Source: Patescibacteria group bacterium (lineage in GTDB: Bacteria > Patescibacteriota > Minisyncoccia > Moranbacterales > GWC2-37-73). Taken from it: a stretch of 64,000 nucleotides of DNA. A program made the translations under genes and the position numbers. Of the stretch, positions 1-64,000 are shown piece after piece. Every line of letters starts with the position of its first letter. Positions within the stretch are counted from its first letter, which is position 1. The stretch covers positions 350 to 64,349 of the forward strand of contig DASVYU010000015.1 in the NCBI GenBank assembly GCA_036391995.1, in the 5' to 3' direction. Under the pieces are notes generated by a model that saw only the letters and a program-made list of their open reading frames with translations, ran no database searches and had not been told where the DNA came from.

Positions 1-1323
1 GGCAGCACCAGGAGAAAGCACCACTACATCCCCTTTCTCTGCCAAGGAGCGCGCCAACTTGACTGCAGCTTCCATTGAATCCACGATATCAAAATCCAAA
101 ACTTGGTTCTCAGGGTCCTTTTGCAACTCCAAGATTAATTTATCAGTCGCAGTGCCTTTGAGCAACACAAACCTTTTTGTTTTTTCAATCATAGCCCTCC
201 CGAGATCAGCAAAGTCCAAATTTTTGTCAGTGCCGCCCGCAATGAGCACGATCGGCTGCTCAAAAGAATCTAGGGCAGACATCGCTGCATCAGGAATCGT
301 GGCTGCAGTGTCGTTATAATATTTCACCTCCTCGAAATCCCGCACAAATTCCAGACGATGAGGCACCCCATTGAGCTGCTTAAGAGCTTTTTTTATAGCA
401 GCAGGACTTACGCCATAAGCAAAAGATGCTCCGACTGCTGCCATCACATTGGAAAGATTGTGATGCCCAGGAATCGGAATGTCTTTTGTAGCCAAAAGCT
501 TAAGCACGTCGATACCATCATTCAGATACATATATCCATCTTCTATGAAAACACTGCGGCTTCTTTTGAGCGGTTCATAGGAAAATTTAATCGTCTGAGA
601 TGGAGCTTCTTTGGCGATTTCGCGCACTGTCTGGTCATCGTAATTGAAAATAAGCCAATCTTTGGATTTCTGGTTGGTGAAAATATACTTCTTGTCAGCC
701 AAATATTTTTCCATAGTGCCGTAATAGTTCAAATGATCACGCATGATGTTCTTGAAAACGGCAATATGTGGACTAAGTTTGGCGCGTCCCAGAGCTGAAA
801 GTCTCCAACTGGAAAGCTCGAATACAACCACGCTGTCTTTTTTGAGCTCCAGCAATTTATCCAAAACAGATGTTTGTCCAATGCCTACTTTTGTGGGATT
901 TTTTCCGGCAGATTTCAAAATCTCATAGATAAGCGTCGCGGAAGTCGTCTTGCCCTTAGTGCCAGTCACTCCTATGATCGGATTTTTGCAAAGCTTGAAA
1001 AACAGACTGGAATCCATCTCGACCGGAATCTTGTTTTCCAACGCCAGCTTTACATGTTTGTCAGTCCAAGGAATAGCCGGGTTCTTGATTACCATGTCGG
1101 CATTCGTAAAGTCTTCTCTTCTATGTTGACCTAGGACATATTGGATGTTTTTGAGTCCTTTCAATTTATCCAATGAAGCTGCCAATTTTTCCTTAGGATT
1201 AAGGTCTGTGACAACAATCTTGGCGCCATGCTCGGAAAGGAATTTGACCACACCAACGCCGCCGCCATGCAAGCCGAGTCCAAAGACGGTTATTTTCCTG
1301 TTCTTAAAAAAAGATAGATCCAT
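1..1323 (-). CDS. murD: UDP-N-acetylmuramoyl-L-alanine--D-glutamate ligase (C-terminus truncated by window edge)
   Basis: Reverse-strand translation from the ATG at 1321-1323 starts MDLSFFKNRKITVFGLGLHGGGVGVVKFLSEHGAKIVVTDLN and continues through GVTGTKGKTTSATLIYEIL and HRLEFV. The Rossmann N-terminus plus the Mur ligase P-loop is typical of MurD. The ORF track shows only spurious plus-strand ORFs here. Confidence 0.8.
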   Translation of the reverse strand, partial: MDLSFFKNRKITVFGLGLHGGGVGVVKFLSEHGAKIVVTDLNPKEKLAASLDKLKGLKNIQYVLGQHRREDFTNADMVIKNPAIPWTDKHVKLALENKIPVEMDSSLFFKLCKNPIIGVTGTKGKTTSATLIYEILKSAGKNPTKVGIGQTSVLDKLLELKKDSVVVFELSSWRLSALGRAKLSPHIAVFKNIMRDHLNYYGTMEKYLADKKYIFTNQKSKDWLIFNYDDQTVREIAKEAPSQTIKFSYEPLKRSRSVFIEDGYMYLNDGIDVLKLLATKDIPIPGHHNLSNVMAAVGASFAYGVSPAAIKKALKQLNGVPHRLEFVRDFEEVKYYNDTAATIPDAAMSALDSFEQPIVLIAGGTDKNLDFADLGRAMIEKTKRFVLLKGTATDKLILELQKDPENQVLDFDIVDSMEAAVKLARSLAEKGDVVVLSPGAA

Positions 1324-1449
1324 AAGTCTTTTCATTATTATTCCCTCTCTCTTTCAGGGAGAGGGCTGGGGTGAGGATAAAAAGTTTTACCTCACCTGTC
1401 CTTCGGACATCCTCTCCTTGCAAAGGAGAGGACAAGATTGTGTAAAACT

Positions 1450-3045
1450 TTAAAATTCAAAAAGTGATGATTTTCTGCGTATTATTTCGCCGCTGCGTTG
1501 TCCATTGTAACTGCCATTTTCAACTGCGACTTTGCCATTAACAATCACCCATTCCATTCCTGTGGCATACTGATAGGGATTATCGAAAGTGGCATTATCT
1601 TGTATTGTTTGAGGATCAAAGACCACGACATCAGCATAATTCCCTTTAGCGATCGTGCCTCTTTTCATTATCTTGAATTTCTCCGCAGGAAATCCGCTCA
1701 TTTTATGGATTGCCTCCTCCCAACCAACAACACCTCTTTCGCGCGTGTATATGGACAATGCTCTTGGAAACGATCCGAAATTGCGAGGATGCACCAGCTC
1801 TCCGCTTTGCATATGTTCCGTGTTATAACCACTGCCATTGGAGGAAATGATCGAGAACGGATTGATCACGCCTTTGTCGACATTCTTTTCACTAAGCACC
1901 TCCATTGTCGTGACAACATGTCCCTCACTTGCCAAAAGCACATCAATCACCGCGTCTTCCACGCTCTTGCCTTGAGCCTTGGCAATATCCGCGATATTCT
2001 TGCGGTTCAATGTCTTGTTCAGTTTTGATGAAATCGAGATTGTGATCTTGGAATAATCCATTTCACCATCGCGCATTTCCTTAATGACCCGCTTGCGCGT
2101 TTCCTCATCTTTGAGTCTTGCAAGCATCATTGTGCGCCCACCTTCACTAACCCAATCCGGAAGTAAAATATAAAGAACGCTTCCAGTCGCAGTGTAAGGA
2201 TAGACATCGAAGTGCACATCGATCCCGCTTGTACGCGCAGTCTCAATAAGATTCAGAGCTTCTTCCATCAAAGGCCAGTTCTTTTTGCCCATGGCTTTTA
2301 GATGTGAGACCTGCAAGCGCACTCCTGTTTCTTGGGCGATGCGAATGGCTTCTTCCAGAGCCCTAATGAGATCATGGGACTCGCCGCGGATATGCGTGGT
2401 GTAAACACCGTCATATTTCTTGACTATCTCAGCCAGCTCTGCAATTTCGCGTGATGAAGCCAGCTTCGCATGAGTGTACACCAATCCCGTGGAAAAGCCA
2501 AGGGCACCCTCCTTCATAGCATTTGTGAGCATTTTCTTCATGAGCAGCATTTCCTGCGGACTTATATCGCGCACTTCATCGCCAACCAAGCCCCTGCGCA
2601 GCGTTCCATGTCCCACCAACGTAGCGAAATTCACAGACAACGGCTTTTTTTCAAGTTCCGACAGAAATTCCTTAACACTCAGCCAATTGAAATTGACGTT
2701 TTTAATATCAGCCCATTTCTGAATAGTCCTTATGTTCTCATGAGAAACAAGCGGAGCAAGAGAAGAACCGCAATTGCCACCAATAATCGTAGTGACTCCC
2801 TGATACACAAGACTTTCCAGCTGCGGATCAAGAAATATCCTCCAATAGGTGTCTGAATGGTTGTTTACATCAATGAATCCTGGAGCGACATATTTTCCCC
2901 TGGCATCAATCTCTTGTCTGGCATGTTCATTGTGCAAATCTCCGACTGCCGTTATTTCTCCCTCTTGGATGCCAACATCGCCCCTATACATAGGCTCTCC
3001 GCTGCCATCTATGATCGTTCCGCCTTTGATTATGATATCGTACAT
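1450..3045 (-). CDS. amidohydrolase, N-acyl-D-amino-acid deacylase (D-aminoacylase) family
   Basis: 531 aa. N-terminus MYDIIIKGGTIIDGSGEPMYRGDVGIQEGEITAVGDL followed by GFIDVNNHSD matches the metal-dependent amidohydrolase/D-aminoacylase fold. Confidence 0.65.
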   Translation of the reverse strand: MYDIIIKGGTIIDGSGEPMYRGDVGIQEGEITAVGDLHNEHARQEIDARGKYVAPGFIDVNNHSDTYWRIFLDPQLESLVYQGVTTIIGGNCGSSLAPLVSHENIRTIQKWADIKNVNFNWLSVKEFLSELEKKPLSVNFATLVGHGTLRRGLVGDEVRDISPQEMLLMKKMLTNAMKEGALGFSTGLVYTHAKLASSREIAELAEIVKKYDGVYTTHIRGESHDLIRALEEAIRIAQETGVRLQVSHLKAMGKKNWPLMEEALNLIETARTSGIDVHFDVYPYTATGSVLYILLPDWVSEGGRTMMLARLKDEETRKRVIKEMRDGEMDYSKITISISSKLNKTLNRKNIADIAKAQGKSVEDAVIDVLLASEGHVVTTMEVLSEKNVDKGVINPFSIISSNGSGYNTEHMQSGELVHPRNFGSFPRALSIYTRERGVVGWEEAIHKMSGFPAEKFKIMKRGTIAKGNYADVVVFDPQTIQDNATFDNPYQYATGMEWVIVNGKVAVENGSYNGQRSGEIIRRKSSLFEF

Positions 3046-3354
3046 ACCCTGTAGTAGAAATTCAAATGGGCTTTGCCCAAAAAAAATTCTTTTTTATTTG
3101 TGTTAAAAAATTTTATCTTGCTTCTTAAAACATGCCTGCTCTTAAACTTTTTGAATTTTCACTACAGGGCATATTTTTGTTTTTAGAAGGTTTGTTTTAT
3201 GTTCTTATTTTACATTTTTAAAAGAAGGTTAGCAACAACAAGAGCGTGAAGCAGCAAAGAAACATATTATTGGATGTACGCATTTTTTCTGCTGAAAAAA
3301 TTCTCCAATATCGCGCCGTCGCGCTCAATAGCCATCCAATAACATATTTCTTTG

Positions 3355-3385
3355 CTGAGAAAAGAGACGCTTCGCATAGCGTCTC
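3355..3385 (-). terminator. intrinsic terminator downstream of rnc (hairpin gagacgct/agcgtctc followed by a U-rich tract on the minus strand)
   Basis: 8-bp perfect stem with a 6-nt loop at 3364-3385. On the minus strand it is followed by cuuuucuca. It lies 30 nt past the rnc stop. Confidence 0.4.
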
Positions 3386-3415
3386 TCATGAATACAAAAT
3401 AAAAAATCTAGTTTT

Positions 3416-4099
3416 CTATATCCAGCCTTTCTTTTCTAATCCAGCTCTGGCTGCTTCACGCTGTGCATCCTGTTTGGAATTTCCTTCCCCCTCAGCAATC
3501 AATTCATCGCCCAGATACACGCCCATAATAAAATGCTTGTCATGATCAGGACCCCATTCCTTAAGTACACGATAGGACGGTGTTTGTTTGCTCATCTCCT
3601 GAGCCTTTTCTTGGAAATAACTCTTAGGATCAAGATAAAGCTTCTTGTCCAGGATCTCTTGCAGTCTTGTGGCTACATTTTCCAAAACGAATTTTTTAGC
3701 CACTTCATAGCCTTGATCCAAATAAGTCGCTCCTATGATGGCTTCCATGGCATTTGCCAGTAGATATTGCCTAGCGCGGCCGGTGTCTTTTGCTTCACCG
3801 CGGCTCATGAGTAGATATTTTTCTACTCCCAGATCCTGCGCGACTTTAGCCAACATTTCTCCATTCACCAATGCGCTGCGCCAACTTGTAAGTTCACCTT
3901 CCGGATTCTTATAATTATTGTAAAGATGTTCCGTAATGATGAGTTCCAAAACAGCATCTCCCAGAAACTCCAAGCGCTCATTGTGCTCGAGCTTGTAGTC
4001 GCGATTCTCATTCAAATAGCTGCGATGTGTCACGGCTTGCTGCAGCAATTCGATGTTGCTGAATTCTACGCCAATCTTCTTGGCCAATGAATTTATCAT
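3416..4099 (-). CDS. rnc: ribonuclease III
   Basis: 227 aa. RNase III signature ERLEFLGDAVLELIITEHLY plus a C-terminal dsRBD. Confidence 0.9.
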   Translation of the reverse strand: MINSLAKKIGVEFSNIELLQQAVTHRSYLNENRDYKLEHNERLEFLGDAVLELIITEHLYNNYKNPEGELTSWRSALVNGEMLAKVAQDLGVEKYLLMSRGEAKDTGRARQYLLANAMEAIIGATYLDQGYEVAKKFVLENVATRLQEILDKKLYLDPKSYFQEKAQEMSKQTPSYRVLKEWGPDHDKHFIMGVYLGDELIAEGEGNSKQDAQREAARAGLEKKGWI

Positions 4100-4181
4100 A
4101 CTTAAAGATAAAACTCGAAATTCGAAGCACGAAATGCTTTTAACATTTCGAAATCAGGATTTCGGATTTTATGGAAATAAA

Positions 4182-4697
4182 TTAATTACCAACTTCAGTT
4201 TCTTCAACAACCTCTTCTTTAACCGCAATCTCTTCCTCTTTTTTCTTATGGTTTTTGGAGGTGTCATCTTTCATAGGTTCGCCCATTTCGCGATATATTG
4301 TTCCTAACACGCCATTTACAAAACGTGCACTGCTTTCCCCACCGAATGTCTTGGCAAGCTCGATTGCTTCGTTGATGGCCACTTTTGGAGGCACCTCTTC
4401 GTAATTGCCATACATGAGCTCATAGATGCCCAGACGCAAAATGTTGCGATCGATGACAGTCACCTGCTCCAATGGCCATTCCGGCGCACACTTTTCAATC
4501 AAAGCATCGATGGCGGGCCTATTGGACAGCGTGCCATTAACCAAAGCAGCCACGAATTCATGCTCACCCAAACCTGGTGCAAACTCCTCCACATTGTGAT
4601 CAATGATTTCAGCAACCATTTCATCATGCTTGCCTTGAAAATCCCATTCGAAAAGGGATTGCATTGCGATCGATCTTTGGAGGTGCCTATTAGCCAT
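4182..4697 (-). CDS. nusB: transcription antitermination factor NusB (with K/E-rich C-terminal tail)
   Basis: 171 aa. [20 protein letters not shown] ... [26 protein letters not shown] is the NusB fold. Confidence 0.8.
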
Positions 4698-4721
4698 TTT
4701 TGTTTTTGTATATAAAGAAGA

Positions 4722-4919
4722 TTATTTCTTTTTTGCGACTTTCTTCAAAGTATTCACGACTTCCTTGCCTTTGTAGAATCCGCAGTTCTTGCAAGCCTTA
4801 TGAGGAAGCATAGCGCTGCCGCATTTTGGGCAAGTTATGGTCTTGACTGGTTCGATCGCAAAGCGTTCGCGCTTTCTGTCGCGACGAAGCTTGGTGTGGC
4901 GTTGTTTTTGTACTGACAT
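4722..4919 (-). CDS. rpmF: 50S ribosomal protein L32
   Basis: 65 aa. MSVQKQRHTKLRRDRKRERFAIEP plus the CPKCG...CKNCG zinc ribbon. Confidence 0.85.
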   Translation of the reverse strand: MSVQKQRHTKLRRDRKRERFAIEPVKTITCPKCGSAMLPHKACKNCGFYKGKEVVNTLKKVAKKK

Positions 4920-5063
4920 GTGTTTGAGTTATAAAGTCAAAAGTCAAAAGTAAAATCTCCTGCATTAACGGGTTTTTCCTTGTCCTTTGCTTCACTAAAT
5001 ATTATTACAAAATATCGAATACAGCGTAACATGAAATCTTAATTTTGGCAATAGTTAGCCATT

Positions 5064-5789
5064 TTATAGCCGTCCGCCATAACTTGCGGCTTCATTGAGG
5101 CATTTTCTGACAGGACCAAAGGATTTCCTATGTATTTCGCATGGGCCAAGCTTCGCCAGGGCATCCATATGCTCCTTGGTGCCATAACCCATATGCTTTT
5201 CCATGCCGTAGCCCGGGTATTTCTTCCCGAATTCCCTCATCATCCTGTCTCGAGTAACTTTAGCCACAATGGAAGCTGCTGCAATGGATTTTGAAAGCCT
5301 GTCTCCCCCGATAACTGCCTGTTGCTCAAAAGAAAAATTGGGAACCTCCTTGTTGCCGTCCACCAAAACAATTGTTTTTGGGGTATTTTGGGAATTTAGG
5401 GGTTTTAATTCTGACAACCTTAACAACTCTTGCACGGCTTTTTTCATGGAAAGAAAGCTGGCCTCCAGAATGTTGATGCGGTCGATTGTCTCATGATCGC
5501 ATAGCCCGATGCCCACATGGAAGTGTTCATGAATGAAATCAAACACTTTTTCCCTTTGCTTTTCACTGAGTTTCTTGGAATCTCTGACAAGATCCCACAT
5601 CTTACTAGCATCGGAGCTCAACTCCGAATCGGAGTTGAGCTCCGATAACAATGCTGAATTTTTAATGACCACTGCGGCCGCCACCACAGGACCGCAAAGC
5701 GGCCCGCGACCGACTTCGTCAGTCCCAATGATCAGATCGTAGCCGTTTTCAGCCAATATTTTTTCCAATTCAAATGTCGCAATTTCCAT
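5064..5789 (-). CDS. rnhB: ribonuclease HII, carrying an in-frame palindromic-element insertion
   Basis: 241 aa. DEVGRGPLCGPVVAAAVV RNase HII motif. Residues LSELNSDSELSSD are encoded by a perfect 35-bp palindrome at 5610-5646. Confidence 0.85.
   Translation of the reverse strand: MEIATFELEKILAENGYDLIIGTDEVGRGPLCGPVVAAAVVIKNSALLSELNSDSELSSDASKMWDLVRDSKKLSEKQREKVFDFIHEHFHVGIGLCDHETIDRINILEASFLSMKKAVQELLRLSELKPLNSQNTPKTIVLVDGNKEVPNFSFEQQAVIGGDRLSKSIAAASIVAKVTRDRMMREFGKKYPGYGMEKHMGYGTKEHMDALAKLGPCEIHRKSFGPVRKCLNEAASYGGRL
5610..5646. repeat. palindromic repeat element copy 1 (atcggagctcaactccga a tcggagttgagctccgat), in-frame inside rnhB
   Basis: Perfect 17-18 bp inverted arms. A second copy of the same family lies at 51630-51666. 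Confidence 0.85.
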
Positions 5790-5860
5790 ATGTGAGCATC
5801 ATAACGCACGAAACAAGAAACTGCCAAATTTATTGTAGACAATCTTAACAAAAGTTTTGC

Positions 5861-6769
5861 CTATTCTGCACAATCATCAATCATATTCTTTGGAAAATTA
5901 TATTGCGCAACTTGTTTACAATAAAGAACTCCGTTTCCCTGATAAGCAACTTTCCATTTTCCTTTAACCTTTGCTGCCAACAAAAAACCTGGCCCGAAAT
6001 TAACTCTCATATGAGAATCATCAGATGCCACAATATCAACATATTGATCATAGTCAGAACCTATCAGTTGATGAATGATTTCTTTTTGTTGCAAATTCGC
6101 AGTTTCACCTGTTTCATTAGTAAATTTGAAAGTGTTGATTAATTTATTGAATTTATCTAATAAAATTTTATCATTTGGATATTTATCAAAATCAACGTGA
6201 TACATCAAGTAAATATTAAAAATTTTATCATTTCTATCATTCTTAAAGGTAACAATTTTTGATTCTGTTTTTGAAATGCCAGAATGAGGCATGATACTTA
6301 TAATGACATTTTGATTATTTATTGTAGTTTCTGTTTCAGAAGCTGAACCTACTTCTATACCCAAATTCACATTCTTAACAAAATCTTTCAATGTTTTACC
6401 TTTTGGCAACACCCCAAGATAATCCATTCCGCCTTCACCACTCTCAAATGTAGCTTGTGACCCAAAATTTAAAACGTGACTACTAGAAGAAGGCAAATTA
6501 TTTAAAGCCACGCTCCATTCTTTCGGATAACTGAACTCAAATCCGTATTTATCATTCCTATATGTCTGCCAATTTGCAGTTTCATCAACTGCTTGATTTT
6601 TTACTTCCTGCTGGGGTTGGACTGGTGCCTGAGGTTTATTGTTAACTGCCACGTCTTGAGTTGGTGCTTGCGCACTTCTGCCTTGCAACCAGAAAATTGC
6701 TCCGATCACAATAGTCAAAAACAGAATGATTCCGATGGCGATTTCACTGGCGATTTTTTTGTTTTGCAT
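5861..6769 (-). CDS. hypothetical membrane-anchored extracytoplasmic protein
   Basis: 302 aa. N-terminal TM/signal anchor IAIGIILFLTIVIGAIFWL, then a Q/P-rich linker and a beta-rich domain. No recognisable family. Confidence 0.55.
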   Translation of the reverse strand: MQNKKIASEIAIGIILFLTIVIGAIFWLQGRSAQAPTQDVAVNNKPQAPVQPQQEVKNQAVDETANWQTYRNDKYGFEFSYPKEWSVALNNLPSSSSHVLNFGSQATFESGEGGMDYLGVLPKGKTLKDFVKNVNLGIEVGSASETETTINNQNVIISIMPHSGISKTESKIVTFKNDRNDKIFNIYLMYHVDFDKYPNDKILLDKFNKLINTFKFTNETGETANLQQKEIIHQLIGSDYDQYVDIVASDDSHMRVNFGPGFLLAAKVKGKWKVAYQGNGVLYCKQVAQYNFPKNMIDDCAE

Positions 6770-7259
6770 ATAGTTAGTTACGTATCAAATTACGTAATTA
6801 TTATACCATATTCATTGAGACGAAAGTAGAAAAAACCATTTTCCAGGCGACCGCTTGGTTTTTGGTCTTTTTGATGTTTTCGGAAACTTGTGATATACTT
6901 TTCTCATAAACATCTTGCAGAACCCAAAGGCATGCCCCTGGGCTATGAGGATAAGAAACATATGGCAACATCCACAGAATTATTTTATACATGCGCCCTA
7001 TTTTTAAAGTAGAGGCTTTTATTTTTGTTTTAAATCCAAAATCCCAATTTCTAATTTCCAATAAAATCCAAAAGCTCCAAATCAAAAAGTTTTGCCATTT
7101 GAATTTTGGGCTTTATTTGACATTAGGATTTTAGATTTAGGATTTTCAAAATATCCATTTAATTCTTTATGTTTATGAGCTCGTCCAAATATACCCATCT
7201 CCACCCCGTAAAATATTCTCGCTGCGCTCGAATTTCACGGGGCAGGCGTCCATAATCAT

Positions 7260-10200
7260 ATGTCAAAATATACTCATTTACACGTGCATAGCCATTACAG
7301 TCTTCTTGACGGTTTGGGCAAGATCGATGATTTGATGGACCGCGCCAAGGAACTAGGCATGGAATCGATCGCGCTTACTGACCACGGCGTGATGTATGGA
7401 GCTGTGGAACTTTTCATCAAGGCCAAAGAAAAAGGCATCAAGCCTATTTTGGGCTGCGAGATGTATGTTACCCCGAACGATCTTACCTCCAAGAATCCGA
7501 CTGCCGAAGACCGCAAGCGTTACCACTTAATTCTCCTCGTAAAAGACGATGAGGGTTACCACAACCTCATGAAGCTTGTTTCCATTGCCCATATAGACGG
7601 TTTCTACTACAAGCCCCGCATCGACAGAAAGGTTTTGCGCCAATATTCCAAAGGACTAGTGGGACTTTCTGCCTGCGTGGAAGGCGAAATTCCCGCCCAG
7701 ATCGTCATGGGAAATTATGACAAAGCCAGGGAATTGGCTTTGGAATATAAGGATATTTTCGATGAAGACAGCTTCTTTTTGGAAGTACAGAGTCATCCCA
7801 ATTTCCCCAACCAGAAGATCGCCAACGACGGCATTTTCAAATTAGCCCAGGAACTGAATCTGCCAGTGGTGGCCACCTGTGACGTACATTATGTGCGCAA
7901 GGAAGATGCCAGCGCACAAGACATTCTGCTTTGCGTGCAAACCAATCGCAAAGTAAATGAGAGTGACCGCATGAATCTTATGGATTTCGATCTCTCGCTG
8001 CGCTCCCCAGAAGAAGTCGCCGCTAGCTTTCCTGAACATCCGGAAGTGATTTCCAATACACAAAAAGTGGTTGACCTTTGTAACTTCCATCTCAAGCTCG
8101 GCGAGACGCAGCTGCCTCATTTCGATGTGCCCCAAGGTCACACAGCTCTCAGCTATCTCACCCAGATGTGCGAAAACGGACTCAGGAAAAGATATGGCGA
8201 AAACATCACGAGAGAACATCGGCAGCGCATGGAATATGAGCTAAGTGTCATAGAAAAAACCGGCTACGCCTCATACTTTTTGATCGTGCAAGATTTCGTA
8301 AACTGGGCCAAAGACAATGGCATCGTTGTGGGTCCAGGCCGCGGCAGCGCAGCTGGCAGTTTCGTTTCATATCTGGTTGGCATCACCAACATGGATCCTG
8401 TGAAATATAATTTGCTCTTCGAACGCTTCCTGAACCCCGAGCGCGTATCCATGCCCGATGTGGATATGGATTTTGCCGACGACAAGCGCGATCTAGTTCT
8501 TGAATATGTGCGCAAAAGATATGGGGAAGACCATGTCTCACAGATTATAACTTTCGGAACTATGGCAGCTCGTGCTGCCATCCGCGATACCGGACGTGCC
8601 CTAGGCTTCCCTTATGATTTCTGTGACAAGACTTCCAAGATGATCCCAATGTTCACTTCCATCAAGAAAGCTTTGGAAGAAGTGCCTGAATTCAAGGAGC
8701 ATTACAATTCCAGTTCTGACGCCAAGAAACTCATCGATAATGCTATGCGACTTGAAGGAGTCGTTCGCCACGCAGGCATGCATGCCTGCGGCGTCGTGAT
8801 CACCAAGAATCCCGTGACTGACTATTCCCCAATCCAGAACATTGCCGGTTCGCGCGAAGGCACAGTAACCCAATACTCCTCTTCAACCAAATCTTCCTAC
8901 GTGGAGAAGATTGGTCTCCTTAAAATGGACTTTTTGGGACTCAAAAACCTAACTATCATCCAAAACACTCTGCGCATCGTGCGCAAGACTCACAATCAAG
9001 ACATAGATATAGACAATATCCCGCTGGATGATGCTGAAGCTTTCAAGCTCCTGCAGGAAGCACACACTACGGGAGTCTTCCAATTGGAAAGCTCCGGAAT
9101 GAAACGCTATCTCAAACAATTGAAGCCTACTGTACTCGAGGATGTAATCGCTATGGTAGCCCTTTACCGCCCAGGACCTATGGATTGGATTCCTGATTTC
9201 ATTTCAGGCAAACATGGAACTAAAAAAGTACACTACATCCATCCCAAGCTGGAACCCATTCTGGCCAACACCTATGGGGTAGCAGTTTATCAGGAACAGG
9301 TCATGCAGATTGCGCGAGACTTGGCTGGCTTTTCCATGGGTGAAGCTGATGTGCTCAGAAAAGCCATGGGGAAAAAGATTCTTGACCTCATCCAGGAGCA
9401 GAAAATCAAATTCGTAGATGGCTGCGTAAAAAACGGAATCGATAAAACTATCGGCGAAAAAGTATTTTCCTTTATTGAGCCTTTTGCTGGTTACGGCTTC
9501 AATCGCTCCCATGCGGCTTGCTATGGACTCATTGGTTACCAGACAGCGTATCTTAAAGCTCATTTCCCCGCTGCTTTCATGGCTGCCCTTATGACTTCTG
9601 ACCAGGGGGATACTGACCGTATTGCTATTGAGGCTAGCGAATGCCGCGACATGGGCATTGAAGTGCTTGCTCCGGACATCAATGAAAGCTTCGAGGAATT
9701 CGCTGTGATACAGGATACTGATAATGTGGAACGCATCCGCTTCGGATTTAATGCTATCAAGAACGTAGGTCACGTGGTTGCTCACGAAATCGTGGCCGAA
9801 AGAAAAAAGGGCGGCAAATTCAAATCTCTCGGAGACCTTTTGGAAAGAGTGCAAACAAAGGATCTCAATAAGAAATCCATCGAAGCTCTTGCGAAAGTCG
9901 GCGCATTGGACAATATGGGCGAACGCAATCAGATCATTGAAAGCATGGAAAGCATCCTTTCGTACATAAAAAATATCCAGAAACTGAAAAATTCAAACCA
10001 AGCCAGTCTGTTTGGTGAAACAGCACTGGAAACTCCTCCTGTACCGCTCATCGAGACAGAACCCGCTTCAAAGAGCCAACGCCTCAAATGGGAAAAAGAA
10101 CTTCTAGGGCTTTATGTCAGCGACCATCCAGTAGCTGAATATCAGGCATATATAGACACTGTAGCCACACCGCTGGATAGACTGAACAAAGAGATGGTCG

Positions 10201-10802
10201 GCCAGAGAATAACAGTCGGCGGCGTCATCCAGAAGGCACAGAAGATCCTGACTAAAGCCCAGCAGACCATGTATTTCGTGATGCTAGAAGACACAAAAGG
10301 CAAGATCGAGCTGCTGATCTTCCCCAAAGTCTTGGAACGCATCGCCTCGCTTTGGGAAGCGGAAAAAATAATCCTAGCCGAAGGCCGGCTCAACGACAAA
10401 GACGGCGCCTTCAAATTGATCGTGGATGACGCCAAAGAACTCAACCGCGCCGAAATAGAAAATTACATGCGCATCGAAGCCACCAAGAAGGCCTATGGAC
10501 AAAAAGATGGGGATGACAACAATGATCCAAATGGATCAGCTTCACACAATGATGCGACAATGCAAGAAACCCCAAGCAATCAAACCGGCAGCAAATTGAT
10601 CGTCACGCTTCCCCACAATGCCACACCTGATATGCTGCATTCTTTGCAGAAGCTTTTCAATTCCTGCAAGACTGGCTCTTGCAAAGTTTTCCTGCATCAC
10701 CAAACCAACAAATTGGAAACGCCCTTTTTCATCGAGCATAATCCGACACTAGCAGAAGAAATCAGAAGCATCATCCGAAACGGAAATGTCGAATTAGCTT
10801 GA
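7260..10802 (+). CDS. dnaE: DNA polymerase III alpha subunit
   Basis: 1180 aa. PHP domain start MSKYTHLHVHSHYSLLDG, then the polIII alpha core and OB fold. Confidence 0.95.
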   Translation: MSKYTHLHVHSHYSLLDGLGKIDDLMDRAKELGMESIALTDHGVMYGAVELFIKAKEKGIKPILGCEMYVTPNDLTSKNPTAEDRKRYHLILLVKDDEGYHNLMKLVSIAHIDGFYYKPRIDRKVLRQYSKGLVGLSACVEGEIPAQIVMGNYDKARELALEYKDIFDEDSFFLEVQSHPNFPNQKIANDGIFKLAQELNLPVVATCDVHYVRKEDASAQDILLCVQTNRKVNESDRMNLMDFDLSLRSPEEVAASFPEHPEVISNTQKVVDLCNFHLKLGETQLPHFDVPQGHTALSYLTQMCENGLRKRYGENITREHRQRMEYELSVIEKTGYASYFLIVQDFVNWAKDNGIVVGPGRGSAAGSFVSYLVGITNMDPVKYNLLFERFLNPERVSMPDVDMDFADDKRDLVLEYVRKRYGEDHVSQIITFGTMAARAAIRDTGRALGFPYDFCDKTSKMIPMFTSIKKALEEVPEFKEHYNSSSDAKKLIDNAMRLEGVVRHAGMHACGVVITKNPVTDYSPIQNIAGSREGTVTQYSSSTKSSYVEKIGLLKMDFLGLKNLTIIQNTLRIVRKTHNQDIDIDNIPLDDAEAFKLLQEAHTTGVFQLESSGMKRYLKQLKPTVLEDVIAMVALYRPGPMDWIPDFISGKHGTKKVHYIHPKLEPILANTYGVAVYQEQVMQIARDLAGFSMGEADVLRKAMGKKILDLIQEQKIKFVDGCVKNGIDKTIGEKVFSFIEPFAGYGFNRSHAACYGLIGYQTAYLKAHFPAAFMAALMTSDQGDTDRIAIEASECRDMGIEVLAPDINESFEEFAVIQDTDNVERIRFGFNAIKNVGHVVAHEIVAERKKGGKFKSLGDLLERVQTKDLNKKSIEALAKVGALDNMGERNQIIESMESILSYIKNIQKLKNSNQASLFGETALETPPVPLIETEPASKSQRLKWEKELLGLYVSDHPVAEYQAYIDTVATPLDRLNKEMVGQRITVGGVIQKAQKILTKAQQTMYFVMLEDTKGKIELLIFPKVLERIASLWEAEKIILAEGRLNDKDGAFKLIVDDAKELNRAEIENYMRIEATKKAYGQKDGDDNNDPNGSASHNDATMQETPSNQTGSKLIVTLPHNATPDMLHSLQKLFNSCKTGSCKVFLHHQTNKLETPFFIEHNPTLAEEIRSIIRNGNVELA

Positions 10803-10833
10803 GACATATTCATTACGCAGCATGCTACGTAAC

Positions 10834-10863
10834 AAAAACACCCCAACCAGCGGGGTGTTTTTT
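10834..10863. terminator. bidirectional intrinsic terminator between convergent dnaE and L,D-transpeptidase genes
   Basis: aaaaa-cacccc-aaccagc-ggggtg-tttttt: a 6-bp GC stem flanked by an A-run and a T-run. Confidence 0.6.
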
Positions 10864-10868
10864 GCAAG

Positions 10869-11693
10869 TTATTTGTGCACAATGACTGTCGTGCCGACAT
10901 CCGCCCAATCATAAACTCTCTTGGCAGGACCCACACCCAAACGCACGCAGCCATGCGAAACCGGAATACCCAGATGATTCGCGCCTTCCTGGTAACCACC
11001 AGGCCAAACAGGAAGCTCATGGATGCCGAATTTTCCATCCGACACCAGAGCCATCCAATGAGGCATGAAAAGCGAATATGTACGCGACCAAGCACGCGGA
11101 ACCTTGTTCTGGATCTGATAAGTTCCAATCGGAGTGTCGTAACCTCTTTTGCCGGAAGAAATAAGATAAGCATCCACAGCTTGCCCATTCTCAAACAACA
11201 CCATGTTCTGATGGGAAAGGCTTATATCTATATATTTGCCATCCAAGATTTGCGGCTTGGCATATGTTTTGGCTTCTTCCAAACGAGTAGCAGGATTCTT
11301 ATCGCGTACAATCGGAACTTTTTCAATAGCCGCTTGCTGCGTTTGCGTCAATTCAGGCTTGCCATCATCCACAACTGCAAGCGGAGAATTTTCAGGAGTC
11401 GGTTGTGATTCAAGTGCTGGCTGTTGAGCTTCTGTTTTATAACCAAAAGAAGCGTCTGTTGCCTTTGTTGGATCAGGAGCTTTGACTTGCTGAGCTTTTG
11501 CATTAGGGCGCGACTGGCGAAGATGCGCTTGAATAAAGAATGTGGCAGCAACGGAAACGCTTATGACTGCTATTGCACCGAAAATTTTGCGGACCCGATG
11601 AGGATTATCCTTATGTGGAATAAATGAATGCATACTTTTTTTGTTTTTTGTGTTGGCTATGTATATTCTAGCATGCCTTGCTTTTTTAGACAT
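10869..11693 (-). CDS. L,D-transpeptidase (YkuD domain) with N-terminal TM anchor
   Basis: 274 aa. C-terminus LGIPVSHGCVRLGVGPAKRVYDW is the Ldt catalytic Cys motif. The start may be the internal MHSFIPHK near 11633. Confidence 0.75.
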   Translation of the reverse strand: MSKKARHARIYIANTKNKKSMHSFIPHKDNPHRVRKIFGAIAVISVSVAATFFIQAHLRQSRPNAKAQQVKAPDPTKATDASFGYKTEAQQPALESQPTPENSPLAVVDDGKPELTQTQQAAIEKVPIVRDKNPATRLEEAKTYAKPQILDGKYIDISLSHQNMVLFENGQAVDAYLISSGKRGYDTPIGTYQIQNKVPRAWSRTYSLFMPHWMALVSDGKFGIHELPVWPGGYQEGANHLGIPVSHGCVRLGVGPAKRVYDWADVGTTVIVHK

Positions 11694-11990
11694 TACAGGT
11701 TATATTTCATTCACAACCAAATGAGGCTGCGGCTTACCGACCCGCATGAAGGCTTCCGTTTAAGCAGCTTACGAATAAGCGCCAAAGTGCCCAAGCAATG
11801 CGGGAAATCGAGTGGAACCTCCTGTCGCTCTCGAGCGACTGGACTCGATGCAGGAAATTATTTCCTATCCTTTATTGTTTGAGCATTTTATTTTATAAAA
11901 AATTTAAAAGACTAAATTTGAAATTTTAAAACATTTAGTAATTTAAAACTTAAAATTTAAAATTATAACCAAATTTTTTCAATCAATTGT

Positions 11991-13733
11991 ATGAAAAGCA
12001 ATCAAGACAAATTAGAAATTCTCCGCCACTCCGCCGCCCACATCCTAGCCGCTGCCGTGTTGGAAATGTTCCCTGAAGCCAAGTTCGGCATCGGACCAGC
12101 TATAGAGAACGGCTTCTATTATGACTTCGAGCTTCCTCGCACCCTCATCCCTGAAGATCTGCCTTTGCTCGAAGAGAAAATGAAAGCCATTATCGCAGCC
12201 AACCATTCTTTCGAGCGCGCCGACATCAGCATCGAGAGCGCCTTAGAAAAATTCAAGGAAAGGGATCAGAAATACAAGTTGGAACTCATCGATGATCTCA
12301 AGAATCAAGGCGAGAAGACTGTTTCTATCTACAAATCAGGCCATTTCGTGGATCTTTGCGCTGGACCGCATGTGGACTCCACTGGAGAAATCAATGCTGA
12401 AGCTCTTATGCTCACCAAGATCTCCGGTGCATATTGGAAAGGAGATGCTGAAAAAGCCCAGCTTCAAAGAGTATATGGGGTGCTTTTTGAGACCAAGGAA
12501 GAGTTGGAGAATTACAAAACGCAGCAAGAGGAAGCTGCTAAAAGAGACCACAAGAAACTGGGACGAGAACTGGATTTATTCTCTTTTCATCCGGAAGCTC
12601 CCGGCATGGCATTCTGGCATCCGAAAGGCATGATCATCTGGAATGAATTGGAGAAATTCGGAAAAGCTCTGCGTAAAAAGTACGGCAGCCTTGAGATCCA
12701 AACTCCGCAGCTAGCCAAAAACACTCTCTGGAAAACTTCAGGCCATTGGGACCATTACAAGGACGATATGTTTTCTTTCAATGTTGAAGAAGATGTCTAT
12801 TGCCTCAAGCCAATGGATTGCCCATTCAATATCAAGATATACCAAACCCAGCAGCGCTCATACAAGGAATTGCCTATCCGGTACACTGAGATAGGACGCG
12901 TCATGCGTAACGAAAAATCAGGAGAACTGAATGGCTTGCTGCGCGTCAGAGGAATCACACAAGATGATGCCCACATTTTCGCCATGGAATCGCAAGTCGA
13001 GGAGGAAATAAGCTCTTTATTGAAGATGGTCAAGGAATATTATGCCGTTTTCAACATCCAGCCAAAATTCTTCCTGTCCACTAGGCCAGATGATTTCATG
13101 GGAGAGGCAGCCACCTGGGATCAAGCAGAACAGGATCTCAAGAGCGCACTTGCCAATGAAGAAATAACATACGGGCTCAAAGAAAAAGACGGCGCCTTTT
13201 ATGGACCCAAGATAGACATCAACATAAAAGATGCATTGGGAAGATCATGGCAATTGGCAACCATCCAGCTCGATTTCCAGCTTCCGCAGCGCTTCGAATT
13301 GGAATACATCAATAGCAACGGGCAAAAGAAAACTCCTGTCATGATACATGCTGCGATCTTCGGATCACTCGAGCGTTTTATCGGAATATATCTGGAACAC
13401 ACCGGAGGAAATTTGCCTCTTTGGCTCTCCCCTATCCAAGTCACCATTCTGCCTATCTCTACTGAAAAATTCGGAAACTACGCCAAGGAGGTAGAGACGC
13501 AATTGATTGCATCTGGCGTCCGTGTTGAGATCAATGACAAGGCAGATTCTCTAGGCAAAAGGATTTCTGAAACTGAAAAGCAGAAAGTGCCATATATCCT
13601 GGTTGTCGGCCAACGCGAGATGGATGAAAAGACTGTGAATGTCAGGGCGCGCGGAGTTAAAGAACAGCAAACACTAGCAATTGACGCCTTTGTGGAAAAA
13701 GTGGTAAAAGAAATTGAGGAAAAAAATAGTTAG
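11991..13733 (+). CDS. thrS: threonine--tRNA ligase (short form starting at the editing/N2 domain)
   Basis: 580 aa. HSAAHILAAAV, class II motifs and a C-terminal anticodon-binding domain. Confidence 0.9.
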   Translation: MKSNQDKLEILRHSAAHILAAAVLEMFPEAKFGIGPAIENGFYYDFELPRTLIPEDLPLLEEKMKAIIAANHSFERADISIESALEKFKERDQKYKLELIDDLKNQGEKTVSIYKSGHFVDLCAGPHVDSTGEINAEALMLTKISGAYWKGDAEKAQLQRVYGVLFETKEELENYKTQQEEAAKRDHKKLGRELDLFSFHPEAPGMAFWHPKGMIIWNELEKFGKALRKKYGSLEIQTPQLAKNTLWKTSGHWDHYKDDMFSFNVEEDVYCLKPMDCPFNIKIYQTQQRSYKELPIRYTEIGRVMRNEKSGELNGLLRVRGITQDDAHIFAMESQVEEEISSLLKMVKEYYAVFNIQPKFFLSTRPDDFMGEAATWDQAEQDLKSALANEEITYGLKEKDGAFYGPKIDINIKDALGRSWQLATIQLDFQLPQRFELEYINSNGQKKTPVMIHAAIFGSLERFIGIYLEHTGGNLPLWLSPIQVTILPISTEKFGNYAKEVETQLIASGVRVEINDKADSLGKRISETEKQKVPYILVVGQREMDEKTVNVRARGVKEQQTLAIDAFVEKVVKEIEEKNS

Positions 13734-13763
13734 TAGCTTAAATTTCCATATAGGAGGTGCCAG

Positions 13764-13967
13764 ATGTCGAGCCACACTTATTTGGCAGGAGAAGGTAAGT
13801 CCAGTGTGATCCTCACCAAGAAACTGGGCGTCATTGACGGAACGCCCAAGCCTCTTAATGAGCGCGGCTACAAACTGAAGGCAGATCCCAAAAGGGTTGC
13901 GCCCGGCAAGAGATCATCCAAGAAAAAACCCGCTCACACGGCCAATAAACTCCTCAAAAAGGTCTGA
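13764..13967 (+). CDS. hypothetical small lysine-rich protein
   Basis: 67 aa. Strong SD ataggaggtgccag 5 nt before the ATG, and a terminator follows immediately. Confidence 0.45.
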   Translation: MSSHTYLAGEGKSSVILTKKLGVIDGTPKPLNERGYKLKADPKRVAPGKRSSKKKPAHTANKLLKKV

Positions 13968-13988
13968 CTGTGCCGGTCCGTCAAAAAT

Positions 13989-14027
13989 CGGGAGTTGCGT
14001 TTAAACGCTGCTCCCCTATTTTTTTAA
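13989..14027 (+). terminator. intrinsic terminator after the thrS unit
   Basis: gggagttgcgtttaaacgctgctcccc hairpin followed by tattttttt. Confidence 0.65.
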
Positions 14028-14039
14028 TTGTAGCTATTT

Positions 14040-15356
14040 ATGAAATATTCAATCAAGACATTCGGCTGCGCTATGAATCATTCTGACAGCGAGAGATTGG
14101 CTTCCTTTTTGGAAAGCAAAGGTTTTGAGCTTGCAGAAAAAATAGACAGCGCGGACTTGGTCATCATCAACACGTGCGGCGTGCGTCAAATGGCTGAGGA
14201 CCGCGTGTATGGCATGATCCATAATATAAGAAAAAAAGAAAAACTAGAAGCTAAGAGCCAAAAGCTGAAAACTATAATTATGACGGGCTGTATTGCCCAT
14301 CGCAAAGATGTCCAACGCCGCATGAAAGGCAAGGTGGATCTGTTTACGGAAATAAAAGACTTTACGGATAATTTCAATAAACTCAAAATCGCAAATAAAG
14401 AAACGAAAACTACCAGTGAAACTATAGATTATCTCTCCATAAATCCTAAGCACACTAACTCCTTCCAAGCTTTTATTCCCATCATGACAGGCTGCAACAA
14501 TTTCTGCGCTTACTGTGTGGTGCCCCATGCACGCGGCAGAGAAACATCCCGGGCCGCCGAAGAAATCCTAAGCGAAGTGAAAAATATCATAGCTCAAGAC
14601 TGCAAGCACATCACGCTTCTCGGACAGAATGTTAACTCTTATCGCGGAACATTCAAAGGTAAGGAAATAAATTTTGCCAAGCTTCTGAAGATGATCGATA
14701 AGATCTCAGGAAAATTCTGGATCACATTCACCTCCTCACATCCCAAGGATATGAGCGACGAGCTGATCGAAACGATCGCAAAATGCAAGAAAGTATGCGA
14801 AAGCGTGCATCTTCCAGTGCAAGCCGGCAACGATGAAGTGCTGCGCAGAATGAACAGAAAATACACACAGAAACACTATCTCGGCCGCATCAGCAAAATA
14901 AGATCGTCTTTCAAGAAATATAAGCCGAAATTATTATTTTCAATCTCTTCGGATATTATCGTCGGATTCCCTGGCGAAACAAAAAAACAATTCGAGGATT
15001 CTGAAATAGTCATGAAAAAAGCCAAGTTTGACATGGTGTATTTCGGACAATTCTCACCACGCCCAGGCACTGCAGCTTGGCAGATGAAAAACAATATCTC
15101 CAAAAAAGAAAAAGAGCGCCGCGAAAAAGCGCTCAACGAAATCCTGAAAAAGACCGCGCTTGCCAACAGCAAGAAATATATCAGCACGACTCAGGAAGTA
15201 CTGCTCGAGAAAGAAAAGAATGGAGCATATTTCGGCAAGACTCGCTCACAGAAAAATGTAAAGATTGTCTCAAAAAAGAAAATCGCCATCGGAAATTTCA
15301 CAAAGGTGAAAATAACCAAAGCTAATATTTGGAATCTGGAAGGAGAAATAAAATAA
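14040..15356 (+). CDS. miaB: MiaB-family radical SAM methylthiotransferase (tRNA ms2i6A synthase-like)
   Basis: 438 aa. UPF0004 N-domain (KTFGCAMNHSDSE...INTCGVR), radical SAM CNNFCAYC and a C-terminal TRAM. It lies adjacent to miaA. Confidence 0.7.
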   Translation: MKYSIKTFGCAMNHSDSERLASFLESKGFELAEKIDSADLVIINTCGVRQMAEDRVYGMIHNIRKKEKLEAKSQKLKTIIMTGCIAHRKDVQRRMKGKVDLFTEIKDFTDNFNKLKIANKETKTTSETIDYLSINPKHTNSFQAFIPIMTGCNNFCAYCVVPHARGRETSRAAEEILSEVKNIIAQDCKHITLLGQNVNSYRGTFKGKEINFAKLLKMIDKISGKFWITFTSSHPKDMSDELIETIAKCKKVCESVHLPVQAGNDEVLRRMNRKYTQKHYLGRISKIRSSFKKYKPKLLFSISSDIIVGFPGETKKQFEDSEIVMKKAKFDMVYFGQFSPRPGTAAWQMKNNISKKEKERREKALNEILKKTALANSKKYISTTQEVLLEKEKNGAYFGKTRSQKNVKIVSKKKIAIGNFTKVKITKANIWNLEGEIK

Positions 15357-15357
15357 G

Positions 15358-15383
15358 GACCACACCTACGTTTAGTGTGGTCC
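15358..15383. terminator. bidirectional terminator hairpin between convergent miaB and response-regulator genes
   Basis: ggaccacac-ctacgttta-gtgtggtcc: a 9-bp perfect stem. Confidence 0.5.
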
Positions 15384-15403
15384 TAAAGTTCAAATATTCA
15401 TCC

Positions 15404-15781
15404 CTATTGTTGGCTGAGAAGCCTGTTTATGCATTTGTGAAGTTCACTGAAATCCAGCGGCTTCTCAAAAAATGCATCTGCTCTTTTGACAGCACTTCTG
15501 AGATCATCAGGAAGGCTGCAACTAATAAGAATAACAGGAATGTCATCCCCGCCGAGACGGAGAGTGGACAAAAGCGTTATACCATCAGTTACACAGTCAG
15601 CTTCGGGCATAAATACATCCGAAACTATAAGGTCGGGCTTTACTTCTCGTAAGATGCCCATAGCTTCCCTACCATTTTCCGCTTGACTGACCTCATGGCC
15701 ATACTTACGCTTCAGAATCTCCGCAATCAAGTATCTTGTCGTAGGATCATCATCAACCACCAGAATCTTACTCATGTCCAA
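15404..15781 (-). CDS. stand-alone response regulator receiver (CheY-like REC) domain protein
   Basis: 125 aa. ILVVDDDPTTRYLIAEIL ... DLIVSDVFMP ... PVILISC is a REC domain. Confidence 0.75.
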   Translation of the reverse strand: MDMSKILVVDDDPTTRYLIAEILKRKYGHEVSQAENGREAMGILREVKPDLIVSDVFMPEADCVTDGITLLSTLRLGGDDIPVILISCSLPDDLRSAVKRADAFFEKPLDFSELHKCINRLLSQQ

Positions 15782-15872
15782 ACTCCTTTCCTCAGATGAG
15801 ATTAAAAATACGGGAAGTCAATTACTTGCCCTTTGTAAAAAATTGTATTTATTGAGTTTTTAATGACCAAAT

Positions 15873-16820
15873 TTGCCTTCTTGCTTGTCCATAGTATACT
15901 CTCAAGATATGCCCAATGCAAAACCAAAAATTATCATTATCCTTGGCCCAACCGCTTCGGGAAAATCCGATGCAGCCATTAAACTTGCCAAGAAATTCAA
16001 TGGCGAAATCATTTCAGCTGACAGCCGCCAGGTTTTCCGCAAAATGGACATAGGCACAGGCAAAGTTCCTGGCGCCTTACAAAAAGGCATTTTTATCTCG
16101 GATGGAATTGCACATCATCTGATCGATGTTGCTGATCCAGGCGAAGAGTTAAACATATCACATTTTATTGAAATTGTCAATAAGACTATACCCGACATTT
16201 TGAAGCGCGGAAAGCTCCCCATCATATGCGGCGGCACCGGATTCTGGATCAAAGCGATCGTCGACAACACTGCCCTGCCTGAAGTCAAACCTGACGAAAA
16301 GTTACGTAACTTGCTACGTAGCAAATCAGCAGAAGAACTTTTTGTCCAGCTGCAGAAACTCGACAGTGAGCGTGCCGAGATCATCGACAAAAACAACTCT
16401 GTGCGCCTGATCCGCGCCATTGAAATTGCAACTGCTTTAGGCAAAGTACCACAAACAAAATCAACTGATTCAAAATACGAGTTTTTGCAAATAGGACTAG
16501 AGGTGCCACGCGAATTGTTAAATGCGAAAATAAAAAAGCGCTTAGAAGCTCGTTTTAATGAGGGCATGATCGATGAAGTGAAGAACTTACTCAGCACAGG
16601 AGTGAGTCCCGAATGGCTGGAAAGAATAGGCCTCGAATATCGCTGGATTGCCAGATATCTGCAAAATAAAATTGATTTGAAAGAAATGCAGAAAAAGCTT
16701 TATTTCGACATCATCCACTATGCCAAACGCCAGATGACTTGGTTCAAAAAAGACCAAAGGATCATGTGGCTCAAGGATTATTCCGAAATAGAAACTGTCG
16801 TCAAAAACTTCTTAAAATAA
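15873..16820 (+). CDS. miaA: tRNA dimethylallyltransferase
   Basis: P-loop IIIILGPTASGKSD then SADSRQVFRKMDIGTGK. The likely true start is the in-frame ATG at about 15909 (MPNAKPK). Confidence 0.85.
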   Translation: MPSCLSIVYSQDMPNAKPKIIIILGPTASGKSDAAIKLAKKFNGEIISADSRQVFRKMDIGTGKVPGALQKGIFISDGIAHHLIDVADPGEELNISHFIEIVNKTIPDILKRGKLPIICGGTGFWIKAIVDNTALPEVKPDEKLRNLLRSKSAEELFVQLQKLDSERAEIIDKNNSVRLIRAIEIATALGKVPQTKSTDSKYEFLQIGLEVPRELLNAKIKKRLEARFNEGMIDEVKNLLSTGVSPEWLERIGLEYRWIARYLQNKIDLKEMQKKLYFDIIHYAKRQMTWFKKDQRIMWLKDYSEIETVVKNFLK

Positions 16821-16864
16821 AACTGGGGGCTGACGCGTGGCGTCAGCCCTTTGAATCTCCGCCG

Positions 16865-17098
16865 CTATGCAGCGCGATGGAAAATAGGATGCCGGGCGAA
16901 CTCAATTTTCGTTGTATGTTTCCCGCATACATCATTGGGTGACCCGGTCAGAGTATCCAAACATTCCATCCGTTGGATCCTATCGCAGTTGGTGACGCAT
17001 AAACCCTTGGAACATCCGAATAGTTCTCCGCATTTCGTGCAAAGCAATGCTTCTCTTTGCTTGCCTCGCACCACCACGTAAGTTTCGATTCTTCGCAT
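16865..17098 (-). CDS. hypothetical cysteine-rich small protein (7 Cys in 77 aa)
   Basis: A good SD, aaaggtgg, lies 5 nt before the ATG at 17098. CTKCGELFGCSKGLCVTNCD suggests a Zn or Fe-S site. No family recognised. Confidence 0.45.
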   Translation of the reverse strand: MRRIETYVVVRGKQREALLCTKCGELFGCSKGLCVTNCDRIQRMECLDTLTGSPNDVCGKHTTKIEFARHPIFHRAA

Positions 17099-17311
17099 GA
17101 CAGCCACCTTTCTGCGCCTCACAGGACGCCGTTAAAAGTGAAAAGAACAAAAAATCGCCTGTTGGCGACTGCTTAAAAGAACCTTATTCTACCATTCCTA
17201 TGTTGTGTTATGTTTTTCATAGGCTTTTTCATATTATACACCCCGCAAAACAGCATTCCAAATTGACTTATGCACAGCCTATTTTTGCCTTGTTTTCGGC
17301 ACTTTTACCTC

Positions 17312-17340
17312 TTGACATAGTGATTATTTTCTGCTATAAA
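17312..17340 (+). promoter_or_regulatory. near-consensus sigma70 promoter (TTGACA-17 bp-TATAAA) for the 17383 gene
   Basis: cTTGACAtagtgattattttctgcTATAAAt, about 40 nt upstream of a strong SD (aaaggagga) and ATG. Confidence 0.6.
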
Positions 17341-17382
17341 TATAAGTTATTTAAAAACACACCAACAGAAAAGGAGGACGTC

Positions 17383-17730
17383 ATGGCAAACATAGATAGA
17401 AACACAACTGTAGGCTGTATGCGCGAGGCAAAGCGTGGTGAAAACAACACACTCATAATCAAGCTTTTGCCGAAGGCGGATCCGATGGCCATAATCCATG
17501 GCATCTGCTTGCGGGTATACAAGACAGTTAGCAACGCCTTGGTAAACGAAGGCATTGCCAAGCTTCTTTGTAAAGCTGGAGTGCCAGTATCTGATGCAGC
17601 CAGAGCGGCTAAGGAGAATGGTCAACTGGTCATTCCCCTGTCGATAGAAATGCCACCCAACTGTAATATTCTCTTCTTCTATAGAAAAGGAGGCAGAAGT
17701 GTGAGCGGAATCCCGTTCACGATTCCATAG
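17383..17730 (+). CDS. hypothetical protein
   Basis: 115 aa (MANIDRNTTVGCMREAKRG...). Strong RBS aaaggaggacgtcATG, with a consensus promoter upstream and a terminator downstream. The ORF-track entry 17200..17730 is an upstream extension in the same frame. Confidence 0.6.
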   Translation: MANIDRNTTVGCMREAKRGENNTLIIKLLPKADPMAIIHGICLRVYKTVSNALVNEGIAKLLCKAGVPVSDAARAAKENGQLVIPLSIEMPPNCNILFFYRKGGRSVSGIPFTIP

Positions 17731-17764
17731 GAGCACAACAGGAGGAGGGATAACAAAAAAGCGG

Positions 17765-17800
17765 ACCAGCTATCATGCCGGCCCGCTTTTTAAATTTCCT
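17765..17800. terminator. bidirectional terminator between convergent genes
   Basis: aaaaaagcggaccagc-tatcat-gccggcccgcttttt: an imperfect GC-rich stem flanked by A5 and T5. Confidence 0.45.
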
Positions 17801-17809
17801 TTTTCGTTT

Positions 17810-18268
17810 TTACATGTTCGCTCTCAATTTTTCAGTATCAACGGCTTCAAATTCAGCAAATTTAATTTTCACTTGCGCCAGACGTTCATCAAGTTCCTTA
17901 TATCCTTCATTCTTATAAATAGCATCCAGGCTCTTTATTTGCTCGGCAACGTCAGCCACTTTAGCATTAAAAAGACTCGCCTGCAAAGAATCACCATCGG
18001 AGCGTACCCCGTCAAAAAGAGTGTCCAGAGCAGACAGGTCTATCTCCAAAGACTTGATGCTGGCTTCATAATTGCCTCTTTCAGCTTCGACATCTTTTTG
18101 AGTTTCAGGACTGATCTGCGCAGCCAATTTTCTTGCCTCATTTTCAACATCTTTTTCGCGTAAATTTACTGTAGCACGCAAAGCCTCACGCTTACTCAAA
18201 TCATCTTCACCAGTCTTAGGATCAACCATTGGAGAGAATTTTCCTTCAAAATAATTCTTGTTTCCCAT
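17810..18268 (-). CDS. hypothetical coiled-coil protein
   Basis: 152 aa, E/K-rich and helical. It is co-oriented immediately downstream of gatB. Confidence 0.5.
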   Translation of the reverse strand: MGNKNYFEGKFSPMVDPKTGEDDLSKREALRATVNLREKDVENEARKLAAQISPETQKDVEAERGNYEASIKSLEIDLSALDTLFDGVRSDGDSLQASLFNAKVADVAEQIKSLDAIYKNEGYKELDERLAQVKIKFAEFEAVDTEKLRANM

Positions 18269-18335
18269 GTTTTTGGTTGTTAATGGATTACACCTACCTT
18301 ATTATATTATACACATATTTTTATCTTTTGTCAAA

Positions 18336-19805
18336 TTAAGAAAGCTTTTTTCTGAGCATTTCCATCACCACTCCCGGATTAGCCTTACCTTGCGTCTGCT
18401 TCATGACCTGCCCCATCAGGAACTGCAGCGCGTTCTGCTTGCCGGCTTTGAAGTCCGCCACGGACTGTTCATTGGCAGAAAGCACGCTGTCCACAGCTTC
18501 TTCCAAAGCGCCGGTGTCGCTCATCTGTCCCAAGTTCTTTTCCTCCACAATCTGCGAAGGGTCGCCACCCGTGTGATACATTTCCTTGAGTACCACCTGC
18601 GCCGCACTGGAATTGATTTTGCCATCCGCCACCATACCAATGAGCTCAGCATAATTTTCCGCGTTGATCTTGAGATCACGCACATCATGCTTGTTTTCCA
18701 TCAAATGCTTCCTAAGTTCTGAAATGATATAATTCACGGCCAGCTTGATCACTTTCTCCTTGAATGCTTCAATCTCATGCGAAGCGATCTTTTCTTCGAT
18801 CTCACTCAGCACGCTTTCAAAATAATCTGCCAGATCTTTCTGTGCAGTCAACACGGAAACTTCCTGGGCGTTTAGTCCATATTGATCAGCAAATCTCTTT
18901 TCCTTTTCAGCTGGCAGTTCAGGCAAGCGCAACCTCAATTCTTCGACATATTCCTTGGTAAATTCCATTGGCGGAATGTCAGGTTCTGGGAAATAGCGAT
19001 AGTCATGCGCAGACTCTTTCTTTCTTTGCGAGACAGTTACATTCTTGACGCTGTCCCATCCGCGTGTTTCCTGCACGATCTCTTCACCATTGTCCAAAGC
19101 AGCAGTCTGCCTTTCAATTTCATAGTTGATGGCTTTCTCTACGAAGCGGAAAGAGTTGATGTTCTTTACTTCTACCTTGGTGCCGGAAAGTTTTTCTTCG
19201 CCCTCTTTGTGCAGTGAAAGATTCACTTCGCATCTCATGTTGCCTTTTTCCATGTCCGCATCGGAAATTCCCAGATAGCGACAGATCTGCTGCAAGCGCG
19301 TACAAAATTCACGGGCTTCTTCTCCGGTTTCAATGTCAGGCTCAGTGACCAGTTCCATGAGCGGCACACCGGCGCGGTTATAGTCCACCAGGGTGTAGTC
19401 AGCGCCTTCTGGATGAATAAGCTTGCCAGTATCCTCCTCCATGTGAATGCGAGTAATACCTATCCTTTTGCCATTGATGTCAATGTGTCCCAGTCCGCAT
19501 AGTGGCTGATCGTATTGCGAGATCTGATAGCCTTTCGGAAGATCGGGATAGAAATAGTTCTTGCGGTCGAATTTGGATTTGAGATTCAATTCGCAATTAA
19601 GAGCCAATCCTGCAAGCTGCACGAATTCGATCGCTTGGCGATTAGGCACCGGCAATGTGCCTGGCTGGCCAGTACAGACGGGACAGATATGGATGTTCGG
19701 TTCCTTTTCTTGTCCGAGACCGTTTTTGGAATTACAAAACATCTTGGAATGCGTCTTGAGCTCCACATGGATTTCCATGCCGATGACTGGGATATATTTT
19801 GCCAT
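18336..19805 (-). CDS. gatB: aspartyl/glutamyl-tRNA(Asn/Gln) amidotransferase subunit B
   Basis: 489 aa. MAKYIPVIGMEIHVELKT ... and a C-terminal YqeY-like domain. Confidence 0.9.
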   Translation of the reverse strand: MAKYIPVIGMEIHVELKTHSKMFCNSKNGLGQEKEPNIHICPVCTGQPGTLPVPNRQAIEFVQLAGLALNCELNLKSKFDRKNYFYPDLPKGYQISQYDQPLCGLGHIDINGKRIGITRIHMEEDTGKLIHPEGADYTLVDYNRAGVPLMELVTEPDIETGEEAREFCTRLQQICRYLGISDADMEKGNMRCEVNLSLHKEGEEKLSGTKVEVKNINSFRFVEKAINYEIERQTAALDNGEEIVQETRGWDSVKNVTVSQRKKESAHDYRYFPEPDIPPMEFTKEYVEELRLRLPELPAEKEKRFADQYGLNAQEVSVLTAQKDLADYFESVLSEIEEKIASHEIEAFKEKVIKLAVNYIISELRKHLMENKHDVRDLKINAENYAELIGMVADGKINSSAAQVVLKEMYHTGGDPSQIVEEKNLGQMSDTGALEEAVDSVLSANEQSVADFKAGKQNALQFLMGQVMKQTQGKANPGVVMEMLRKKLS

Positions 19806-19823
19806 AATTTTGAAATATTAAAC

Positions 19824-20435
19824 TTATTTTTTCTTCTTGACCTTTTTCCAATCTCCTTGATTAAATCTATTTCTTCCTAAAACGTGCCAGTCATGAACAT
19901 CGGACTTAGCAATCAAGCTCCAATATTTTTTTGCAGTTTCTGTATAAAGTTTCGGTTTAACAAGAACTTCTCTTGGTTTTATAAACTTATCAGAAATAGT
20001 TTGAATCCGCTGTTCCATGAGTTCAAGATTTACATCCAGATTATCAGCATCTTTTACGAGTTTTGCTTCGATTGATTCTCTTTTTTCATATTCTTTCCAA
20101 ACTTTAAGGAAATCTTCTTCCAAAACCGTACTTTCCAACATATCCCTTATAGCGAGCTCTTCTTTTAAATCAGCATATTGTCTTGAGATGTAATCCACCT
20201 CTCCAGTTCTGCTTTCTGTGATATCGTGAACAAGAGCCATCTTTAAAACTTTTTCTTCGTCTTTAACGCCTTCTTTCTTTGCAATAGCTAGAGCAATCCA
20301 AATAACTCTTAAAGTATGTTCAGCAACATTGGATGTTTCCGATTGAAAAAATCTTCTCCACATTCTGTTAATTAGACGAAGTTGGCCTATTTCATAGAAA
20401 AATTCAATATCTCTTTTTTCTTGTATTTTTTTCAT
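19824..20435 (-). CDS. HD-domain phosphohydrolase (YfbR-like 5'-deoxynucleotidase family)
   Basis: 203 aa. H..RV ... HDITE HD motif (AEHTLRVIWIALAIA ... LVHDITESRTGE). Confidence 0.7.
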   Translation of the reverse strand: MKKIQEKRDIEFFYEIGQLRLINRMWRRFFQSETSNVAEHTLRVIWIALAIAKKEGVKDEEKVLKMALVHDITESRTGEVDYISRQYADLKEELAIRDMLESTVLEEDFLKVWKEYEKRESIEAKLVKDADNLDVNLELMEQRIQTISDKFIKPREVLVKPKLYTETAKKYWSLIAKSDVHDWHVLGRNRFNQGDWKKVKKKK

Positions 20436-20439
20436 AGCG

Positions 20440-20925
20440 CTATTTTTCCAATTCTAAAAATGTATATTCAAAATTTTCGTCACTGCTTTTTCTTTCTGAA
20501 ACCACTTTGGTGAATTCTCCATATTCCGGAAAAAATGTGTCGGCATCAAAATCCTTTTCCACCACAGTAAGATATAGCTTATCAGCCATGCCGATCGTCT
20601 GCGCATACACACTGCCGCCACCACAGATAAAGATCTCTTCTTTTTCAATCTCCTTGGCTTTGGCAAAAACCTCCTCGAATGTGTGCGCCACAATCACCCC
20701 TTCCACCTGGAAAGCAGGATCATTGGTCAAGACTATGGTTGTGCGATTCGGCAAAGGCTTGCCGATGGATTCATATGTCTTCTGTCCCATGACGATCACA
20801 TGTCCAGACGTGGTCTCTTTGAAGTGCTTGAAATCCTCTGGGATATGCCATAGCAACTGGTTGTTTTTGCCTATCGCCCTGTTTCTGGCGATGGCGCAAA
20901 TGATGCTTATTTTAGGGGTATTCAT
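20440..20925 (-). CDS. folA: dihydrofolate reductase
   Basis: 161 aa. ISIICAIARNRAIGKNNQLLWHIPEDFKHFKETTSGHVIVMGQKTYESIG. Confidence 0.9.
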   Translation of the reverse strand: MNTPKISIICAIARNRAIGKNNQLLWHIPEDFKHFKETTSGHVIVMGQKTYESIGKPLPNRTTIVLTNDPAFQVEGVIVAHTFEEVFAKAKEIEKEEIFICGGGSVYAQTIGMADKLYLTVVEKDFDADTFFPEYGEFTKVVSERKSSDENFEYTFLELEK

Positions 20926-21090
20926 GTTTTTTTGCCTTGCCTCGCCAAAGTCGCATGCGACGACGGCGGGATTTTCCTTGTGTTTTCCATGATATCATAC
21001 AAAAACCAGCATGGCAAAAGCGTTTTTGGCTTATCCACTGGCTAAAATAACAAGTATTTTGTATAATGGCCATACTTAAGACAAACCCTT

Positions 21091-21675
21091 ATGGATATTG
21101 AAATAACAAGCCTTATCGGCAGCGGACAGCTCATACCCTCAGATGACATAGGTAGGGTCGCAACGCTTCTCAAAGAAAATGGCCACAAAGTCGTCCTGAC
21201 GCAAGGAGTGTGGGATCTTATCCATGAAGGACATGCTCAATATCTTCAAAAAGCCAAGGCTCTCGGTGATGTCCTGATCGTAGGCGTCGACACGGATGAA
21301 GTCGTGAAATTCCGCAAGGGTCCTTCACGCCCGATCGTGCCAGAGCAAGAAAGGGTCAAAATGATTTCCCATTTGAAGCATGTCGACTTGATCGTCATGA
21401 AAGAATCCAAAACAGATCACGGTAAGCTTATCAGAGATATCCAACCCGACGTATTAGTGATTTCAGAATCAACTCCTCCCAACGTGAATGGCAAAAGCTT
21501 TCTTGAGGAGATATGCGAGGAGCACACCCCTTTCTGTAAGCAGATCGTCAACATGGAACCGCAATCGACGACTTCAACCACTGCACGCATCAGACTCCTG
21601 ACAATAAAAGGAGCTGAAGACTTAGCCAAGGAATTGCAGGAGGTTATAGCAAAATTCCTGTATAACAAAAAATAA
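21091..21675 (+). CDS. HIGH-motif cytidylyltransferase-like nucleotidyltransferase
   Basis: 194 aa. VVLTQGVWDLIHEGHAQYLQKAKALGDVLIVGVDTD is the (H/T)xGH nucleotidyltransferase fold. Confidence 0.6.
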   Translation: MDIEITSLIGSGQLIPSDDIGRVATLLKENGHKVVLTQGVWDLIHEGHAQYLQKAKALGDVLIVGVDTDEVVKFRKGPSRPIVPEQERVKMISHLKHVDLIVMKESKTDHGKLIRDIQPDVLVISESTPPNVNGKSFLEEICEEHTPFCKQIVNMEPQSTTSTTARIRLLTIKGAEDLAKELQEVIAKFLYNKK

Positions 21676-21690
21676 ATATTGCTCAAATAA

Positions 21691-22539
21691 ATGGCTGAAA
21701 AGAAGATACTCATAGCATTGGTTCCCGTCATTCATATCAGATATCTGGAATTATTCAAGAAATATCCGGATCATCTTTATATCCTAGACAATTCAATCTT
21801 GGAAAAATGGGAGCGCTTTGAAAATCTAAAAAGAGATCTGCGCACCATCAACCAGAATACTATTTGCAACCTCATCAAGAAATCTGGCATTTTCAAGGAA
21901 GTCGATCTTCTAACAGTCGACAGTCTGTCGGATATAGAAAAAGATGCTTCAATCGTCATGCCAGATGAGGATGTGTCACATTGGTTTGCGGAAAAATTCC
22001 TACCTGGCAGAAAAGTAGAATTTGAAAACGTATTCCTCAGATGGAATAAGCCTGTGTCTACTCAAGAACTGGAGGTTTCCAACGACAGGACAATCACAAG
22101 CGAAAAAGCCCATCAGGAACTAATCAATCAAGCCAAGGAGCTGCAAGAAAAAAGCGCCAATTGGTGGAGGCAGATCGGCACACTTGTCACAGACAATGAA
22201 GGTTCAGTGATTCTTTCAGCATTCAATAGACACGTACCAACACAAGAAAATATGGCGGTTTATGGAGACCTCAGGATGTGCTTTGATGCCGGCGAAAACC
22301 ATCATTTGTCTAATTCCATCCATGCCGAAGCATCCCTGATTGGAAAAGCTGCCAAAGAAGGAATCAGCCTCAACAACACAAATCTATACGTCACCACATT
22401 CCCCTGCCCAACTTGTGCCAAATTGATCGCAGAAGCAGGCATCAAGAAAGTATACTACGAAAGCGGCTATTCCCTTTCAGATGCGGAAGATGTCCTTAAG
22501 AATGCAGGGGTTGAATTTATTTTAGTTAAAGAAGCTTAA
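21691..22539 (+). CDS. dCMP deaminase-like protein (CDA-fold zinc deaminase) with about 140-aa N-terminal extension of unknown function
   Basis: 282 aa. C-terminus HAEASLIGKAAKEG ... LYVTTFPCPTCAKLIAEAGIKKVYY has the H(A)E/PCxxC zinc motifs of ComEB-type dCMP deaminase. Confidence 0.7.
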   Translation: MAEKKILIALVPVIHIRYLELFKKYPDHLYILDNSILEKWERFENLKRDLRTINQNTICNLIKKSGIFKEVDLLTVDSLSDIEKDASIVMPDEDVSHWFAEKFLPGRKVEFENVFLRWNKPVSTQELEVSNDRTITSEKAHQELINQAKELQEKSANWWRQIGTLVTDNEGSVILSAFNRHVPTQENMAVYGDLRMCFDAGENHHLSNSIHAEASLIGKAAKEGISLNNTNLYVTTFPCPTCAKLIAEAGIKKVYYESGYSLSDAEDVLKNAGVEFILVKEA

Positions 22540-22562
22540 CTTATATTAATTTACTTAAATAA

Positions 22563-22600
22563 AAAGAGCCCGTAAATCATAAGAGATTTCGGGCTCATTA
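22563..22600. terminator. bidirectional terminator hairpin between convergent genes
   Basis: gagcccg-(17 nt)-cgggctc, preceded by aaataaaaa. Confidence 0.35.
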
Positions 22601-22619
22601 AGTCAGGATTTATATTTCC

Positions 22620-23072
22620 TTAACCGACTCTTGTAAGCACAATTCCTTCATCACTAGCGACAATCAGCTGCGCATGCAGATGCTGCACTGTTGCGCCAGT
22701 CTTGCCGGTGCTGTCCGAGCGCATCAGCAATGTACTGTGAGTTATTCCCAGCTCTTGCTTCACTTTTTTAATGACATCCCAAAGATTCACAATTTCCTCT
22801 TGTGTCATTTCTTCAGGTGTCAGGATATGACGCTTGATAACCAAAACAAGATGCTCTTTAGTGTTGTCATACGGCCAAGCATTCCGAGTCGCGATCCAAG
22901 AATCATTTTCCACCAGTATCGGGTTGGAATGATAGGCTGGCTCTATTTTTTCAACAAAATCATGACAAAACGGACACACTCCGTCCGTGATGATTTTCTT
23001 CATCACATCAATCTGCTCCTCTTTGCGAGCATTGCTTAAATCCAGTCCGCTTTCATTCATATCTTCCCTCAT
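22620..23072 (-). CDS. HIT-family (histidine triad) nucleotide hydrolase
   Basis: 150 aa. CPFC zinc motif and histidine triad VQHLHAQLI. Confidence 0.75.
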   Translation of the reverse strand: MREDMNESGLDLSNARKEEQIDVMKKIITDGVCPFCHDFVEKIEPAYHSNPILVENDSWIATRNAWPYDNTKEHLVLVIKRHILTPEEMTQEEIVNLWDVIKKVKQELGITHSTLLMRSDSTGKTGATVQHLHAQLIVASDEGIVLTRVG

Positions 23073-23078
23073 ATATTT

Positions 23079-24059
23079 TTATATTGGAGTTGGAATTTTA
23101 AACCAAGGCTCTGTCGGCTGATAATCTTCCAGCACGAAATCTTCCTTGCGGAAATCCTGGATCCTTGTCACTTCCCTATTCGGCTTCAGTTTCACTGTCG
23201 GAAATGCAGTCGGCTTTATGGACAAAATCTTATCTACTGATTCAGTCTGGACATCGTAATAGTGAGGGTTTGAAATAAAGTGCGTATATTTCGTAAATTT
23301 GTAACCCAGAAGATGTGCCACCATCAAACCAAGCGCAGACCATTCAATCAGATTCAGCTGCAAGCCGACTGGCACATCAGCCGAGCGCTGGGTATGCGTC
23401 ATTTCCAATTCTTTCTGCTTGTCAAAAAGCACGAAGTGCACGAAATTGCCATGGCAAGGCGCAACAACCACTTCTCGCTCGAATCCTTGTTCGGGATCAC
23501 CCATGGAAAGCGGCGGATTCCAAGTAGTCAGCACATGGGTGCGCAAGAATGGAGCTTTTTCCATTTGCCTCTGCACAGCAGTTACTTGATCGAATTCACC
23601 TTGAGATGTTTGAAAATGACCAAGGGAGCCACCGTAAGATCCATTACCCAAATCTCCTTCTTCCAAACCGAAGTTCGCACACTTCTCTTTCGTGACCCAA
23701 TCTTTCCAGAAAATTGATGGGCAGCCAAATTCCTTAAGGCCGCTCAAAGTGCTTTGTCCATTCAGAAATGCCACCAGTTCACCAATAGCTCCGTAGAATG
23801 ACTTGCTCAAATCTCGCTCAGTCAGAACAGGAAAGCCGTTGCTCATGTCATATTGCAGCATGTATCCCGTGATTTCTTTGGAATTCTGATGACCAGAATT
23901 AGCGTTCTCACTAAGCCTGGCGTGTATAGGCATTTTGTCTTTTCCTGTTGTCTTTATTTTTTTAAGTAACTCTTGATACTGGAAATCAGGAATTCTCTGC
24001 TCAAATGGCAAATAGTCAATGCCGCCCTCTGTTTTATTTTCAATTTCCCTGTTTTCCAT
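23079..24059 (-). CDS. thyA: thymidylate synthase (ThyA family), divergent with N-terminal extension/insertion
   Basis: 326 aa. DQVTAVQRQ...THVLTTWN, catalytic VVAPCHGNFVHFV, QRSADVPVGLQLNLIEWSALG (Asn retained) and HYYD all align to canonical ThyA blocks. Confidence 0.8.
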   Translation of the reverse strand: MENREIENKTEGGIDYLPFEQRIPDFQYQELLKKIKTTGKDKMPIHARLSENANSGHQNSKEITGYMLQYDMSNGFPVLTERDLSKSFYGAIGELVAFLNGQSTLSGLKEFGCPSIFWKDWVTKEKCANFGLEEGDLGNGSYGGSLGHFQTSQGEFDQVTAVQRQMEKAPFLRTHVLTTWNPPLSMGDPEQGFEREVVVAPCHGNFVHFVLFDKQKELEMTHTQRSADVPVGLQLNLIEWSALGLMVAHLLGYKFTKYTHFISNPHYYDVQTESVDKILSIKPTAFPTVKLKPNREVTRIQDFRKEDFVLEDYQPTEPWFKIPTPI

Positions 24060-24085
24060 ATTTTTCTCCTTTGTTTTTTAGCAAA

Positions 24086-24637
24086 TTATATATTCTGACT
24101 TATAATTTTGTCAATCTGCTCATACAACTCAGCATAAGTGCCGTTGTTGTCCAAAACATAGTCGGCATAATTCCTCAAATCAGGAATGGTCAATTCGGTT
24201 TCATATTGATGAGATGCCTTGAACTGATCAAATGTCATTAAGCCATCATTTGCCTTTTCCCTTCTTTCACTAACACGCTCATACCGCAGTTTCATATCGG
24301 CATCCACAAAAGCAAATTTGAATTCAGGAACTTGTCTCAAGAATGTCATGTCTTCAATTCGTCTGATGCCTTGCACAACCACGATATCAGCAGTATCCTC
24401 AACGGAATCGTGATACATGACTTTCGCCAGAATATCTTCCCCAAAATTCTTCCTAAGAGCAAAGGAAAGCGGCGTAAGATTCTCACGCGTTTTCTCAAGA
24501 TAAAGACGCTCTAAGATATCGCTCAATATCTGTGAAAAATTATGCGAGTGCGCACCATAAGTATTGACCAGATGTTTAGAGATAGCTTCCTTGCCACTTC
24601 CCATCTCTCCTGCAATTCCCAAAATAAGTTTCGCCAT
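24086..24637 (-). CDS. P-loop nucleotide kinase (dNMP kinase / CoaE-like)
   Basis: 183 aa. Walker A ILGIAGEMGSGKEAISKHL and overall similarity to phage-type deoxynucleotide monophosphate kinases. Confidence 0.5.
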   Translation of the reverse strand: MAKLILGIAGEMGSGKEAISKHLVNTYGAHSHNFSQILSDILERLYLEKTRENLTPLSFALRKNFGEDILAKVMYHDSVEDTADIVVVQGIRRIEDMTFLRQVPEFKFAFVDADMKLRYERVSERREKANDGLMTFDQFKASHQYETELTIPDLRNYADYVLDNNGTYAELYEQIDKIISQNI

Positions 24638-24717
24638 ATTGACTAGAAGTTATTACTAAGTACTCCCATTGTACACATCAAAATACATCGAGTCAAAGCC
24701 AAATTAGACCACAAAAA

Positions 24718-24745
24718 AGACGCCACGCAAGGCGTCTTTGGAAGT
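24718..24745 (-). terminator. intrinsic terminator after rplA
   Basis: On the minus strand: agacgccttgcgtggcgtcttttttgtgg. Confidence 0.6.
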
Positions 24746-24763
24746 CTTGAAACTAATTTGCAA

Positions 24764-25459
24764 CTAGAGCTGCACTTTAATGGAAGGTCCCATTGTGGAG
24801 CAGACAGCGATCATAGTCACATATTTGCCTTTAGCTCCAGCTGGCTTGGCTTTCTGAAGAGCATCCATGAAAGCTTCGTAGTTTTCCTTGAGCTTGGCGG
24901 CATCAAAAGAAACTTTGCCGATTACTTGATGCACATTAGCCGTATTGTCATTCTTGAAGCTCATTTTGCCTTTCTTAAGCATCTCCACAGCCTCCTTGAT
25001 TTTGTCAGTCACTGTGTCAGTCTTAGGGCTTGGCATGAGTCCACGGGGTCCAAGGATTTTGGCCACCTGCGCCAATTTAGGCATCATTTCAGGCGAAGCC
25101 ACCAAAACATCAAAAGCTTCCGCTTTGCCATTTTTAATCTTTTCAATAAGTTCCTCTCCTCCTACGATGTCAGCTCCTGCATCCTGTGCATCCTTGGTTT
25201 TGCTTGAAGTCACAACTGCGATCTTTACAGCTTTACCAACTCCATGAGGCAAAACGACTGATCCACGAACTTGCTGATCGCCTTGCTTTGGATCGATAGC
25301 CAATTTTACATGCACTTCAACTGATTCATCAAACTTGGCGATTTTTGATTCGCGCACGAGCTGCATAGCCTCTTCAGCGCTGTACAACTTGTTGCTTTCG
25401 ATCTTTTCCGAGACTGCTCGGTACTTTTTTCCTCTCTTCATAGTTTTTGCGTGGTACAA
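24764..25459 (-). CDS. rplA: 50S ribosomal protein L1
   Basis: 231 aa. MKRGKKYRAVSEKIE ... VEVHVKLAIDPKQGDQQVRGSVVLPHGVGK. Confidence 0.9.
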   Translation of the reverse strand: MYHAKTMKRGKKYRAVSEKIESNKLYSAEEAMQLVRESKIAKFDESVEVHVKLAIDPKQGDQQVRGSVVLPHGVGKAVKIAVVTSSKTKDAQDAGADIVGGEELIEKIKNGKAEAFDVLVASPEMMPKLAQVAKILGPRGLMPSPKTDTVTDKIKEAVEMLKKGKMSFKNDNTANVHQVIGKVSFDAAKLKENYEAFMDALQKAKPAGAKGKYVTMIAVCSTMGPSIKVQL

Positions 25460-25498
25460 ACGCCCCGATCCGTCAGAGCTCCCACAAAAAATAAATTA
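25460..25498 (-). promoter_or_regulatory. possible L1 autoregulatory mRNA site in rplK-rplA spacer
   Basis: Minus-strand leader gggagcucugacggaucggggcg resembles the GGGAG...GACGG L1-binding motif shared by the 23S rRNA L1 stalk and L11-operon leaders. Confidence 0.3.
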
Positions 25499-25924
25499 TT
25501 AGTCTTCAATCTTGATTCCCATTGAACGAGCTGTTCCTGCAATGATCTGCATTGCACCTTCCACATCGTTCGCATTGAGGTCAACCATCTTAGTCTTAGC
25601 GATCTCTTCCAGTTGAGCTTTGGTCACTTTGCCAACTTTGTCCTTAAGCGGATTGGCAGCTCCTTTGCCTGCGCCTGCGGCTTTCTTCAAGAGTTCAGCG
25701 GCTGGAGCAGTTTTCATGATAAAGTCGAATGAGCGATCTTCATACACTGTGATTTCCACTGGCACTACTTCACCCATCTTGTCCTTGGTTGCATCATTGA
25801 AGCGAGTGCAGAATTCCTGGATCGCAATACCGTGCTGACCAAGCACTGGTCCTACTGGAGGCGCTGGATTAGCTTTTCCTCCCACGATCTGGAGCTTGAT
25901 GACTACTTTTATTTTCTTTGCCAT
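25499..25924 (-). CDS. rplK: 50S ribosomal protein L11
   Basis: 141 aa. [33 protein letters not shown]. Confidence 0.9.
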
Positions 25925-26042
25925 ATTCGTCTAATAAATCTTTAATTATATTTCAGGCCGAGCCGCATGGTTTTTTGCGAGAAGCAATCAGCGAATTTCC
26001 ACATAGGCCGATTTCGCAACTCCGCGCGGTTACCATCAAAAC

Positions 26043-26588
26043 TTACATCTTTCTTATCTGCAAAAAGTCCAGTTCCACAGGCGTTTCGCGTCCGAAGATG
26101 GAAACGAGAACTTTGACTTTGCCTTTCTCTTCATCAAATTCCTGCACTTTGCCATCGAAATCTTTGAATGGTCCATCATTGATCTTGACTGAATCACCAA
26201 CCTTGAGATCAATCTTGTATTTCGGCTCAGCCACACCCATGCGCCTCTTTAGCATCTCAATCTCAGCAGGATCCACAGGAGTAGGAGTTGTTCCAAGGCC
26301 GATGAATCCGGTCACATTAGGCGTGTTGCGCACCACATACCAGGAAGCATCCGTTACCATCATATCCACCAAGACATATCCAGGATAGATCTTTTCCTCC
26401 ACAGTCGTTCTCTTGCCATTCTTGATTTTTATTTTCTTCTCAGTCGGAACCATCACATCGAAGATGAGGTCTTGCATATCCATGGATTCAATACGCTGCT
26501 TCATGTTGCGAGCAACATTGTCCTCATAGCCAGAGTAGGTGTGGATCACATACCATGCGCGTCCGTGATGTTGGGTCTGCTTAGCCAT
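26043..26588 (-). CDS. nusG: transcription termination/antitermination factor NusG
   Basis: 181 aa. NGN domain (WYVIHTYSGYE) and C-terminal KOW (VGDSVKINDGPFKDFDGKV). Confidence 0.9.
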   Translation of the reverse strand: MAKQTQHHGRAWYVIHTYSGYEDNVARNMKQRIESMDMQDLIFDVMVPTEKKIKIKNGKRTTVEEKIYPGYVLVDMMVTDASWYVVRNTPNVTGFIGLGTTPTPVDPAEIEMLKRRMGVAEPKYKIDLKVGDSVKINDGPFKDFDGKVQEFDEEKGKVKVLVSIFGRETPVELDFLQIRKM

Positions 26589-26609
26589 TTTTGTAAATAT
26601 TATTTCTAA

Positions 26610-26798
26610 TTATTTGATAATGAATGTCTTCAAAATGTAACTGAAAACATAATCCAACCCTCCCAAAAGCAATGCCATTACCACACTGACAGAAACCACC
26701 AGGATCGTATAGTTGATTGCCTGTTTTTGAGTAGGCCAATTCACTTTCATAAGTTCAGCCTTGGCTTCTTGGAAAAATGTTACCACTTTGTTGGTCAT
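26610..26798 (-). CDS. secE: preprotein translocase subunit SecE
   Basis: 62 aa with a single TM (ILVVSVSVVMALLLGGLDYV). Canonical secE-nusG-rplK-rplA order. Confidence 0.8.
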   Translation of the reverse strand: MTNKVVTFFQEAKAELMKVNWPTQKQAINYTILVVSVSVVMALLLGGLDYVFSYILKTFIIK

Positions 26799-26807
26799 AT
26801 TTTTAGG

Positions 26808-26838
26808 GTTTTTTAAAAAGCCCTGGGGGCTTTCTTAT
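26808..26838 (-). promoter_or_regulatory. leader hairpin with U-run (terminator-like) between secE promoter and secE start
   Basis: Minus strand: aaagccc-cca-gggcuuuuu, located 9 nt before the secE ATG and downstream of the TTGACA/TATATT promoter. Confidence 0.45.
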
Positions 26839-26844
26839 GGCTTA

Positions 26845-26873
26845 AATATACAGCATAGCCGGTTTTTTGTCAA
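26845..26873 (-). promoter_or_regulatory. sigma70-like promoter (TTGACA-17 bp-TATATT) for secE-nusG-rplK-rplA
   Basis: Minus strand: TTGACAaaaaaccggctatgctgTATATT. Confidence 0.55.
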
Positions 26874-26882
26874 TAATCAAAA

Positions 26883-26900
26883 AATCCCCTAACAGGGATC
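26883..26900 (-). terminator. intrinsic terminator after tRNA-Ile
   Basis: Minus strand: gatccc-tgttag-gggat-tttttt, directly 3' of tRNA-Ile. Confidence 0.55.
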
Positions 26901-26906
26901 GTTTTG

Positions 26907-26980
26907 TGGGCTTACCAAGATTCGAACTTGGGACCTCGTCATTATCAGTGACGCGCTCTAACCAACTGAGCTATAAGCCC
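26907..26980 (-). tRNA. tRNA-Ile (anticodon GAT), no encoded CCA
   Basis: gggcttatagctcagttggttagagcgcgtcaCTGATAAtgacgaggtcccaagttcgaatcttggtaagcccA. The full cloverleaf folds by hand, with discriminator A. Confidence 0.9.
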
Positions 26981-26998
26981 TTGAATGGGCACTTTTTG

Positions 26999-27071
26999 TG
27001 GACCGGACAGGACTCGAACCCGCTACCTCCTCAGTGCAAATGAGGCGCTCTACCAGGTGAGCTACCGGCCC
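26999..27071 (-). tRNA. tRNA-Ala (anticodon TGC), no encoded CCA
   Basis: gggccggtagctcacctggtagagcgcctcaTTTGCACtgaggaggtagcgggttcgagtcctgtccggtccA. The G3:U70 identity pair is present. Confidence 0.9.
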
Positions 27072-27092
27072 TTATTTGCTACAAAAACTATT

Positions 27093-27118
27093 ATACAAGA
27101 AAGAAAATATTTGTCCAT
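27093..27118 (-). promoter_or_regulatory. putative promoter (TGGACA-16 bp-TATAAT) for the tRNA-Ala/tRNA-Ile unit
   Basis: Minus strand: tGGACAaatattttctttcttgTATAATagtttttgtagcaaataa, followed by the tRNA-Ala 5' end. Confidence 0.45.
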
Positions 27119-27266
27119 ACCCGCCTAAAACTCCTCTTGACATAGGGTGTATAATAAAGACAATATCCGAGGAATGCGAGGTTCTTTCACAACCTAAAAA
27201 GGAGGTGAGATCCTATTTAACATCTTAACTTCGCATTTCCTGACTCCCTCAATACCGAGGTCCGCC

Positions 27267-27587
27267 ATGAAAAACAAGAAAAATCGACTGAAAATGGCAT
27301 CCACGAAAAGAAGAGAATCCGCACGTCTAGACAATGCCGAGAAGGAGGACGAAACAAGAAGTGGGAGTATTGCGGGACAAATGGCTACCAACAAGTTCGT
27401 TCAGGGTCAAGATTGGCTACACAATCAAGTAAACAAAGGCCTTGAAAAAGCCGGCAAAGGAAACCCCGCACAAGATAGCCCTGAAACAAAGGCAATCTTG
27501 AGCCGTTTAAAACCCAAGCCTCATCCGGAACTCGCCTATGATGAGCCTGGTTTGTATCCAGACAAATCACAAATCTTCTCAAGATGA
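27267..27587 (+). CDS. hypothetical hydrophilic protein (low confidence)
   Basis: 106 aa, K/E-rich with no TM. A hairpin (gaagcccg...cgggcttc) lies between it and the convergent trxB. No SD is adjacent to the ATG. Confidence 0.3.
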   Translation: MKNKKNRLKMASTKRRESARLDNAEKEDETRSGSIAGQMATNKFVQGQDWLHNQVNKGLEKAGKGNPAQDSPETKAILSRLKPKPHPELAYDEPGLYPDKSQIFSR

Positions 27588-27643
27588 AACAGAAGCCCGA
27601 CGCAACAGCGCCGGGCTTCATCAAATTCCAAGACTTACAAGAC

Positions 27644-28573
27644 TTATTTGGCTAAATATTTCTGAATGCTTTGCGCTGCAATTGCACCTTCGGCTGCAGC
27701 CGTCACGATCTGCTTGAATTTATTCGAGCCCGTCGTAATGTCACCAGCCGCCCAAACTCCCTTGCGGCTTGTTTTTCCGTCAGGCTGCACGACGATGTAG
27801 CCATCAGCATCGACTTCTATTTCCAGATCCTTTGCCAGATCAACGTTAGGATCAGCCCCTATCTCCACGAATACTCCGTCAATTTTCAGCGTTTCGCTCC
27901 CTTCATGAGGACTGTCCAGCTCGACTTCTTCAAGCTTTTCAGCGCCTTTGATTTCCTTGATGTTGGTATTGTACAACACTTTCACCTTCGGATTTTTCTC
28001 AATGGCATTCATCCAAAAACTTTCACACCTCAACTTTTCACCGCGATATATGACATATACTTTTTCAGCTATATCTGCCAAATAGACAGCTGCTCCAGCC
28101 GCGCTATCATTGCCTCCCACGACAGCCACTGTCTTGCCACGATAGAAAAATCCATCGCATGTCGCGCAATACGAAACTCCCTTGCCGGAAAATTCTTTCT
28201 CTCCTGGCACACCCAAATGGCGATGCTTTGTGCCCATAGCCAAAATAATCGAGCGTGCTTCTATTTTTTTGCCATTACTCAAGAATAAGGTAAACATACC
28301 ATTTTCTTCCGTGATCTCATCCACCAAGGCTGTTTCCATTTGAGCTTCCAAACTCTTGGCATGTTCCATTGCATCCTGTGCGAACTGGAATCCTGCAACG
28401 TTTTTCGTGCCAAGCCAGTTGCCTATCTCATGAGTCTGAGAAGCTGCACCGCCCGCAATACCACCAATTATCACATTCTTCAGTCCATAACGAGAAGCAT
28501 AGACTGAAGCGGAAAGCCCAGCTGGACCAGCTCCAACAATCGCAATATCAAATTGTTTTTTTTCATCAGTCAT
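27644..28573 (-). CDS. trxB: thioredoxin-disulfide reductase
   Basis: 309 aa. FAD site IAIVGAGPAGLSASVYASR, redox CATCDG, NADPH site VVGGNDSAAGAAVYL. Confidence 0.9.
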   Translation of the reverse strand: MTDEKKQFDIAIVGAGPAGLSASVYASRYGLKNVIIGGIAGGAASQTHEIGNWLGTKNVAGFQFAQDAMEHAKSLEAQMETALVDEITEENGMFTLFLSNGKKIEARSIILAMGTKHRHLGVPGEKEFSGKGVSYCATCDGFFYRGKTVAVVGGNDSAAGAAVYLADIAEKVYVIYRGEKLRCESFWMNAIEKNPKVKVLYNTNIKEIKGAEKLEEVELDSPHEGSETLKIDGVFVEIGADPNVDLAKDLEIEVDADGYIVVQPDGKTSRKGVWAAGDITTGSNKFKQIVTAAAEGAIAAQSIQKYLAK

Positions 28574-28591
28574 ATTAGTCCTTTTTTACTT

Positions 28592-28921
28592 TTAGAGTTT
28601 TGCTTCCAATTCCTGCTTCAATGCCTCCTTGGGACGGAAGCCGACGAAATCAGCAACTACTTCGCCATTCTTGAAAAGCTTCATGTTAGGAATGCTCATG
28701 ATCTGATATTTCATGGCCAAAGCCTGATGATCCGGGTTTTCCACGTCCAACTTGGCAATTTTAACTTTGCCTTCCGTTTCCCCCGCCAATTCATCAAGCA
28801 CCGGCGCCATCATGCGGCATGGCCCGCACCAAGGAGCCCAAAAGTCTACCAACACAGGCAGATCGGATTTGATTACTTCCTGTTCGAATGTCTTGTCTGT
28901 GAGTTCTAATGCTTTGCTCAT
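28592..28921 (-). CDS. trxA: thioredoxin
   Basis: 109 aa. WAPWCGPCRMMAP. Confidence 0.9.
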   Translation of the reverse strand: MSKALELTDKTFEQEVIKSDLPVLVDFWAPWCGPCRMMAPVLDELAGETEGKVKIAKLDVENPDHQALAMKYQIMSIPNMKLFKNGEVVADFVGFRPKEALKQELEAKL

Positions 28922-29044
28922 ACTTTTTATAAATTTTAAATTATTAATTTTAAATTTGAAATGAATTTTGAATGACTAAATGTTTTAAAACTTAGAATTT
29001 ATTATTTGAATTAAAATTTAAAACTTAGCCTTTAAAATTAAGTT

Positions 29045-29302
29045 TTAGCTTAATTTCAACAATTTCAAAATCTGTTTCTCATCTATCTTCTTGCGTTCAG
29101 ACAGCTTGCAAACCAATTCATCCTGCAGGATTTCAGCTCCGAGTCCCGCCACCGCTTCACGGACCGCCAAAACCTGGGTAATGATCTTGTCGCAAGAACC
29201 GCCTTCTTCCAACATTTTTTTGAGTCCCCTGACTTGCCCCTCGATTCTGGAAACCCTGTTCAGGAGCTTCTCATTCGATGGCTGATTCGATTTGTTCGCC
29301 AT
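29045..29302 (-). CDS. CsoR/RcnR-family metal-sensing transcriptional repressor
   Basis: 85 aa. LNRVSRIEGQVRGLKKMLEEGGSCDKIITQVLAVREAVAGL has the DUF156 helical-bundle motif with a conserved Cys. Confidence 0.75.
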   Translation of the reverse strand: MANKSNQPSNEKLLNRVSRIEGQVRGLKKMLEEGGSCDKIITQVLAVREAVAGLGAEILQDELVCKLSERKKIDEKQILKLLKLS

Positions 29303-29311
29303 ATGTATTTG

Positions 29312-29761
29312 TTATAAGTTATCTATCGCTCTTTTGAGTTTTTCCTCTATTTCTACCGCCACAGCAGCCAACTCCTCATGATCAACCATCGCAAGCATTT
29401 GCCTTGGCATTATGGCACTGACAACTGTTTCTTCGTTGCTTTGATAAATGATCACGTTGCAAGGCAACAGTAATCCCAATTCCTTGTCAGTCGATAGTAA
29501 TGCATGGGCTGACTGCGGATGACAAGCTCCCAGAATCAGATAGTCTTCAAAATCAACATCCAGTTTCTTCTTGAAAGTCGCCTTGGCATCTATTTCAGTA
29601 ATGATTCCAAAACCCTCATTAGTCAGCGCCTCACGCATCTTTTTTTCCACTTCAGCAAAAGACTGCCTGAATTTTCTTTTGTATCCAAGCTCCATAAATA
29701 TATCTTTTTCTTGTGTTTGAAAATTGAAAATTATTATTTGGAAATTCCGCGTATGCGGCAT
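29312..29761 (-). CDS. DUF302-domain protein
   Basis: YLILGACHPQSAHALL matches the DUF302 GAC(N/H)P motif. The start may be the internal MELGYKRKF near 29695. Confidence 0.6.
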   Translation of the reverse strand: MPHTRNFQIIIFNFQTQEKDIFMELGYKRKFRQSFAEVEKKMREALTNEGFGIITEIDAKATFKKKLDVDFEDYLILGACHPQSAHALLSTDKELGLLLPCNVIIYQSNEETVVSAIMPRQMLAMVDHEELAAVAVEIEEKLKRAIDNL

Positions 29762-29809
29762 ATACCCTCTGGGGGTATATTAACATGAGCCAAAATACCT
29801 GTCAACACT

Positions 29810-30511
29810 TTATTTTTTGCCCACGAGAAGTATGTTTCTGCCATTTATGATTTCACAGCGCTCGATTTCAAAACCAGCTGCTGAGAAAAGTTTTTGCAAT
29901 TCTTTTTTAGTGAAAGCATGATGGAAGCGCTGGAACACCCTGCCCTGATTGTCAGTGAAAGACACTTCGCAATCATTCCAATCCAATTCCGATTTTCCCA
30001 GCAACTTATTTTTCCAATTTTCGAAAATATTACCGATATATTTTTGCTGCCACAAATACCAGACAGTCACAACAATGACGCCTTCATTTTTTGTTACCCT
30101 ATATAGCTCTCGAGCCATGTCTTCTCTGTATTTTCGGGATGGGAAATGATGGAAAACCGCAATCGAATATATGCTATTGAAAAATCCACCCTCAAATGCT
30201 AGAGTAGTCTGATTGGGATTTAGCTTGGAAAAGCTGTGATCAGGATATTTCTGCTGAGCGAATTCAATAAGTTTCTCTGAAACATCCACGCCGAAATATT
30301 CGATATCCTTTTCACCAATAAGTTCCAGAAGCCTGCCGTTGCCGCAGCCATAGTCCAGCACTTTGTCGCCAGCCTTGGCATAGTCCGCAACAAATTCCAA
30401 GCCGCGCCAAAAATGCTTGCGCGTCTGGGAGAATTTCTTGGCAATCAGGTCATATCCAGCCTCAGTCTCATTCAATATTTTTTTCGCTATTTCCCTCTTC
30501 ATTACTTTCAA
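29810..30511 (-). CDS. class I SAM-dependent methyltransferase
   Basis: 233 aa. Motif I VLDYGCGNGRLLELIG. Confidence 0.75.
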   Translation of the reverse strand: MKVMKREIAKKILNETEAGYDLIAKKFSQTRKHFWRGLEFVADYAKAGDKVLDYGCGNGRLLELIGEKDIEYFGVDVSEKLIEFAQQKYPDHSFSKLNPNQTTLAFEGGFFNSIYSIAVFHHFPSRKYREDMARELYRVTKNEGVIVVTVWYLWQQKYIGNIFENWKNKLLGKSELDWNDCEVSFTDNQGRVFQRFHHAFTKKELQKLFSAAGFEIERCEIINGRNILLVGKK

Positions 30512-30533
30512 ACTTTATGAACTTTATAACTTT

Positions 30534-32162
30534 ATGAACTCATCGTACGACAACTTCATCATCTCTGCAATCGAAGAGCTTCCGGAAAAGAAGGAGGATT
30601 TTGCATACCTAAAAAAGAAGCTATGCAAGCGCTTCGGCGTGTCCATGCCGACCAATGCCGATCTGCGCGACAGATATAACCAATTGGTAAGCGCAAAGAA
30701 AATCAAGCAATCTCCGACTTTCGAGAAGATGCTGCTGAGCCGCGCGGTGCGCACCCAATCAGGCGTAGCCGTGGTCGCCGTGTTGACCAAACCATCCACC
30801 TGCCCCGGCAATTGTCTCTACTGCCCGACCGAAAAAGGGATGCCCAAAAGTTATCTCTCCAATGAGCCGGCCGTCATGCGCGCCATCGATTCACAGTTTG
30901 ATCCATACTTGCAAGTGCACAACCGCCTGCGTTCTTTGGAACTCAATGGCCATGCCACGGACAAGATCGAGCTCATCGTGATGGGCGGGACATTTTCCTA
31001 TTTTCCAAAATCTTATCAAAAGAAATTCATCACGCAGTGTTTCAGCGCTGCCAATGATTACCCAAAAGCAAACCACAGAGGTCCTAAAACTCAATCGAGG
31101 TCGGACCTCGACTCAGCTTTGATGCGCGAACAGAAAAAGAATGAGAAAGCGAAGCATCGCATCATTGGCCTCACATTGGAAACCAGACCGGACTACATAG
31201 ACAAAAAAGAAATCCTCAATTTCAGGGATTTGGGCTGTACCAGAGTAGAACTGGGCGTTCAGAGCATCTATGACGACGTTTTGCAGCTCAATAGACGCGG
31301 GCATGACGTCCAAGAGACCGCTAGAGCCACGAAAATGCTCCGGGATGCCGGTTTTAAGCTGAATTATCACATGATGCCGGGCCTGCCAGGAAGCACCTCC
31401 AAGCGCGATTTTGAGATGTTCAAAGCCCTTTTCCAAGACCCCCGTTTCCAGCCTGATATGCTCAAGATATACCCTACCGTTGTCCTCAAAAATAGTGATC
31501 TTTATGACCTCTGGAAAGCCGGCAAATACAAGCCGCTCACAGACAAAACTTTTGAAAAATTGGCTATCAAAATAAAGAACGAAGCCATTGCGCCTTATGT
31601 GAGAATCGCTCGCCTGGTGCGCGACGTACCGACTTCCTCCATCATTGCTGGTCCGATCGTTTCCAATCTTAGACAGATCATCGAACATAAAGCTCATTGC
31701 CCTTGCATCCGCTGCCGCGAAGTAAAGAATGAATATCAAATCAAGGAAAAAATAATCCTCGATAGGATCAACTATGAAGCAGCTGATGGCAAAGAGATAT
31801 TCCTGCAATATGTCTCGCCTGACAAAAAGAAACTGTTCGCGCTGCTGCGCTTGAGAATACCTGGTGAAGTTGGGGGCATTAGGGAATTTAGGGAGTTTCA
31901 ACCTGCTTTCAAGGTTCTTGAAAATGCGGCGCTTATACGCGAAGTACACACCTATGGTAAGCTCGCCAAAATAGATTCCAAAGATGCTTCTTCCCCGCAG
32001 CACATCGGCCTGGGCAGAAAGCTCCTGCAAGAAGCTGAAAGGATCGCCAAAGAAGAATTCGATCTCAAAAAGATTGTAGTAATTTCAGGCGTCGGTGTGA
32101 GAGGATATTATAGGAAGAACGGCTATAGACTAAAAGATACTTATATGGTAAAGAGTATTTAG
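30534..32162 (+). CDS. elp3: ELP3-family radical SAM/GNAT protein (tRNA uridine-34 acetyltransferase / carboxymethyluridine synthase homologue)
   Basis: The radical SAM domain (CPGNCLYCPTE...IELIVMGGTF...ETRPDY...GCTRVELGVQS...GHMMPGLP) and the C-terminal GNAT (HIGLGRKLLQEAERIAKEEF...VISGVGVRGYYRKNGY...YMVKSI) align block-for-block with eukaryotic/archaeal Elp3. Start corrected to the ATG at 30534; the upstream ORF-track extension overlaps the previous gene. Confidence 0.8.
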   Translation: MNSSYDNFIISAIEELPEKKEDFAYLKKKLCKRFGVSMPTNADLRDRYNQLVSAKKIKQSPTFEKMLLSRAVRTQSGVAVVAVLTKPSTCPGNCLYCPTEKGMPKSYLSNEPAVMRAIDSQFDPYLQVHNRLRSLELNGHATDKIELIVMGGTFSYFPKSYQKKFITQCFSAANDYPKANHRGPKTQSRSDLDSALMREQKKNEKAKHRIIGLTLETRPDYIDKKEILNFRDLGCTRVELGVQSIYDDVLQLNRRGHDVQETARATKMLRDAGFKLNYHMMPGLPGSTSKRDFEMFKALFQDPRFQPDMLKIYPTVVLKNSDLYDLWKAGKYKPLTDKTFEKLAIKIKNEAIAPYVRIARLVRDVPTSSIIAGPIVSNLRQIIEHKAHCPCIRCREVKNEYQIKEKIILDRINYEAADGKEIFLQYVSPDKKKLFALLRLRIPGEVGGIREFREFQPAFKVLENAALIREVHTYGKLAKIDSKDASSPQHIGLGRKLLQEAERIAKEEFDLKKIVVISGVGVRGYYRKNGYRLKDTYMVKSI

Positions 32163-32200
32163 TTCATGAAATCTAAAAATCTAAAAGGGAGGAAAAATCT

Positions 32201-32611
32201 ATGCCAAAAATTATCCTTGCTTCAGGCCCAGTCATCATCGAGGACGACAAAGTGCTTCTGGACAAGCATGGCCTAGACCCGTTCTGGAAATTCTGCGGTG
32301 GCCGCTTCGACGACCTCGAGCAATCTCTCATCGAGCACGCCCAGAATAGAGCTTTTCTGGAACTCGGAATCGAGGTTGAGATCATCAACAGAAAACCTTT
32401 TGTCATGTGGACACAAAAAGAAGCCGCACCGGACGGAAAAATAGACGTAGTGTTGTTTCACTTCTTGGCCAGACATGAAGGAGAGATTTCACCAGGCGAA
32501 GATATCAGGGATTGGAAATGGATCCCAATCTCGGAGCTTGATGAGCTTGAGAAGAAAGGCGAGCTTGCTCCGAACATCATCCCCACACTCAAACATTTCC
32601 GCATTATCTAA
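32201..32611 (+). CDS. NUDIX-fold hydrolase (divergent Nudix box)
   Basis: 136 aa. GGRFDDLEQSLIEHAQNRAFLELGI approximates GX5EX7REUXEEXGU. Strong SD gggagg. Confidence 0.5.
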   Translation: MPKIILASGPVIIEDDKVLLDKHGLDPFWKFCGGRFDDLEQSLIEHAQNRAFLELGIEVEIINRKPFVMWTQKEAAPDGKIDVVLFHFLARHEGEISPGEDIRDWKWIPISELDELEKKGELAPNIIPTLKHFRII

Positions 32612-32635
32612 AAAACCTGTTTCATTGAAACACAC

Positions 32636-32667
32636 AAGCAGCCCTCAAAAGCTGCTTTTTCTTTTTT
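32636..32667 (+). terminator. intrinsic terminator after the nudix-like gene
   Basis: agcagc-cctcaaaa-gctgct followed by ttttcttttttatt. Confidence 0.6.
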
Positions 32668-32737
32668 ATTCCACAAATATCGCATTATTCCACTTTCGGA
32701 CGATCGTCTTTTTGTGGAATAATCGTTCAGATCAATG

Positions 32738-33769
32738 TCACTTTCCTGCTAACTGGCCGCAAGCGGCAGCTATCTCATCGCCCAGGCTTTTCCTGATCGT
32801 CGCATTGATGCCGAGCGACAACAGATTCTTTTTGAATGTCTGCGCACGCTCTTTTCTGGAAGGCATGAAGATATCGGAAGTCGTGTTGTAGCGGATCAGA
32901 TTCACATGCAGCAAATGAGCATGGCCGATGGACTTCAGATAACTTGCCAAATTCTTGGCATCAATCGCTCTGTCATTCAATCCTTCTAGGAGAATATATT
33001 CCATAAAGACTTTTCTATTTGTGAGTTCAAAATAATTACGCAAAGCGTTTTTTAGACTCTCCATATCATCCCTTTTATTGACCGGCATAAAAGAGCTGCG
33101 CTGCTCATCAGTGGCAAAATGCAGCGATATCGCCAGATTGACTTGCGGGAATTCCGCGGCCAATTTCGCGATACCTTCCGTGATGCCGGAAGTAGAAACA
33201 GAAAGCGAGCGCGAGCCGAAACCGAAAAGCTTATCATCGATCAGGTTGCGGATGCTCTCTGAAACATTTTCCCAATTGAGAAATGGCTCCCCCATACCCA
33301 TATACACGATGTTGGAAAAATTACCTTCAATATTGTTGCGCTTTAGATATTGTCTCCAGAACAAGATCTGATCAGTGATTTCTTCTGCAGTCAGGTTTCT
33401 CCCGAATCCCATCTTCCCCGTCGCACAGAAGCGGCAGCCCATTGCACAACCTACTTGGCAAGAAATGCAAGCTGACCATGTGCCCGGCTTGGGAGAAATC
33501 AAAACAGTTTCAATCAGATTTCCATCAGCAAGTTTCAAAAGCACTTTCATGGAATCATTATTTTTAGAAACCAGAACTTTTTGCGGCTCGAATGAAAGCA
33601 GCTGCAATTCATTTTGCATTTTTTCTCTTAAGTCCTTAGGCAGCGTTGAAATTTCAGCAAACGACGAAACGCCATCTTGGAAGATGGCCTTCTGAATCTG
33701 CCCCAGACGAAATTTGGGCAATTTGTTCTCTTCTGTGAATTGTTCCAGTTTTCGCGTATCCATAACCAA
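32738..33769 (-). CDS. rlmN: 23S rRNA (adenine2503-C2)-methyltransferase, radical SAM RlmN/Cfr family
   Basis: 343 aa. ACISCQVGCAMGCRFCATG CX3CX2C, plus MGMGEP and the C-terminal catalytic Cys. Confidence 0.85.
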   Translation of the reverse strand: MVMDTRKLEQFTEENKLPKFRLGQIQKAIFQDGVSSFAEISTLPKDLREKMQNELQLLSFEPQKVLVSKNNDSMKVLLKLADGNLIETVLISPKPGTWSACISCQVGCAMGCRFCATGKMGFGRNLTAEEITDQILFWRQYLKRNNIEGNFSNIVYMGMGEPFLNWENVSESIRNLIDDKLFGFGSRSLSVSTSGITEGIAKLAAEFPQVNLAISLHFATDEQRSSFMPVNKRDDMESLKNALRNYFELTNRKVFMEYILLEGLNDRAIDAKNLASYLKSIGHAHLLHVNLIRYNTTSDIFMPSRKERAQTFKKNLLSLGINATIRKSLGDEIAAACGQLAGK

Positions 33770-33775
33770 CCAAGT

Positions 33776-35614
33776 CTATTCTACTGTGACTGATTTTGCA
33801 AGATTGCGTGGCTTGTCCACGTCGTAACCTTTTGACACCCCTACATGATAAGCGAAAAGCTGCAGCGGGATGACAGCAAGAAGCGGCGTGAGCATTTCCA
33901 GTGTTTTAGGAATATAAATGACATCATCAGCATGTTTTGAGATTTCCTTGTCACCTTTAGTAGCAACTGCCAGAATCCTGCCACTGCGCGCTTTGATTTC
34001 CTGCATGCCTGAAATATTCTTTTCATACACGCTATCCCTGGGCGCCACGAATACTGAAGGAAAATTCTTATCTATGAGTGCGATCGGCCCATGCTTCATC
34101 TCCCCGCTGGCATAGCCTTCGGCATGCACGTAGGAAATCTCCTTGATCTTGAGCGCTCCCTCCAAAGCGATCGGGAAATTATATTTCCTTCCCATGTAAA
34201 GGAAATTATTGAACTGCGCATATTTCTTGGCGATCTTCCTGATGTCTTTTTCTTGCGCAAGGATCTCTTCGATATATTTCGGAATCTTTTCCAATTCCTT
34301 GGCGATCCTTTGGCCAGTTACCAGCGACATATCTCGCTGCATGCCCAAGAAGATCGTGAGCAGCGCCAGGATGCTGAGCTGCGAAGTGAAGGCTTTAGTT
34401 GAAGCCACGCCTATCTCAGGTCCAGCATGATTATATACGCCCGCATCATCTTCGCGCGCAATCGTCGAACCGACAGTGTTGATAATGCCCAGCGTCAGTG
34501 CGCCTTTCTCCTTGGCTTCGCGGATCGCTGCCAAAGTATCGGCAGTTTCACCTGATTGCGAAATAGCGATCACGGCCGCATGCTTGTCGAGTAGCGGTTT
34601 GCGATAACGGAACTCACTTGCATATTCCACTTCCACTGGAATGCCAGCATATTCCTCCAGCATATATTCTCCAACCAATCCTGCATAATATGACGTGCCG
34701 CAACTCACGATGATGATACGCCTGATGTTTCTGAGTTTCTTTTCCACATCCTTGAGTCCGCCCAGTTTAGCCAACCCTTCGCTTTTCACTAATCTGCCGC
34801 GTATAGCATTCTTAACTGCTTCAGGCTGCTCGAATATTTCTTTGAGCATGAAGTGGGCATAGCCTTGCTTTTGTGCTTGTTCCATGGACCAATCCAATTT
34901 GGAAACATTTTTGGCAACCGGCTTATCTTTGATCGTAAACACATTGAAATTACCTTCTTCCAAAACTGCAACTTCCCCATCTTCCAGATACACCACCCTG
35001 TCGGTGTGCCTCACAATCGCACTAGCATCAGAAGCGATGACGAATTCATCCGCGCCAATACCTAGCAGCAAGGGACTGCCTAAGCGCGCCGCAACGATCT
35101 GCCCTGGATTTTTTTGATCGATCACCGCGATGCCATATGTCCCACGGATGTGCTGCAAAGTCTTGAGGACAGCATCCTTAAGACTGAGATTCTTTTCTTG
35201 TTTCTGGTATTGCTCAATCAGATGCGCAATGACCTCACTATCAGTCTCCGAAGAAAAATCGTGTCCTTTCTTCTTGAGAAATTCTTTCAATTCCAAATAA
35301 TTCTCGATGATGCCATTATGCACGACTTGTATCATGCCCGAGCAATCACTGTGTGGATGGGAATTCTTATCGCAAGGCTTGCCATGCGTGGCCCAGCGGG
35401 TATGCGCGATGCCAGAAGTGGCAGCAAGATCCCTGCTTCCAAGTTTATTCTCCAATTCCGCAACCTTACCAGTCGCCTTGAAAGTCAGCATTTTATCTTC
35501 TTCAATCACCGCTAAGCCTGCGCTGTCATAACCGCGATATTCCAAACGCTTGAGTCCTTCCAGAAGGATAGGTGCCGCCTTCTGTTTTCCGATATAGCCA
35601 ACAATTCCACACAT
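33776..35614 (-). CDS. glmS: glutamine--fructose-6-phosphate aminotransferase
   Basis: MCGIVGYIG Ntn-glutaminase start; the ATG is 12 codons inside the ORF-track start. Two SIS domains; ends ...VTVE. Confidence 0.9.
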   Translation of the reverse strand: MCGIVGYIGKQKAAPILLEGLKRLEYRGYDSAGLAVIEEDKMLTFKATGKVAELENKLGSRDLAATSGIAHTRWATHGKPCDKNSHPHSDCSGMIQVVHNGIIENYLELKEFLKKKGHDFSSETDSEVIAHLIEQYQKQEKNLSLKDAVLKTLQHIRGTYGIAVIDQKNPGQIVAARLGSPLLLGIGADEFVIASDASAIVRHTDRVVYLEDGEVAVLEEGNFNVFTIKDKPVAKNVSKLDWSMEQAQKQGYAHFMLKEIFEQPEAVKNAIRGRLVKSEGLAKLGGLKDVEKKLRNIRRIIIVSCGTSYYAGLVGEYMLEEYAGIPVEVEYASEFRYRKPLLDKHAAVIAISQSGETADTLAAIREAKEKGALTLGIINTVGSTIAREDDAGVYNHAGPEIGVASTKAFTSQLSILALLTIFLGMQRDMSLVTGQRIAKELEKIPKYIEEILAQEKDIRKIAKKYAQFNNFLYMGRKYNFPIALEGALKIKEISYVHAEGYASGEMKHGPIALIDKNFPSVFVAPRDSVYEKNISGMQEIKARSGRILAVATKGDKEISKHADDVIYIPKTLEMLTPLLAVIPLQLFAYHVGVSKGYDVDKPRNLAKSVTVE

Positions 35615-35695
35615 ATTGATAAATATAGAATTGCAGAGCGCTAGGCGCAAAACAATCTTTTTTATTATTTATTCAAAACACCAAGTAGTTATTGG

Positions 35696-36880
35696 TTATT
35701 CTTTGTCTATTTTTAATTTGACCGAATTTGCAAACTTCAAGAGATCAGATTGGAAAGTGAGTGTTATTTTGTTTTTAATCTCCTGCTTCTCTTGCGCGAA
35801 TGCAATCAGTTTTTCCAATAATTCACCGATCTCAATACCACTCTTTTTCCATAAATGGTGATAAAGAGTTCCAGGCATCGTGTTTATTTCGTTTGCATAT
35901 ACAGCTTGGGTTTCTTTGTTGTAAAGAAAATCAATGCGCGCAATCCCACTGCATCCGCAAAGCTTAAAGATTGCAACTGCCATATCTTGGACTTCTTTGG
36001 TTTTTTCAGCTGAAAGATCTGCTGGTATCACAAGACTACTTTGGGCATTACCAAGTTGAGCACCTCCATTTTCTAAATATTTGTCCTCATAATTAAAATG
36101 ATCACCGGAAAAAACCGCCTCCTGGACAAGAGATGCGACAGGATCATCATTTCCCAACACAGCACAAGTGATGTCAGACATGTTTTCCACACTTTCTTCA
36201 ACTATGACCTTGTCATCATAATGAAGCGCGATTTCACAAGCGTTTTCCAATTCATCTCTGTTCTTAACTTTTGTAATTCCTATTGAAGATCCCAGTCTCG
36301 CAGGCTTCACAAATATCGGCCAAATCAATTTATCTATTTCAGCCAAAACTGCAGATTTGCCTTTTTCCCATTCATGAAAACTGAAATGCATGAATTTCGC
36401 CGTAGGAATACCCTCGCTGCGATACATCATCTTGGTTGCCGCTTTATCCATCGCCAACGCAGAAGAAAGCACGTCGCATCCCACATATGGAATACTCATG
36501 AGTTCAAACAATCCTTGAATCGTACCATCCTCGCCATTTGTTCCATGAAAAGCCGGGAAAGCAATGTCAATAACCACCTCCTGAGAAAACATGCCTTCTT
36601 TTTTAAAAACCATCCTTCCTTTTGCTGCCAACTCCAGCTTGCATGGTTTCATTTCCTTCAGCTCAACATCCTTTTGAGGATTTGTGAAAAATTTCAAAGA
36701 ACCCAACCTTTCATCAGCAAACCACTCGCCGTCCTTATTCAAATAAACAGGCACAACATTATAGCCAAGCTTTTTGAGTTCCGAAATTATAAGTTGGCCG
36801 GTAATTATAGATACATCATGCTCAGGGCTTCGACTGCCGAAAAACACCCCGATATTCAAATTCTTATTCTGCTCTTTCAT
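35696..36880 (-). CDS. ddl: D-alanine--D-alanine ligase
   Basis: 394 aa. ATP-grasp fold, NIGVFFGSRSPEHDVSI. Confidence 0.85.
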   Translation of the reverse strand: MKEQNKNLNIGVFFGSRSPEHDVSIITGQLIISELKKLGYNVVPVYLNKDGEWFADERLGSLKFFTNPQKDVELKEMKPCKLELAAKGRMVFKKEGMFSQEVVIDIAFPAFHGTNGEDGTIQGLFELMSIPYVGCDVLSSALAMDKAATKMMYRSEGIPTAKFMHFSFHEWEKGKSAVLAEIDKLIWPIFVKPARLGSSIGITKVKNRDELENACEIALHYDDKVIVEESVENMSDITCAVLGNDDPVASLVQEAVFSGDHFNYEDKYLENGGAQLGNAQSSLVIPADLSAEKTKEVQDMAVAIFKLCGCSGIARIDFLYNKETQAVYANEINTMPGTLYHHLWKKSGIEIGELLEKLIAFAQEKQEIKNKITLTFQSDLLKFANSVKLKIDKE

Positions 36881-36884
36881 ATTT

Positions 36885-38249
36885 TTAAAAATAATTATCA
36901 GTAAGATCGTTTTGGAAAATTATAGTGTCACCGCTTTTTATAACGCTGCCAAGATCAGCATGCGCTTGCTCGGTATTCTCGTAAAGCCGTAAATTTTCAA
37001 ATTTTTCTTCTTGGAGCCCCTCGATAATATATGGCGTCATGGGTGATTTTATAAGTAACACCTGATCAGCCTCATGAGCATACAGCCTCCCAATTTCCCT
37101 GTGTATTGCAGGCATGGCATCTCCAAGCTCAACAATGCCAGGCGTAAGAACCAGCTTTCTACCTCCAGCTCTGGAAAGTACCTTTATTCCACTTTTAATG
37201 CCATCAAAATTGCCATTATAGCTGTCATCGATAACCATGACGTTGGTGGCACTATTGTACAGCGGCTCCAAACGATGCGCAACCGGTTTTATTCCACTCA
37301 CAGCATCACTTATTTCACCCATAGACATGCCTAGCTTTTTCGCAATAACACTGCACAGCAGTATGAGTGTGATATTATGTTCAGCCAAAAGCTTCGTTTG
37401 AAAATCACAATTATCATAACTAAATTTCAAACCCTTGAAATTTTCCAACGCCTCAATATTGCCAGCTGATCCCAAAGAAATACCCGATGTGTTTTTCAAG
37501 TCAAATCTTTCCGAATTGTCCCTGACATTAACATCGTCTAAATTCAAAACCGATAAAGCTTTTGTGTTTTGAGGTAATTCGAATTTTGTCTGTATAGTAT
37601 TATCAATGTTTCCGAAACGTTCAAGATGGGCTTCGTTTATGCCTGTTAAAATCGAATAGTCAGGCTTCACCATATTGCATATCGCTGCGATCTCCCCTTT
37701 GCAATATGCTCCCATCTCAACGATAAATACTTGGCTTTTTTGAATCTGCTCCTTCTTTCTTATTATGAAATCCGCTATCCCAATATCCGTATTCACATTC
37801 TCAGGAGTTTTTATTACGGAAAATTTCTTCTCCAGAATATGAGCCAGAATTTCCTTGGTGCTTGTTTTACCATAACTTCCAGTAATGCCTACGATCTCAA
37901 TGCCAGCCTGAGAAAGAATGCTTTTTGCTGAGCCTATTCTTTTGTTTTTAAGAATTTCATCTACCGGCATTATCAAAACAAGCGAAATTCCTATCACAAA
38001 AGGAAGTAAAGCAAGGAGTGCGGCCACGATAAAAAATCCATACCATCCAAAAAACGAAAAACCAATAATGCTTGCACTGATAAGTATAGCCCATGTAATA
38101 ATCTGGAGAAGTCGCGCTTTGGCTGTCCAGGTTATTTTTTGCCGCTGCTCAAGTTCCCACCATTCCAAATGACTGTAGGCGAATTTCAAAAACCGCGAAA
38201 AATAATAATTTTCGCTTTGCAGTATATAAATAAGATTTCTAATAATCAT
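36885..38249 (-). CDS. murF: Mur ligase family protein (MurF-like) with hydrophobic N-terminal segment
   Basis: 454 aa. GITGSYGKTSTKEIL P-loop and Mur ligase middle/C domains, co-oriented after ddl. About 100 N-terminal residues contain two predicted TM helices. Confidence 0.65.
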   Translation of the reverse strand: MIIRNLIYILQSENYYFSRFLKFAYSHLEWWELEQRQKITWTAKARLLQIITWAILISASIIGFSFFGWYGFFIVAALLALLPFVIGISLVLIMPVDEILKNKRIGSAKSILSQAGIEIVGITGSYGKTSTKEILAHILEKKFSVIKTPENVNTDIGIADFIIRKKEQIQKSQVFIVEMGAYCKGEIAAICNMVKPDYSILTGINEAHLERFGNIDNTIQTKFELPQNTKALSVLNLDDVNVRDNSERFDLKNTSGISLGSAGNIEALENFKGLKFSYDNCDFQTKLLAEHNITLILLCSVIAKKLGMSMGEISDAVSGIKPVAHRLEPLYNSATNVMVIDDSYNGNFDGIKSGIKVLSRAGGRKLVLTPGIVELGDAMPAIHREIGRLYAHEADQVLLIKSPMTPYIIEGLQEEKFENLRLYENTEQAHADLGSVIKSGDTIIFQNDLTDNYF

Positions 38250-39016
38250 GATGTTTGCGGAAAAAATTTCTTATCAAATTCCGTCTTGTTATCCAAAAAC
38301 ACGTAGTGTCCAGCCTCGGGAATCACGAACAGCTCTGAATTTTCCAGGAGCTCATTCATGAGACGCGCGTCCGAAACTGGCGTTTCCTTGTCATTCTCTC
38401 CCCAAATAAGCACTGCTTTCGCTTTCACGCTTCTCATGTCTTCACGCAAGTCATTATTGATGACATTTTGAAAAGTAGCTGCCATTTCTCCCGCATTTAT
38501 ATAATCTTCGCTGCCGATAGCAGAGTAGAATCCTTTTCGTATTTTTAGCCTTAGATCCTTCAATACCGGCAATGCAAAAAATATATTGAATATTCTCGCA
38601 CCTATCTTATAGAAAAAGATTTTAGTGTTTTTATTCCTAATTCCAGCACTGCCGATCAAAACAATTTTTTCAACCTCAGGATGAGCTGAGCAGTATTTAA
38701 TGATTACACTTCCCCCAAATGAATGTCCAACAAAAATGGCTTTTTTTATCTTGTTTTTCTCCAGAAATTTCTCCAAGAAATCCGAGTAATCCTTGGTTGT
38801 CCATGCATTTTTAGGGACTTCACTTTTTCCAAATCCTGGAAGATCGATTGCGATAAAATTTTCACATTGGGAAAATACTCCTTTCAAATGCATCGCCTGT
38901 GAACCCCAGCCATGCAAAAAAACAAGCGTTTTTTCATTATCCAACAAGTCGCTTTGATAAAAATGCACCTTGAGATTGTCTATTATCACGCTCTTTTCAA
39001 TCATTTTTTTGTGCAA
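38246..39016 (-). CDS. alpha/beta-fold hydrolase
   Basis: 256 aa. LVFLHGWGSQ and the nucleophile elbow GHSFGG. Confidence 0.75.
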   Translation of the reverse strand: MHKKMIEKSVIIDNLKVHFYQSDLLDNEKTLVFLHGWGSQAMHLKGVFSQCENFIAIDLPGFGKSEVPKNAWTTKDYSDFLEKFLEKNKIKKAIFVGHSFGGSVIIKYCSAHPEVEKIVLIGSAGIRNKNTKIFFYKIGARIFNIFFALPVLKDLRLKIRKGFYSAIGSEDYINAGEMAATFQNVINNDLREDMRSVKAKAVLIWGENDKETPVSDARLMNELLENSELFVIPEAGHYVFLDNKTEFDKKFFPQTS

Positions 39017-39653
39017 TTCGCTTGATTATATTTTCAGCCTCCTTGAGGCTGTGCACTTCGAAATTGCAACACTCCTCTCTTGCCATCTCCTGATAGCGTC
39101 CTTCTGGACGCTTCACGAAGATCGTGATGATGTCTGGGAATTTTTCTTTCACGTCATGGATCTGCTCTATGCGGTCATCCAGAAAGAAGATTTTTTCATT
39201 TTTTGAAGCGCATTCTTTTTCCAAAATGTTTTCGATTTCTTCAGCCTTGGAGCTTTCTGTGATGACAATATCCTTTATATATTCAGAAATCTTGGAATTC
39301 ATGATCTTCTTGGTCTGGAATTCCTTTTCGCCAAAGGAGACTATGCATATATTCCCATCACCAATTTCATGAACAAATCCTGGGACATCTGCAAATACAT
39401 ACGCCGACATGTCAGCTATATATTCATTCACCAGCCTCGTCAACTTCTCCGCATCGATTCCCATTTCTCCATTGATGCGCTTGATCTGCTTCCACGGATC
39501 AAAAGTCTTGATGGCCCGAGTGTCATTGGGATCATTGTAATATTTGTCGAAAATATCAGTCGGAACGCCGTTTTCCAGAAACATATTCTTAAAATCCTCC
39601 TTGAATCGTTTTGTGTTGAAGATGACGTCGTCGAAATCTATGAATACTTTCAT
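38997..39653 (-). CDS. HAD-superfamily hydrolase
   Basis: 218 aa. Motif I FIDFDDVIFNT. Confidence 0.65.
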   Translation of the reverse strand: MKVFIDFDDVIFNTKRFKEDFKNMFLENGVPTDIFDKYYNDPNDTRAIKTFDPWKQIKRINGEMGIDAEKLTRLVNEYIADMSAYVFADVPGFVHEIGDGNICIVSFGEKEFQTKKIMNSKISEYIKDIVITESSKAEEIENILEKECASKNEKIFFLDDRIEQIHDVKEKFPDIITIFVKRPEGRYQEMAREECCNFEVHSLKEAENIIKRIAQKND

Positions 39654-39659
39654 GCCTTT

Positions 39660-40196
39660 TTATGATAATATTTTCAAAATCCAAATGGTCAAGAATCCAT
39701 ATCCAGTCCCAAGAATAATGCCAGCCAATATATCCGTAGGATAATGCATCCCATTGCGCAAACGCGACCAACCAATAAGAAAAGCAACAAGAATGGCACT
39801 TAACCAAAGGAAAGGATAGAAATGGACAAGCACAATAAGACCCCCAACCATGCTGGACATGTGCGATGAAGGAAAAGATGAATCTGAAAATCTCCTGCCT
39901 ATCGGCTGGATTTCTTCAGGATACCTTTTGTAAGGCCTCATGCGAGAAAGAGCCAAGGCGCGCGCGCCACGTTTTAAAACAAGTTCACTAACAATGAAAT
40001 GAACCAAGAAAACAATCGCCAGGCCAGAACCCACAACCACAGCAGAGAGTATGTTATTCGAAGCAATCGCTACAAGCACAACCAGCCAAAAAACCACCAA
40101 CATAGTTATGTTACTGATCGCCCTACTCAGCGGATCGAAGAATTTCAATCTTCTGCCGTTTAGATATTTGACTATTTTTTTCTCTAAATTATGCAT
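39660..40196 (-). CDS. PAP2-family lipid phosphatase
   Basis: SFPSSHMS and HYPTDILAG PAP2 motifs, with multiple TMs. Start set at MHNLEKK to avoid the 80-nt overlap implied by the longer ORF. Confidence 0.7.
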   Translation of the reverse strand: MHNLEKKIVKYLNGRRLKFFDPLSRAISNITMLVVFWLVVLVAIASNNILSAVVVGSGLAIVFLVHFIVSELVLKRGARALALSRMRPYKRYPEEIQPIGRRFSDSSFPSSHMSSMVGGLIVLVHFYPFLWLSAILVAFLIGWSRLRNGMHYPTDILAGIILGTGYGFLTIWILKILS

Positions 40197-40204
40197 AATC
40201 GATT

Positions 40205-41656
40205 TTACAATACACTCATGATCACCATGACCACAAGCGCCACGGCCATAGCCAAAACTCCAAGCCATCCGAAAATCCTGACCCATCCGGGATGACGCTC
40301 TTCTCCCATCACCTTCGGATCATCTCCCACTTTCATAATCAGATAGAGCAAAGGCACCGCGATCACACCATTAAGAAAAGCTGAATAATAAAGGGCAGTA
40401 ATCGGATTGATGCTGAAGAAATTGAAAAGTCCTCCGAAAATGATCGAAAGCGCAATGACAACATAAAATCCTTTAGCTTGAGAGAACTTGAGTTCCAAAC
40501 CCTCATTCCAATTGAGCACCTCAGCCAAAGCATACGCTCCACTGCCTGCCAGCACTGGAATGGCCAACAGTCCTGTGCCTATGATACCCATGGCAAAAAG
40601 TGCTGCCGCATGTTTGCCAGCAAATGGCGCCAATGCCAAGGCTGCATCTTGAGCTGAATCTATATTGGTAATGCCATGAGTGAACAAAACTTGCGCTGTC
40701 GTCAAAACAATGAAGAAGAAAACGACGTTCGCCAAAAGCATTCCGGTATAAACATCTGTGCGCATATGAGTTATGCGATCTCGCATACCGCGCTTCATGT
40801 GTTTGCTGCCAGTCAAAAGCTTGCCCTCTTCCACTTCTTCGGATGCTTGCCAGAAGAAAAGATATGGCGTTATCGTCGTCCCGAAAACTGCCACCATGGC
40901 AAAAAGATAATCCTTGTTTAATGAAAGATGTGGAACAAAAGCATTCTTTAAAACATCAATCCAGTGAGGATTAGCCATGATGCCAGTAGCAATATAAGCA
41001 AAGACAGAAATAGTCAAAAACTTCAGCACTCTCACATAGAGGTGATATTCCACCAATATCTCCAGCAACGTTATCACAGCCGTTAGAACGATTATTATCA
41101 TGTAGAAGCTTACGTTCGTAAACATACCTATGGAAGCAGCCATAGCTCCCAGATCAGCTCCGATATTCACAATGTTAGCAATGAGCAGCAATGTGACAGC
41201 ACTTATCAATACTTTGCGGTTATAGTGAAGTTTCAGCACGCCCGCCAAACCCTTGTTTGTCACAACTCCTATGCGAGCACAAACTTCCTGGATTGCCGTC
41301 ATGACCGGCAAAAGCCAAGCGGCCATCCACAAGATCGAGAGTCCAAAAGCTGCTCCCACAGAAGAATATGTTCCAATACCTCCCGGATCATCATCAGAAG
41401 CCCCGGTCACAAGTCCCGGACCAAGCGCTTTCACAAACAAACGCGCCCTGCTCAGCGGCGTGCCTATGAGTTTCTTGGCGATCGCCACTTCAGGCGCAGC
41501 AATACGGATCGTGCCATCCACTGCCCGCACCACTCCGATTTCACCAAGAACCAACAGTTTCTTGGCCAAGATCAATGGAATGCCCAATTCGCGGCGGAAT
41601 TCCGAAAGAGTGAGGAGCTTGGTTTCATTTCCCGGCTGAGAATTTTGTTTTTCCAT
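40205..41656 (-). CDS. NRAMP-family divalent metal cation transporter with about 60-aa N-terminal extension
   Basis: 483 aa. ALGPGLVTGASDDDPGGIGTYSS matches the Nramp DPGN-region motif; about 11 TMs. Confidence 0.8.
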   Translation of the reverse strand: MEKQNSQPGNETKLLTLSEFRRELGIPLILAKKLLVLGEIGVVRAVDGTIRIAAPEVAIAKKLIGTPLSRARLFVKALGPGLVTGASDDDPGGIGTYSSVGAAFGLSILWMAAWLLPVMTAIQEVCARIGVVTNKGLAGVLKLHYNRKVLISAVTLLLIANIVNIGADLGAMAASIGMFTNVSFYMIIIVLTAVITLLEILVEYHLYVRVLKFLTISVFAYIATGIMANPHWIDVLKNAFVPHLSLNKDYLFAMVAVFGTTITPYLFFWQASEEVEEGKLLTGSKHMKRGMRDRITHMRTDVYTGMLLANVVFFFIVLTTAQVLFTHGITNIDSAQDAALALAPFAGKHAAALFAMGIIGTGLLAIPVLAGSGAYALAEVLNWNEGLELKFSQAKGFYVVIALSIIFGGLFNFFSINPITALYYSAFLNGVIAVPLLYLIMKVGDDPKVMGEERHPGWVRIFGWLGVLAMAVALVVMVIMSVL

Positions 41657-41673
41657 CTTGATATGAATGAAAT

Positions 41674-42696
41674 TTAAATGATTTCTTTTATGATATTCTC
41701 ATATTCCCCCAATTCCAAAATAAGCATCAACACCTTGGCCAACTTGTCACTGTCATGACGTATGAGCGATCTTTTAATCAAGGTATCTCCTTTTTTTTGA
41801 GCAATTCCTTTATTTCGCAGCAGGTCAGCGCATACGATCCTGCAGTGCCTATCAGTACGCTTATCTCTATCAAACCGAACAATCAATTCCCGCTGCATTT
41901 TGTATTTTTCCACAAGAATCTTATTGGGCTGTTTCATATTGAAAGTCACAAAATCAATCCTTTCGCTGCCCAAATATTTGTTCATGGCATCCACATAGTC
42001 ATCCAAATCAAAATTTTCCGTATGCCCTTCTTTATTGACCAAATTGCAGTTATAAATAACCGTGGCTTTCGATTTTCTTATCGCCTCAGAAATCCCTTTT
42101 ACCAAAAAATTAGGAACAATGCTTGAATAATGATTACCAGGTCCAATGATTATCACGTCAGCTTCAGCAATTCTTTTTAAAGCCAAAGGATTGGCTTTCA
42201 CTACAGAGGAATACCCCAGAGTAAACTTGGAATTTTTCTGAATAGCATAAGTGTCGATGTTTGCCTGTCCAACCAGAATCTTTTTATTACCAACTTTAAC
42301 ACAAAGACGAGCATCCTGATTAGTAACAGGAATAACCTCCCCTTTCACATTTAAAATTTTTATGGCTTCCCTTACTCCTTTGGAAAATCCGCCGCTTGTC
42401 TTTTCTAAGGCAGATAGGAGCAGATTTCCAAAACTATGGCCTTTAAGTCCGCCTTCTTCAAAGCGGTAATTCATCAGTTCACGCAAAGTCTCGGAAGAAT
42501 CACTCAGGGCCACCAAACATTGCCTCACATCTCCCGGCGGCAGCACGCCCAATTCATCGCGCAGCACGCCGGTTGATCCGCCGTCATCAGCCATAGAAAC
42601 AATGGCCGTGATATCTACGGGATATTTCTTGAGACCGCTCAGCAGCGTGAAGCTGCCAGTCCCTCCACCGATTGTAACGATTTTTTTTCTTTTCAT
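41674..42696 (-). CDS. YvcK/CofD-family protein (gluconeogenesis factor-like, UPF0052)
   Basis: 340 aa. IVTIGGGTGSFTLLSGLK...AIVSMADDGGSTG. Confidence 0.75.
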   Translation of the reverse strand: MKRKKIVTIGGGTGSFTLLSGLKKYPVDITAIVSMADDGGSTGVLRDELGVLPPGDVRQCLVALSDSSETLRELMNYRFEEGGLKGHSFGNLLLSALEKTSGGFSKGVREAIKILNVKGEVIPVTNQDARLCVKVGNKKILVGQANIDTYAIQKNSKFTLGYSSVVKANPLALKRIAEADVIIIGPGNHYSSIVPNFLVKGISEAIRKSKATVIYNCNLVNKEGHTENFDLDDYVDAMNKYLGSERIDFVTFNMKQPNKILVEKYKMQRELIVRFDRDKRTDRHCRIVCADLLRNKGIAQKKGDTLIKRSLIRHDSDKLAKVLMLILELGEYENIIKEII

Positions 42697-42833
42697 TTAC
42701 CCTGTTAAATAAGATTTGAATCTCTTTTTCAGAAAAACAACTTATCAAATTACGTTTTGTTTATTTTAATTTCATTCACTCTGATAAATATCCTTTATTC
42801 AAATCTTAATTTTATTTTTTTAAAAAAATAAAA

Positions 42834-43523
42834 TTATTTAACAGGGTGAAATTTTTCTATTATTTTTTGCGCCTTCTCGAGATCTTCTGGATTGCCTATT
42901 GGAAACCAGCCAGTGGCTTTTTCTACAACAATTTTATGCTTATCCATCATTTTTATCATGGTTTGAGGTAAGCCGTATTCCCCGTTGGGTATTCTAACCA
43001 ATGGATAATTGAAAAAATCCTTGTTCAATTTATACAGGGCAATATTTGCCAGAGCCGGTGCTGGAATATCAGGATTTTCAACAATATCACTGAGATTATT
43101 CTTTTCGTCGAAATATATTACTCCGAATCTTTTCGGCTCTTCAACTTCCAAGCCCAGCACGGCCAGTTTGTGCTGCATGACTCGCTCTATATCTTTCTTC
43201 ATGTAAAGATCATCTCCCATCATCACCAGAAAATCATTGCGAAGAATGTCTTTAGCCAGATGCAATGCCGCACCACTGCCTTCCAGTTTTTCCTGCACGA
43301 CGTAGGAAATTTTCTTGCCCGCATACTCATTGCCAAAATATCTCTGGATTTGATCCCGAAGATATCCAACAACAAGAATAACTTCATCCACTTCTTCAGG
43401 TAGCGTTTCTATCTTATACGCCAAAATGGGTTTTCCTTTTATTTCAAGCATCGGCTTGGGGGTGTCTACAGTGAGCTGCCCCATGCGAGTCCCTCTGCCA
43501 GCCGCCAATATCACGATCTGCAT
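42834..43523 (-). CDS. sugar-phosphate nucleotidyltransferase
   Basis: 229 aa. MQIVILAAGRGTRMG ... PKPMLEI. Confidence 0.75.
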   Translation of the reverse strand: MQIVILAAGRGTRMGQLTVDTPKPMLEIKGKPILAYKIETLPEEVDEVILVVGYLRDQIQRYFGNEYAGKKISYVVQEKLEGSGAALHLAKDILRNDFLVMMGDDLYMKKDIERVMQHKLAVLGLEVEEPKRFGVIYFDEKNNLSDIVENPDIPAPALANIALYKLNKDFFNYPLVRIPNGEYGLPQTMIKMMDKHKIVVEKATGWFPIGNPEDLEKAQKIIEKFHPVK

Positions 43524-43564
43524 AAGCGTCTTCCATATAATTACCTTTTTATTCTAACAAAAAA

Positions 43565-43607
43565 GAGCCTTTTGTACACATGGATTACCACTTTGTACAA
43601 AAGGCTC
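43565..43607 (-). terminator. intrinsic terminator ending the HTH/sigma-r4 two-gene unit
   Basis: 14-bp perfect stem gagccttttgtaca/tgtacaaaaggctc, followed on the minus strand by ttttttgtt. Confidence 0.6.
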
Positions 43608-43612
43608 GAATT

Positions 43613-44221
43613 TCACTCCACAAAGGATTTCAATTTGTAAGCTCGCGATGGATGGCGAAGTTTCCTCATGGCCTTAACAAAAATTTGCCTCACCCTTTGG
43701 GATGTAACATCAAATTCCGGCGCTATGAGTATGAAGCTTTTATTATAATCCTCGCCTCCTATACCAAAATACATTCTAACAATACGTTCCTCACGCGGAG
43801 TTAATGTTGACAGCACAAAATCGATCTTTTCCTTGAGATTGTTCAACTCATATACTTCGTACTGTTCAGGCTCTACAGCAATTTGGGTGCATTTATGAAA
43901 TGATATATGCTCAGCTCTCATTTCAATAGACAGGCTTGTTTTTTCTAGACTGTACAACTCCAAGGGAAAAAGCCAGTCCACATCAACAAAGAAAATATCC
44001 GCCAAACGTTGGCACATAGTCCTATATTTCCCAGTTGTTTTACGAATTGGGGATTTTTTAAGGTTTATGTATAAGCCAAGTTCCGTGTGGCCAAATGCCT
44101 TTTCCTGACAAAAACTTGCAACTGACGGAAAGCTTCCCAAAATGAGATCGAGCAGCCTCTTGTTGTGCAGTGAAATATCCAAGCGAAGCTCGCTTCCGGC
44201 CATTATTTCTTCCTTATTCAT
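43613..44221 (-). CDS. protein with C-terminal sigma-70 region 4 (HTH) domain and unrecognised N-terminal domain
   Basis: 202 aa. C-terminus REERIVRMYFGIGGEDYNKSFILIAPEFDVTSQRVRQIFVKAMRKLRHPSRAYKLKSFVE is a textbook sigma70 r4.2. No regions 2 or 3 are present. Confidence 0.65.
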   Translation of the reverse strand: MNKEEIMAGSELRLDISLHNKRLLDLILGSFPSVASFCQEKAFGHTELGLYINLKKSPIRKTTGKYRTMCQRLADIFFVDVDWLFPLELYSLEKTSLSIEMRAEHISFHKCTQIAVEPEQYEVYELNNLKEKIDFVLSTLTPREERIVRMYFGIGGEDYNKSFILIAPEFDVTSQRVRQIFVKAMRKLRHPSRAYKLKSFVE

Positions 44222-44681
44222 GACTTCCCTCCATTATTTTCATTGGAATTGGTATGCCTGATAGCGGTTCTGTGCAGTAACTTTCCATCAAGGAAATCAG
44301 TTTCGGCAATTCTTCCAATGTCGCAGGTCTTTCTGTTTTTGAACATTTTACCTTTAGGTACATATCGATAGGAAAAAGCTCTTCAACTTCGACATTGAAA
44401 TATTCTGCGATTTTCAATGCTGCATGAATATATTCGCCCGACCTGCCAAACCGGCTATTTTTAGAATGCATTGGAATGATTTTTATATTCAAAAGATCAC
44501 CAATAACATTCTGACCAATGCCGATCTTTCTTGAAAAAGCTGCTACATTAACCCTTCCTTTTCCTCCAAATCCATGCTCCTTCATGAGCCCAAAGAGACG
44601 ATTGTTTCTTGTACATGCTCTTATAAGCACTTCTTCCTGGTGAAGCTGTTCCATGGCGAAATCCTCCTTATCATGATCCAC
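44214..44681 (-). CDS. XRE-family helix-turn-helix protein
   Basis: 155 aa. VNVAAFSRKIGIGQNVIGDLLN ... YIHAALKIAEYFNVEVEELF. Overlaps the downstream gene by 8 nt. Confidence 0.5.
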   Translation of the reverse strand: MDHDKEDFAMEQLHQEEVLIRACTRNNRLFGLMKEHGFGGKGRVNVAAFSRKIGIGQNVIGDLLNIKIIPMHSKNSRFGRSGEYIHAALKIAEYFNVEVEELFPIDMYLKVKCSKTERPATLEELPKLISLMESYCTEPLSGIPIPMKIMEGSHE

Positions 44682-44689
44682 AAAAATGG

Positions 44690-44725
44690 ATGTTTGTTAA
44701 ACAACGCCTTACTCTAGCAAATATC
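44690..44725 (-). promoter_or_regulatory. putative promoter (TTGACA-17 bp-TAGAGT) for the HTH/sigma-r4 unit
   Basis: Minus strand: cTTGACAaagacgatgatatttgcTAGAGTaagg, immediately downstream of the leuS terminator. Confidence 0.45.
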
Positions 44726-44737
44726 ATCGTCTTTGTC

Positions 44738-44768
44738 AAGCAAAAAACCGCCTTAATAGGCGGTTTTT
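44738..44768 (-). terminator. intrinsic terminator after leuS
   Basis: aaaaaaccgcc-ttaata-ggcggtttttt: a perfect 7-bp stem with flanking A and T runs. Confidence 0.7.
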
Positions 44769-44790
44769 TGCTTTAGATAAGCCTAGTTTT

Positions 44791-47214
44791 CTAATCAACC
44801 ACGATGTTTATCAATTTCCCTGGCACGAAAATGATCTTTTTGATTTCCTTGCCTTGGGTGAAAGCTTTGACTTTTTCGCTTTCTAGGGCGGTTTCTTTGG
44901 CTTCGTCTTCAGTCACATCAGGCGCGATCATCAAGCGCTCACGCACCTTGCCATTTACCTGCACTACCATTTCAACCTCTTCCTCTTTCATTAGCTCCGC
45001 ATCAGCCTTGGGCCACTCAGCTTTCGTCACACTTGTCTGGTGTCCGAGTTTTTCCCAAAGTTCCTCTGCGATATGAGGAGCGAATGGAGAAATCATAGCA
45101 ACCAGCGCTTCAAAATCACCAGCAGCGATCTCCTTTTCCTTTTCAAATGCATTCACCAATATCATAAGAGAGCTAATGGCCGTATTGTAACGGAAACTTT
45201 CTATGTTATCGGTAACTTTTTTTATGGTCTTGTGAATAAGAGCTTTGTTTTTTCCATTTTCAGGCAGCTGACCATCAGAAATCTTTTCCTGCAGTTTCCA
45301 TATTTTTTCCAAAAACCTTACTATTCCAACAATGCCTTGAGTGCTCCATGGCTTCATATCTTCCAGCGGTCCCATGAACATTTCATACATCCTAAGAACA
45401 TCCGCACCCACTTCAGCCACTACAGTATCAGGATTAACAACGTTACCCTTAGACTTGCTCATCTTGTTTCCATCTTCTGCCAAAATAATCCCCTGATGTC
45501 TCAATTTAGAGAACGGCTCGTCAAAATCAAGATATCCCAGATGATGCAGCGCTTTAGTAAAGAATCTGGCATACAACAAATGAAGCACTGTGTGTTCAGC
45601 CCCTCCTACATAAAGGTCGACGGGAAGCCATTTATTTATTTTCTCGCTAGCCGCAAACTCATCGGCATTTTTCGGATCCGCATAGCGGAAATAATACCAA
45701 GACGAGCACACGAATGTATCCATGGTGTCTACTTCTCTTTTGGCTTTTTTTCCACAACTAGGGCAATTTACCTCATGAAAAGTTTTTGAATTAACCAATG
45801 GAGATTCACCTGTCGGCTTGAAGTCAACATCTGTTGGCAAAACTACTGGCAAATCATTTTCAGGGACAGGAACAGCACCGCAATCCTCGCAATATATGAT
45901 CGGAATTGGTGCGCCCCAATAGCGCTGACGAGAAACAAGCCAATCGCGCAGACGATAGTTCACTTTCTTTTTCCCGACATTCTCCTTCTCCAACCAATCA
46001 GCCATTTTCTGCCGCGCCTCAGCCGAATCAAGCCCTGTATAATCAGAGGAATTTATCAACACTCCATCATCTGTAAATGCTTGCTTTGAAATATCCCCGC
46101 CGGAAACGACTTCCTTGATCGCAAGATTATATTTTTTAGCAAATGCATAATCCCTTTCATCATGAGCAGGCACAGCCATAACCGCACCAGTCCCATATCC
46201 GCCCAGCACATAATCAGCAACGAAAAGTGGGACAGCTTCTCCGGTAAACGGGTTAATGACTTCAACGCCTTCAAGTCTCACGCCTGTTTTTTCCTTCTGT
46301 AGCTCCGTACGTTCAAGCTCAGTCTTGTTCTGCGCTTCAATCAGATATTTCTCAACCTCAGCAAAATTTGAAATTTTCGATTTAAGATTCGAGATAACAG
46401 GATGCTCTGGCGCAACAACGACATATGTAATGCCAAAAGCCGTGTCTACACGAGTCGTGTATACTTCTATTGCTTCCTCGCTATCTTTGATTCTGAATCC
46501 AAACTGTGTCCCTTCACTTTTACCAATCCAGTTGCGCTGCGCTGCCTTGGTCGAATCCGGCCAATCAACTTTTTCCAATCCATTCAAAAGACCGATCGTT
46601 TCTCCTTTATTTTCAATAAAATCAGTTATCCTGAAAAACCATTGCTCCAGATCTTTTTGTATCACTTCGCTATTGCATCGTTCACACTTACCATCTATCA
46701 CCTGCTCATTCGCCAGAACCGTCTTACACGAAGGACACCAATTGACTTTTGCTTTTTTCTTGTAGGCAAATCCGTTCTTGTATAACTGCAAGAAAATCCA
46801 CTGCGTCCACTTGTAGTATCCGGGATCAGATGTGTTGATCTCACGCGACCAATCATAAGAAAAACCGAGTGAGTTTATTTGTTTAGTGAAATTTGCAATC
46901 GCTTTCTTTGTTGTTTCCGATGGATGCACTCCCGTTTTGATGGCAAAGTTCTCCGCAGGGAGACCAAAAGCATCCCAGCCTTGCGGATGCAACACATTGA
47001 ACCCTTTCATGCGGAAATAGCGTGAGATTATATCCGTAGCGGTATAACTCTCCACGTGCCCAATGTGCAGACCATCACCTGACGGATATGGGAACATATC
47101 CAAGATGTACTTCTTTTCATTAGTGCTCAAATCATCAGCTGCATATATGGATGGATCATTTTTCCATTTTTGCTGCCACTTATTTTCAATTTCCTTTGGT
47201 AAATATTTTTCCAT
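44791..47214 (-). CDS. leuS: leucine--tRNA ligase
   Basis: 807 aa. PYPSGDGLHIGHVESYTATD HIGH and KMSKS motifs. Confidence 0.95.
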   Translation of the reverse strand: MEKYLPKEIENKWQQKWKNDPSIYAADDLSTNEKKYILDMFPYPSGDGLHIGHVESYTATDIISRYFRMKGFNVLHPQGWDAFGLPAENFAIKTGVHPSETTKKAIANFTKQINSLGFSYDWSREINTSDPGYYKWTQWIFLQLYKNGFAYKKKAKVNWCPSCKTVLANEQVIDGKCERCNSEVIQKDLEQWFFRITDFIENKGETIGLLNGLEKVDWPDSTKAAQRNWIGKSEGTQFGFRIKDSEEAIEVYTTRVDTAFGITYVVVAPEHPVISNLKSKISNFAEVEKYLIEAQNKTELERTELQKEKTGVRLEGVEVINPFTGEAVPLFVADYVLGGYGTGAVMAVPAHDERDYAFAKKYNLAIKEVVSGGDISKQAFTDDGVLINSSDYTGLDSAEARQKMADWLEKENVGKKKVNYRLRDWLVSRQRYWGAPIPIIYCEDCGAVPVPENDLPVVLPTDVDFKPTGESPLVNSKTFHEVNCPSCGKKAKREVDTMDTFVCSSWYYFRYADPKNADEFAASEKINKWLPVDLYVGGAEHTVLHLLYARFFTKALHHLGYLDFDEPFSKLRHQGIILAEDGNKMSKSKGNVVNPDTVVAEVGADVLRMYEMFMGPLEDMKPWSTQGIVGIVRFLEKIWKLQEKISDGQLPENGKNKALIHKTIKKVTDNIESFRYNTAISSLMILVNAFEKEKEIAAGDFEALVAMISPFAPHIAEELWEKLGHQTSVTKAEWPKADAELMKEEEVEMVVQVNGKVRERLMIAPDVTEDEAKETALESEKVKAFTQGKEIKKIIFVPGKLINIVVD

Positions 47215-47462
47215 AAAACATTAGGTTATGTTTCTAAAAAATTTTTGCTTTTTTCACGAAACTGATTTTCTCTTGAGGCCATAATGAACGACAGTTCATT
47301 CCGAGCGAGCAATCACGACCCTTTGATTGCGAGCGCGCCGAAAGAGAAAACAGTTGAGATGAAAAAAATAAAAATATATACGAACACCTATAACAATAAC
47401 AAAAAACAACTATTTCAACTTAGTTGTTCTCATCGTAGCACTTATTCATTGAATAATCAACT

Positions 47463-48281
47463 CTATTTTTCCTTTTGTTGAGCCTCAAAAGCGAGGTAGA
47501 CATTCTCCAAAAGACAGGCGATCGTGACCGGACCCACACCGCCAGGGACAGGAGTCAAAAAGCCTGATTTTCCTTCTGTTGAAGCAAAATCCACATCTCC
47601 CAGCACGTGCTGCCCGACTTTCTCAATGCCTCCATCAATCACAATAGCGCCCTCTTTGAACATTTCACCCCTCAAAAGCCCTGGTGAGCCCACAGCGCTT
47701 ACCACGACATCCGCCTCCTTTATCTTCCCCAAATTGGAAGCTAAATCTGCCACCAAGATGTATTCTGGGGCTATATTTTCACCCGCAAGCATTTGGCACA
47801 TTGTTTTTCCAAATTCATCGGAATTGGCCACTACCACGGCTTTTTTACCAGTCAGATACCGCTCGGCACTCTTGATCATTTTCAAAATAGCTCGTGGAAA
47901 CACCGGCTCCAAATATCCGACCATGCCAAGAAATCCGTCTGCATCTTTTTGAGGATCGATGGCGGAAATTATTTTTTCCGCGTCCAAGCCTTGAGGCAAA
48001 GGCAGCTGCACGATCATACCATGAATATTGCCATCAACATTCAGTCTTGCAATCAGATCCAGAAGTTCTTCTTCTGAAACATCCTCGGCCAGTTCATATA
48101 ATGAAAATTTCATGCCTATCTCCTCCGCGCGCTTGCCTTTAAGAGACACGTATATCTGCGAAGCTTTGTCGGCTCCAACCAAAACCACAGCCAAGCCCGG
48201 TTTTTCTTCATGCAAAAAAATATCGCCCTTCAAGCGACCCAAAATATCGTCCGCGATAGGTTTTCCATAAAGTAAGTTCAT
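47463..48281 (-). CDS. folD: bifunctional methylenetetrahydrofolate dehydrogenase/cyclohydrolase
   Basis: MNLLYGKPIADDIL ... VVLVGADKASQIYV. Start set at the ATG 12 codons inside the ORF-track start. Confidence 0.85.
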   Translation of the reverse strand: MNLLYGKPIADDILGRLKGDIFLHEEKPGLAVVLVGADKASQIYVSLKGKRAEEIGMKFSLYELAEDVSEEELLDLIARLNVDGNIHGMIVQLPLPQGLDAEKIISAIDPQKDADGFLGMVGYLEPVFPRAILKMIKSAERYLTGKKAVVVANSDEFGKTMCQMLAGENIAPEYILVADLASNLGKIKEADVVVSAVGSPGLLRGEMFKEGAIVIDGGIEKVGQHVLGDVDFASTEGKSGFLTPVPGGVGPVTIACLLENVYLAFEAQQKEK

Positions 48282-48366
48282 GCAGACATTAAAGCATATA
48301 AACATGCAAACATGCAAACATCGCTTTTACTTCAACAAACCTTCAAATTGTTTTTTTAGGAAAATC

Positions 48367-48678
48367 TTAGGCGAATTTTTTCTCAAGCTTTTCAACCCGA
48401 TATTTAAGAGTGTTATGTTCTGTTTTATCAACTTTCTTGTTGAGCTCAGCTTCAATATTTTCAACAGTTGATTTTATCCCCTTAACATCTGTTTCCAAAG
48501 TTTCCATTCTGGATTCAAGTCCTCCAATCTTGGATTCAAGTCCTCCAATCCGAGATTCAAGTCCTACGATCTTGGATTCAACCCCTCCAATCCTGTTGCC
48601 CATATCCAAAAAACCTTCTTGTACAATCCTGGCAAGATCATCCATTCCTATTTCTTTTTTTGTTTTCTTTTCACTCAT
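48367..48678 (-). CDS. hypothetical small protein with tandem 7-residue repeats (GLESKIG)n
   Basis: 103 aa. IGGVESKIVGLESRIGGLESKIGGLESRMETLE is encoded by five or more 21-bp DNA repeats (ttggattcaagtcctccaatc). Confidence 0.5.
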   Translation of the reverse strand: MSEKKTKKEIGMDDLARIVQEGFLDMGNRIGGVESKIVGLESRIGGLESKIGGLESRMETLETDVKGIKSTVENIEAELNKKVDKTEHNTLKYRVEKLEKKFA

Positions 48679-48720
48679 AATAAAATTGTAGTACCAGCCA
48701 ACACAAACGTCAACAATAGA

Positions 48721-49968
48721 CTACTTATAGCGCAAAGCGTCCAATGGGTCAATTTTGCTAGCGCGACGTGCTGGCACAAAGCCTGTGAAGAAACCAACTA
48801 CAGCGGAGAATCCTATGATAGCCAAAACGAACCACATAGGGCTATAGAACAAGCTGACTTTTTGTCCACCAAAGCGAGTGGCCACGATATTGATCAAAGT
48901 GTTGAAGCCCACCCCTCCCAACCATCCGATCGCAACTCCCGACAAACCTCCAAGGAAACCCATGATTGCGGATTCCATGAAGAACATGACAGAAATAACC
49001 CTGTCTGATGCTCCGATTGATTTCATAATCCCGATTTCTTCCGTCCTTTCCAAAAGGGTGATGGTCATGGTATTGAACATACCAATAGCAGAAACCACCA
49101 AGGCGATGAAGCCGAAGATCATCAGAATGATCTGTATCCAAGTGAATATCTGATTGGCCTGATCAACAGTTTCAGAAAGCGAAGAAACCAGCAACCCATA
49201 ACCGAGGATCGTGTCGCGAATCATTGCCATTTGGGTATTGGAATGCGTCTTAACTTTCAATTGGCCATACCTGTCTATATTCAACTCCCCGAGAGATGCC
49301 GAATTTATATAAACGATATTATCCTCCCCATCCACAACTCCAACGACGGTATATTTTTTGTCACTATCGACGCGATTGAAATCGCTTTGAGAAGTCGAAT
49401 CGGATTGTGAAGTCGAGCTGTCTGCTTGCTTATCACCAGCAGATGCTTCGATATTTTTAGGAATGAAGAATGAGAAAGTCATTTCCTTGCCCATCATCTC
49501 ATCAGCGCTTTTGCCAAAAACCTGAGCTACAGCGCTGCTTATTATGATTCCTTCTGGATTATTATCATCCAACAAACCACCTTTCGTAGGCTTGAATCCA
49601 CCGAGTTTCAAAAATGAAGGCTTGGTGCCGATTGTCACGAGATCAGCGGAAAGATCATCCAGATGTCCCTGGGTTGTTATTTGGAAAGCAGGACTCACTT
49701 CATCAACCCCAGACAAAGCCTTGATCTTATCTATCATTTCATTATCCAAACTGACAACACCAGATTTGGCTTCAGACACATCAAGCGTCAGCAAAGAATC
49801 AGAAGTAGTTATCCTTTCCAACAGTGTTTTTTGCAAACCATAACCCAAAGAAACAAGAAAAAGGATCGCCCCGATACCTATGCTCATACCTAAAATGGTC
49901 AAGAGCGTCCTGGACGTCCTGGCCTTGAACATGCGCGTGGATAATTTGAATAGATCTGCAAATTTCAT
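48721..49968 (-). CDS. ABC transporter permease, FtsX/MacB-like
   Basis: 415 aa. N-terminal TM, large periplasmic loop, and three C-terminal TMs (FtsX domain). Confidence 0.8.
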   Translation of the reverse strand: MKFADLFKLSTRMFKARTSRTLLTILGMSIGIGAILFLVSLGYGLQKTLLERITTSDSLLTLDVSEAKSGVVSLDNEMIDKIKALSGVDEVSPAFQITTQGHLDDLSADLVTIGTKPSFLKLGGFKPTKGGLLDDNNPEGIIISSAVAQVFGKSADEMMGKEMTFSFFIPKNIEASAGDKQADSSTSQSDSTSQSDFNRVDSDKKYTVVGVVDGEDNIVYINSASLGELNIDRYGQLKVKTHSNTQMAMIRDTILGYGLLVSSLSETVDQANQIFTWIQIILMIFGFIALVVSAIGMFNTMTITLLERTEEIGIMKSIGASDRVISVMFFMESAIMGFLGGLSGVAIGWLGGVGFNTLINIVATRFGGQKVSLFYSPMWFVLAIIGFSAVVGFFTGFVPARRASKIDPLDALRYK

Positions 49969-51279
49969 TTACGCGGAATATTTTAATAGCATAATTAGCT
50001 CCACCTCACGTACGACTTTTTCTGCTGTGCCTTTATAAAGACCAGCACCACCTAGCGACTTCGGCGCATCAAGCCTTTGTTGCAGTCCAAATCTGTCTAT
50101 CTTGTTTTCTGTTCGCAATTTTATGAATGAGCGGAACCTGAGCATAACATCATCATCCAATTTCAAATGGCAGGTTTCAATCAGATAATCGCAAAAAGGA
50201 ACAAGGCTGTCATCACCACTTTCATTGAGTTTCTGCACATTTTCCAGAATGGTTTTCACGCGCTGAGTGAAGTGCATGGCTCGGAGCCTATTCCAACCAG
50301 CACCACCTTTTTCCAGATCAAGATCCAGTTTCTCAAAAAGTCCCGCTCCATCGATATTACTGAATAAGAATTCTTTTATGATATTTTCCGCAGATGTGAT
50401 TTGCTCTTCAGTCAGCTCAGAAGTGATATGGGAAAGAAGCTGCTTAGCCTTGAAAGGAATCAGCAACACTCCCACTTGCTGCAAAGAAAGATTCTTGAAA
50501 GTACGCATAAGGAGCTTAAGTTCTCCTGATATTTCATCGGGAGTCGAAGTAATATCCCTAATGACAGCTTCCTTGGGTCGCTTCTCTTGGTTAATTTCCT
50601 CGCTGACTTTTTTCCCGTCTTTCATGTGGATGATGCGATCAGCGTACACCAAGTGTTCGGGATTGTGGGTAACCATAATGAGCGTCTTTTTGTCCTGCTC
50701 GTTGATTTCCTTGAAAATGTCGAGCACGTTTTGGGCCGATTCGGAGTCCAAGTTTCCCACTGGTTCGTCAGCCAATATGATGTCCGGATTATTCACCAAA
50801 GCTCGCGCGATCGAAACACGTTGCTTCTGTCCTCCGGACAGCTGCGCCGGAAATCGGTGTGCCTGCTCAGCAATACCGAAGCGTCGCAGCAGCTCCATGG
50901 CTTTTTCTCTGCGCTCCTTTAGATTCTCCCCGCGAAAAACTTTCGGCAAACAGACATTATCCAACACGGTCAATGTTTCAATCAAATAGAAAGCCTGAAA
51001 AACCATGCCTATCTTGGTCTGGTGAAATTCCACTTTCTCGCGCTTGCTCATCTGCGCCAGATTCTTACCTTCCACAACTACATCCCCAAACGTCGGCGCC
51101 TGCAAACCTGAAATGCCGTATAGCAAAGTCGACTTTCCGCAACCGGAAGGACCGAAGATAATGATATATTCTTCAGGATATATTTCCACACTGACACCAT
51201 CCAAGGAACGCACTTCATTGGATTTGCCTTTGTTGTAGATAACCCTGAGCTGATCTACTTTTATGCACGGATCTGACAT
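49969..51279 (-). CDS. ABC transporter ATP-binding protein (MacB/LolD-like) with about 200-aa C-terminal extension
   Basis: 436 aa. Walker A GPSGCGKST, signature LSGGQKQRV, Walker B ILADEP. Confidence 0.85.
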   Translation of the reverse strand: MSDPCIKVDQLRVIYNKGKSNEVRSLDGVSVEIYPEEYIIIFGPSGCGKSTLLYGISGLQAPTFGDVVVEGKNLAQMSKREKVEFHQTKIGMVFQAFYLIETLTVLDNVCLPKVFRGENLKERREKAMELLRRFGIAEQAHRFPAQLSGGQKQRVSIARALVNNPDIILADEPVGNLDSESAQNVLDIFKEINEQDKKTLIMVTHNPEHLVYADRIIHMKDGKKVSEEINQEKRPKEAVIRDITSTPDEISGELKLLMRTFKNLSLQQVGVLLIPFKAKQLLSHITSELTEEQITSAENIIKEFLFSNIDGAGLFEKLDLDLEKGGAGWNRLRAMHFTQRVKTILENVQKLNESGDDSLVPFCDYLIETCHLKLDDDVMLRFRSFIKLRTENKIDRFGLQQRLDAPKSLGGAGLYKGTAEKVVREVELIMLLKYSA

Positions 51280-51407
51280 TTTTTTGTTTCTTTTTGTATC
51301 TGGAAACCCAAAAATATTCCTCTGAACGTTTTCGAGAAACTAACGATCTACCCACAGCCTTACATAGTTTAGATTATAACACAAAATAAAAAAGATCGAC
51401 AGGACTT

Positions 51408-52652
<1,245 letters not shown>

Positions 52653-52674
52653 TTATTTGTAAACAAATGCCATG

Positions 52675-54624
52675 CTACTGTGAAACTTTTCCGCCGCCAT
52701 AGCCCACACTCGAATCTTCATATAGCTGAGTGTTTTTCGCTCCAGCCTGCAGCGACAGGTCCTTGCCAGTGAAAGTGTCAGTAGCTGTAAAATTCGATTG
52801 ATTGACAAGTGAAACCGGTCCGCCGACCTGATTGGTCTGCGGAGTCACTCCGACCTGGAAATCCATTTCCTTGACTGGCGAAAGCACTCCTGCTCCAGCG
52901 GAAACATTGCCAACATTCCATGTGATTTGATTGGTCCTACTGTTGTAGTTTACTTTGGCATCACTCGGATAAATGGAACCTGTCCACCTTACGCCCGAAG
53001 GTAAAGAAGAAGTTATTGTCGCATTGGCAATATCATTGGAAATATTGGTAATGGAAAAATGCATAGTGAAAGTCGTTTCTTTTCCTACCTGGATCGGAAT
53101 CGGACCAGTGTTCTTTATCTGCTGGTCGTTGTAATATCCCTTGACATCGAATAAGACTTTTGAGGCCAGCTTAAGATCAAGTTGGTTGCTGCCGATTATC
53201 TTATTGGAATCGATAGGAGTTGGAATGTCAGGACTGTCTATCTTGGCGATAGATGAGACTATGAAATTCTTATCACTGGAATTATTGACTGGAATGATGG
53301 ATTTGACCGGAATCTGAAAATGGACTTCTCCGCCAGCGCCAGGATTAATATTGGCCAGACTCGGAACATCGGAGGCTTTCCAAGTGATCGTGTTGCTAGC
53401 GCCATCAAAAGCTCCTTTTTCTATGTTTATTTTAGAAAAATCCAACACTTTGCCGTTTATCTGTTCCGTTATGATCGCATCGCGAAGTCCCGTTGAACTT
53501 GTATTTTTATATGAAATCGTATATTTCAACACATCCCCAGCCTGCACTACGCCATCAGTATTACTATCCAGTTTCTGCACGACAGCCAAAGAAGGTGAGA
53601 CCATGCTCGTTGCACTGTCATTCTTATTGTAGACAGCCAGCTGTCCATTGCTGCCGACATGACCCAATGACACACTGATGTTTTTGCTTTCGCCAGTTCC
53701 ACCGTGCATCTGCCCTTGAACGCGGATCTGTCCGCCTTGTCCTGCCTCCAAATTGCCCAACAGCCAATTAGTATCCTGTGATGCAGCAGGCTGAGCACCG
53801 ATTATTTTAAAACCTGAAGGAAAATCAACATGTATCTGGATCGCACTCAATCTGCGCGTATCCAGATTCTTATAGTCGATCACGTATTCCACCTTGTCCC
53901 CATCAACCGCCTGCTTGGGAGCAGTCACTTCAAGGAGCACGGGCGAGGTAGTAATGTTCACTCCCAATTGTCCCTCCATAGAAAGCTGCTCGCTGCCATT
54001 AGACGGAGTGAAAAGCAAAGTGGCGCGCAGATACACAGGCGAATCCTTGGGAGCATAGAAAATTCCCTTGAGTTCAACTTGCCCTTCACTGCTCGGCGCG
54101 ATGTCAGGGATGAATATTTTGCCAGTCGAAGGACTCAGGGATTTGAGATTCAAATTATCGATCGGTTGGAAATTTTCAGAATAACTCAGATCTATCTCGG
54201 GATTTTTCAGCGTCACTCTGTTGTCATTCTTGTAATGGATGATGTATTGCATTTGCTGCGTACTATCAGCCTCCTTGGGACCTTCGAAATATATGGAGAC
54301 GCGATCCTGGTGGAAAGCATTCTTTGCCCACCATCTGTAAAAGATGGTTCCGCCGACAGCCAACACAATGATAGATAAAATGGACAAGCCGATCCATAAT
54401 TTCTTCTTCTGTTTTGGCGTCAATCCTTTCTGCGCCCTGTCCCACTCCTTGTTCTCATCAAATGGACTGGTTTGCCCAGCAGCCACAAAAGGATCATATT
54501 GGCTCTGCTCATGCGTATGCTGCGCAAGAGATTGGGAATCCTGATTATACAATTCCCTATTCAAATCATTAAGAGGCATGGCTTTTTTTATTTCTATTTT
54601 AATCTTTGTCTTATTATACCACAA
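52675..54624 (-). CDS. hypothetical large membrane-anchored surface protein
   Basis: 649 aa. Cytoplasmic N-tail, one TM (LWIGLSILSIIVLAVGGTIFY), then about 550 aa of beta-rich T/S/N/G-rich extracellular sequence. Confidence 0.55.
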   Translation of the reverse strand: MWYNKTKIKIEIKKAMPLNDLNRELYNQDSQSLAQHTHEQSQYDPFVAAGQTSPFDENKEWDRAQKGLTPKQKKKLWIGLSILSIIVLAVGGTIFYRWWAKNAFHQDRVSIYFEGPKEADSTQQMQYIIHYKNDNRVTLKNPEIDLSYSENFQPIDNLNLKSLSPSTGKIFIPDIAPSSEGQVELKGIFYAPKDSPVYLRATLLFTPSNGSEQLSMEGQLGVNITTSPVLLEVTAPKQAVDGDKVEYVIDYKNLDTRRLSAIQIHVDFPSGFKIIGAQPAASQDTNWLLGNLEAGQGGQIRVQGQMHGGTGESKNISVSLGHVGSNGQLAVYNKNDSATSMVSPSLAVVQKLDSNTDGVVQAGDVLKYTISYKNTSSTGLRDAIITEQINGKVLDFSKINIEKGAFDGASNTITWKASDVPSLANINPGAGGEVHFQIPVKSIIPVNNSSDKNFIVSSIAKIDSPDIPTPIDSNKIIGSNQLDLKLASKVLFDVKGYYNDQQIKNTGPIPIQVGKETTFTMHFSITNISNDIANATITSSLPSGVRWTGSIYPSDAKVNYNSRTNQITWNVGNVSAGAGVLSPVKEMDFQVGVTPQTNQVGGPVSLVNQSNFTATDTFTGKDLSLQAGAKNTQLYEDSSVGYGGGKVSQ

Positions 54625-54627
54625 ATT

Positions 54628-55383
54628 CTACAGATTCCAGCGCAAGAATTCATCCAGCATAAGTCGAGCGCTATCATGATCAGCTTGCGAGGCTTTTATT
54701 TTGGAAAGAGAGCGCATTTCATTGCCCAAAAACAGGCGCAGCATCTTCACAGCATCAGGGCGGACAGAAATTGTGCCTTGAGAGCTTTGCTTGCAGTTTT
54801 CACATAGCACGCCGCCATGACGGGCGCTAAAATAAATGCTTTCTTTGGATAGGCCAGCGCCACAAATTACACAAGAAGACACCTCAATGGTGTAGCCGAG
54901 CGCATTCAGCAATTTCATAATGAAACCTAGACGCAAAATTTCATATTTTTCAATATCAAAACTGATGACGCTTGCATTTATGGTTTCCAGAAAACTCTTG
55001 AGCAAATTGAAAGTGTTCTCATCCGGGTGCTCGAAATCCACAAGCTTGTCGAATGTTTTCAAAGCATCGAATGTCTTGAGAAGCGCATCACAATCGCTTT
55101 TAAGAAAAGTGAAATTATCTTCCACGATCGAACCGGTTATTTTTCCCAAACCCTTGGTGCGCATAAGAGTGACATCAGCCAAGGTGATGTTTTCCAAGGA
55201 AGCTGCCAGCTTAGCATGCGGCTTGCGCACGCCTTTGGCTAAGGATTTAATCTTGCCGCCCTCCTGAGTGTAGAGCGTATAGATACGGTCGGTCTCGCCC
55301 ACATCGCGCTTATTTAAGATAATACCGGTATATTTATATTCCATATTGCCATTATACAAGCTAAACCCGAACAAAAAAAGCAA
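54628..55383 (-). CDS. recO: DNA repair protein RecO
   Basis: The OB N-domain and the zinc-finger C..C...C..C (CVICGAG...CENC) are both present. The likely ATG start is MEYKYTG, 13 codons in. Confidence 0.8.
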   Translation of the reverse strand: MLFLFGFSLYNGNMEYKYTGIILNKRDVGETDRIYTLYTQEGGKIKSLAKGVRKPHAKLAASLENITLADVTLMRTKGLGKITGSIVEDNFTFLKSDCDALLKTFDALKTFDKLVDFEHPDENTFNLLKSFLETINASVISFDIEKYEILRLGFIMKLLNALGYTIEVSSCVICGAGLSKESIYFSARHGGVLCENCKQSSQGTISVRPDAVKMLRLFLGNEMRSLSKIKASQADHDSARLMLDEFLRWNL

Positions 55384-55428
55384 AGACGTCCTATATGGAG
55401 CGTCTTTGCTAAAAGATCTCTATTCCTA

Positions 55429-58338
55429 TTATCGCTTGATGGCTATCCAAACATTCTCGCCATCTATTGTAAATTCCTTAGCAAGGTCAGCACTTTCGTT
55501 TTTTCCCTCATCCAAGCTATCAGAAAGCGTTTCTTTGCGGATAAGGTCGCCGAATTTGGCAAACACTTCCAGCATTCCATTATACCAGATATTGATGCGA
55601 TTGTCAACATCATATCCGGCTTCCTTGCGCATCTCCTGGATATGACGGATGATCTCCCGCGCCTTGCCTTCCATGATCAGATCTTTGCTAAGCTCGGTAT
55701 CCAGAACCACATTCGCTTCTTGGGCAGTGTCAACGACGACCTCCTTCACATTCAACTCCTCCTTGATGATGTCGGTCAATTCTTCGCCGAAAGATTCCTT
55801 GATTGAAACCTTAGCCAAAGGCTGGCGCACTTTGACCTTAGCCACAGCTCTTAGCTGCAATCCCTCGCTGACGACTTCGCGCACCTTGCGCATGTCATCA
55901 TTAAGCAAGCCGTCGATATGTGTGCGATCCCCTGTCGGCAGATCCTCCAAGTGCACCGATTCTTTGCCGGTAAGGTTCTTGAATATCTCTTCCGCAACAA
56001 ACGGTGTGAACGGCGCCATCAGCTTAGAAAGCGTCACCAGCACGTGGTGCAGGGTTGCATAAGCTTCGTTCTTGTCAGTGTCATTCTCACTCTTCCAGAA
56101 ACGCTTGCGCGACCTTCTCACATACCAATTAGAAAGATCATCCACGAAGCGCGGGAAAAGACGGGCCGCGCGATTGAGCTCATATTTTTCCATAGCATCA
56201 TGATAATTCTCAATCAGAGAATTGAGTTCGGAAAGGATCCAGCGATCCAGCAGATTGTTGGCTGCGGAATGCTTGAATTTCTCCTCATGTTCCCATTTGT
56301 CGATATTGGCATAGAGAACAAAGAAAGAATAGCTGTTCCAAAGCATGCGCATCATTCCGCTGACCAGCTGCGCCACATCCTTTTCGGAGAAGTTTAGATT
56401 CTGCGCTGCCACCACAGGCGAAGACATGAGATAGAAGCGCAATACATCCGCTCCGTATTTGTCGAAAACCAGAGTGGGATCAGGATAATTATTCAAGCGC
56501 TTGCTCATCTTTTTCCCATCTTCTGCCAGCACGATGCCATTTACAATCACATGATCGAAAGCCGGAGAACTCTTGAGCGCAGTCGCAATCACATGCAGAT
56601 AATAGAACCAAGCGCGAGTCTGATCCACGCCTTCCGCGATGAAATCAGCCGGAAAGCCTTGCTCGAATTTCTCACTGTTCTCGAAAGGATAATGCAGCTG
56701 CGCATATGGCATGGAACCGCTATCAAACCAGGTATCCAAAACATCAGGCACTCTTCTCATTTCGCCGCCGCATTTGTCGCAAGCGAAAACGATCTTATCC
56801 ACGACATGCTTGTGCAGATCCGTTACTTCCTGTCCGCTAGCTGCGCCAAGTTCTGCCACAGAGCCGAAAACTTTCGTCTCTCCACATTCACATCTCCAGA
56901 TCGGCATGACTGAAGCCCAGAAGCGCTGACGACTGATGGACCAGTCGCGTGCACCGGAAAGCCATTTGCCGAAGCGCCCTTCTTTGATGTGTTCAGGCGA
57001 CCAATGGATCTTATGCGCCAATTCCAAAGCCTCCGGCTTAATGTCGGTCACTTTCACGAACCATGATGACGTCGCGTAGTTTATGAGCGGCGTGTCGCAT
57101 CTCCAGCAGTGCGGATAGCTGTGTTCGTATTTCTCCTTGGCAAAAAGCAAACCGTTCTTGGCCAGATATTTGATGATTTCCACATCGGTCGTGGTGTGAT
57201 CGCCTTTAGGTTTCACGTGCAAACCTGCGAATTCCCCAGCTTCCTCCTTGATCACGCCATTCATGCCAACATGCTGCACGAATGGCAGATTATCGCTCTG
57301 TCCCAATTTCAAGTCATCTTCACCGAAAGCTGGTGCGATATGCACCACGCCTGTACCATCCTCAGTTGTCACGAAATCAGCTCCATATACTTTCCAACCT
57401 CTTTCGAAATTCTCGATCGAAGGTTTGGCATAATAATCAAACAGCGGCTTGTATGCTTTGCCAATAAGCTCAGACCCCTTAACTTCTTTGGTTATGTTTA
57501 TTTTCTTGTCCTTGAAAAGTTCATTTGCGCGATCTTTGGCCACAACAAATATCTCATCTTTGAATTCTCCGTCCTTCTCCACATTCACCGTTTCCACATA
57601 AACATAGTCGATATCAAAGCCTACTGCCAAGGCCACATTCCCGATCAGTGTCCAAGGCGTCGTCGTCCAAGCCAGAATGGAAACACCCGGTTCATCCACG
57701 AGTTCGAATTTGGCAATGGCTGACAAATCTTTCACATCCATATAGCCCTCGCTGACTTCCTGCTGCGAAAGCGTCGTCTCGCAGCGCGGACAAACATGCA
57801 TGGAGCGATAGCCTTCGTAGATCAGCCCTTTGTCCCAGAGCTGCTTGAATACCCACCACACCGATTCCATGTATGGCAGATCCATGGTCTTGTAGGAATT
57901 CTCCATGTCAGCCCAACGTCCCAAGCGATTAATCACTATTTTCCAATCATCCACATATTGCAAGACTTTCGAGCGGCACAGCTCGTTGAATTTTTCCACC
58001 CCCAATTTCTCGATGTCGCTCTTGGCCACTGAACCCAATTCCTTTTCCACGATGTTCTCGATCGGCAAACCATGGCAATCCCAACCCCATTTCCTTTCCA
58101 CCTGGAAACCGCGCATGGTCCAATAGCGCGGCACCACATCTTTCATGGTCGAAGCCACGATATGCCCATAATGAGGCATGCCGGTTGCAAACGGCGGACC
58201 ATCGAAGAAAGAATAGCGTTGCGCATCCTTCCTGTTCTCTATGGATTTCTCGAATATCTTGTTCTCGTTCCAGAATTTCAGCACTTCTTCTTCCATTTTC
58301 GGAAGACTTTGTTTGGGATCTACTTTTTTGAATGCCAT
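55429..58338 (-). CDS. ileS: isoleucine--tRNA ligase (type 2, eukaryote-like)
   Basis: 969 aa. FFDGPPFATGMPHYGHIVA HIGH and KMSKR motifs. Confidence 0.95.
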   Translation of the reverse strand: MAFKKVDPKQSLPKMEEEVLKFWNENKIFEKSIENRKDAQRYSFFDGPPFATGMPHYGHIVASTMKDVVPRYWTMRGFQVERKWGWDCHGLPIENIVEKELGSVAKSDIEKLGVEKFNELCRSKVLQYVDDWKIVINRLGRWADMENSYKTMDLPYMESVWWVFKQLWDKGLIYEGYRSMHVCPRCETTLSQQEVSEGYMDVKDLSAIAKFELVDEPGVSILAWTTTPWTLIGNVALAVGFDIDYVYVETVNVEKDGEFKDEIFVVAKDRANELFKDKKINITKEVKGSELIGKAYKPLFDYYAKPSIENFERGWKVYGADFVTTEDGTGVVHIAPAFGEDDLKLGQSDNLPFVQHVGMNGVIKEEAGEFAGLHVKPKGDHTTTDVEIIKYLAKNGLLFAKEKYEHSYPHCWRCDTPLINYATSSWFVKVTDIKPEALELAHKIHWSPEHIKEGRFGKWLSGARDWSISRQRFWASVMPIWRCECGETKVFGSVAELGAASGQEVTDLHKHVVDKIVFACDKCGGEMRRVPDVLDTWFDSGSMPYAQLHYPFENSEKFEQGFPADFIAEGVDQTRAWFYYLHVIATALKSSPAFDHVIVNGIVLAEDGKKMSKRLNNYPDPTLVFDKYGADVLRFYLMSSPVVAAQNLNFSEKDVAQLVSGMMRMLWNSYSFFVLYANIDKWEHEEKFKHSAANNLLDRWILSELNSLIENYHDAMEKYELNRAARLFPRFVDDLSNWYVRRSRKRFWKSENDTDKNEAYATLHHVLVTLSKLMAPFTPFVAEEIFKNLTGKESVHLEDLPTGDRTHIDGLLNDDMRKVREVVSEGLQLRAVAKVKVRQPLAKVSIKESFGEELTDIIKEELNVKEVVVDTAQEANVVLDTELSKDLIMEGKAREIIRHIQEMRKEAGYDVDNRINIWYNGMLEVFAKFGDLIRKETLSDSLDEGKNESADLAKEFTIDGENVWIAIKR

Positions 58339-58350
58339 ATGATTTTCTTC

Positions 58351-58764
58351 TTATTTTTTAATACTAACAAAATCGTTTAATGCAAGCTTGGTAATCCTTG
58401 TAATTTTAGGATTATTTAAAAAATTTTCAGCAGTATCTTCAATAATAGCCTGCCCTTCATGTAGCACTAAGAAATTCTTGGCTACATTTTTTACAACAAA
58501 CACATGTATATTGTGTTCAACACCGTCTAATTCAATTGTTTTAAGGTAATCATTTAATTTATAAAACTCATGTCCAGACAATTCTAGCTCTAGCTCTTCA
58601 TTTAGCTCTCGTTCCAATGCCTGCATCTCGTTTTCACTACCCTCAACAGCACCACCAAACATGGCAATCCTGCCAGGATTCAATATCTTGGCGTTGTCAT
58701 CTTTATGTTGCAAAAGAATCTTGCCTTCTTTAGTTATAAGCAAAGCATGGCTAGCATTTAGCAT
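58351..58764 (-). CDS. NUDIX hydrolase
   Basis: 137 aa. Canonical Nudix box GGAVEGSENEMQALERELNEELEL. Only 12 nt upstream of ileS, same strand. Confidence 0.8.
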   Translation of the reverse strand: MLNASHALLITKEGKILLQHKDDNAKILNPGRIAMFGGAVEGSENEMQALERELNEELELELSGHEFYKLNDYLKTIELDGVEHNIHVFVVKNVAKNFLVLHEGQAIIEDTAENFLNNPKITRITKLALNDFVSIKK

Positions 58765-58782
58765 ATTTTTGAAAATATAAAT

Positions 58783-59008
58783 AAAAAACGCCCTTATTCA
58801 GCATAAGGACGCCTTGAAAGCGTGGTACCACCTTAATTTAGCTTTTAGCTTCTAGCTTTTAGCTTTCAGGAATCCCCCCAAAAGCTAACGCGGCTAGCAG
58901 CTACAAGCTCTCATTTGCGGCTGTTACGGGCCTGCCCGTCAGAGTCTAATTTCCCGAAGGATTTCTTTCTGCAGCTCGGGAGTGATAGCTCCGTCATCGC
59001 TTTTGATA
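58783..59008 (-). promoter_or_regulatory. T-box riboswitch leader (Ile-type) controlling the nudix-ileS operon
   Basis: Minus strand: the T-box sequence aaauuaaggUGGUACCacgc, then antiterminator pairing acgc/gcgu and aagg/ccuu, mutually exclusive with the terminator ggcguccuu-augcugaa-uaagggcg-uuuuuu. AUC triplets lie in the upstream stem-loop region (gagcuAUCAcu and gaaAUCcuu). A TTTACA-17-TAGTAT promoter sits at about 59016-59044. Confidence 0.75.
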
Positions 59009-59018
59009 TATCCAAATA

Positions 59019-60188
59019 CTACTGCTTTTTGAAACTTTTGTAAATTCCCACGATTTCGCGCGCTGTCTTGTCCCAATCGAACTTCTTGGCTTGTGCCAAT
59101 CCCAATGAGCGGTAACGATTGCGCAGCGATTCGTCTTCGGCAAATTTGCTCATGGCTGATACCATATCATTCACGTCGCGCGGATTAACGAAATGCGCGG
59201 CACTGTCAGCGATTTCAGGCATGGAAGCCACATCTGAAACGATGGCTGGCGTCTGGGTCGCGAAAGCTTCCAGCACTGTCATCCCAAATCCTTCGTGCAA
59301 CGTCGGCATGATGAAGAATTCAGCTTTGCGGAAAAGCGGCACCAATTCATCCCCGATCACATAACCCGTAAAAACAACATCTTTAGCCAGTCCCAGATTC
59401 TTGATCATCTGCACATATTGCTTAGTAGCCCAGCCGCGCTTGCCAGCCAGCACCAACTGATAGTCGAATTTCCCGTTGTTCTTCTTTTTCTGCTCAGCTT
59501 TGAATCTTGCAAAAGCTTCCAATAATCTGGCAATATTTTTAGACGGCTCCAATGTTCCCAAGAACAAGATATACTTTTTCTCTATGCCATATTTTCCCAG
59601 CACTTTAGCCACATCAGATTCCGGTTCTTCAAAGAAGCGCTCATCCAATCCGCTATACACTACCTGGATCAATTCCGAAGGGATAGAGAGGAATTTCTCC
59701 ACATCCTTTTTGAGCGACTCGGAAACAGCCACGACCTTATCGGCTTTCTTGGCCATCAGGCGCATGACAGCTTTGTCGCGAGCCCTTTTCACAGGCGGCA
59801 ATTCCTTCGGGATGCGCATAGGCGCCATGTCATGGAAAGTCACAACCAGGTTGCCGCGATAACTCAAAGGTATGCGATTAAGTGAGGATGTGGCATGCAG
59901 CACGTCCAAATTCTCTTTTTGGAGCGTAGCCAGACCCAGGATCTCATTATAGGCTCCCGGCAGATATTTCTTGTAGTCGGAAAAAGGATAAAACTTGATC
60001 TTCACATTAGGACGCGAGAACTTTTTGACATCCTTTTCGCGCACGCGGAAGTCGAAGAACAGCACGTATTCGTTCTCCGTGTCATTTTTCAGAAGATGCC
60101 TGATAAGCTGGTATGTGTAGTGCCCCACGCCGATAGCATCCCCCTTTTCGGGGTTCAGGATCGAGCGGGCGTCAATTCCGATTCTCAT
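59019..60188 (-). CDS. glycosyltransferase family 4 (GT-B, group 1)
   Basis: 389 aa. EGFGMTVLEAFATQTPAIVSDVASMPEI matches the E-X7-E region. Confidence 0.8.
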   Translation of the reverse strand: MRIGIDARSILNPEKGDAIGVGHYTYQLIRHLLKNDTENEYVLFFDFRVREKDVKKFSRPNVKIKFYPFSDYKKYLPGAYNEILGLATLQKENLDVLHATSSLNRIPLSYRGNLVVTFHDMAPMRIPKELPPVKRARDKAVMRLMAKKADKVVAVSESLKKDVEKFLSIPSELIQVVYSGLDERFFEEPESDVAKVLGKYGIEKKYILFLGTLEPSKNIARLLEAFARFKAEQKKKNNGKFDYQLVLAGKRGWATKQYVQMIKNLGLAKDVVFTGYVIGDELVPLFRKAEFFIMPTLHEGFGMTVLEAFATQTPAIVSDVASMPEIADSAAHFVNPRDVNDMVSAMSKFAEDESLRNRYRSLGLAQAKKFDWDKTAREIVGIYKSFKKQ

Positions 60189-60282
60189 ATTTTTGCTTCA
60201 GACCCAACAGGCGCAAGCGGCTGATGAGCCTTCAATATTACACCTTATTGTGCTTCCTTGAGATTCGTTTGTCAAGAAGAAA

Positions 60283-61932
60283 TCACATCTTTTCAGGAGC
60301 GTCTACTCCCACAAGTCTAAGCGTTTCAGCTAACACTATTCTAGCAGCTTCCACCAAAGAAAGTCTAGCTTTCGTAAGCTCAGGATTTTCCTCATCGATC
60401 ACGCGGCAAGCGTCATAGAAAGAGTGGAATTTATCAGCCAGAGAAATCGCATAATGCGGCAATTTGTGCACAGCATAGGTCTCAGAAACTTCCGCCACCA
60501 GTTCTGGAAACTTGTCCAATTCCTTGATCAGGTTCAACTCCCTCTCATGCTGCAATAAAGATAAATCTACATCTTGTTTGGAAATTGGAAATTGGAAATT
60601 GGAAATTCCAGCTTCTCGAGCCTTCTCGAGAATGCTGGATATGCGAGCGTGGGCATATTGGACATAGAAAACAGGATTTTTCTGCGAGCGTTCCGCTGCC
60701 AAACCCATATCGAAATTCATATGCGTGTCCGGCGAATACATCAGGAAGAAAAATCTGGTGACATCATGTCCCAATTCATCAATCAGATCATCAATGTAGA
60801 CAACATTGCCTGCGCGCTTACTCATTCTGACTTCCTTGCCGTCTTTCATGAGACGCACCAACTGCACAATATTGAAACGTACTCTTTCCGGCGCAACACC
60901 CAAGGCTTGAGCGGCAGCAGAAAAACGCACGATGTACCCATGATGATCAGCTCCCCAAGTTTCAACAAGATCAGTGAAACCTCTTTCCACTTTATTGAGA
61001 ATATATCCGCAATCAGAAGCGAAATATGTCTTCTGACCATTGGCTTTCACCAGAACTCTGTCCTTGTCATCTCCAAAATCAGTGGTTCTCAGCCACAATG
61101 CCCCTTCTTCTTCAAAGGTCAAACCTTTTTTGCTGAGAATTTCAATAGCCCTGTCTACAAAACCTTCATCACACAGAGATTTTTCAGATATCCATTCATC
61201 AAAAGAGATTTGCATTTTTTCCGCAGCAGTCTTTTTGATGAAATTTTCCAAAATATATTCAGCCGCTTTTTCTCCAACCTCTCTAACATCTTTGCCATCT
61301 GCCATCTCAGCATTGAGCTTGTCTATATATTCGCCGCCATAAACAGCTTCCTCATCTTTCAAGACGCTGTGACCAAGCTTCATGACTTGTTCACCAGCAT
61401 CGTTTACGTAATATTCATTCGCAACTTCAAAGCCTGCTTTTCTGAGCACGCGCGAAAGAGAATCACCGAAAAATCCGCCGCGACCATTGCCTAAATGCAT
61501 AGGTCCGGTCGGATTGGCTGAAATGAATTCATTGTTAATTTTAACACCACTACCAATCTCATTGCTGCCGAATTTTTCCTTTTCAGAGTTTATTTTCTCA
61601 ACAACATCCTGCAAATATTTCCTAGAAAGATAGAAATTGATATGTCCTGGCGGTGCAATTTCAATTTTTTCAATATACGAATCTTTCAACTTTTCACTTT
61701 CAACTTTCAGCTCATTGGCTATTTCCAAAGGATTTTTTTTGAGCTGCTTGGACAATATCATGGCCACATTGGTCGTGTAATCGCCGAAAGCATCATTCTT
61801 GGGATGATCCACGATTATTTCAGCAATTTCAAAAGCAGGCCAATTATTGGCTTTTTTTGCCTCAAACAAGGCATTTTTTATAATTTCTTGTATAGTATTT
61901 TTCATACTGGTATTATTCCATATTGATGCCAT
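60283..61932 (-). CDS. argS: arginine--tRNA ligase
   Basis: 549 aa. HIGH-region PTGPMHLGNGRGG, and a DALR anticodon-binding C-terminus ending ...PEKM. Confidence 0.9.
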   Translation of the reverse strand: MASIWNNTSMKNTIQEIIKNALFEAKKANNWPAFEIAEIIVDHPKNDAFGDYTTNVAMILSKQLKKNPLEIANELKVESEKLKDSYIEKIEIAPPGHINFYLSRKYLQDVVEKINSEKEKFGSNEIGSGVKINNEFISANPTGPMHLGNGRGGFFGDSLSRVLRKAGFEVANEYYVNDAGEQVMKLGHSVLKDEEAVYGGEYIDKLNAEMADGKDVREVGEKAAEYILENFIKKTAAEKMQISFDEWISEKSLCDEGFVDRAIEILSKKGLTFEEEGALWLRTTDFGDDKDRVLVKANGQKTYFASDCGYILNKVERGFTDLVETWGADHHGYIVRFSAAAQALGVAPERVRFNIVQLVRLMKDGKEVRMSKRAGNVVYIDDLIDELGHDVTRFFFLMYSPDTHMNFDMGLAAERSQKNPVFYVQYAHARISSILEKAREAGISNFQFPISKQDVDLSLLQHERELNLIKELDKFPELVAEVSETYAVHKLPHYAISLADKFHSFYDACRVIDEENPELTKARLSLVEAARIVLAETLRLVGVDAPEKM

Positions 61933-61995
61933 TTAGGCAAGAAAAAATCCCTCAAAGGAGGGATTTTTTAGATTCTAAAACTTTTACTGTTCGGA

Positions 61996-63108
61996 TCAAG
62001 GAGCAACTTCCTTCCAACCTCCTACGCTGCGCTGTGCACAATCTGAATCAGTAGCACAAGTTGCCTTCCCAGCAGGAATCAAGGTCATACATGTGCTGTT
62101 ATTAGAAACATCAGTGGCATCAAAGCCTCCCGTGGACAAGTTGCATTTCGCATTTGAATCACAGGTTTTAGCGTGACATCCAGTTGTGATATTGACAGGA
62201 TCCGACTGCACGCCATCACAAGTAAGAATGAACGTCTCCGACTTGTGGCTGGAATCAATCACCACAGGATCGCCATTTCCGGTTGAGTTGGTGCTTTTCG
62301 ATCCTTTCCATAGATTTCGATCAGGCGCTGTACTTGCTGTGCAGGAGCTTGCATTAGTTGAAGTCCATGTCAAATAAATGGTCTGCGGAAGGGGATTATT
62401 ATCTATATTTATGGTAGAAACTGGATTTCCACTGGAATCCTTTGCTTTCAAAGTAACAGTTGTAACACCGGAACTTGTTAATGTTGCACCGTTAAAATCA
62501 ATATACCCGAGACCATTGGCCATATTATTTGCACTGCCAGCAGTTTCGCCATTCCAAGCAAAACCAGTCAGAACATTTCCGTTTATAGAAACACCATTCA
62601 TATGAATCCAACCGTCCCAACCGCCTGAATTACCAACAGCACTGGCTTTGGCAATTTCCACAAACCTTGCCCAGCCAACCAAATTATTCCCTATTCGTTT
62701 CACTCCACCATTAGCATTAACCCCATCACTACTATTAGGTGCTGCACATGAGGCAGCAGCATAACCTTGTCCTTGATTACAATTATCTTGCGGATTAAAA
62801 TCTATGTAACCAAGGTTAGAAGTCCAGGCGTATCCACTCATTTTGCCAGTGGTATTGTCAAGATTCACACCGTAAGATCCTCCTCCGGAACCGGAATTGG
62901 TGTCATTCATGCTTATCCAGCCTGCGCCGGTTTCTGTTCCTACCGTGTCATCTTTGCTTCCACCCCAAAGCCAGCCAGTCATGTTGTCACCAGTTCCAGC
63001 CTTGATTCTCGCAGCTCCAGCCGCAACAAAAACGATTGCAAAAACAGCGACAGAAAGCACGATCTTCTTGAATTGTCTTTTGGATTTGTTTTTGGCTGTT
63101 TTTTTCAT
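61996..63108 (-). CDS. hypothetical secreted/anchored Gly-Ser-Asn-rich repeat protein with Cys-rich C-terminal domain
   Basis: 370 aa. N-terminal signal anchor, repeated G(Y/F)AW(T/N)...(N/G)LGYIDFN motifs, and a C-terminus with 10 or more Cys. Confidence 0.5.
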   Translation of the reverse strand: MKKTAKNKSKRQFKKIVLSVAVFAIVFVAAGAARIKAGTGDNMTGWLWGGSKDDTVGTETGAGWISMNDTNSGSGGGSYGVNLDNTTGKMSGYAWTSNLGYIDFNPQDNCNQGQGYAAASCAAPNSSDGVNANGGVKRIGNNLVGWARFVEIAKASAVGNSGGWDGWIHMNGVSINGNVLTGFAWNGETAGSANNMANGLGYIDFNGATLTSSGVTTVTLKAKDSSGNPVSTINIDNNPLPQTIYLTWTSTNASSCTASTAPDRNLWKGSKSTNSTGNGDPVVIDSSHKSETFILTCDGVQSDPVNITTGCHAKTCDSNAKCNLSTGGFDATDVSNNSTCMTLIPAGKATCATDSDCAQRSVGGWKEVAP

Positions 63109-63152
63109 TGCGATTTTCTTAGGCTTTTATTTTTTCAAAATTTCACGTTTCG

Positions 63153-63455
63153 CTATTTTTTTTGCGGAGCCTGCGGCTGCAGAGCCTGCTGTTGGAGCTG
63201 GTTGGCTTGCTGCAAGCACTGGCCGCTCACCACCTGTACTTTTGTCTCATTGCTGCGCACTTCGAATGGCTGGCATCCTTCTTTCTTGGCTTGATCAATT
63301 ACCTGATTGATGGCATCGCCATAGCCCTGCTGATAGGAGGCCTGCATACCGCGGATCTTGAATCCTTGGTATTGATCCCAAATGACATAGCCTGTAGCAG
63401 CCAGGAACCAAATAATCAAAACGGTCTTTATAACATCTTGTCTTGTCACATGCAT
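63153..63455 (-). CDS. hypothetical small membrane-anchored protein
   Basis: 100 aa with a single N-terminal TM (VLIIWFLAATGYVIW) and a Q-rich tail. Confidence 0.4.
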   Translation of the reverse strand: MHVTRQDVIKTVLIIWFLAATGYVIWDQYQGFKIRGMQASYQQGYGDAINQVIDQAKKEGCQPFEVRSNETKVQVVSGQCLQQANQLQQQALQPQAPQKK

Positions 63456-63482
63456 AGCAGTTTCAGTTAGTGTAAAAACACA

Positions 63483-63989
63483 TTAATTTAAATCGATTTC
63501 AGTTGCTGTAAATTCAGCAGCGTTGCTTATGTCACCTTCGGCTCTTACATTCACATTTTGTCCAGGCTTAAGATCAGACGCTGAAATTTCCTTCAAATCA
63601 AATATGGATGGTGGCGTAGGTTGCTGCGCAGTATCATTGCTTCCTGTAACCTGTTCAAGCATCTTGCTTTGAAATTCCTGCCTTTCTTTTTGAAATTGTT
63701 CCTGATCCTTTTGTGTAATCAGCACCACTTTGGTTTGGCCATTTATACGGACCATACGATTTTCCAGACTCGGATCACTGAGCGGATCGGAGGATGCGAC
63801 CGACTTCAATGTTACCACATCAGCAGAAACGGCAGCAATTATGCCTCTGACATAATTAGACCGCAAACTTTGTGCTTCTTTTAATGCGCCGCTGTTGCTT
63901 TCTTGCAGCTTTCTCTTGGCAGCATCCCAGCCTTTTTGATATGTATCTGACCCCTTAAAGAATCCTCCAAGCTTCGTCTTTGAAGACAT
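63483..63989 (-). CDS. hypothetical protein
   Basis: 168 aa ORF with an ATG at 63987-63989. No recognisable domain. Confidence 0.4.
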   Translation of the reverse strand: MSSKTKLGGFFKGSDTYQKGWDAAKRKLQESNSGALKEAQSLRSNYVRGIIAAVSADVVTLKSVASSDPLSDPSLENRMVRINGQTKVVLITQKDQEQFQKERQEFQSKMLEQVTGSNDTAQQPTPPSIFDLKEISASDLKPGQNVNVRAEGDISNAAEFTATEIDLN

Positions 63990-64000
63990 ATGCCCGCCTG

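What the first reader, a model, noticed from the sequence alone, without database searches (positions are those of the whole stretch)
5610..5646. Perfect 35-bp palindromic element inserted in-frame in RNase HII (copy 1 of a dispersed family)
atcggagctcaactccga-a-tcggagttgagctccgat is a perfect hairpin with 17-18 bp arms, sitting inside rnhB. It encodes an extra SELNSDSELSS loop in a surface region of the protein without breaking the frame. A near-identical palindrome is in tgt, 46 kb away. This behaviour, a selfish palindromic repeat tolerated in-frame inside essential ORFs, is known from Rickettsia palindromic elements (RPEs). Here it appears in an unrelated reduced genome. The element is 33 nt (11 codons), and both copies are translated in the same phase, giving the (S/T)E(L/F)NS(D/E)SEL(S/N)S peptide.
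Basis: seen in the sequence. Interest (0 to 1): 0.7.

Follow-up and report, generated by a model that had tools for sequence, protein, structure and literature searches.

The report
In-frame REP-like palindrome in RNase HII
A perfect 37-base palindrome inside the RNase HII gene is one copy of a small hairpin repeat family of Moranbacteria-like (CPR) genomes that survives inside essential genes by being read as an extra 11-13-residue loop, and in related genomes it is tied to a REP-type tyrosine transposase gene that carries the same hairpin inside its own coding sequence.

Summary
Window 5610-5646 is a perfect 18+1+18 palindrome in rnhB. A near-identical one lies at 51630-51666 in tgt. Both are read as (S/T)E(L/F)NS(D/E)SEL(S/N)S.

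The conserved 33-nt core is an inverted doublet of a mini-hairpin, CGGAG-CTCAA-CTCCG. Exact-pattern scans of public genomes and metagenomes found it almost only in Candidatus Moraniibacteriota and unnamed bins. I counted 53 unique doublets. Of these, 31 lie deep inside long ORFs (AtpA, RecG, LeuRS, MetRS, MurG, RlmN and others), and 29 of the 31 are in the SELNS frame.

The closest RnhB and Tgt orthologues lack the insert. Other lineages carry perfect palindromic variants at the same RnhB loop. The window and L068 cores match at 32 of 33 bases, against about 66% for the rest of the gene.

In related genomes the repeat clusters at a ~215-aa Y1/HUH transposase gene. Its best fold match is the E. 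coli REP-associated transposase, 4ER8. That gene is flanked by single or double units. In all 11 genes checked on DNA it holds a lineage-specific in-frame palindrome at one fixed site.

My best reading is a REPIN/RAYT-like system whose repeats tolerate translation. It behaves like Rickettsia palindromic elements but is not a member of that family. No such transposase gene lies in this window, so the link to this genome is inferred.

The parts
5610..5646 (.). Copy 1: perfect 18+1+18 palindrome. The conserved 33-nt core is 5612-5644, an inverted doublet of the mini-hairpin CGGAG-CTCAA-CTCCG. On the minus strand it is read as SELNSDSELSS(D).
5064..5789 (-). Host gene rnhB (RNase HII, 241 aa). The insert is residues S49-S59, in the loop between strand 35-42 and the DSK motif.
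51630..51666 (.). Copy 2: perfect 18+1+18 palindrome (core 51632-51664). Relative to copy 1 it has C/G->T/A and T/A->A/T mirrored changes. It is read as (K)[11 protein letters not shown](V).
51408..52631 (-). Host gene tgt (tRNA-guanine transglycosylase, 407-aa ORF). The palindrome lies in the loop between 'GRLFVW' and 'INISNEKF'. The loop is 13 residues longer than in the closest orthologue.

Best explanation
The rnhB palindrome is a REPIN-like element, that is, two inverted copies of a 15-18-nt REP-type mini-hairpin (TCGGAG-CTCAA-CTCCGA) joined by one base. It belongs to a low-copy repeat family of Moranbacteria-like CPR genomes.

In related genomes the family is the cognate repeat of a conserved RAYT-like Y1/HUH transposase gene. 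Single and double units flank that gene, and one palindrome sits in frame inside it.

Inferred by analogy with E. coli TnpA(REP) and IS200/IS605 TnpA: the enzyme recognises the folded hairpin on single-stranded DNA and cuts and rejoins it. That would spread copies to new sites without a target duplication.

Shown here: the doublet core is 33 or 36 nt, a whole number of codons. It has no stop codon in two of the three frames on either strand. Both arms encode the same Ser/Glu-rich hexapeptide.

Inferred: copies that land in a permissive surface loop in the S-E-L-N-S frame add a short hydrophilic loop and persist, even in essential genes. Other insertions are purged.

Inferred: perfect palindromy at old, orthologous sites is kept by hairpin-templated (quasipalindrome) correction, by gene conversion, or by re-insertion from active copies.
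For: Dispersal and host range
- The inner 21-mer hits 13 genome loci. Eleven are full elements, all in Moraniibacteriota MAGs or unnamed bins, with up to 3 per genome.
- A metagenome scan gave 54 loci, with 33-nt and 36-nt core variants.

In-frame survival
- Of 53 unique doublets, 31 lie deep in ORFs of at least 150 aa. Of those, 29 are in the SELNS frame and 2 in the other open frame. None is in the frame that carries the TGA stop, which my scoring could not have registered as lying inside an ORF.
- The hosts are real housekeeping genes.

Insertion, not an ancestral loop
- The closest RnhB and Tgt orthologues lack the segment.
- The core is 32/33 identical between the window and L068, while the rest of rnhB is 66% identical and third codon positions are about 0.57 identical.
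- L068, L069 and L070 carry three different perfect 33-nt palindromes at the same RnhB site.
- L070 has a single unit of its own variant elsewhere in the locus.

Link to a RAYT-like gene
- A ~213-aa Pfam Y1_Tnp protein has NCBIfam REP_Tyr_transpos as its only hit, below the curated cut-off.
- It was found in 11 of the scan loci (8 distinct genes).
- Its gene is flanked by, or contains, several units.
- All 9 RAYT-like loci that entered the count have at least 2 element sites, against 4 of 52 other loci (Fisher 4e-8).
- The AlphaFold model (pLDDT 89) matches 4ER8, the E. coli REP-associated transposase bound to a REP hairpin, best (E 6.6e-7). IS608 and ISDra2 TnpA come next.
- All 11 RAYT-like genes checked on DNA hold a lineage-specific (near-)perfect palindrome at one site. 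Cognate copies sit right after the stop codon in L071 and L073.
- Many of the 120 top homologues show palindrome-type peptides at that site.
- RnhB with the doublet (L066) and the RAYT-like gene with the same doublet (L025) lie on one contig, Ga0265593_1000136.
Against: - No RAYT-like gene lies in the 64-kb window (tblastn and profile search), so the link to this genome is by inference.
- The classical REP hallmarks, a GTAG or CGTC tetranucleotide at the hairpin foot and an extragenic location, are absent (PMC3733652).
- Copy number looks low: 2 per 64 kb here and 2-3 exact cores per reference genome.
- No empty site close enough to define the exact inserted bases, a target sequence or a duplication was found. 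No consistent target duplication is seen.
- Transposition of REPs by RAYTs has not been shown in vivo in any organism.
- Clustering at the transposase gene could partly reflect that gene's tolerance to insertions.
- The database scans required exact arms. The perfection of most catalogued copies is therefore partly an ascertainment effect. Only the RnhB and RAYT-like copies, which were found through proteins, are unbiased.
Confidence: 0.7

Rival explanations
1. A selfish palindromic miniature element, like a Rickettsia palindromic element or a MITE, moved by some other unknown enzyme or by recombination. On this view the clustering at the Y1 transposase gene is incidental and reflects a non-essential, insertion-tolerant gene.
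For: - The element is a bare palindrome that could be read as two abutting 16-nt terminal inverted repeats.
- 15 of 29 canonical copies have identical dinucleotides on both sides.
- A second, clearly MITE-like family with 12-nt terminal repeats (ACCCTGTTAAAT) also sits in frame in tgt.
- No RAYT-like gene is in the window.
Against: - 11-12 of the 15 matching flanks are AT/AT. That dinucleotide is self-complementary and looks like part of the element. No duplication of 3 nt or more is seen.
- Every RAYT-like gene checked carries its own lineage-specific palindrome at one fixed site, often with cognate copies at its ends. Simple tolerance to insertions does not predict this.
- Single hairpin units also exist.
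Confidence: 0.15
2. The hairpins are functional sites kept by selection. Examples would be binding sites of a domesticated RAYT-like protein, or RNA or DNA structures that affect replication, transcription, mRNA stability or translation pausing. They would not be merely tolerated parasites.
For: - Perfect palindromy persists at the orthologous RnhB site in lineages whose rnhB genes are only 66-68% identical. Differences between variants are compensatory.
- The internal palindrome is conserved in position across the RAYT-like family.
- Single units next to A- and T-runs resemble terminators at gene ends.
Against: - Presence among orthologues is patchy. About 10 of 120 RnhB sequences and 2 of 120 Tgt sequences carry it, and the nearest relatives lack it.
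- The hosts are functionally unrelated.
- The same loops hold unrelated insert families in other lineages. That fits permissive sites better than a site-specific function.
- Quasipalindrome correction or gene conversion can keep palindromes perfect without selection (established mutational mechanism; not tested here).
Confidence: 0.1
3. The segment is an ancestral or convergently evolved low-complexity Ser/Glu loop of the proteins, and the DNA palindromy is incidental.
For: The peptide is of low complexity, and the RnhB and Tgt loops vary greatly in length among orthologues.
Against: - The same 33-nt DNA occurs in unrelated genes and outside long ORFs.
- The palindrome is perfect at the DNA level, and 0 of 100 shuffles match the pattern.
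- The core is 97% identical where flanking codons are saturated.
- Most orthologues lack it.
Confidence: 0.01

Closest known systems
REP/BIME/REPIN repeats with their RAYT (TnpA-REP) Y1/HUH transposases (E. coli, Pseudomonas; PDB 4ER8; PMC3333891, PMC3116915, PMC5581495)
   Same: - Short hairpin units occur singly and as inverted doublets that fold into one long hairpin.
- A ~200-aa Y1/HUH gene sits among housekeeping genes and is flanked by its cognate repeats (the 'REPtron' layout).
- The best fold match of the CPR protein is 4ER8.
- Hairpin variants are lineage-specific and track the transposase gene.
   Different: - There is no GTAG or CGTC tag at the hairpin foot.
- The units are smaller (15-18 nt) and the doublet spacer is 1-8 nt.
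- Copy number is low.
- More than half of the copies are intragenic and translated.
- The transposase gene carries a palindrome in frame at a fixed internal site. I found no report of this for RAYTs.
- The protein scores below NCBIfam's RAYT cut-off (28 against 80 bits).
Rickettsia palindromic elements (RPEs)
   Same: Palindromic repeats are tolerated in frame inside essential genes of a reduced genome and add a surface peptide segment.
   Different: - From my own knowledge, not measured here: RPEs are about 100-150 bp.
- PMC3733652 reports that RPEs carry a CGTC tag.
- From my own knowledge: they are confined to Rickettsia and have no known transposase partner.
- The present element is 33-39 nt. 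I noticed no resemblance to RPEs but made no sequence comparison. It does have a candidate transposase.
Intragenic GTAG/CGTC REPs described by Di Nocera et al. 2013 (PMC3733652)
   Same: REP-type hairpins are found wholly inside annotated ORFs of known proteins.
   Different: Those are the minority of families that are otherwise extragenic and tagged. Here the repeat is built to be translated: a whole number of codons, stop-free, with a 29:2 frame bias. The host is a CPR lineage that paper does not list among its hosts.
IS200/IS605-derived miniature elements (PATEs) and other bacterial MITEs
   Same: They are non-autonomous, rich in hairpins and presumably moved in trans. IS200/IS605 elements leave no target duplication.
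   Different: PATEs keep distinct left and right subterminal hairpins and are about 100-300 bp. Classical MITEs have terminal inverted repeats and a target duplication. Neither layout is seen here.

Membership tests
REP/REPIN-RAYT system | Short (about 20-40 nt) palindromic repeat unit that folds into a stem-loop and is present in several dispersed copies | tested here: met
   The unit TCGGAG-CTCAA-CTCCGA occurs singly and in doublets across 60+ loci. Folding z-scores are -7.6 to -10.4.
REP/REPIN-RAYT system | Units arranged as inverted doublets that form one hairpin (REPIN/BIME) | tested here: met
   Both window copies and 53 unique catalogued copies are inverted doublets with a 1-8-nt spacer.
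REP/REPIN-RAYT system | A RAYT (Y1/HUH, IS200-like) gene flanked by the cognate repeats | tested here: met
   Met in related genomes. L057, L038, L019, L030, L001, L059, L071 and L073 have units within about 100 nt of the gene ends. Pfam Y1_Tnp hit. Best fold hit is 4ER8. In the window's own genome this could not be tested: no such gene lies in the 64 kb.
REP/REPIN-RAYT system | Conserved GTAG (or CGTC) tetranucleotide at one foot of the hairpin | tested here: not met
   The flank consensus is (A)AT-core-AT(T). No GTAG or CGTC is present. The feature is as defined in PMC3733652 and PMC6006769.
REP/REPIN-RAYT system | Predominantly extragenic location | tested here: not met
   31 of 53 unique doublets lie deep inside ORFs of at least 150 aa with Pfam-supported hosts.
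REP/REPIN-RAYT system | RAYT is single-copy, vertically inherited and set among housekeeping genes | tested here: inconclusive
   L001 and L072 both have the gene close to gap and an amidohydrolase gene. In L073 it sits between rpsJ and rplC, and in L071 next to the atp operon. Copy number per genome could not be counted.
REP/REPIN-RAYT system | Protein reaches the curated RAYT family threshold | tested here: not met
   NCBIfam NF047646 REP_Tyr_transpos is the only hit but scores 28 bits against a cut-off of 80. JGI names several homologues 'REP element-mobilizing transposase RayT'.
Rickettsia palindromic elements (RPE) | Palindromic repeat inserted in frame in functional genes | tested here: met
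Rickettsia palindromic elements (RPE) | Length about 100-150 bp, CGTC-tagged, sequence related to the RPE families | tested here: not met
   The element is 33-39 nt and has no CGTC tag. The RPE length is recalled from my own knowledge. The CGTC tag is reported in PMC3733652. No sequence comparison with RPEs was made.
MITE (DDE-transposase derived) | Terminal inverted repeats plus a fixed-length target-site duplication | tested here: not met
   Direct flank identity is 15/29 at 2 nt, mostly the self-complementary AT. It is 2/29 at 3 nt and 0/29 at 4 nt.

The most novel reading that the evidence does not exclude
CPR bacteria harbour a distinct clade of RAYT-like transposases whose gene always carries its own cognate hairpin in frame at one fixed site. 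This could act as a built-in master copy or as an autoregulatory site that locks the repeat and the enzyme together. The repeats would be shaped for translation, so that they colonise and remodel surface loops of essential proteins across the streamlined CPR proteome. The rnhB and tgt palindromes would be two such events. The many other palindrome-derived inserts in the same loops would mean this is a general source of protein length variation in CPR.
Probability: 0.4. Interest if true: 0.8.

Novelty: new variant of a known kind. Interest (0 to 1): 0.62.

Why it matters
In-frame selfish palindromes have mostly been treated as a peculiarity of Rickettsia, with no known mobilising enzyme. Here the same behaviour appears in an unrelated, ultra-small-genome phylum. 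The element is about a third of the size, and a concrete candidate enzyme exists: a RAYT-like HUH transposase. That makes the mechanism testable in vitro.

The finding also suggests that part of the well-known length variation of CPR proteins comes from translated hairpin repeats.

It raises a new question about REPIN-RAYT biology: why does the transposase gene itself keep a lineage-specific palindrome in its coding sequence?

In practice, these inserts can mislead alignment, phylogeny and annotation of CPR proteins. They may also serve as strain markers.

Tried and rejected
- Viral contigs scan with a gapped pattern: no hits.
- L004 (Bacteroidetes) and L010 (Natronoflexus) match only the inner 21-mer and lack the outer arms. 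I treated them as chance or unrelated hairpins.
- A third 12-mer match at window 50736 is the ABC-ATPase 'NLDSESAQ' motif, not an element.
- Fuzzy search for single arms in the window, with up to 4 mismatches, found no further copies.
- Sequence and profile searches of the RAYT-like protein against PDB sequences found nothing. Only the fold search worked.
- I looked for a target-site duplication and for GTAG/CGTC tags. Neither was found.
- I considered a resemblance of GGAGTTCAACTCC to a tRNA T-arm. The stem and loop register does not fit, so I dropped it.
- I considered DNA-uptake-sequence, CRISPR-repeat and restriction-site readings. There are no arrays, no abundant single half-sites and only 2 copies per 64 kb, so I dropped these.
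- Exact insert boundaries could not be defined. The nearest insert-free orthologues are only 72-75% identical and the loops themselves vary.
- Literature searches found no paper describing these elements or RAYTs in CPR. This is not proof of absence, because many journals are not in the library.

Full report
**Observation**

Window 5610-5646 is a perfect palindrome with 18-nt arms and one base between them: ATCGGAGCTCAACTCCGA-A-TCGGAGTTGAGCTCCGAT. It lies in the minus-strand ORF 5064-5789. That ORF is RNase HII (Pfam E 3.5e-35). The palindrome is read as S49-S59, SELNSDSELSS.

A second perfect 18+1+18 palindrome lies at 51630-51666. It is inside the minus-strand ORF 51408-52631, which is Tgt (Pfam E 2e-145). 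It is read in the same phase as [11 protein letters not shown].

It matched none of 100 dinucleotide-preserving shuffles. These are the only dispersed repeated 16-mers in the window.

The two copies differ at two mirrored position pairs, so both stay perfect, and at the central base. The perfect palindrome is 37 nt, not 35. The shared core is 33 nt.

Each arm is itself a mini-hairpin, CGGAG-CTCAA-CTCCG. The element is therefore an inverted doublet of an 18-nt unit, and each unit encodes the same hexapeptide, SEL(N/S)SD. One frame per strand contains a TGA. The other two are open and read SELNS... and GAQLR...

**Source organism**

The RnhB and Tgt proteins are identical to NCBI entries from a 'MAG TPA: Patescibacteria group bacterium' contig of 65,457 nt. 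Their nearest named relatives are Candidatus Moranbacteria/Moraniibacteriota.

**Dispersal**

A scan of one genome per species for the inner 21-mer gave 13 loci. Eleven are full elements. All eleven are in Moraniibacteriota MAGs or unnamed bins, with up to three per genome. The other two, from Bacteroidetes and Natronoflexus, lack the outer arms.

A metagenome scan that allowed a variable centre gave 54 loci. It showed three kinds of variant:
- the canonical 33-nt core, with centre GAWTC;
- a 36-nt core, with centre GAAGCTTC;
- versions with real 5-7-nt loops.

Single units flanked by A- and T-runs also occur between genes. No copy was found in viral contigs.

**In-frame survival**

I found 53 unique doublets. 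Of these, 31 lie well inside ORFs of at least 150 aa. Among those 31, 29 are in the SELNS frame and 2 in the GAQLR frame. A copy whose stop-containing frame coincided with a gene's reading frame would break the ORF, so it could not score as lying inside a long ORF. The absence of such copies is therefore partly built into the count. Some sites are orthologous, so the number of independent sites is nearer 20. The frame bias remains strong.

The hosts are genuine genes:
- ATP synthase alpha
- RecG
- LeuRS (two different sites)
- MetRS
- MurG
- a Mur ligase
- RlmN
- an RsmI-like methylase
- a HypF-like carbamoyltransferase
- a methyltransferase
- large surface proteins

The two GAQLR cases are in a Wzy-type membrane protein and an asparagine synthase. 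Both belong to a longer composite repeat.

**Insertion rather than ancestral loop**

In RnhB, the closest orthologues (P0002-P0004, 72-75% identity) have short, unrelated loops. Most of the 120 orthologues read ...NFEIPADKQKQFD....

In Tgt, the closest orthologue (P0122, 74%) reads WKNKENL-KSDFYETINI. The window reads [30 protein letters not shown], which is 13 residues longer.

Against solved structures:
- RnhB residues 45-66 align to 3 residues of T. maritima RNase HII.
- Tgt residues 316-341 align to 3 residues of a solved TGT.

An AlphaFold model of RnhB has mean pLDDT 87.8. It puts the insert at the end of a short helix (46-50) followed by coil (51-58). The 10-residue block 51-60 has the lowest internal confidence, 68.

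**The same RnhB site in other lineages**

About ten RnhB orthologues carry ELNSESELSS, ELSSESELSS, ELSSGVPELSS or EFDSESESNS at the same place. I fetched DNA for three:

| Locus | 33-nt core |
|---|---|
| L068 | CGGAGCTCAACTCCGAATCGGAGTTGAGCTCCG |
| L069 | CGGAGCTGAGCTCCGAATCGGAGCTCAGCTCCG |
| L070 | CGGAGTTCGACTCCGAATCGGAGTCGAACTCCG |

All three are perfect 33-nt palindromes that differ by mirrored changes. The rnhB genes of the window and these three loci are only 66-68% identical. The exception is the L068/L069 pair, at 81%. Third codon positions are 0.50-0.57 identical for the distant pairs. Yet the window and L068 cores match at 32 of 33 bases.

L070 also holds a single unit of its own variant elsewhere in the locus. 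The element is thus kept, or renewed, at the DNA level in a genome-specific way.

It points to one of three processes: repeated insertion into a permissive loop, gene conversion among copies, or hairpin-templated correction.

**Link to a transposase**

One host ORF in L001 reads ...CYCLNPNHYHFILQ...LFQGRYKS...LSAYVNLN... It is a Pfam Y1_Tnp protein. Its only NCBIfam hit is the REP-associated tyrosine transposase model, below the cut-off at 28 against 80 bits.

Homologues of 49-67% identity turned up in eleven scan loci. These are eight distinct genes once the duplicate loci L029 and L041 are set aside. Each gene has units at its ends and one doublet inside.

All nine RAYT-like loci that entered the count have two or more element sites. 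Only four of 52 other loci do (Fisher 4e-8). The de-duplication was imperfect, so the p-value is somewhat inflated.

The family is large and centred on CPR. There are 4787 database proteins at E ≤ 1e-5. They are named from Moran-, Parcu- and Pacebacteria, and JGI labels some 'REP element-mobilizing transposase RayT'.

An AlphaFold model (pLDDT 89) matches 4ER8 best, with E 6.6e-7. 4ER8 is the E. coli REP-associated transposase bound to a REP hairpin. IS608 and ISDra2 TnpA follow.

Many of the 120 top homologues show a peptide of palindrome type at the same site, between the 'FL....EFN' helix and the HUH strand. Examples are SELNSESELSS, TELNSEASELSS, EFDSDSESNS, ELSSxxxELSS, KLSFGYPKLSF, GSLASxxEAKLP and GSKSPIGLLEPK.

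On DNA, all eleven genes checked have a perfect or near-perfect, lineage-specific palindrome there. In L071 and L073 a cognate copy follows the stop codon directly.

RnhB with the doublet (L066) and a RAYT-like gene with the same doublet (L025) are on one contig.

**What is missing**

- The window has no RAYT-like gene.
- There is no GTAG or CGTC tag and no consistent target duplication. The flank consensus is AT-core-AT.
- Copy number is low.
- Exact insert boundaries are undefined.
- RAYT-driven transposition is inferred from E. coli biochemistry. It has not been shown here.

**Comparison with known systems**

The system works like REP/REPIN-RAYT: hairpin units, inverted doublets, and a Y1 gene flanked by its cognate repeats. 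It fails two defining features of the classical families, the tag and the extragenic location. The protein also falls below the curated RAYT threshold. I therefore file it as a new variant, not as a member.

It behaves like Rickettsia palindromic elements in being translated. It differs in size and tag, and no sequence comparison with them was made.

Intragenic REPs have been reported before (PMC3733652). I found no report of these CPR elements or of a palindrome fixed inside RAYT genes. The searchable library is incomplete.

**Verdict**

The best mechanism is a translated REPIN-like doublet spread by a CPR RAYT-like transposase. My confidence is about 0.7 for the transposase link and above 0.95 for 'dispersed palindromic element inserted in frame'.

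Noticed in passing
window 52237-52300 (in tgt), window 42699-42847 (intergenic), L068 19421-19547: A second, unrelated repeat family with 12-nt terminal inverted repeats (ACCCTGTTAAAT / ATTTAACAGGGT). The tgt copy is a clean 60-nt, 20-codon in-frame insert ([20 protein letters not shown]). It is absent from nearly all of the 70 Tgt orthologues displayed. Related inserts sit at the same site in P0125, P0131, P0145 and P0157. A ~149-nt copy with the same ends lies between two genes at 42699-42847.
   Followed up: partly
L001, L019, L025, L030, L036, L038, L057, L059, L071, L072, L073 (RAYT-like genes); proteins P0241-P0360: The CPR RAYT-like transposase gene carries a lineage-specific, in-frame, (near-)perfect palindrome of 33-52 nt at one fixed site just before the HUH motif. 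Some genes have a second one near the C-terminus. This held in all 11 genes checked on DNA. I found no description of this in the papers searched.
   Followed up: partly
RnhB orthologues P0034, P0046, P0055, P0088, P0119; Tgt orthologues P0172, P0184 and many others: The same RnhB and Tgt loops hold other insert families in other Moranbacteria. Examples are 'CHPELDSGS...QVRNDK/VQDDK' and AT-rich 'F(Q/P)ISNFQ...' runs of up to about 75 residues. From the peptides, at least the first looks palindrome-derived. This was not checked on DNA.
   Followed up: no
L016, L017, L021, L026, L028, L032, L050, L061, L064, L065, L067 (sample Ga0180732): The 36-nt core is nested in a longer, asymmetric repeat of about 76 nt: AATTAAGCTTCGCGCATTTTCG-core-CGAAAATGCTTATATTGAAATT. 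Most copies are outside long ORFs. In L065 (a Wzy-type protein) and L067 (asparagine synthase) the repeat is translated in the other open frame as ...FGAQLRSFGVELRKCAK...
   Followed up: partly
L073 2779-3468; L071 8402-9052; L001 7207-7848 and L072 10001-10672: The RAYT-like gene sits among core genes. In L073 it is between rpsJ and rplC in the ribosomal protein operon. In L071 it is next to the atp operon. In L001 and L072 it is close to gap and an amidohydrolase gene, which suggests vertical inheritance.
   Followed up: no
RnhB orthologue P0098 (no DNA available): P0098 has only 'PELSSE' at the insert site. This is the result expected if 18 nt were deleted between the direct repeats inside a doublet, leaving a single unit. 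It suggests that doublets and single units interconvert.
   Followed up: no
window 26906-27071: tRNA-Ile(GAT) and tRNA-Ala(TGC) lie side by side, the classical pair of the 16S-23S spacer. Rfam found no rRNA anywhere in the 64-kb window.
   Followed up: no

What the first reader, a model, noticed from the sequence alone, without database searches (positions are those of the whole stretch)
26799..26906. secE-nusG-rplK-rplA operon leader: promoter immediately followed by a terminator-like hairpin
On the minus strand a good TTGACA-17-TATATT promoter is followed within about 10 nt by aaagccc-cca-gggcuuuuu and then the secE start. An intrinsic terminator placed between the promoter and the first gene of the nusG operon is the arrangement used for NusG-dependent autoregulation in Bacillus. 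There NusG stimulates pausing and termination at its own leader terminator. The same 108-bp spacer also holds the terminator of the upstream tRNA unit.
Basis: partly seen in the sequence, partly recalled or inferred. Interest (0 to 1): 0.5.

Follow-up and report, generated by a model that had tools for sequence, protein, structure and literature searches.

The report
Weak terminator hairpin heading nusG operon
Just after the promoter of the secE-nusG-L11-L1 operon of this candidate-phyla-radiation bacterium lies a short terminator-shaped RNA hairpin kept almost unchanged across whole lineages of these bacteria, which most likely throttles transcription of the operon that encodes the transcription factor NusG.

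Summary
On the minus strand, TTGACA-17-TATATT (26873..26845) is followed 9 nt later by AGAAAGCCC-CCA-GGGCUUUUU (26835..26815, -10.9 kcal/mol), then A6, then the secE ATG (26798). The tRNA unit's own terminator lies just upstream. The window is a Moraniibacteriota (Patescibacteria/CPR) chromosome.

Promoter plus hairpin plus U-tract occurs in all 79 assessable related species. It also occurs in 6 of 6 Doudnabacteria fetched without reference to the motif, five of which carry a compensatory A-U to G-C change. It occurs once per locus, is absent from Rfam, and stays with the promoter rather than the start codon.

The hairpin is weaker than the operon-end terminators of the same genomes (3-5 GC pairs, U4-5 then A6). 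Bacillaceae have a parallel element upstream of nusG. Published B. subtilis Term-seq tables give it 15% termination, falling to 0 on NusA depletion and in a nusG knockout.

Best reading (about 0.5): a promoter-proximal, factor-dependent attenuator. Main rival: a 5'-end stabilising stem-loop.

The established case is NusA. A new variant of a known kind; moderately interesting.

The parts
26998..27071 (-). tRNA-Ala(UGC), first gene of the upstream tRNA unit (context)
   Evidence: ARAGORN; Rfam tRNA, 61.5 bits. The unit's promoter TGGACA-16-TATAAT lies at 27117..27090.
26906..26980 (-). tRNA-Ile(GAU), second gene of the tRNA unit (context)
   Evidence: ARAGORN; Rfam tRNA, 76.1 bits.
26879..26900 (-). 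Terminator of the tRNA unit: GAUCCCU-GUUA-GGGGAUU followed by UUUU
   Evidence: Listed by the terminator scan. Folds at -9.3 kcal/mol.
26868..26873 (-). -35 hexamer TTGACA of the secE operon promoter
   Evidence: TTGACA is invariant in 78 of the 79 sequences tabulated, the window included (TTGACG in L062). The spacer is 17 nt in 77 of 79.
26845..26850 (-). -10 hexamer TATATT
   Evidence: The form TAnnnT is present in every relative.
26838..26838 (-). Predicted transcription start (A, 7th nt after the -10); inferred, not mapped
   Evidence: Inferred from promoter geometry. It implies a 5' overhang of 3 nt before the stem here, and of 0-6 nt in 70 of the 79 sequences tabulated.
26815..26835 (-). 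Leader hairpin AGAAAGCCC-CCA-GGGCUUUUU. The G-C core is 26830..26820 and the U5 tract is 26819..26815.
   Evidence: Folds. Covariance-model hit of 50.6 bits, unique in the window. 95% of cells paired across 36 distinct relatives, with A-to-G changes on the 5' arm giving G.U pairs. A compensatory A-U to G-C change at the first flanking pair in 5 Doudnabacteria.
26809..26814 (-). Conserved A6 run directly after the U tract; role unexplained
   Evidence: Exactly 6 A in 61 of the 79 sequences tabulated, and kept even where 50-220 nt are inserted before the ATG. Absent after the operon-end terminators of the same genomes.
26799..26808 (-). Rest of the A-rich leader without a Shine-Dalgarno sequence (CCCUAAAAAU)
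   Evidence: Only 11 of 61 ORFs in the window have a Shine-Dalgarno-like motif, so its absence is the norm here.
26610..26798 (-). secE
   Evidence: Pfam SecE, 6.8e-20.
26043..26588 (-). nusG, B. subtilis-like, with the motif swYvvrNTp
   Evidence: Pfam NusG and KOW. Best solved relative is a 177-residue NusG chain, 8ehq_G (2e-62), which I take to be B. subtilis NusG. Y/N/T are aligned with its Y77/N81/T82.
25499..25924 (-). rplK (L11)
   Evidence: Pfam Ribosomal_L11_N and Ribosomal_L11. No promoter-like or terminator-like site was called in the 118-nt nusG-rplK spacer.
24764..25459 (-). rplA (L1); the start is either TTG at 25459 or ATG at 25441
   Evidence: Pfam Ribosomal_L1, 1.3e-58.
24716..24739 (-). 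Operon-end terminator AAAGACGCC-UUGCGU-GGCGUCUUU, followed by UUU
   Evidence: -14.4 kcal/mol, z = -4.4. It serves as the genome's own standard for a full-strength terminator.

Best explanation
The element is a deliberately weak, terminator-type RNA hairpin in the first 30 nt or so of the secE-nusG-rplK-rplA transcript. It most likely acts as a promoter-proximal attenuator or pause site.

Proposed sequence of events:
1. RNA polymerase starts at a strong TTGACA-17-TAnnnT promoter.
2. After about 25-32 nt the nascent RNA forms a 3-5 bp G-C stem. This stem can be lengthened by A-U and G-U pairs between an upstream purine run and a short U tract.
3. A fraction of polymerases pause and release there. 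The rest read on into the operon.
4. Because the stem and the U tract are both sub-optimal, the terminated fraction should depend on the elongation factors NusA and NusG. NusG here is of the pro-pausing Bacillus type.
5. That dependence would give negative feedback on the operon that encodes NusG.

Shown here:
- The promoter, the hairpin and the U tract.
- Their tight linkage and deep conservation.
- Action on the sense strand at the RNA level.
- Weakness relative to bona fide terminators of the same genomes.
- The NusG residues.
- The Bacillus parallel, with in-vivo 3' ends from published data.

Inferred:
- The transcription start.
- That termination or pausing happens at all in these uncultured bacteria.
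- Its dependence on NusA or NusG, and any feedback.
For: 1. Conservation. The strict pattern of promoter, hairpin and at least 4 U is present in 78 of 79 assessable related species-level genomes (SecE only 44-77% identical). The 79th, L060, carries a diverged version. It is also present in 6 of 6 Doudnabacteria loci retrieved through NusG proteins, independently of the motif. It was further found in at least 3 other lineages whose NusG differ by about 30%.

2. The first four bases after the stem are U in 100% of the 78 distinct sequences. The hairpin's inner part, loop included, has 48 different sequences, and the loop is roughly 3-7 nt long.

3. RNA-level action on this strand. A-to-G changes on the 5' arm keep G.U pairs. 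One flanking pair switches A-U to G-C in 5 Doudnabacteria with no mismatched intermediates.

4. Specificity. There is one hit in the 64-kb window and one per locus in 460 kb of relatives. The eight other strong promoters in the window have no such hairpin.

5. It is kept weak. It has 3-5 G-C pairs, a core dG of median -4.6 kcal/mol, and U4-5 followed by A6. The rplA-downstream terminators of the same genomes have a median of -8.9 kcal/mol, U5-8, and variable stems.

6. [quoted passage not shown]

7. The window's NusG, and the NusG of all lineages that carry the motif, have Y/N/T at the positions needed for TTNTTT-dependent pausing.

8. Four genera of Bacillaceae share TGnTATAAT, then 20-23 nt, then AAAA-CCCG-N5-CGGG-UUUUUU upstream of nusG. 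In B. subtilis this site is a mapped intrinsic terminator (POT 117779, dG -5.6). Termination is 14.9% in wild type and 0% in NusA-depleted and in delta-nusG cells.

9. In four deep-branching loci the hairpin lies about 12 nt further from the promoter yet keeps a U7 tract. L060 has lost the A run but kept the hairpin and U tract. Hairpin plus U tract is therefore the invariant core.
Against: - There are no transcript data for any of these organisms.
- A terminated product would be only about 25-32 nt long. At that point sigma may still occupy the clamp-helix site that NusG needs (the competition is stated), so a NusG effect so close to the start is uncertain.
- The TTNTTT motif is only partly matched: 5 of 6 positions in U5 forms and 4 of 6 in U4 forms.
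- No antiterminator alternative structure can exist, so any regulation must come from trans-acting factors or NTP levels.
- The spacing to the promoter is much tighter than an attenuator needs, and fits a 5'-end hairpin.
- The G-C core never varies, so statistical covariation support is nil within Moraniibacteriota.
- The conserved A6 run is not explained.
- The B. subtilis delta-nusG figure is confounded by the kan cassette inserted in nusG.
- The generic terminator scan did not call the element.
Confidence: 0.5

Rival explanations
1. The element is a 5'-terminal protective stem-loop. The hairpin sequesters the 5' end of the operon mRNA and shields it from 5'-end-dependent decay (RppH or RNase J/E-type attack), which raises the yield of an essential, highly expressed operon. 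On this reading the U tract matters only as the pairing partner of the 5' purine run.
For: - The hairpin is tied to the promoter and not to the start codon. The distance from the -10 to the core is 13-16 nt in 65 of 79 sequences, whereas the distance from the hairpin to the ATG ranges from 12 to 222 nt.
- With a start 7 nt after the -10, the unpaired 5' tail is 0-6 nt in 70 of 79 sequences, with a mode of 3.
- The purine run and the U tract are complementary, with G.U tolerated.
- The window encodes a NUDIX protein (58351..58764) that could be an RNA pyrophosphohydrolase (weak evidence).
- From my own knowledge, 5' stem-loops within a few nt of the end stabilise ompA mRNA in E. coli and aprE/ermC mRNAs in B. 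subtilis.
Against: - The U tract is strictly U and the 5' arm strictly purine. A mere stem extension would be free to covary to other pairs, and this is seen only once.
- Four deep-branching loci have a tail of about 15-16 nt yet keep hairpin plus U7.
- The Bacillaceae counterpart starts about 14 nt or more from the presumed start, and it is a mapped terminator.
- The other eight strong promoters in the window have no 5' hairpin, so this is not a general strategy of the genome.
- It does not explain the A6 run.
Confidence: 0.2
2. The element is the terminator or insulator of whatever is transcribed upstream, with the secE promoter nested in front of it. This would be an 'operon concatenation' junction. 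The hairpin would stop read-through from the upstream gene, while polymerases freshly started at the secE promoter largely escape.
For: - In 33 of 72 assessable loci the upstream gene (a tRNA or an ORF) is co-directional and has no terminator of its own before the secE promoter. The gaps are as short as 2-50 nt.
- The deep-branching clade, which has a co-directional 177-aa ORF 15-50 nt upstream, has the strongest form of the element (U7).
- In Bacillaceae the nusG promoter sits between the secE stop codon and this terminator.
- Salmonella has a tufB-terminator/secE-promoter overlap with a regulatory effect on nusG.
Against: - In 28 of 72 loci the upstream neighbour is divergent, so there is nothing to terminate, yet the element is fully kept.
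- In this window the tRNA unit has its own terminator 40 nt upstream.
- The upstream context is not conserved at all, which is the opposite of what concatenation predicts.
- No known mechanism makes promoter-proximal polymerases immune.
Confidence: 0.12
3. The element is a Nus-factor loading site of the boxB-boxA type. The hairpin plus GC-UUUU(U)-AAAAAA would bind NusB/S10 on the nascent RNA and assemble an antitermination or autoregulatory Nus complex on the operon that encodes NusG.
For: - GCTTTTTAAAA matches the gamma-proteobacterial boxA consensus GYTCTTTAANA at 10 of 11 positions.
- rrn leaders have a hairpin followed by boxA just after the promoter (my own knowledge).
- boxA elements upstream of Nus-factor genes (suhB, nusE, nusB) are known to be autoregulatory.
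- This would explain the otherwise unexplained A6 run.
Against: - The single mismatch is C4. The C4T/T6C double change abolishes Nus recruitment at suhB.
- The Doudnabacteria form CCTTTTAAAAA matches only 8 of 11. The deep-branching forms (GCUUUUUUUAAGA, GCUGUUUUUUAGA) match worse.
- The resemblance is between low-complexity U-rich and A-rich strings.
- That study found no boxA upstream of nusG.
- The lineage's own rRNA boxA could not be examined, because no rRNA lies in any held locus.
Confidence: 0.07
4. The element is a DNA-level operator: an inverted repeat AAAGCC..GGCTTT bound by a dimeric repressor over the start site.
For: It is a perfect palindrome that overlaps +4 to +24, and the half-site sequence is invariant.
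Against: - The spacing between the half-sites varies from about 3 to 8 bp, with 48 different inner sequences. This is incompatible with a fixed dimer footprint.
- A-to-G changes on one arm only give G.U pairs in RNA but A.C mismatches in a DNA-symmetry sense.
- The asymmetric A6 extension is conserved.
Confidence: 0.03

Closest known systems
B. subtilis intrinsic terminator 'secE+68 nt' (POT 117779), listed in the supplementary Term-seq tables of Mandell et al. 2021 (eLife, PMC8060035) and conserved in Bacillaceae
   Same: - A promoter is followed within a few tens of nt by a minimal hairpin: A4-6, a 4-bp all-G-C stem, then a U run.
- It lies ahead of nusG-rplK-rplA.
- Hairpin dG is about -5 kcal/mol.
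- Termination in vivo is low and factor-dependent (14.9%, falling to 0% without NusA or NusG).
- The NusG is of the same pro-pausing type.
   Different: - It lies between secE and nusG, not upstream of secE.
- It starts about 14 nt or more from the presumed start.
- The stem is CCCG/CGGG rather than GCCC/GGGC.
- It has U6 and no A6 run.
- About 110 nt of leader follow it.
- The paper's text never discusses it, and no function has been assigned to it.
NusA autoregulation by a NusA-stimulated leader terminator in B. subtilis (Mondal et al. 2016, as summarised in PMC12288461)
   Same: The logic is the same: a sub-optimal intrinsic terminator sits between the promoter and the gene for a general elongation factor that stimulates that kind of terminator.
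   Different: - The factor and the operon are different.
- Feedback is demonstrated experimentally there and is only inferred here.
NusG-dependent intrinsic terminators and TTNTTT pauses of B. subtilis (PMC8060035, PMC11602163)
   Same: - An upstream A tract, terminal A-U/G-U pairs, and a U tract interrupted distally.
- A hairpin 10-12 nt upstream of the expected pause.
- A NusG with Y77/N81/T82 equivalents.
   Different: - The TTNTTT motif is matched only 4-5 of 6 in most copies.
- The position is within about 30 nt of the start.
- NusG dependence is untested.
tufB terminator / secE promoter overlap ('operon concatenation') in Salmonella and relatives (Brandis et al. 2019, PMC6735719)
   Same: A terminator and the secE-nusG promoter are physically interlocked, and the arrangement sets the NusG level.
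   Different: - There the terminator belongs to the upstream operon and overlaps the promoter itself (E. coli sequence), and gene order is conserved.
- Here the whole hairpin is transcribed from the secE promoter, and the upstream neighbour is not conserved.
5'-terminal stabilising stem-loops (E. coli ompA, B. subtilis aprE/ermC leaders; from my own knowledge)
   Same: A hairpin lies within a few nt of the predicted 5' end of a highly expressed mRNA.
   Different: Those stabilisers do not need a U tract, are not sequence-invariant, and are not terminator-shaped.
boxA / Nus-factor autoregulatory sites (Baniulyte et al. 2017, PMC5725501)
   Same: A U-rich then A-rich 11-mer lies in the 5' leader of a Nus-factor gene and matches the consensus at 10 of 11 positions.
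   Different: - It fails at the critical C4.
- The match is worse in sister lineages.
- boxA has not been reported upstream of nusG.

Membership tests
Intrinsic (Rho-independent) terminator | G+C-rich hairpin immediately followed by a U tract | tested here: met
   The stem has 3-5 G-C pairs, followed directly by U4-7 in all 79 sequences tabulated. This is at the weak end of the range: core dG has a median of -4.6 kcal/mol.
Intrinsic (Rho-independent) terminator | Passes a generic terminator consensus scan (at least 5 pairs, at least 5 T in the 8-nt tail) | tested here: not met
   It is not listed on the minus strand. The G-C stem has only 4 pairs, and once the stem is extended the tail is A-rich.
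Intrinsic (Rho-independent) terminator | RNA 3' ends 7-9 nt after the stem in vivo or in vitro | not testable with these tools
   No transcript data exist for these uncultured bacteria. The Bacillaceae analogue does have a mapped 3' end.
NusG/NusA-dependent sub-optimal terminators (B. subtilis class) | Upstream A tract and weak terminal A-U/G-U pairs at the stem base | tested here: met
   Positions -1 to -3 before the core are A in 100%, 99% and 86% of the distinct sequences. The outer pairs are A-U or G-U.
NusG/NusA-dependent sub-optimal terminators (B. subtilis class) | Distal U-tract interruptions | tested here: met
   U4 or U5 is followed by an A run in 68 of the 79 sequences tabulated.
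NusG/NusA-dependent sub-optimal terminators (B. subtilis class) | TTNTTT in the non-template strand at -11 to -6 from the release or pause point | tested here: inconclusive
   The best registers give 5 of 6 positions (U5 forms) or 4 of 6 (U4 forms). The match is full in the U7 clade. The actual 3' end is unknown.
NusG/NusA-dependent sub-optimal terminators (B. subtilis class) | Cognate NusG carries the pause-proficient residues (B. subtilis Y77, N81, T82) | tested here: met
   The window has swYvvrNTp aligned with what I take to be B. subtilis NusG (8ehq_G). E. coli has H/S/V at these positions. The same holds in the 13 NusG sequences compared, the window's among them.
NusG/NusA-dependent sub-optimal terminators (B. 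subtilis class) | Termination falls when NusG or NusA is removed | not testable with these tools
   Only the Bacillus analogue has data: 14.9% falling to 0% in both mutants, with the delta-nusG value confounded.
Autoregulatory leader attenuator of a transcription-factor gene (NusA type) | Terminator lies between the promoter and the factor gene | tested here: met
Autoregulatory leader attenuator of a transcription-factor gene (NusA type) | The level of the encoded factor changes read-through of its own leader | not testable with these tools
   This needs genetics or in vitro transcription. It is not described for NusG in the searchable literature.
5'-terminal stabilising stem-loop | Stem begins within about 4-5 nt of the mRNA 5' end | tested here: inconclusive
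   The predicted overhang is 0-6 nt in 70 of the 79 sequences tabulated and 15-16 nt in 4. The transcription start is inferred from the -10 only.
boxA (NusB/NusE binding site) | Match to the consensus GYTCTTTAANA, including C4 | tested here: not met
   The match is 10 of 11 with a mismatch at C4 in Moraniibacteriota, and 8 of 11 in Doudnabacteria.
boxA (NusB/NusE binding site) | The same motif occurs in the rRNA leaders of the same lineage | not testable with these tools
   No rRNA lies in the window or in any of the 200 loci held at that point.
Any curated Rfam family | Covariance-model match | tested here: not met
   Only the two tRNAs pass the gathering threshold. The permissive search of 25900..27300 gives nothing meaningful over the leader.
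Terminator-promoter overlap ('operon concatenation') | The terminator belongs to a conserved upstream co-directional operon | tested here: not met
   In the window the tRNA unit has its own terminator. The upstream neighbour is divergent in 28 of 72 loci and varies widely.

The most novel reading that the evidence does not exclude
The hairpin is a NusG- and NusA-sensing terminator through which the only universally conserved transcription factor limits transcription of its own operon. The same promoter-proximal weak-terminator design upstream of nusG in Bacillaceae and in several Patescibacteria lineages would then reflect an old, widespread feedback loop that has never been described. A further twist is possible. 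Because the bases added at the release positions are always A (the conserved A6), the efficiency of the site might also report the ATP level.
Probability: 0.25. Interest if true: 0.75.

Novelty: new variant of a known kind. Interest (0 to 1): 0.55.

Why it matters
NusG is the one transcription factor shared by all life. How cells set its level is essentially unknown outside the Salmonella tufB-secE junction. This element is a compact, easily testable candidate control point for nusG, and for secE, L11 and L1. It occurs in Patescibacteria, organisms with tiny genomes and very few recognisable regulators. The unremarked parallel in Bacillaceae means the idea can be tested at once in B. subtilis. 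The element also gives a clean new conserved cis-regulatory RNA motif for CPR genomes, which are almost unrepresented in RNA family databases.

Tried and rejected
- Rfam at gathering and at permissive thresholds: only the tRNAs.
- RNAalifold on the whole leader of 30 relatives: no further conserved structure beyond the hairpin. The MAFFT alignment also misplaces the loop gaps. A plain MAFFT alignment of all copies was likewise unusable for pair counting, so I used an ungapped subset and a direct tally.
- Covariation statistics within Moraniibacteriota: uninformative, because 5 of the 9 pairs never vary.
- The metagenome pattern AAGCC-N3-10-GGCTTTTWAAAAA proved too loose. 106 of the 120 hits were unrelated coding sequences or ordinary terminators. 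All hits that also had a promoter at the right distance were secE leaders.
- A NusG protein search from the window returned only relatives at 86% identity or more, so it was useless for breadth. Breadth was obtained by re-seeding from a metagenome locus.
- I looked for rRNA in all held loci to find the lineage's own boxA and found none.
- The E. coli tufB-secE junction differs in layout. The Downing et al. 1990 paper is not held.
- Ideas considered and dropped: a riboswitch-like attenuator (no room for an antiterminator); an L1 or L11 binding site (hairpin far too small; from my own knowledge of those sites); an RNase III site (stem too short); a bidirectional terminator for a convergent gene (no such gene can exist inside secE); a DNA operator (variable half-site spacing).
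Full report
**What is in the window.** I read the minus strand of 26500..27300. In order it holds:
- a tRNA promoter, TGGACA-16-TATAAT, at 27117..27090;
- tRNA-Ala(UGC) at 27071..26998 and tRNA-Ile(GAU) at 26980..26906;
- a terminator, GAUCCCU-GUUA-GGGGAUU plus U run, at 26900..26879;
- a promoter, TTGACA-17-TATATT, at 26873..26845 (11 of 12);
- nine nucleotides later, the hairpin AGAAAGCCC-CCA-GGGCUUUUU at 26835..26815;
- A6 at 26814..26809, then CCCUAAAAAU, then the secE ATG at 26798.

Pfam confirms SecE, NusG, L11 and L1 in series. A full-strength terminator follows rplA at 24739..24716.

The predicted 46-nt leader folds at -10.9 kcal/mol, with z = -3.5 and no shuffle out of 200 as good. 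The generic terminator scan did not list the hairpin on this strand, because the G-C stem has only four pairs and the U run pairs with the upstream A run.

**Whose genome it is.** The nearest NusG relatives (83-92% identity) are MAGs named Candidatus Moraniibacteriota or Moranbacteria, Parcubacteria, or Patescibacteria. The window otherwise encodes ordinary housekeeping genes. Only 11 of 61 crude ORFs have a Shine-Dalgarno-like motif, so the A-rich secE leader without one is normal for this genome.

**Conservation.** I fetched 80 related species-level loci and located secE in each.
- Of these 80 loci, 79 include the region upstream of secE, and 78 of them match a strict pattern. All figures 'of 79' in this section count the window plus those 78 loci.
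- The pattern comprises TTGACA (78 of 79), a 17-nt spacer (77 of 79), TAnnnT, a purine run, GCC...GGC, at least 4 U, and then usually A6 (61 of 79).
- The one locus that fails the strict pattern, L060, has a diverged version: TTGACA-17-TACATT, then GCCC-GUG-GGGGC, then UGUUUUUU.
- SecE in these genomes is only 44-77% identical to the window's.
- The hairpin's inner part, loop included, occurs in 48 different versions, and the loop is roughly 3-7 nt long.
- The distance from the -10 to the G-C core is 13-16 nt in 65 of 79 cases. The distance from the U tract to the ATG ranges from 12 to 222 nt, because about a third of the relatives carry inserts there. The hairpin therefore belongs to the promoter and not to the ribosome-binding region.

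**Specificity.**
- A regular expression for the element hits once in the 64-kb window. In the 80 loci it hits at the secE leaders and only one unrelated place.
- A covariance model scores 50.6 bits at the leader. The next best unrelated match in the window scores 19 bits.
- In 460 kb of relatives the model finds only the secE leaders and their reverse complements.
- The eight other strong promoters in the window are not followed by such a hairpin.
- Rfam has nothing for it.

**RNA or DNA?**
- Across 36 distinct ungapped copies, 95% of cells pair. Five of the nine pairs never vary, so covariation statistics are uninformative.
- The 5' arm shows A-to-G changes opposite invariant U. These give G.U pairs, which make sense only in RNA of this strand.
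- The variable loop length argues against a dimeric DNA operator.
- Decisive help came from a second lineage. A metagenome pattern scan returned 14 further secE leaders, some with NusG only 67-72% identical to the window's.
- One of these (L183) seeded a protein search that identified its clade as Candidatus Doudnabacteria.
- I then fetched six Doudnabacteria loci through their NusG proteins, independently of the motif. All six have a terminator-shaped hairpin followed by UUUU and an A run (A6 in five, A5 in one) upstream of secE. A promoter-like -10 precedes it in the five loci where the upstream sequence was printed.
- In five of the six, the pair flanking the core has changed from A-U to G-C (AAG-GCC...GGC-CUUUU), with no mismatched intermediates anywhere.
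- At least five NusG lineages about 30% apart carry the element.

**Is it a terminator?** Compared with the terminators that follow rplA in the same genomes, the leader hairpin is clearly weaker.

| Feature | Leader hairpin | rplA-downstream terminators |
|---|---|---|
| G-C pairs | 3-5 | 3-9 |
| Stem dG, median (kcal/mol) | -4.6 (core only) | -8.9 |
| U run | 4-5 | 5-8 |
| Sequence after the U run | A run | no consistent sequence; never an A run among the 40 printed |
| Stem sequence across species | invariant | differs in every species |

Selection is thus holding a weak version in place.

This anatomy is what Mandell et al. describe for terminators that need NusG and/or NusA in B. subtilis: an upstream A tract, a short G-C stem extended by weak A-U/G-U pairs, and a U tract interrupted distally. 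The NusG pause motif is TTNTTT at -11 to -6, with pause hairpins 11-12 nt upstream of the pause. Here the best registers match 5 of 6 positions (U5 forms) or 4 of 6 (U4 forms), and they place the pause in the A6 run 9-11 nt after the stem. This is compatible but not compelling. The window's NusG has the motif swYvvrNTp, aligned with what I take to be B. subtilis Y77/N81/T82, whereas E. coli has H/S/V.

**The Bacillus precedent.**
- The text of the NusG Term-seq paper contains neither 'autoregul' nor 'secE'.
- A recent review assigns leader-terminator autoregulation to NusA.
- A NusG review does not mention autoregulation.
- No paper in the library contains any of six phrasings of NusG autoregulation.

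However, the supplementary tables of that paper list an intrinsic terminator at 117779 (+), 'secE+68 nt'. Its upstream sequence is UUGCCAAAA, its hairpin CCCGUUCAGCGGG, its tail UUUUUUAUU, and its dG -5.6. Termination is 14.93% in wild type, 0% on NusA depletion and 0% in delta-nusG.

I fetched this region from B. subtilis and three other Bacillaceae genera. All four have a TGnTATAAT extended -10 just after the secE stop, then 20-23 nt, then AAAA(A)-CCCG-N5-CGGG-UUUUUU, about 110 nt before nusG. So a promoter followed by a minimal terminator ahead of nusG is real and conserved in Bacillaceae, and it produces 3' ends in vivo.

The delta-nusG value is confounded, because that strain has a kan cassette in nusG, immediately downstream. 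Nobody has claimed a function for the site.

**Best explanation and its limits.** I think the element is a promoter-proximal, factor-dependent attenuator or pause site (confidence about 0.5). The steps shown and the steps inferred are listed in the Best explanation section. Points against:
- The terminated RNA would be only about 25-32 nt long. Sigma competes with NusG for the clamp helices early in elongation.
- No antiterminator is possible.
- The tight spacing to the promoter is not required by this model.
- The conserved A6 run is unexplained.

**Rivals.**
1. A 5'-terminal stabilising stem-loop (0.2). The predicted 5' tail is 0-6 nt in 70 of 79 copies, which fits. However, the strict U tract, the four loci with tails of about 16 nt that keep U7, and the Bacillus analogue argue against it as the sole role.
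2. A terminator for the upstream unit, with the promoter nested in front of it (0.12). In 33 of 72 loci there is a co-directional upstream gene with no terminator of its own. However, 28 of 72 have a divergent neighbour and still keep the element, and the window's tRNA unit has its own terminator. The Salmonella tufB-terminator/secE-promoter overlap is a related but differently built junction.
3. A boxA-like Nus-factor site (0.07). GCTTTTTAAAA matches GYTCTTTAANA at 10 of 11 positions but fails at C4, a position used to inactivate boxA. Sister lineages match worse. I could not examine the lineage's rRNA boxA.
4. A DNA operator (0.03), rejected on the variable half-site spacing.

These roles are not mutually exclusive. 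After read-through, the hairpin would in any case sit at the 5' end of the mRNA.

**Novelty and verdict.** The kind of element, a sub-optimal leader terminator in front of a transcription-factor gene, is known (NusA; rho by a different route). This particular element has not been described in the libraries I could search. It has an invariant GCC/GGC core and a U4-5A6 tail. It sits at the very start of the secE-nusG-rplKA mRNA, and it is conserved across several Patescibacteria lineages. The Bacillaceae counterpart is likewise uncommented. I rate it a new variant of a known kind, with interest 0.55. The most novel reading, an old NusG/NusA feedback loop shared by Bacillota and Patescibacteria, has a probability of perhaps 0.25 and can be tested directly in B. 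subtilis.

Noticed in passing
window 26906-27117 (- strand); loci L001-L080: tRNA-Ala(UGC) and tRNA-Ile(GAU), normally spacer tRNAs of rRNA operons, form a stand-alone unit with its own promoter and terminator. There is no rRNA anywhere in the 64 kb. In relatives the pair lies next to secE in either orientation, always in the order Ala then Ile.
   Followed up: partly
window 25925-26042 (- strand); L001, L006, L021-L023: The 118-nt nusG-rplK spacer folds at -27.9 kcal/mol and shares a sequence block with a subset of relatives. In many others the spacer is only 8-30 nt. It could be an L1/L11 autoregulatory leader or an insert.
   Followed up: partly
loci such as L006, L021, L029, L035, L015, L077, between the leader hairpin and the secE ATG: About a third of the relatives carry repeat-rich or palindromic inserts of 50-220 nt between the conserved hairpin and the secE start. 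They look like small mobile repeats.
   Followed up: no
window 27195-27215: AAAGGAGGTGAGATCC on the + strand equals GGATCTCACCTCCTTT on the - strand. It resembles a 16S rRNA 3' end or a perfect Shine-Dalgarno sequence, with no ORF at a proper distance, about 125 nt upstream of tRNA-Ala.
   Followed up: no
whole window: Only 11 of 61 crude ORF calls have a Shine-Dalgarno-like motif upstream, and the leaders are A/T-rich. Translation initiation here seems largely independent of Shine-Dalgarno pairing.
   Followed up: partly
L202, L204, L207 (Doudnabacteria); L204, L205, L207: In Doudnabacteria a YdjM-family gene is inserted between secE and nusG, and a DUF5671 gene between rplK and rplA. The conserved cluster is therefore interrupted while the leader element is kept.
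   Followed up: no
L201:402-425 (E. coli K-12, secE leader): The E. coli secE leader has a G+C-rich hairpin (TTTGCCTCGCGATCGCGGGGTGAA) between the TATAAT promoter and secE. The scan flags it as terminator-like, so a leader hairpin ahead of secE/nusG occurs in a third phylum.
   Followed up: no
L208-L211 (Bacillaceae), secE-nusG spacer: A conserved TGnTATAAT promoter-like site lies directly after the secE stop and is followed by AAAA-CCCG-N5-CGGG-U6 in four genera. In B. subtilis this is Term-seq terminator 117779, with 15% termination that is lost in NusA-depleted and delta-nusG cells. The source paper does not comment on it.
   Followed up: yes
window 58351-58764 (- strand): A small NUDIX / Nudt16-like protein that could be an RNA 5' pyrophosphohydrolase. 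This is relevant to whether 5'-end-dependent decay exists in this organism.
   Followed up: no

What the first reader, a model, noticed from the sequence alone, without database searches (positions are those of the whole stretch)
43565..44768. Self-contained two-gene regulatory module: XRE-type HTH protein plus a protein with only sigma-70 region 4
Two overlapping minus-strand genes (155 aa and 202 aa, 8-nt overlap) sit between leuS and a nucleotidyltransferase gene. They have their own TTGACA-17-TAGAGT promoter abutting the leuS terminator and their own very strong terminator, a 14-bp stem plus U6. The first has a Cro/C1-like HTH. The second ends in a textbook sigma70 r4.2 (ERIVRMYFGIGG...TSQRVRQIFVKAMRKLRHPSRAYKLKSFVE) but lacks regions 2 and 3, so it cannot be a complete sigma factor. 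It could act as a -35-binding transcription regulator or as a sigma or anti-sigma mimic. The pairing and insulation suggest a horizontally acquired or phage-derived regulatory cassette.
Basis: partly seen in the sequence, partly recalled or inferred. Interest (0 to 1): 0.55.

Follow-up and report, generated by a model that had tools for sequence, protein, structure and literature searches.

The report
XRE-HTH pair, one fused to sigma domain 4
A small, conserved two-gene operon in a Patescibacteria chromosome encodes two sister helix-turn-helix proteins, one of which carries the last ~90 residues of a housekeeping sigma factor; its single-gene relatives are found mostly in uncultivated phages, and it is most likely an uncharacterised kind of transcription regulator.

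Summary
Two overlapping minus-strand genes sit between leuS and a sugar-nucleotidyltransferase gene. They have a TTGACA-17-TAGAGT promoter and a 14-bp/U6 terminator.

Corrections:
- ORF1 is probably 146 aa (ATG at 44654), not 155.
- ORF2 is not "only region 4". Its N-terminal ~100 residues form an XRE/Cro-type HTH domain paralogous to ORF1.
- Its C-terminal ~90 residues match the extreme C-terminus of RpoD (end of region 3.2 plus sigma4).
- It is not a frameshifted sigma: over 70 distinct proteins share the XRE+sigma4 architecture.

Distribution:
- 38 IMG/VR viral contigs carry the fusion as a single gene, and where neighbours recur across contigs they are DNA-replication genes.
- The ORF1+ORF2 pair is rare, seen in five cellular-looking contigs, but it is strictly co-inherited. 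Four pairs have DNA held.
- Those four share the promoter layout. Three carry an identical TTGTTCTTA box just after the -10, and the window has a related TTGTT-T-AACAA repeat.
- There are no mobile-element genes and no GC anomaly around the module, so it is not a recent insertion.

Best reading: an autoregulated transcription-factor pair in which ORF2 couples an XRE head to a sigma4 head (-35-like DNA or the RNA polymerase beta-flap), and ORF1 is a sigma4-less partner or antagonist. The mechanism is inferred, not shown.

The parts
44738..44773 (-). leuS intrinsic terminator. The stem is 16 bp including A/U tracts, and its 3' arm overlaps the module's -35 by 2 nt.
   Evidence: Inverted repeat I1 is 100% complementary. 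Folding gives dG -25.5 kcal/mol and z -5.8.
44711..44739 (-). Sigma-A-type promoter: TTGACA (44739-44734), a 17-nt spacer with TG, and TAGAGT (44716-44711).
   Evidence: Scan match of 10 of 12 positions. The same -35/17/-10 layout is found in L086, L087 and L089.
44692..44705 (-). Candidate operator or start-site-proximal box, GTTGTTTAACAAAC (TTGTT-T-AACAA inverted repeat), lying 5 nt after the -10.
   Evidence: Orthologous loci carry (A/G)TTGTTCTTA at the same offset. That exact 9-mer occurs once per pair locus (L086, L087 and L089; L090 is the same contig as L087) and only 3 times in the other 86 loci held. The composite pattern has 1 match in the window against 0 in shuffles. Its function is inferred.
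44214..44654 (-). ORF1, 146 aa (155 aa if started at GTG 44681). It has an N-terminal beta-strand, a five-helix XRE/Cro-C1-type HTH, a second beta-strand and a ~40-aa tail (LxxLP motif). It has no sigma domain.
43613..44221 (-). ORF2, 202 aa. Residues ~10-102 are an XRE-type HTH domain paralogous to ORF1. A linker follows. Residues ~113-202 correspond to the end of region 3.2 plus domain sigma4 of a primary sigma factor. Its start overlaps the ORF1 stop by 8 nt.
43559..43607 (-). Module terminator: 14-bp perfect stem, 15-nt loop region with an internal 4-bp helix, then U6.
   Evidence: Inverted repeat I2. Folding gives dG -27.6 kcal/mol and z -6.7, with 0 of 200 shuffles as stable. Equivalent terminators follow the pair in L087 and L089.

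Best explanation
The locus is a functional, vertically conserved operon of a small Patescibacteria lineage, and it encodes a pair of paralogous transcription regulators.

What the proteins are:
- Both have an XRE/Cro-type HTH domain flanked by two beta-strands.
- ORF2 additionally carries the C-terminal ~90 residues of a group-1 sigma factor (domain sigma4).
- ORF2 belongs to an uncharacterised XRE-sigma4 fusion family. That family is found mainly as a single gene in uncultivated phages; where its neighbours recur across contigs they are replication genes.

Proposed mechanism (inferred):
- ORF2 binds DNA through the XRE head.
- It uses the sigma4 head either to read a -35-like hexamer next to that site, or to dock where sigma-A domain 4 normally sits on the RNA polymerase beta-flap. 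Either way it would redirect or block initiation.
- ORF1 is translationally coupled and lacks sigma4. It shares the DNA-binding and probable dimerisation domain, so it would act as a heterodimer partner or as a competitor that occupies the same sites without the polymerase-facing domain.
- The operon is transcribed from a consensus sigma-A promoter. It is probably autoregulated through the conserved TTGTT box at the transcription start.

Shown: gene structure, domain identities, paralogy, conservation of the pair and of its cis layout, and viral distribution of the fusion family.

Inferred: DNA binding, polymerase contact, ORF1-ORF2 interaction and autoregulation.
For: Domain identities:
- Pfam Sigma70_r4 hit. 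The best NCBIfam matches are RpoD models aligned to their last residue, 556-630/631 and 284-370/370.
- Both AF2 models are confident.

Paralogy: BLASTP 28% over 64 aa, E 5e-8, and a shared RxExRxKNN...VGxLLNLKxSP...LFP motif.

Real family:
- 73 distinct N-domain+r4 sequences.
- 38 viral loci carry it as one ORF.
- Recurring neighbours, annotated in locus L013, are DNA polymerase A, an endonuclease, HNH, an ATPase and a nucleotide kinase.

Sigma4 keeps RpoD's functional positions across the family (E. coli numbering and the roles of these positions are from memory, not from a tool). Counts out of 73:
- R554 in 67
- R562 in 67
- R586 in 68
- R588 in 53
- Q589 in 66
- the R596-P601 stretch in 62-69
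- L607 in 59

Pair conservation:
- Five contigs carry it: the window, the P0122 contig, L086, L087 and L089.
- In four contigs the genes overlap by 8-23 nt (window 8, P0122 contig 11, L086 11, L087 23). In L089 there is a 3-nt gap instead.
- Divergence is parallel: ORF2s are 43-54% identical and ORF1s 37-56%, with L086-L089 closest in both.
- Each type is monophyletic in the tree.
- An independent short+long tandem exists in the GC-rich 194-kb viral contig of L022.

Cis layout: the terminator/-35/-10/TTGTT-box arrangement is conserved.
Against: No experiment or co-fold supports DNA binding, beta-flap docking or ORF1-ORF2 interaction.

The window copy of sigma4 has changes at positions that contact -35 DNA in E. 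coli sigma70 (roles from memory):
- R562Y
- E574I
- E575L
- R584S
- E585Q
- E591F

The L087 orthologue also differs at these positions. A canonical TTGACA read-out by this copy is therefore doubtful.

Other weaknesses:
- The TTGTT box in the window differs from the 9-mer shared by the other three loci.
- That 9-mer pattern is not enriched elsewhere in the window, so no regulon is visible.
- No repeated intergenic motif was found in the phage loci.
Confidence: 0.6

Rival explanations
1. Sigma4 decoy or competitor. ORF2 does not act as a site-specific regulator. Instead it titrates whatever normally binds sigma-A domain 4: the beta-flap tip, -35 elements genome-wide, or sigma4-binding proteins. 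Those proteins could include phage anti-sigma factors of the AsiA or ORF67 type, which would give global shut-off in phages or protection from phage factors in the cell. ORF1 would buffer it.
Against: A conserved XRE HTH domain, with a VGxLxN recognition-helix signature resembling lambda cI and P22 c2 (resemblance from memory), argues for site-specific DNA binding. It is fused in every family member. The MzaA match is 63 bits against a cutoff of 800 and covers only sigma4. No defence genes lie nearby.
Confidence: 0.15
2. C-terminal half of a split (two-subunit) sigma factor, as in B. subtilis SigO-RsoA. ORF2 would supply -35 recognition and a separate polypeptide would supply the sigma2 (-10/core-binding) function.
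For: A precedent exists for sigma2 and sigma4 on separate co-expressed polypeptides (PMC7826278). ORF2 starts its sigma homology at the end of region 3.2, as a natural break point would. In L088 the N-domain and sigma4 are themselves separate ORFs.
Confidence: 0.07
3. A decaying remnant: a pseudogenised fragment of rpoD or of a prophage regulator, with no present function.
For: The window sigma4 is more diverged at DNA-contact positions than most relatives. The pair is very rare. It is absent from 185,579 GTDB representative genomes at the pattern level, and one JGI metagenome contig carries it.
Against: Both ORFs are intact with good RBSs. The pair is kept, with overlap or near-abutment, its promoter and (where downstream sequence is held: the window, L087 and L089) a terminator, across loci whose proteins are only 37-56% identical. 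The AF2 models are confident. The N-terminal half is not sigma-derived, so no frameshift of rpoD can produce it.
Confidence: 0.03
4. A toxin-antitoxin or similar addiction module, with ORF1 as an XRE-type antitoxin.
For: Two small overlapping genes with their own promoter. HigA and HipB antitoxins are among the ORF1 fold matches.
Against: ORF2 has no toxin-like domain and is itself an HTH protein paralogous to ORF1. PADLOC gave nothing except the sigma4 match. ORF2-type genes usually occur alone.
Confidence: 0.03

Closest known systems
Domain sigma4 (regions 4.1-4.2) of primary sigma factors (RpoD/SigA)
   Different: There are no sigma1.1, sigma2 or sigma3 domains, and the N-terminal half is an XRE HTH. 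It therefore cannot open promoters or act as a sigma factor alone. The window copy has R562Y, E574I, E575L, R584S and E585Q.
[quoted passage not shown]
   Same: Sigma-derived function is carried by two small co-expressed polypeptides, one of them holding sigma4 (PMC7826278, read).
   Different: The partner here (ORF1) is an XRE-fold paralogue of ORF2's own N-domain, not a sigma2-like protein. ORF2's sigma4 is group-1-like rather than ECF-like.
RinA/ArpU-type phage late-gene activators
   Same: These are small phage-associated transcription factors whose C-terminal half resembles sigma region 4. For RinA the authors left open whether that region is a DNA-recognition or a protein-interaction module (PMC3152322).
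   Different: The listed NCBIfam and PHROG matches are sigma-factor families, apart from one weak hit to phrog_36 'transcriptional regulator', E 0.002. No RinA or ArpU name appears. The N-domain is XRE-type. In the viral groups with recurring neighbours, those neighbours are replication genes, whereas RinA-type genes are described as lying upstream of the morphogenetic cluster. The sigma4 similarity here is strong rather than 'limited'.
XRE/Cro-cI repressors, and the SinR-SinI paralogue-antagonist pair
   Different: Pfam HTH_3/HTH_26 scores for the two window proteins are below threshold. Extra flanking beta-strands and a hairpin insertion are present. The short paralogue keeps the HTH and lacks the effector (sigma4) domain, which is the opposite of SinI (the description of SinI is from memory).
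Phage factors that take over the sigma4/beta-flap site (T4 AsiA-MotA, T4 gp33, P23-45 gp39)
   Same: The biological logic is comparable: a phage-encoded protein re-routing host RNA polymerase through the sigma4/beta-flap position (papers listed; not read in detail).
   Different: There is no sequence or fold relationship. Here the protein is itself a sigma4 domain rather than a binder of it. This is analogy only and was not tested.

Membership tests
Sigma-70 family sigma factor (complete) | Sigma2 domain (regions 2.1-2.4: core binding, -10 recognition) | tested here: not met
   There is no Sigma70_r2 hit for ORF1 or ORF2. The N-domain fold is XRE-type. All NCBIfam sigma models score far below their cutoffs, for example 81 against 555.
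Sigma-70 family sigma factor (complete) | Sigma4 domain (regions 4.1-4.2 HTH) | tested here: met
XRE / Cro-C1 HTH family (Pfam HTH_3, HTH_26 clan) | Five-helix lambda-repressor-like fold with HTH | tested here: met
XRE / Cro-C1 HTH family (Pfam HTH_3, HTH_26 clan) | Sequence score above Pfam gathering threshold | tested here: not met
   ORF1 scores 12 bits against cutoffs of 22-23, and ORF2 has no hit. Only 3 of 24 family members match HTH_26 and 3 of 24 match HTH_3 at E<=0.01. This is a divergent branch of the fold.
XRE / Cro-C1 HTH family (Pfam HTH_3, HTH_26 clan) | Sequence-specific operator binding | not testable with these tools
   The only lead is the conserved TTGTT box at the operon's own promoter.
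SigO-RsoA-type two-subunit sigma | Partner polypeptide with a sigma2 / region 2.3-like segment | tested here: not met
   ORF1 has an XRE fold with no sigma hit. No sigma-related ORF lies elsewhere in the window.
RinA / ArpU phage late activators | Sequence membership in the curated family models | tested here: not met
   The best 25 of 31 NCBIfam matches shown are all sigma-factor models. PHROG matches are phrog_351 'sigma factor', plus phrog_36 'transcriptional regulator' at E 0.002 and one family of unknown function.
RinA / ArpU phage late activators | Gene located directly upstream of the packaging/morphogenesis cluster | tested here: not met
   The recurring neighbours in viral loci are DNA polymerase A, an endonuclease, HNH, an ATPase and a nucleotide kinase.
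MzaA (MZA anti-phage system sigma factor) | Full-length match above the curated cutoff | tested here: not met
   68 bits against a cutoff of 800, covering the sigma4 end only. PADLOC gives 63 bits over residues 128-202.
Type II toxin-antitoxin module with XRE antitoxin | A toxin-domain partner | tested here: not met
   ORF2 is an HTH plus sigma4, with no toxin family in Pfam, NCBIfam or PADLOC.

The most novel reading that the evidence does not exclude
The XRE-sigma4 proteins are a previously unrecognised class of "domain-4 substitutes". The detached primary-sigma domain 4 would dock on the RNA polymerase beta-flap in place of sigma-A's own domain 4. Upstream promoter recognition would then be handed to the fused XRE head, giving a one-protein equivalent of T4 AsiA+MotA sigma appropriation. 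This would be used by many uncultivated phages and domesticated in a Patescibacteria lineage, where a sigma4-less paralogue (ORF1) acts as its built-in antagonist. The independent origin of a short+long tandem in a 194-kb viral contig (L022) would then reflect a recurrent regulatory solution.
Probability: 0.15. Interest if true: 0.8.

Novelty: new variant of a known kind. Interest (0 to 1): 0.5.

Why it matters
Patescibacteria have few recognisable regulators, and how their phages control host RNA polymerase is essentially unknown.

A primary-sigma domain 4 that has been cut loose, fused to an XRE head and spread through dozens of uncultivated phages is a plausible new way of re-programming or blocking promoter recognition. 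The chromosomal operon, with its sigma4-less paralogue, offers a compact and testable system of two small proteins and one promoter.

If instead it is just a bipartite DNA-binding repressor, it is still the first anatomy of a domain-annotated but unstudied family. It would also correct the "sigma factor" labels some of these proteins carry in databases.

Tried and rejected
Hypotheses tested and rejected:
- Frameshifted or pseudogenised sigma. The N-terminal half has an XRE fold, and the architecture recurs in more than 70 proteins.
- Split sigma with ORF1 as sigma2. ORF1 has an XRE fold.
- Recent insertion or prophage. There is no GC anomaly and no mobile-element or phage genes within about 8 kb.

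Searches that found nothing useful:
- Paralogues elsewhere in the window: none.
- Cultured-phage relatives: only rpoD-like sigma4 matches for ORF2, with no full-length relative, and nothing for ORF1.
- GTDB genome scans. The single-protein scan and the A5 scan found nothing.
- JGI metagenome scan with ORF1-type alignment A5: it returned only the contig already held as L087.
- IMG/VR scan with A5: nothing.
- Profile search of the N-domain in the 5.8-billion-protein set. It was limited by its word index to 13 hits and is not a usable family census.
- The look-up of ORF2's own sequence (P0001) in the assembly index found no record.

Motif and RNA searches:
- TTGTTYTWA in the window: 7 found against 4.2 expected, so not enriched. 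The window's own box does not fit this pattern.
- Repeated 9-mers in intergenic DNA of 28 family loci (27 IMG/VR, plus phage-like L002): none.
- Rfam on the region: only sub-threshold terminator-like matches.

Other:
- The afdb50 fold library was unavailable.
- PMC2795558, the SigO-RsoA primary paper, is not held.
Full report
**1. What is in the sequence**

The window carries two minus-strand ORFs at the stated place. ORF2 is 43613-44221, 202 aa. ORF1 is 44214-44681, 155 aa if started at a GTG.

ORF1 more likely starts at the ATG at 44654, giving 146 aa. An AAGGAGG lies 8 nt upstream. NCBI's annotation of the same contig gives a 146-aa product (P0121). The homologues start at the equivalent Met.

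The ORF2 start overlaps the ORF1 stop by 8 nt (ATGAATAA) and has its own GGAGG. This layout is consistent with translational coupling.

The upstream gene is leuS (TIGR00396, 1077 bits). The downstream genes encode a sugar-1-phosphate nucleotidyltransferase and YvcK.

The leuS terminator has 16-nt perfect arms and dG -25.5. It abuts a TTGACA-17-TAGAGT promoter. The module ends in a 14-bp stem plus U6 with dG -27.6 and z -6.7.

The organism is a Patescibacteria (CPR) MAG, according to the names NCBI gives the two proteins.

**2. What the proteins are**

*The sigma part of ORF2.*
- Residues 136-190 pass Pfam Sigma70_r4.
- The best NCBIfam alignments are to RpoD models and run to their very last position. 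Residues 127-202 align to 556-630 of 631, and residues 113-202 to 284-370 of 370.
- The sigma-derived part is therefore the last ~90 residues of a group-1 sigma: the end of region 3.2 plus sigma4.
- No region 2 or region 3 is detected.

*The N-terminal half of ORF2.*
- It is not anonymous. It is paralogous to ORF1, at 28% identity over 64 aa with E 5e-8 in a pairwise test.
- Both proteins share the motif RxExRxKNN...VGxLLNLKxSP...LFP.

*Predicted structures.*
- AlphaFold models built on family alignments are confident, with pLDDT 85.9 for ORF2 and 87.3 for ORF1.
- Both show a beta-strand, a five-helix HTH bundle with a hairpin insertion, and a second beta-strand.

ORF2 is an XRE-HTH/sigma4 fusion rather than a protein with only region 4.

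**3. Not a broken sigma factor**

- A search of 5.8 billion proteins returned a set of ~195-230-aa proteins covering more than 90% of ORF2. Their alignment shows both domains.
- HMMs I built for each domain found the same one-ORF architecture in 38 IMG/VR viral loci.
- In all there are 73 distinct N-domain+sigma4 sequences.
- A frameshift in rpoD cannot generate an XRE domain.

**4. Where the family lives**

*Viral contexts.*
- Viral loci of 5-194 kb carry the fusion among many small ORFs.
- The neighbours that recur across several related contig groups are DNA polymerase A, an endonuclease VII/resolvase-like protein, an HNH protein, an ATPase and a nucleotide kinase. That places the gene in replication modules in those groups.
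- Two Logan contigs (L002, L003) also look phage-like, with P22_Cro, HNH, DUF551 and PIF1.
- No full-length relative exists in 50,697 deposited phage records.
- PHROGs only recognises the sigma4 end.
- BFVD contains at least one 200-aa relative from an uncultured marine virus. It also holds many sigma4-only small proteins from uncultured phages, annotated by domain only.

*Cellular contexts.* Some single-gene members sit in cellular-looking contigs (L001, L005).

**5. The pair**

*Occurrence.*
- ORF1-type proteins (N-domain plus an LxxLP tail, with no sigma4) are very rare.
- An exhaustive phmmer scan of 1.84 billion representatives gave only P0122, P0123 and P0124 as close relatives.
- Each is immediately followed by an ORF2-type Sigma70_r4 gene.
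- The gene upstream of P0141, an ORF2-type protein, is also ORF1-type.
- That makes five contigs, with overlaps of 8, 11 (P0122 contig), 11 (L086) and 23 nt, or a 3-nt gap.

*Inheritance.*
- In a neighbour-joining tree of N-domains the ORF1-types form one clade and their partners another.
- Identities diverge in parallel: ORF2s are 43-54% identical and ORF1s 37-56%, and L086-L089 is the closest pair in both.
- The duplication therefore predates these lineages, and the two genes have been inherited together.

*What the scans did not find.*
- The pair was not found in GTDB representative genomes or in IMG/VR.
- It was found once in JGI metagenomes.

*Related arrangements.*
- A short+long tandem also exists in the GC-rich 194-kb viral contig of L022. 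Its two copies are each other's closest relatives, which indicates an independent duplication.
- In L088 the N-domain and sigma4 are separate overlapping ORFs.

**6. Cis elements**

All four pair loci with DNA share one layout:
- an upstream terminator;
- TTGAC(A/T);
- a 17-nt spacer;
- a TAnAnN -10 hexamer (TAGAGT, TATATA, TATAAT, TATAAG);
- 5 nt;
- (G/A)TTGTT.

L086, L087 and L089 share the exact 9-mer TTGTTCTTA there. It occurs once per locus, against three chance copies in the other 86 loci held. The window has GTTGTTTAACAAAC at that position, containing a TTGTT-T-AACAA inverted repeat. Strong terminators also follow the pair in L087 and L089.

With proteins this diverged, a fixed element at the transcription start is best explained as functional. 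The obvious candidate is an autoregulatory operator. This is inference.

**7. Sigma4 conservation**

I aligned the family to E. coli sigma70 residues 540-613. The reference sequence, its numbering and the roles of its residues come from my memory, not from a tool. Counts below are out of 73.
- R554 is kept in 67.
- R562 is kept in 67.
- Position 584 is R in 31 and K in 20.
- E585 is kept in 47.
- R586 is kept in 68.
- R588 is kept in 53.
- Q589 is kept in 66.
- The R596-P601 stretch is kept in 62-69.
- L607 is kept in 59.

This level of retention, in a family only ~25% identical overall, suggests RpoD-like contacts are still in use. Those contacts could be with -35 DNA, the beta-flap, or both.

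The window copy is atypical. It has R562Y, E574I, E575L, R584S, E585Q and E591F. L087 also differs. These chromosomal copies may therefore read a different hexamer or rely mainly on protein contacts.

**8. Context and origin**

- GC around the module is 0.41, like its surroundings.
- Neighbours are FolD, an ABC transporter, TGT, Nramp, PAP2, a Mur ligase and Ddl. There is no integrase and there are no phage genes.
- "Phage-related family" is supported. "Recently acquired cassette" is not.
- The direction of transfer, phage to cell or cell to phage, is undetermined.

**9. Mechanism**

*Best-supported reading (confidence about 0.6 at the level of "a conserved, autoregulated transcription-factor pair").*
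- ORF2 binds DNA through its XRE head.
- It uses sigma4 either on an adjacent -35-like hexamer or on the beta-flap of RNA polymerase.
- ORF1 is co-translated and lacks sigma4. It would heterodimerise with ORF2 or compete for the same sites, giving an activator/repressor or active/inactive balance.

*Rivals.*
- A sigma4 decoy (0.15).
- The C-terminal half of a split sigma like SigO-RsoA (0.07). This is disfavoured because ORF1 is not sigma2-like.
- A decaying remnant (0.03).
- A toxin-antitoxin module (0.03).

None of the protein-DNA or protein-protein steps could be tested with these tools.

**10. Comparison with known systems and novelty**

- It works with known parts, an XRE HTH and an RpoD sigma4.
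- It fails the membership tests for a sigma factor (no sigma2), for SigO-RsoA (the partner is not sigma2), for RinA/ArpU (no family match, different genomic position) and for MzaA.
- RinA is the nearest functional analogue. It is a phage activator whose C-terminal half resembles region 4, and its authors could not decide between a DNA-binding and a protein-interaction role.
- My paper searches found no description of an XRE-sigma4 fusion or of this operon. That is absence in the held library only.
- Databases label the proteins by domain, for example "sigma factor-like helix-turn-helix DNA-binding protein".
- I rate it a new variant of a known kind, with interest 0.5. It is a clean, testable and apparently unstudied regulator family with a plausible but unproven link to re-programming of RNA polymerase by phages.

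Noticed in passing
window 44692-44705 (-); L086 284-292; L087 1987-1995; L089 2648-2656: A conserved box lies 5 nt downstream of the -10 of the pair's promoter. It is TTGTTCTTA in three loci and GTTGTTTAACAAAC in the window. It may be an operator or a start-site element.
   Followed up: partly
L022 5423-5872 and 5869-6462 (IMG/VR UViG_3300031949_000004, 194 kb, GC-rich): A separate tandem of an N-domain-only ORF (149 aa) and an N-domain+sigma4 ORF (197 aa) overlapping by 4 nt. The two copies are each other's closest relatives, so the short+long arrangement seems to have arisen twice.
   Followed up: partly
L088 578-1012 and 997-1098 (ENA contig, 1.1 kb): Here the N-domain (P0130, 144 aa) and the sigma4 part (starting MLKTLTENEETALRMYYG...) are separate overlapping ORFs. 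This could be a genuine split or a frameshift or assembly error.
   Followed up: no
P0064 (286 aa): This protein is made of three tandem sigma4-like repeats (LxxLxPR[DE]ExIVxMYYG...VRxIL) with no other domain. It is another odd use of detached sigma4.
   Followed up: no
P0004 cluster (337-338 aa, 61 members) and P0003, P0057, L008/L009, L058: Some family members carry 100-350-aa C-terminal extensions after sigma4, with no Pfam hit. The extensions do not look alike across these groups.
   Followed up: no
window 43551-43578 (-): A promoter-like TGTACA-16-TAGAAT (with TG) is embedded in the descending arm and U-tract of the module terminator, just upstream of the nucleotidyltransferase gene. It may restart transcription after the terminator.
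   Followed up: no
window 40205-41656 (-): The Nramp-family transporter has a ~90-residue N-terminal extension before the Pfam Nramp match (which covers residues 95-453). By eye the extension looks like a small HTH or excisionase-like segment (LTLSEFRRELGIPLILAKKLL...). This was not checked.
   Followed up: no
BFVD hits (e.g. A0A6J5LJJ3, A0A6J5LKM7, A0A6J5S254): Many 90-140-aa sigma4-only proteins are annotated in uncultured Caudovirales. Detached sigma4 domains appear to be common in phages generally.
   Followed up: no
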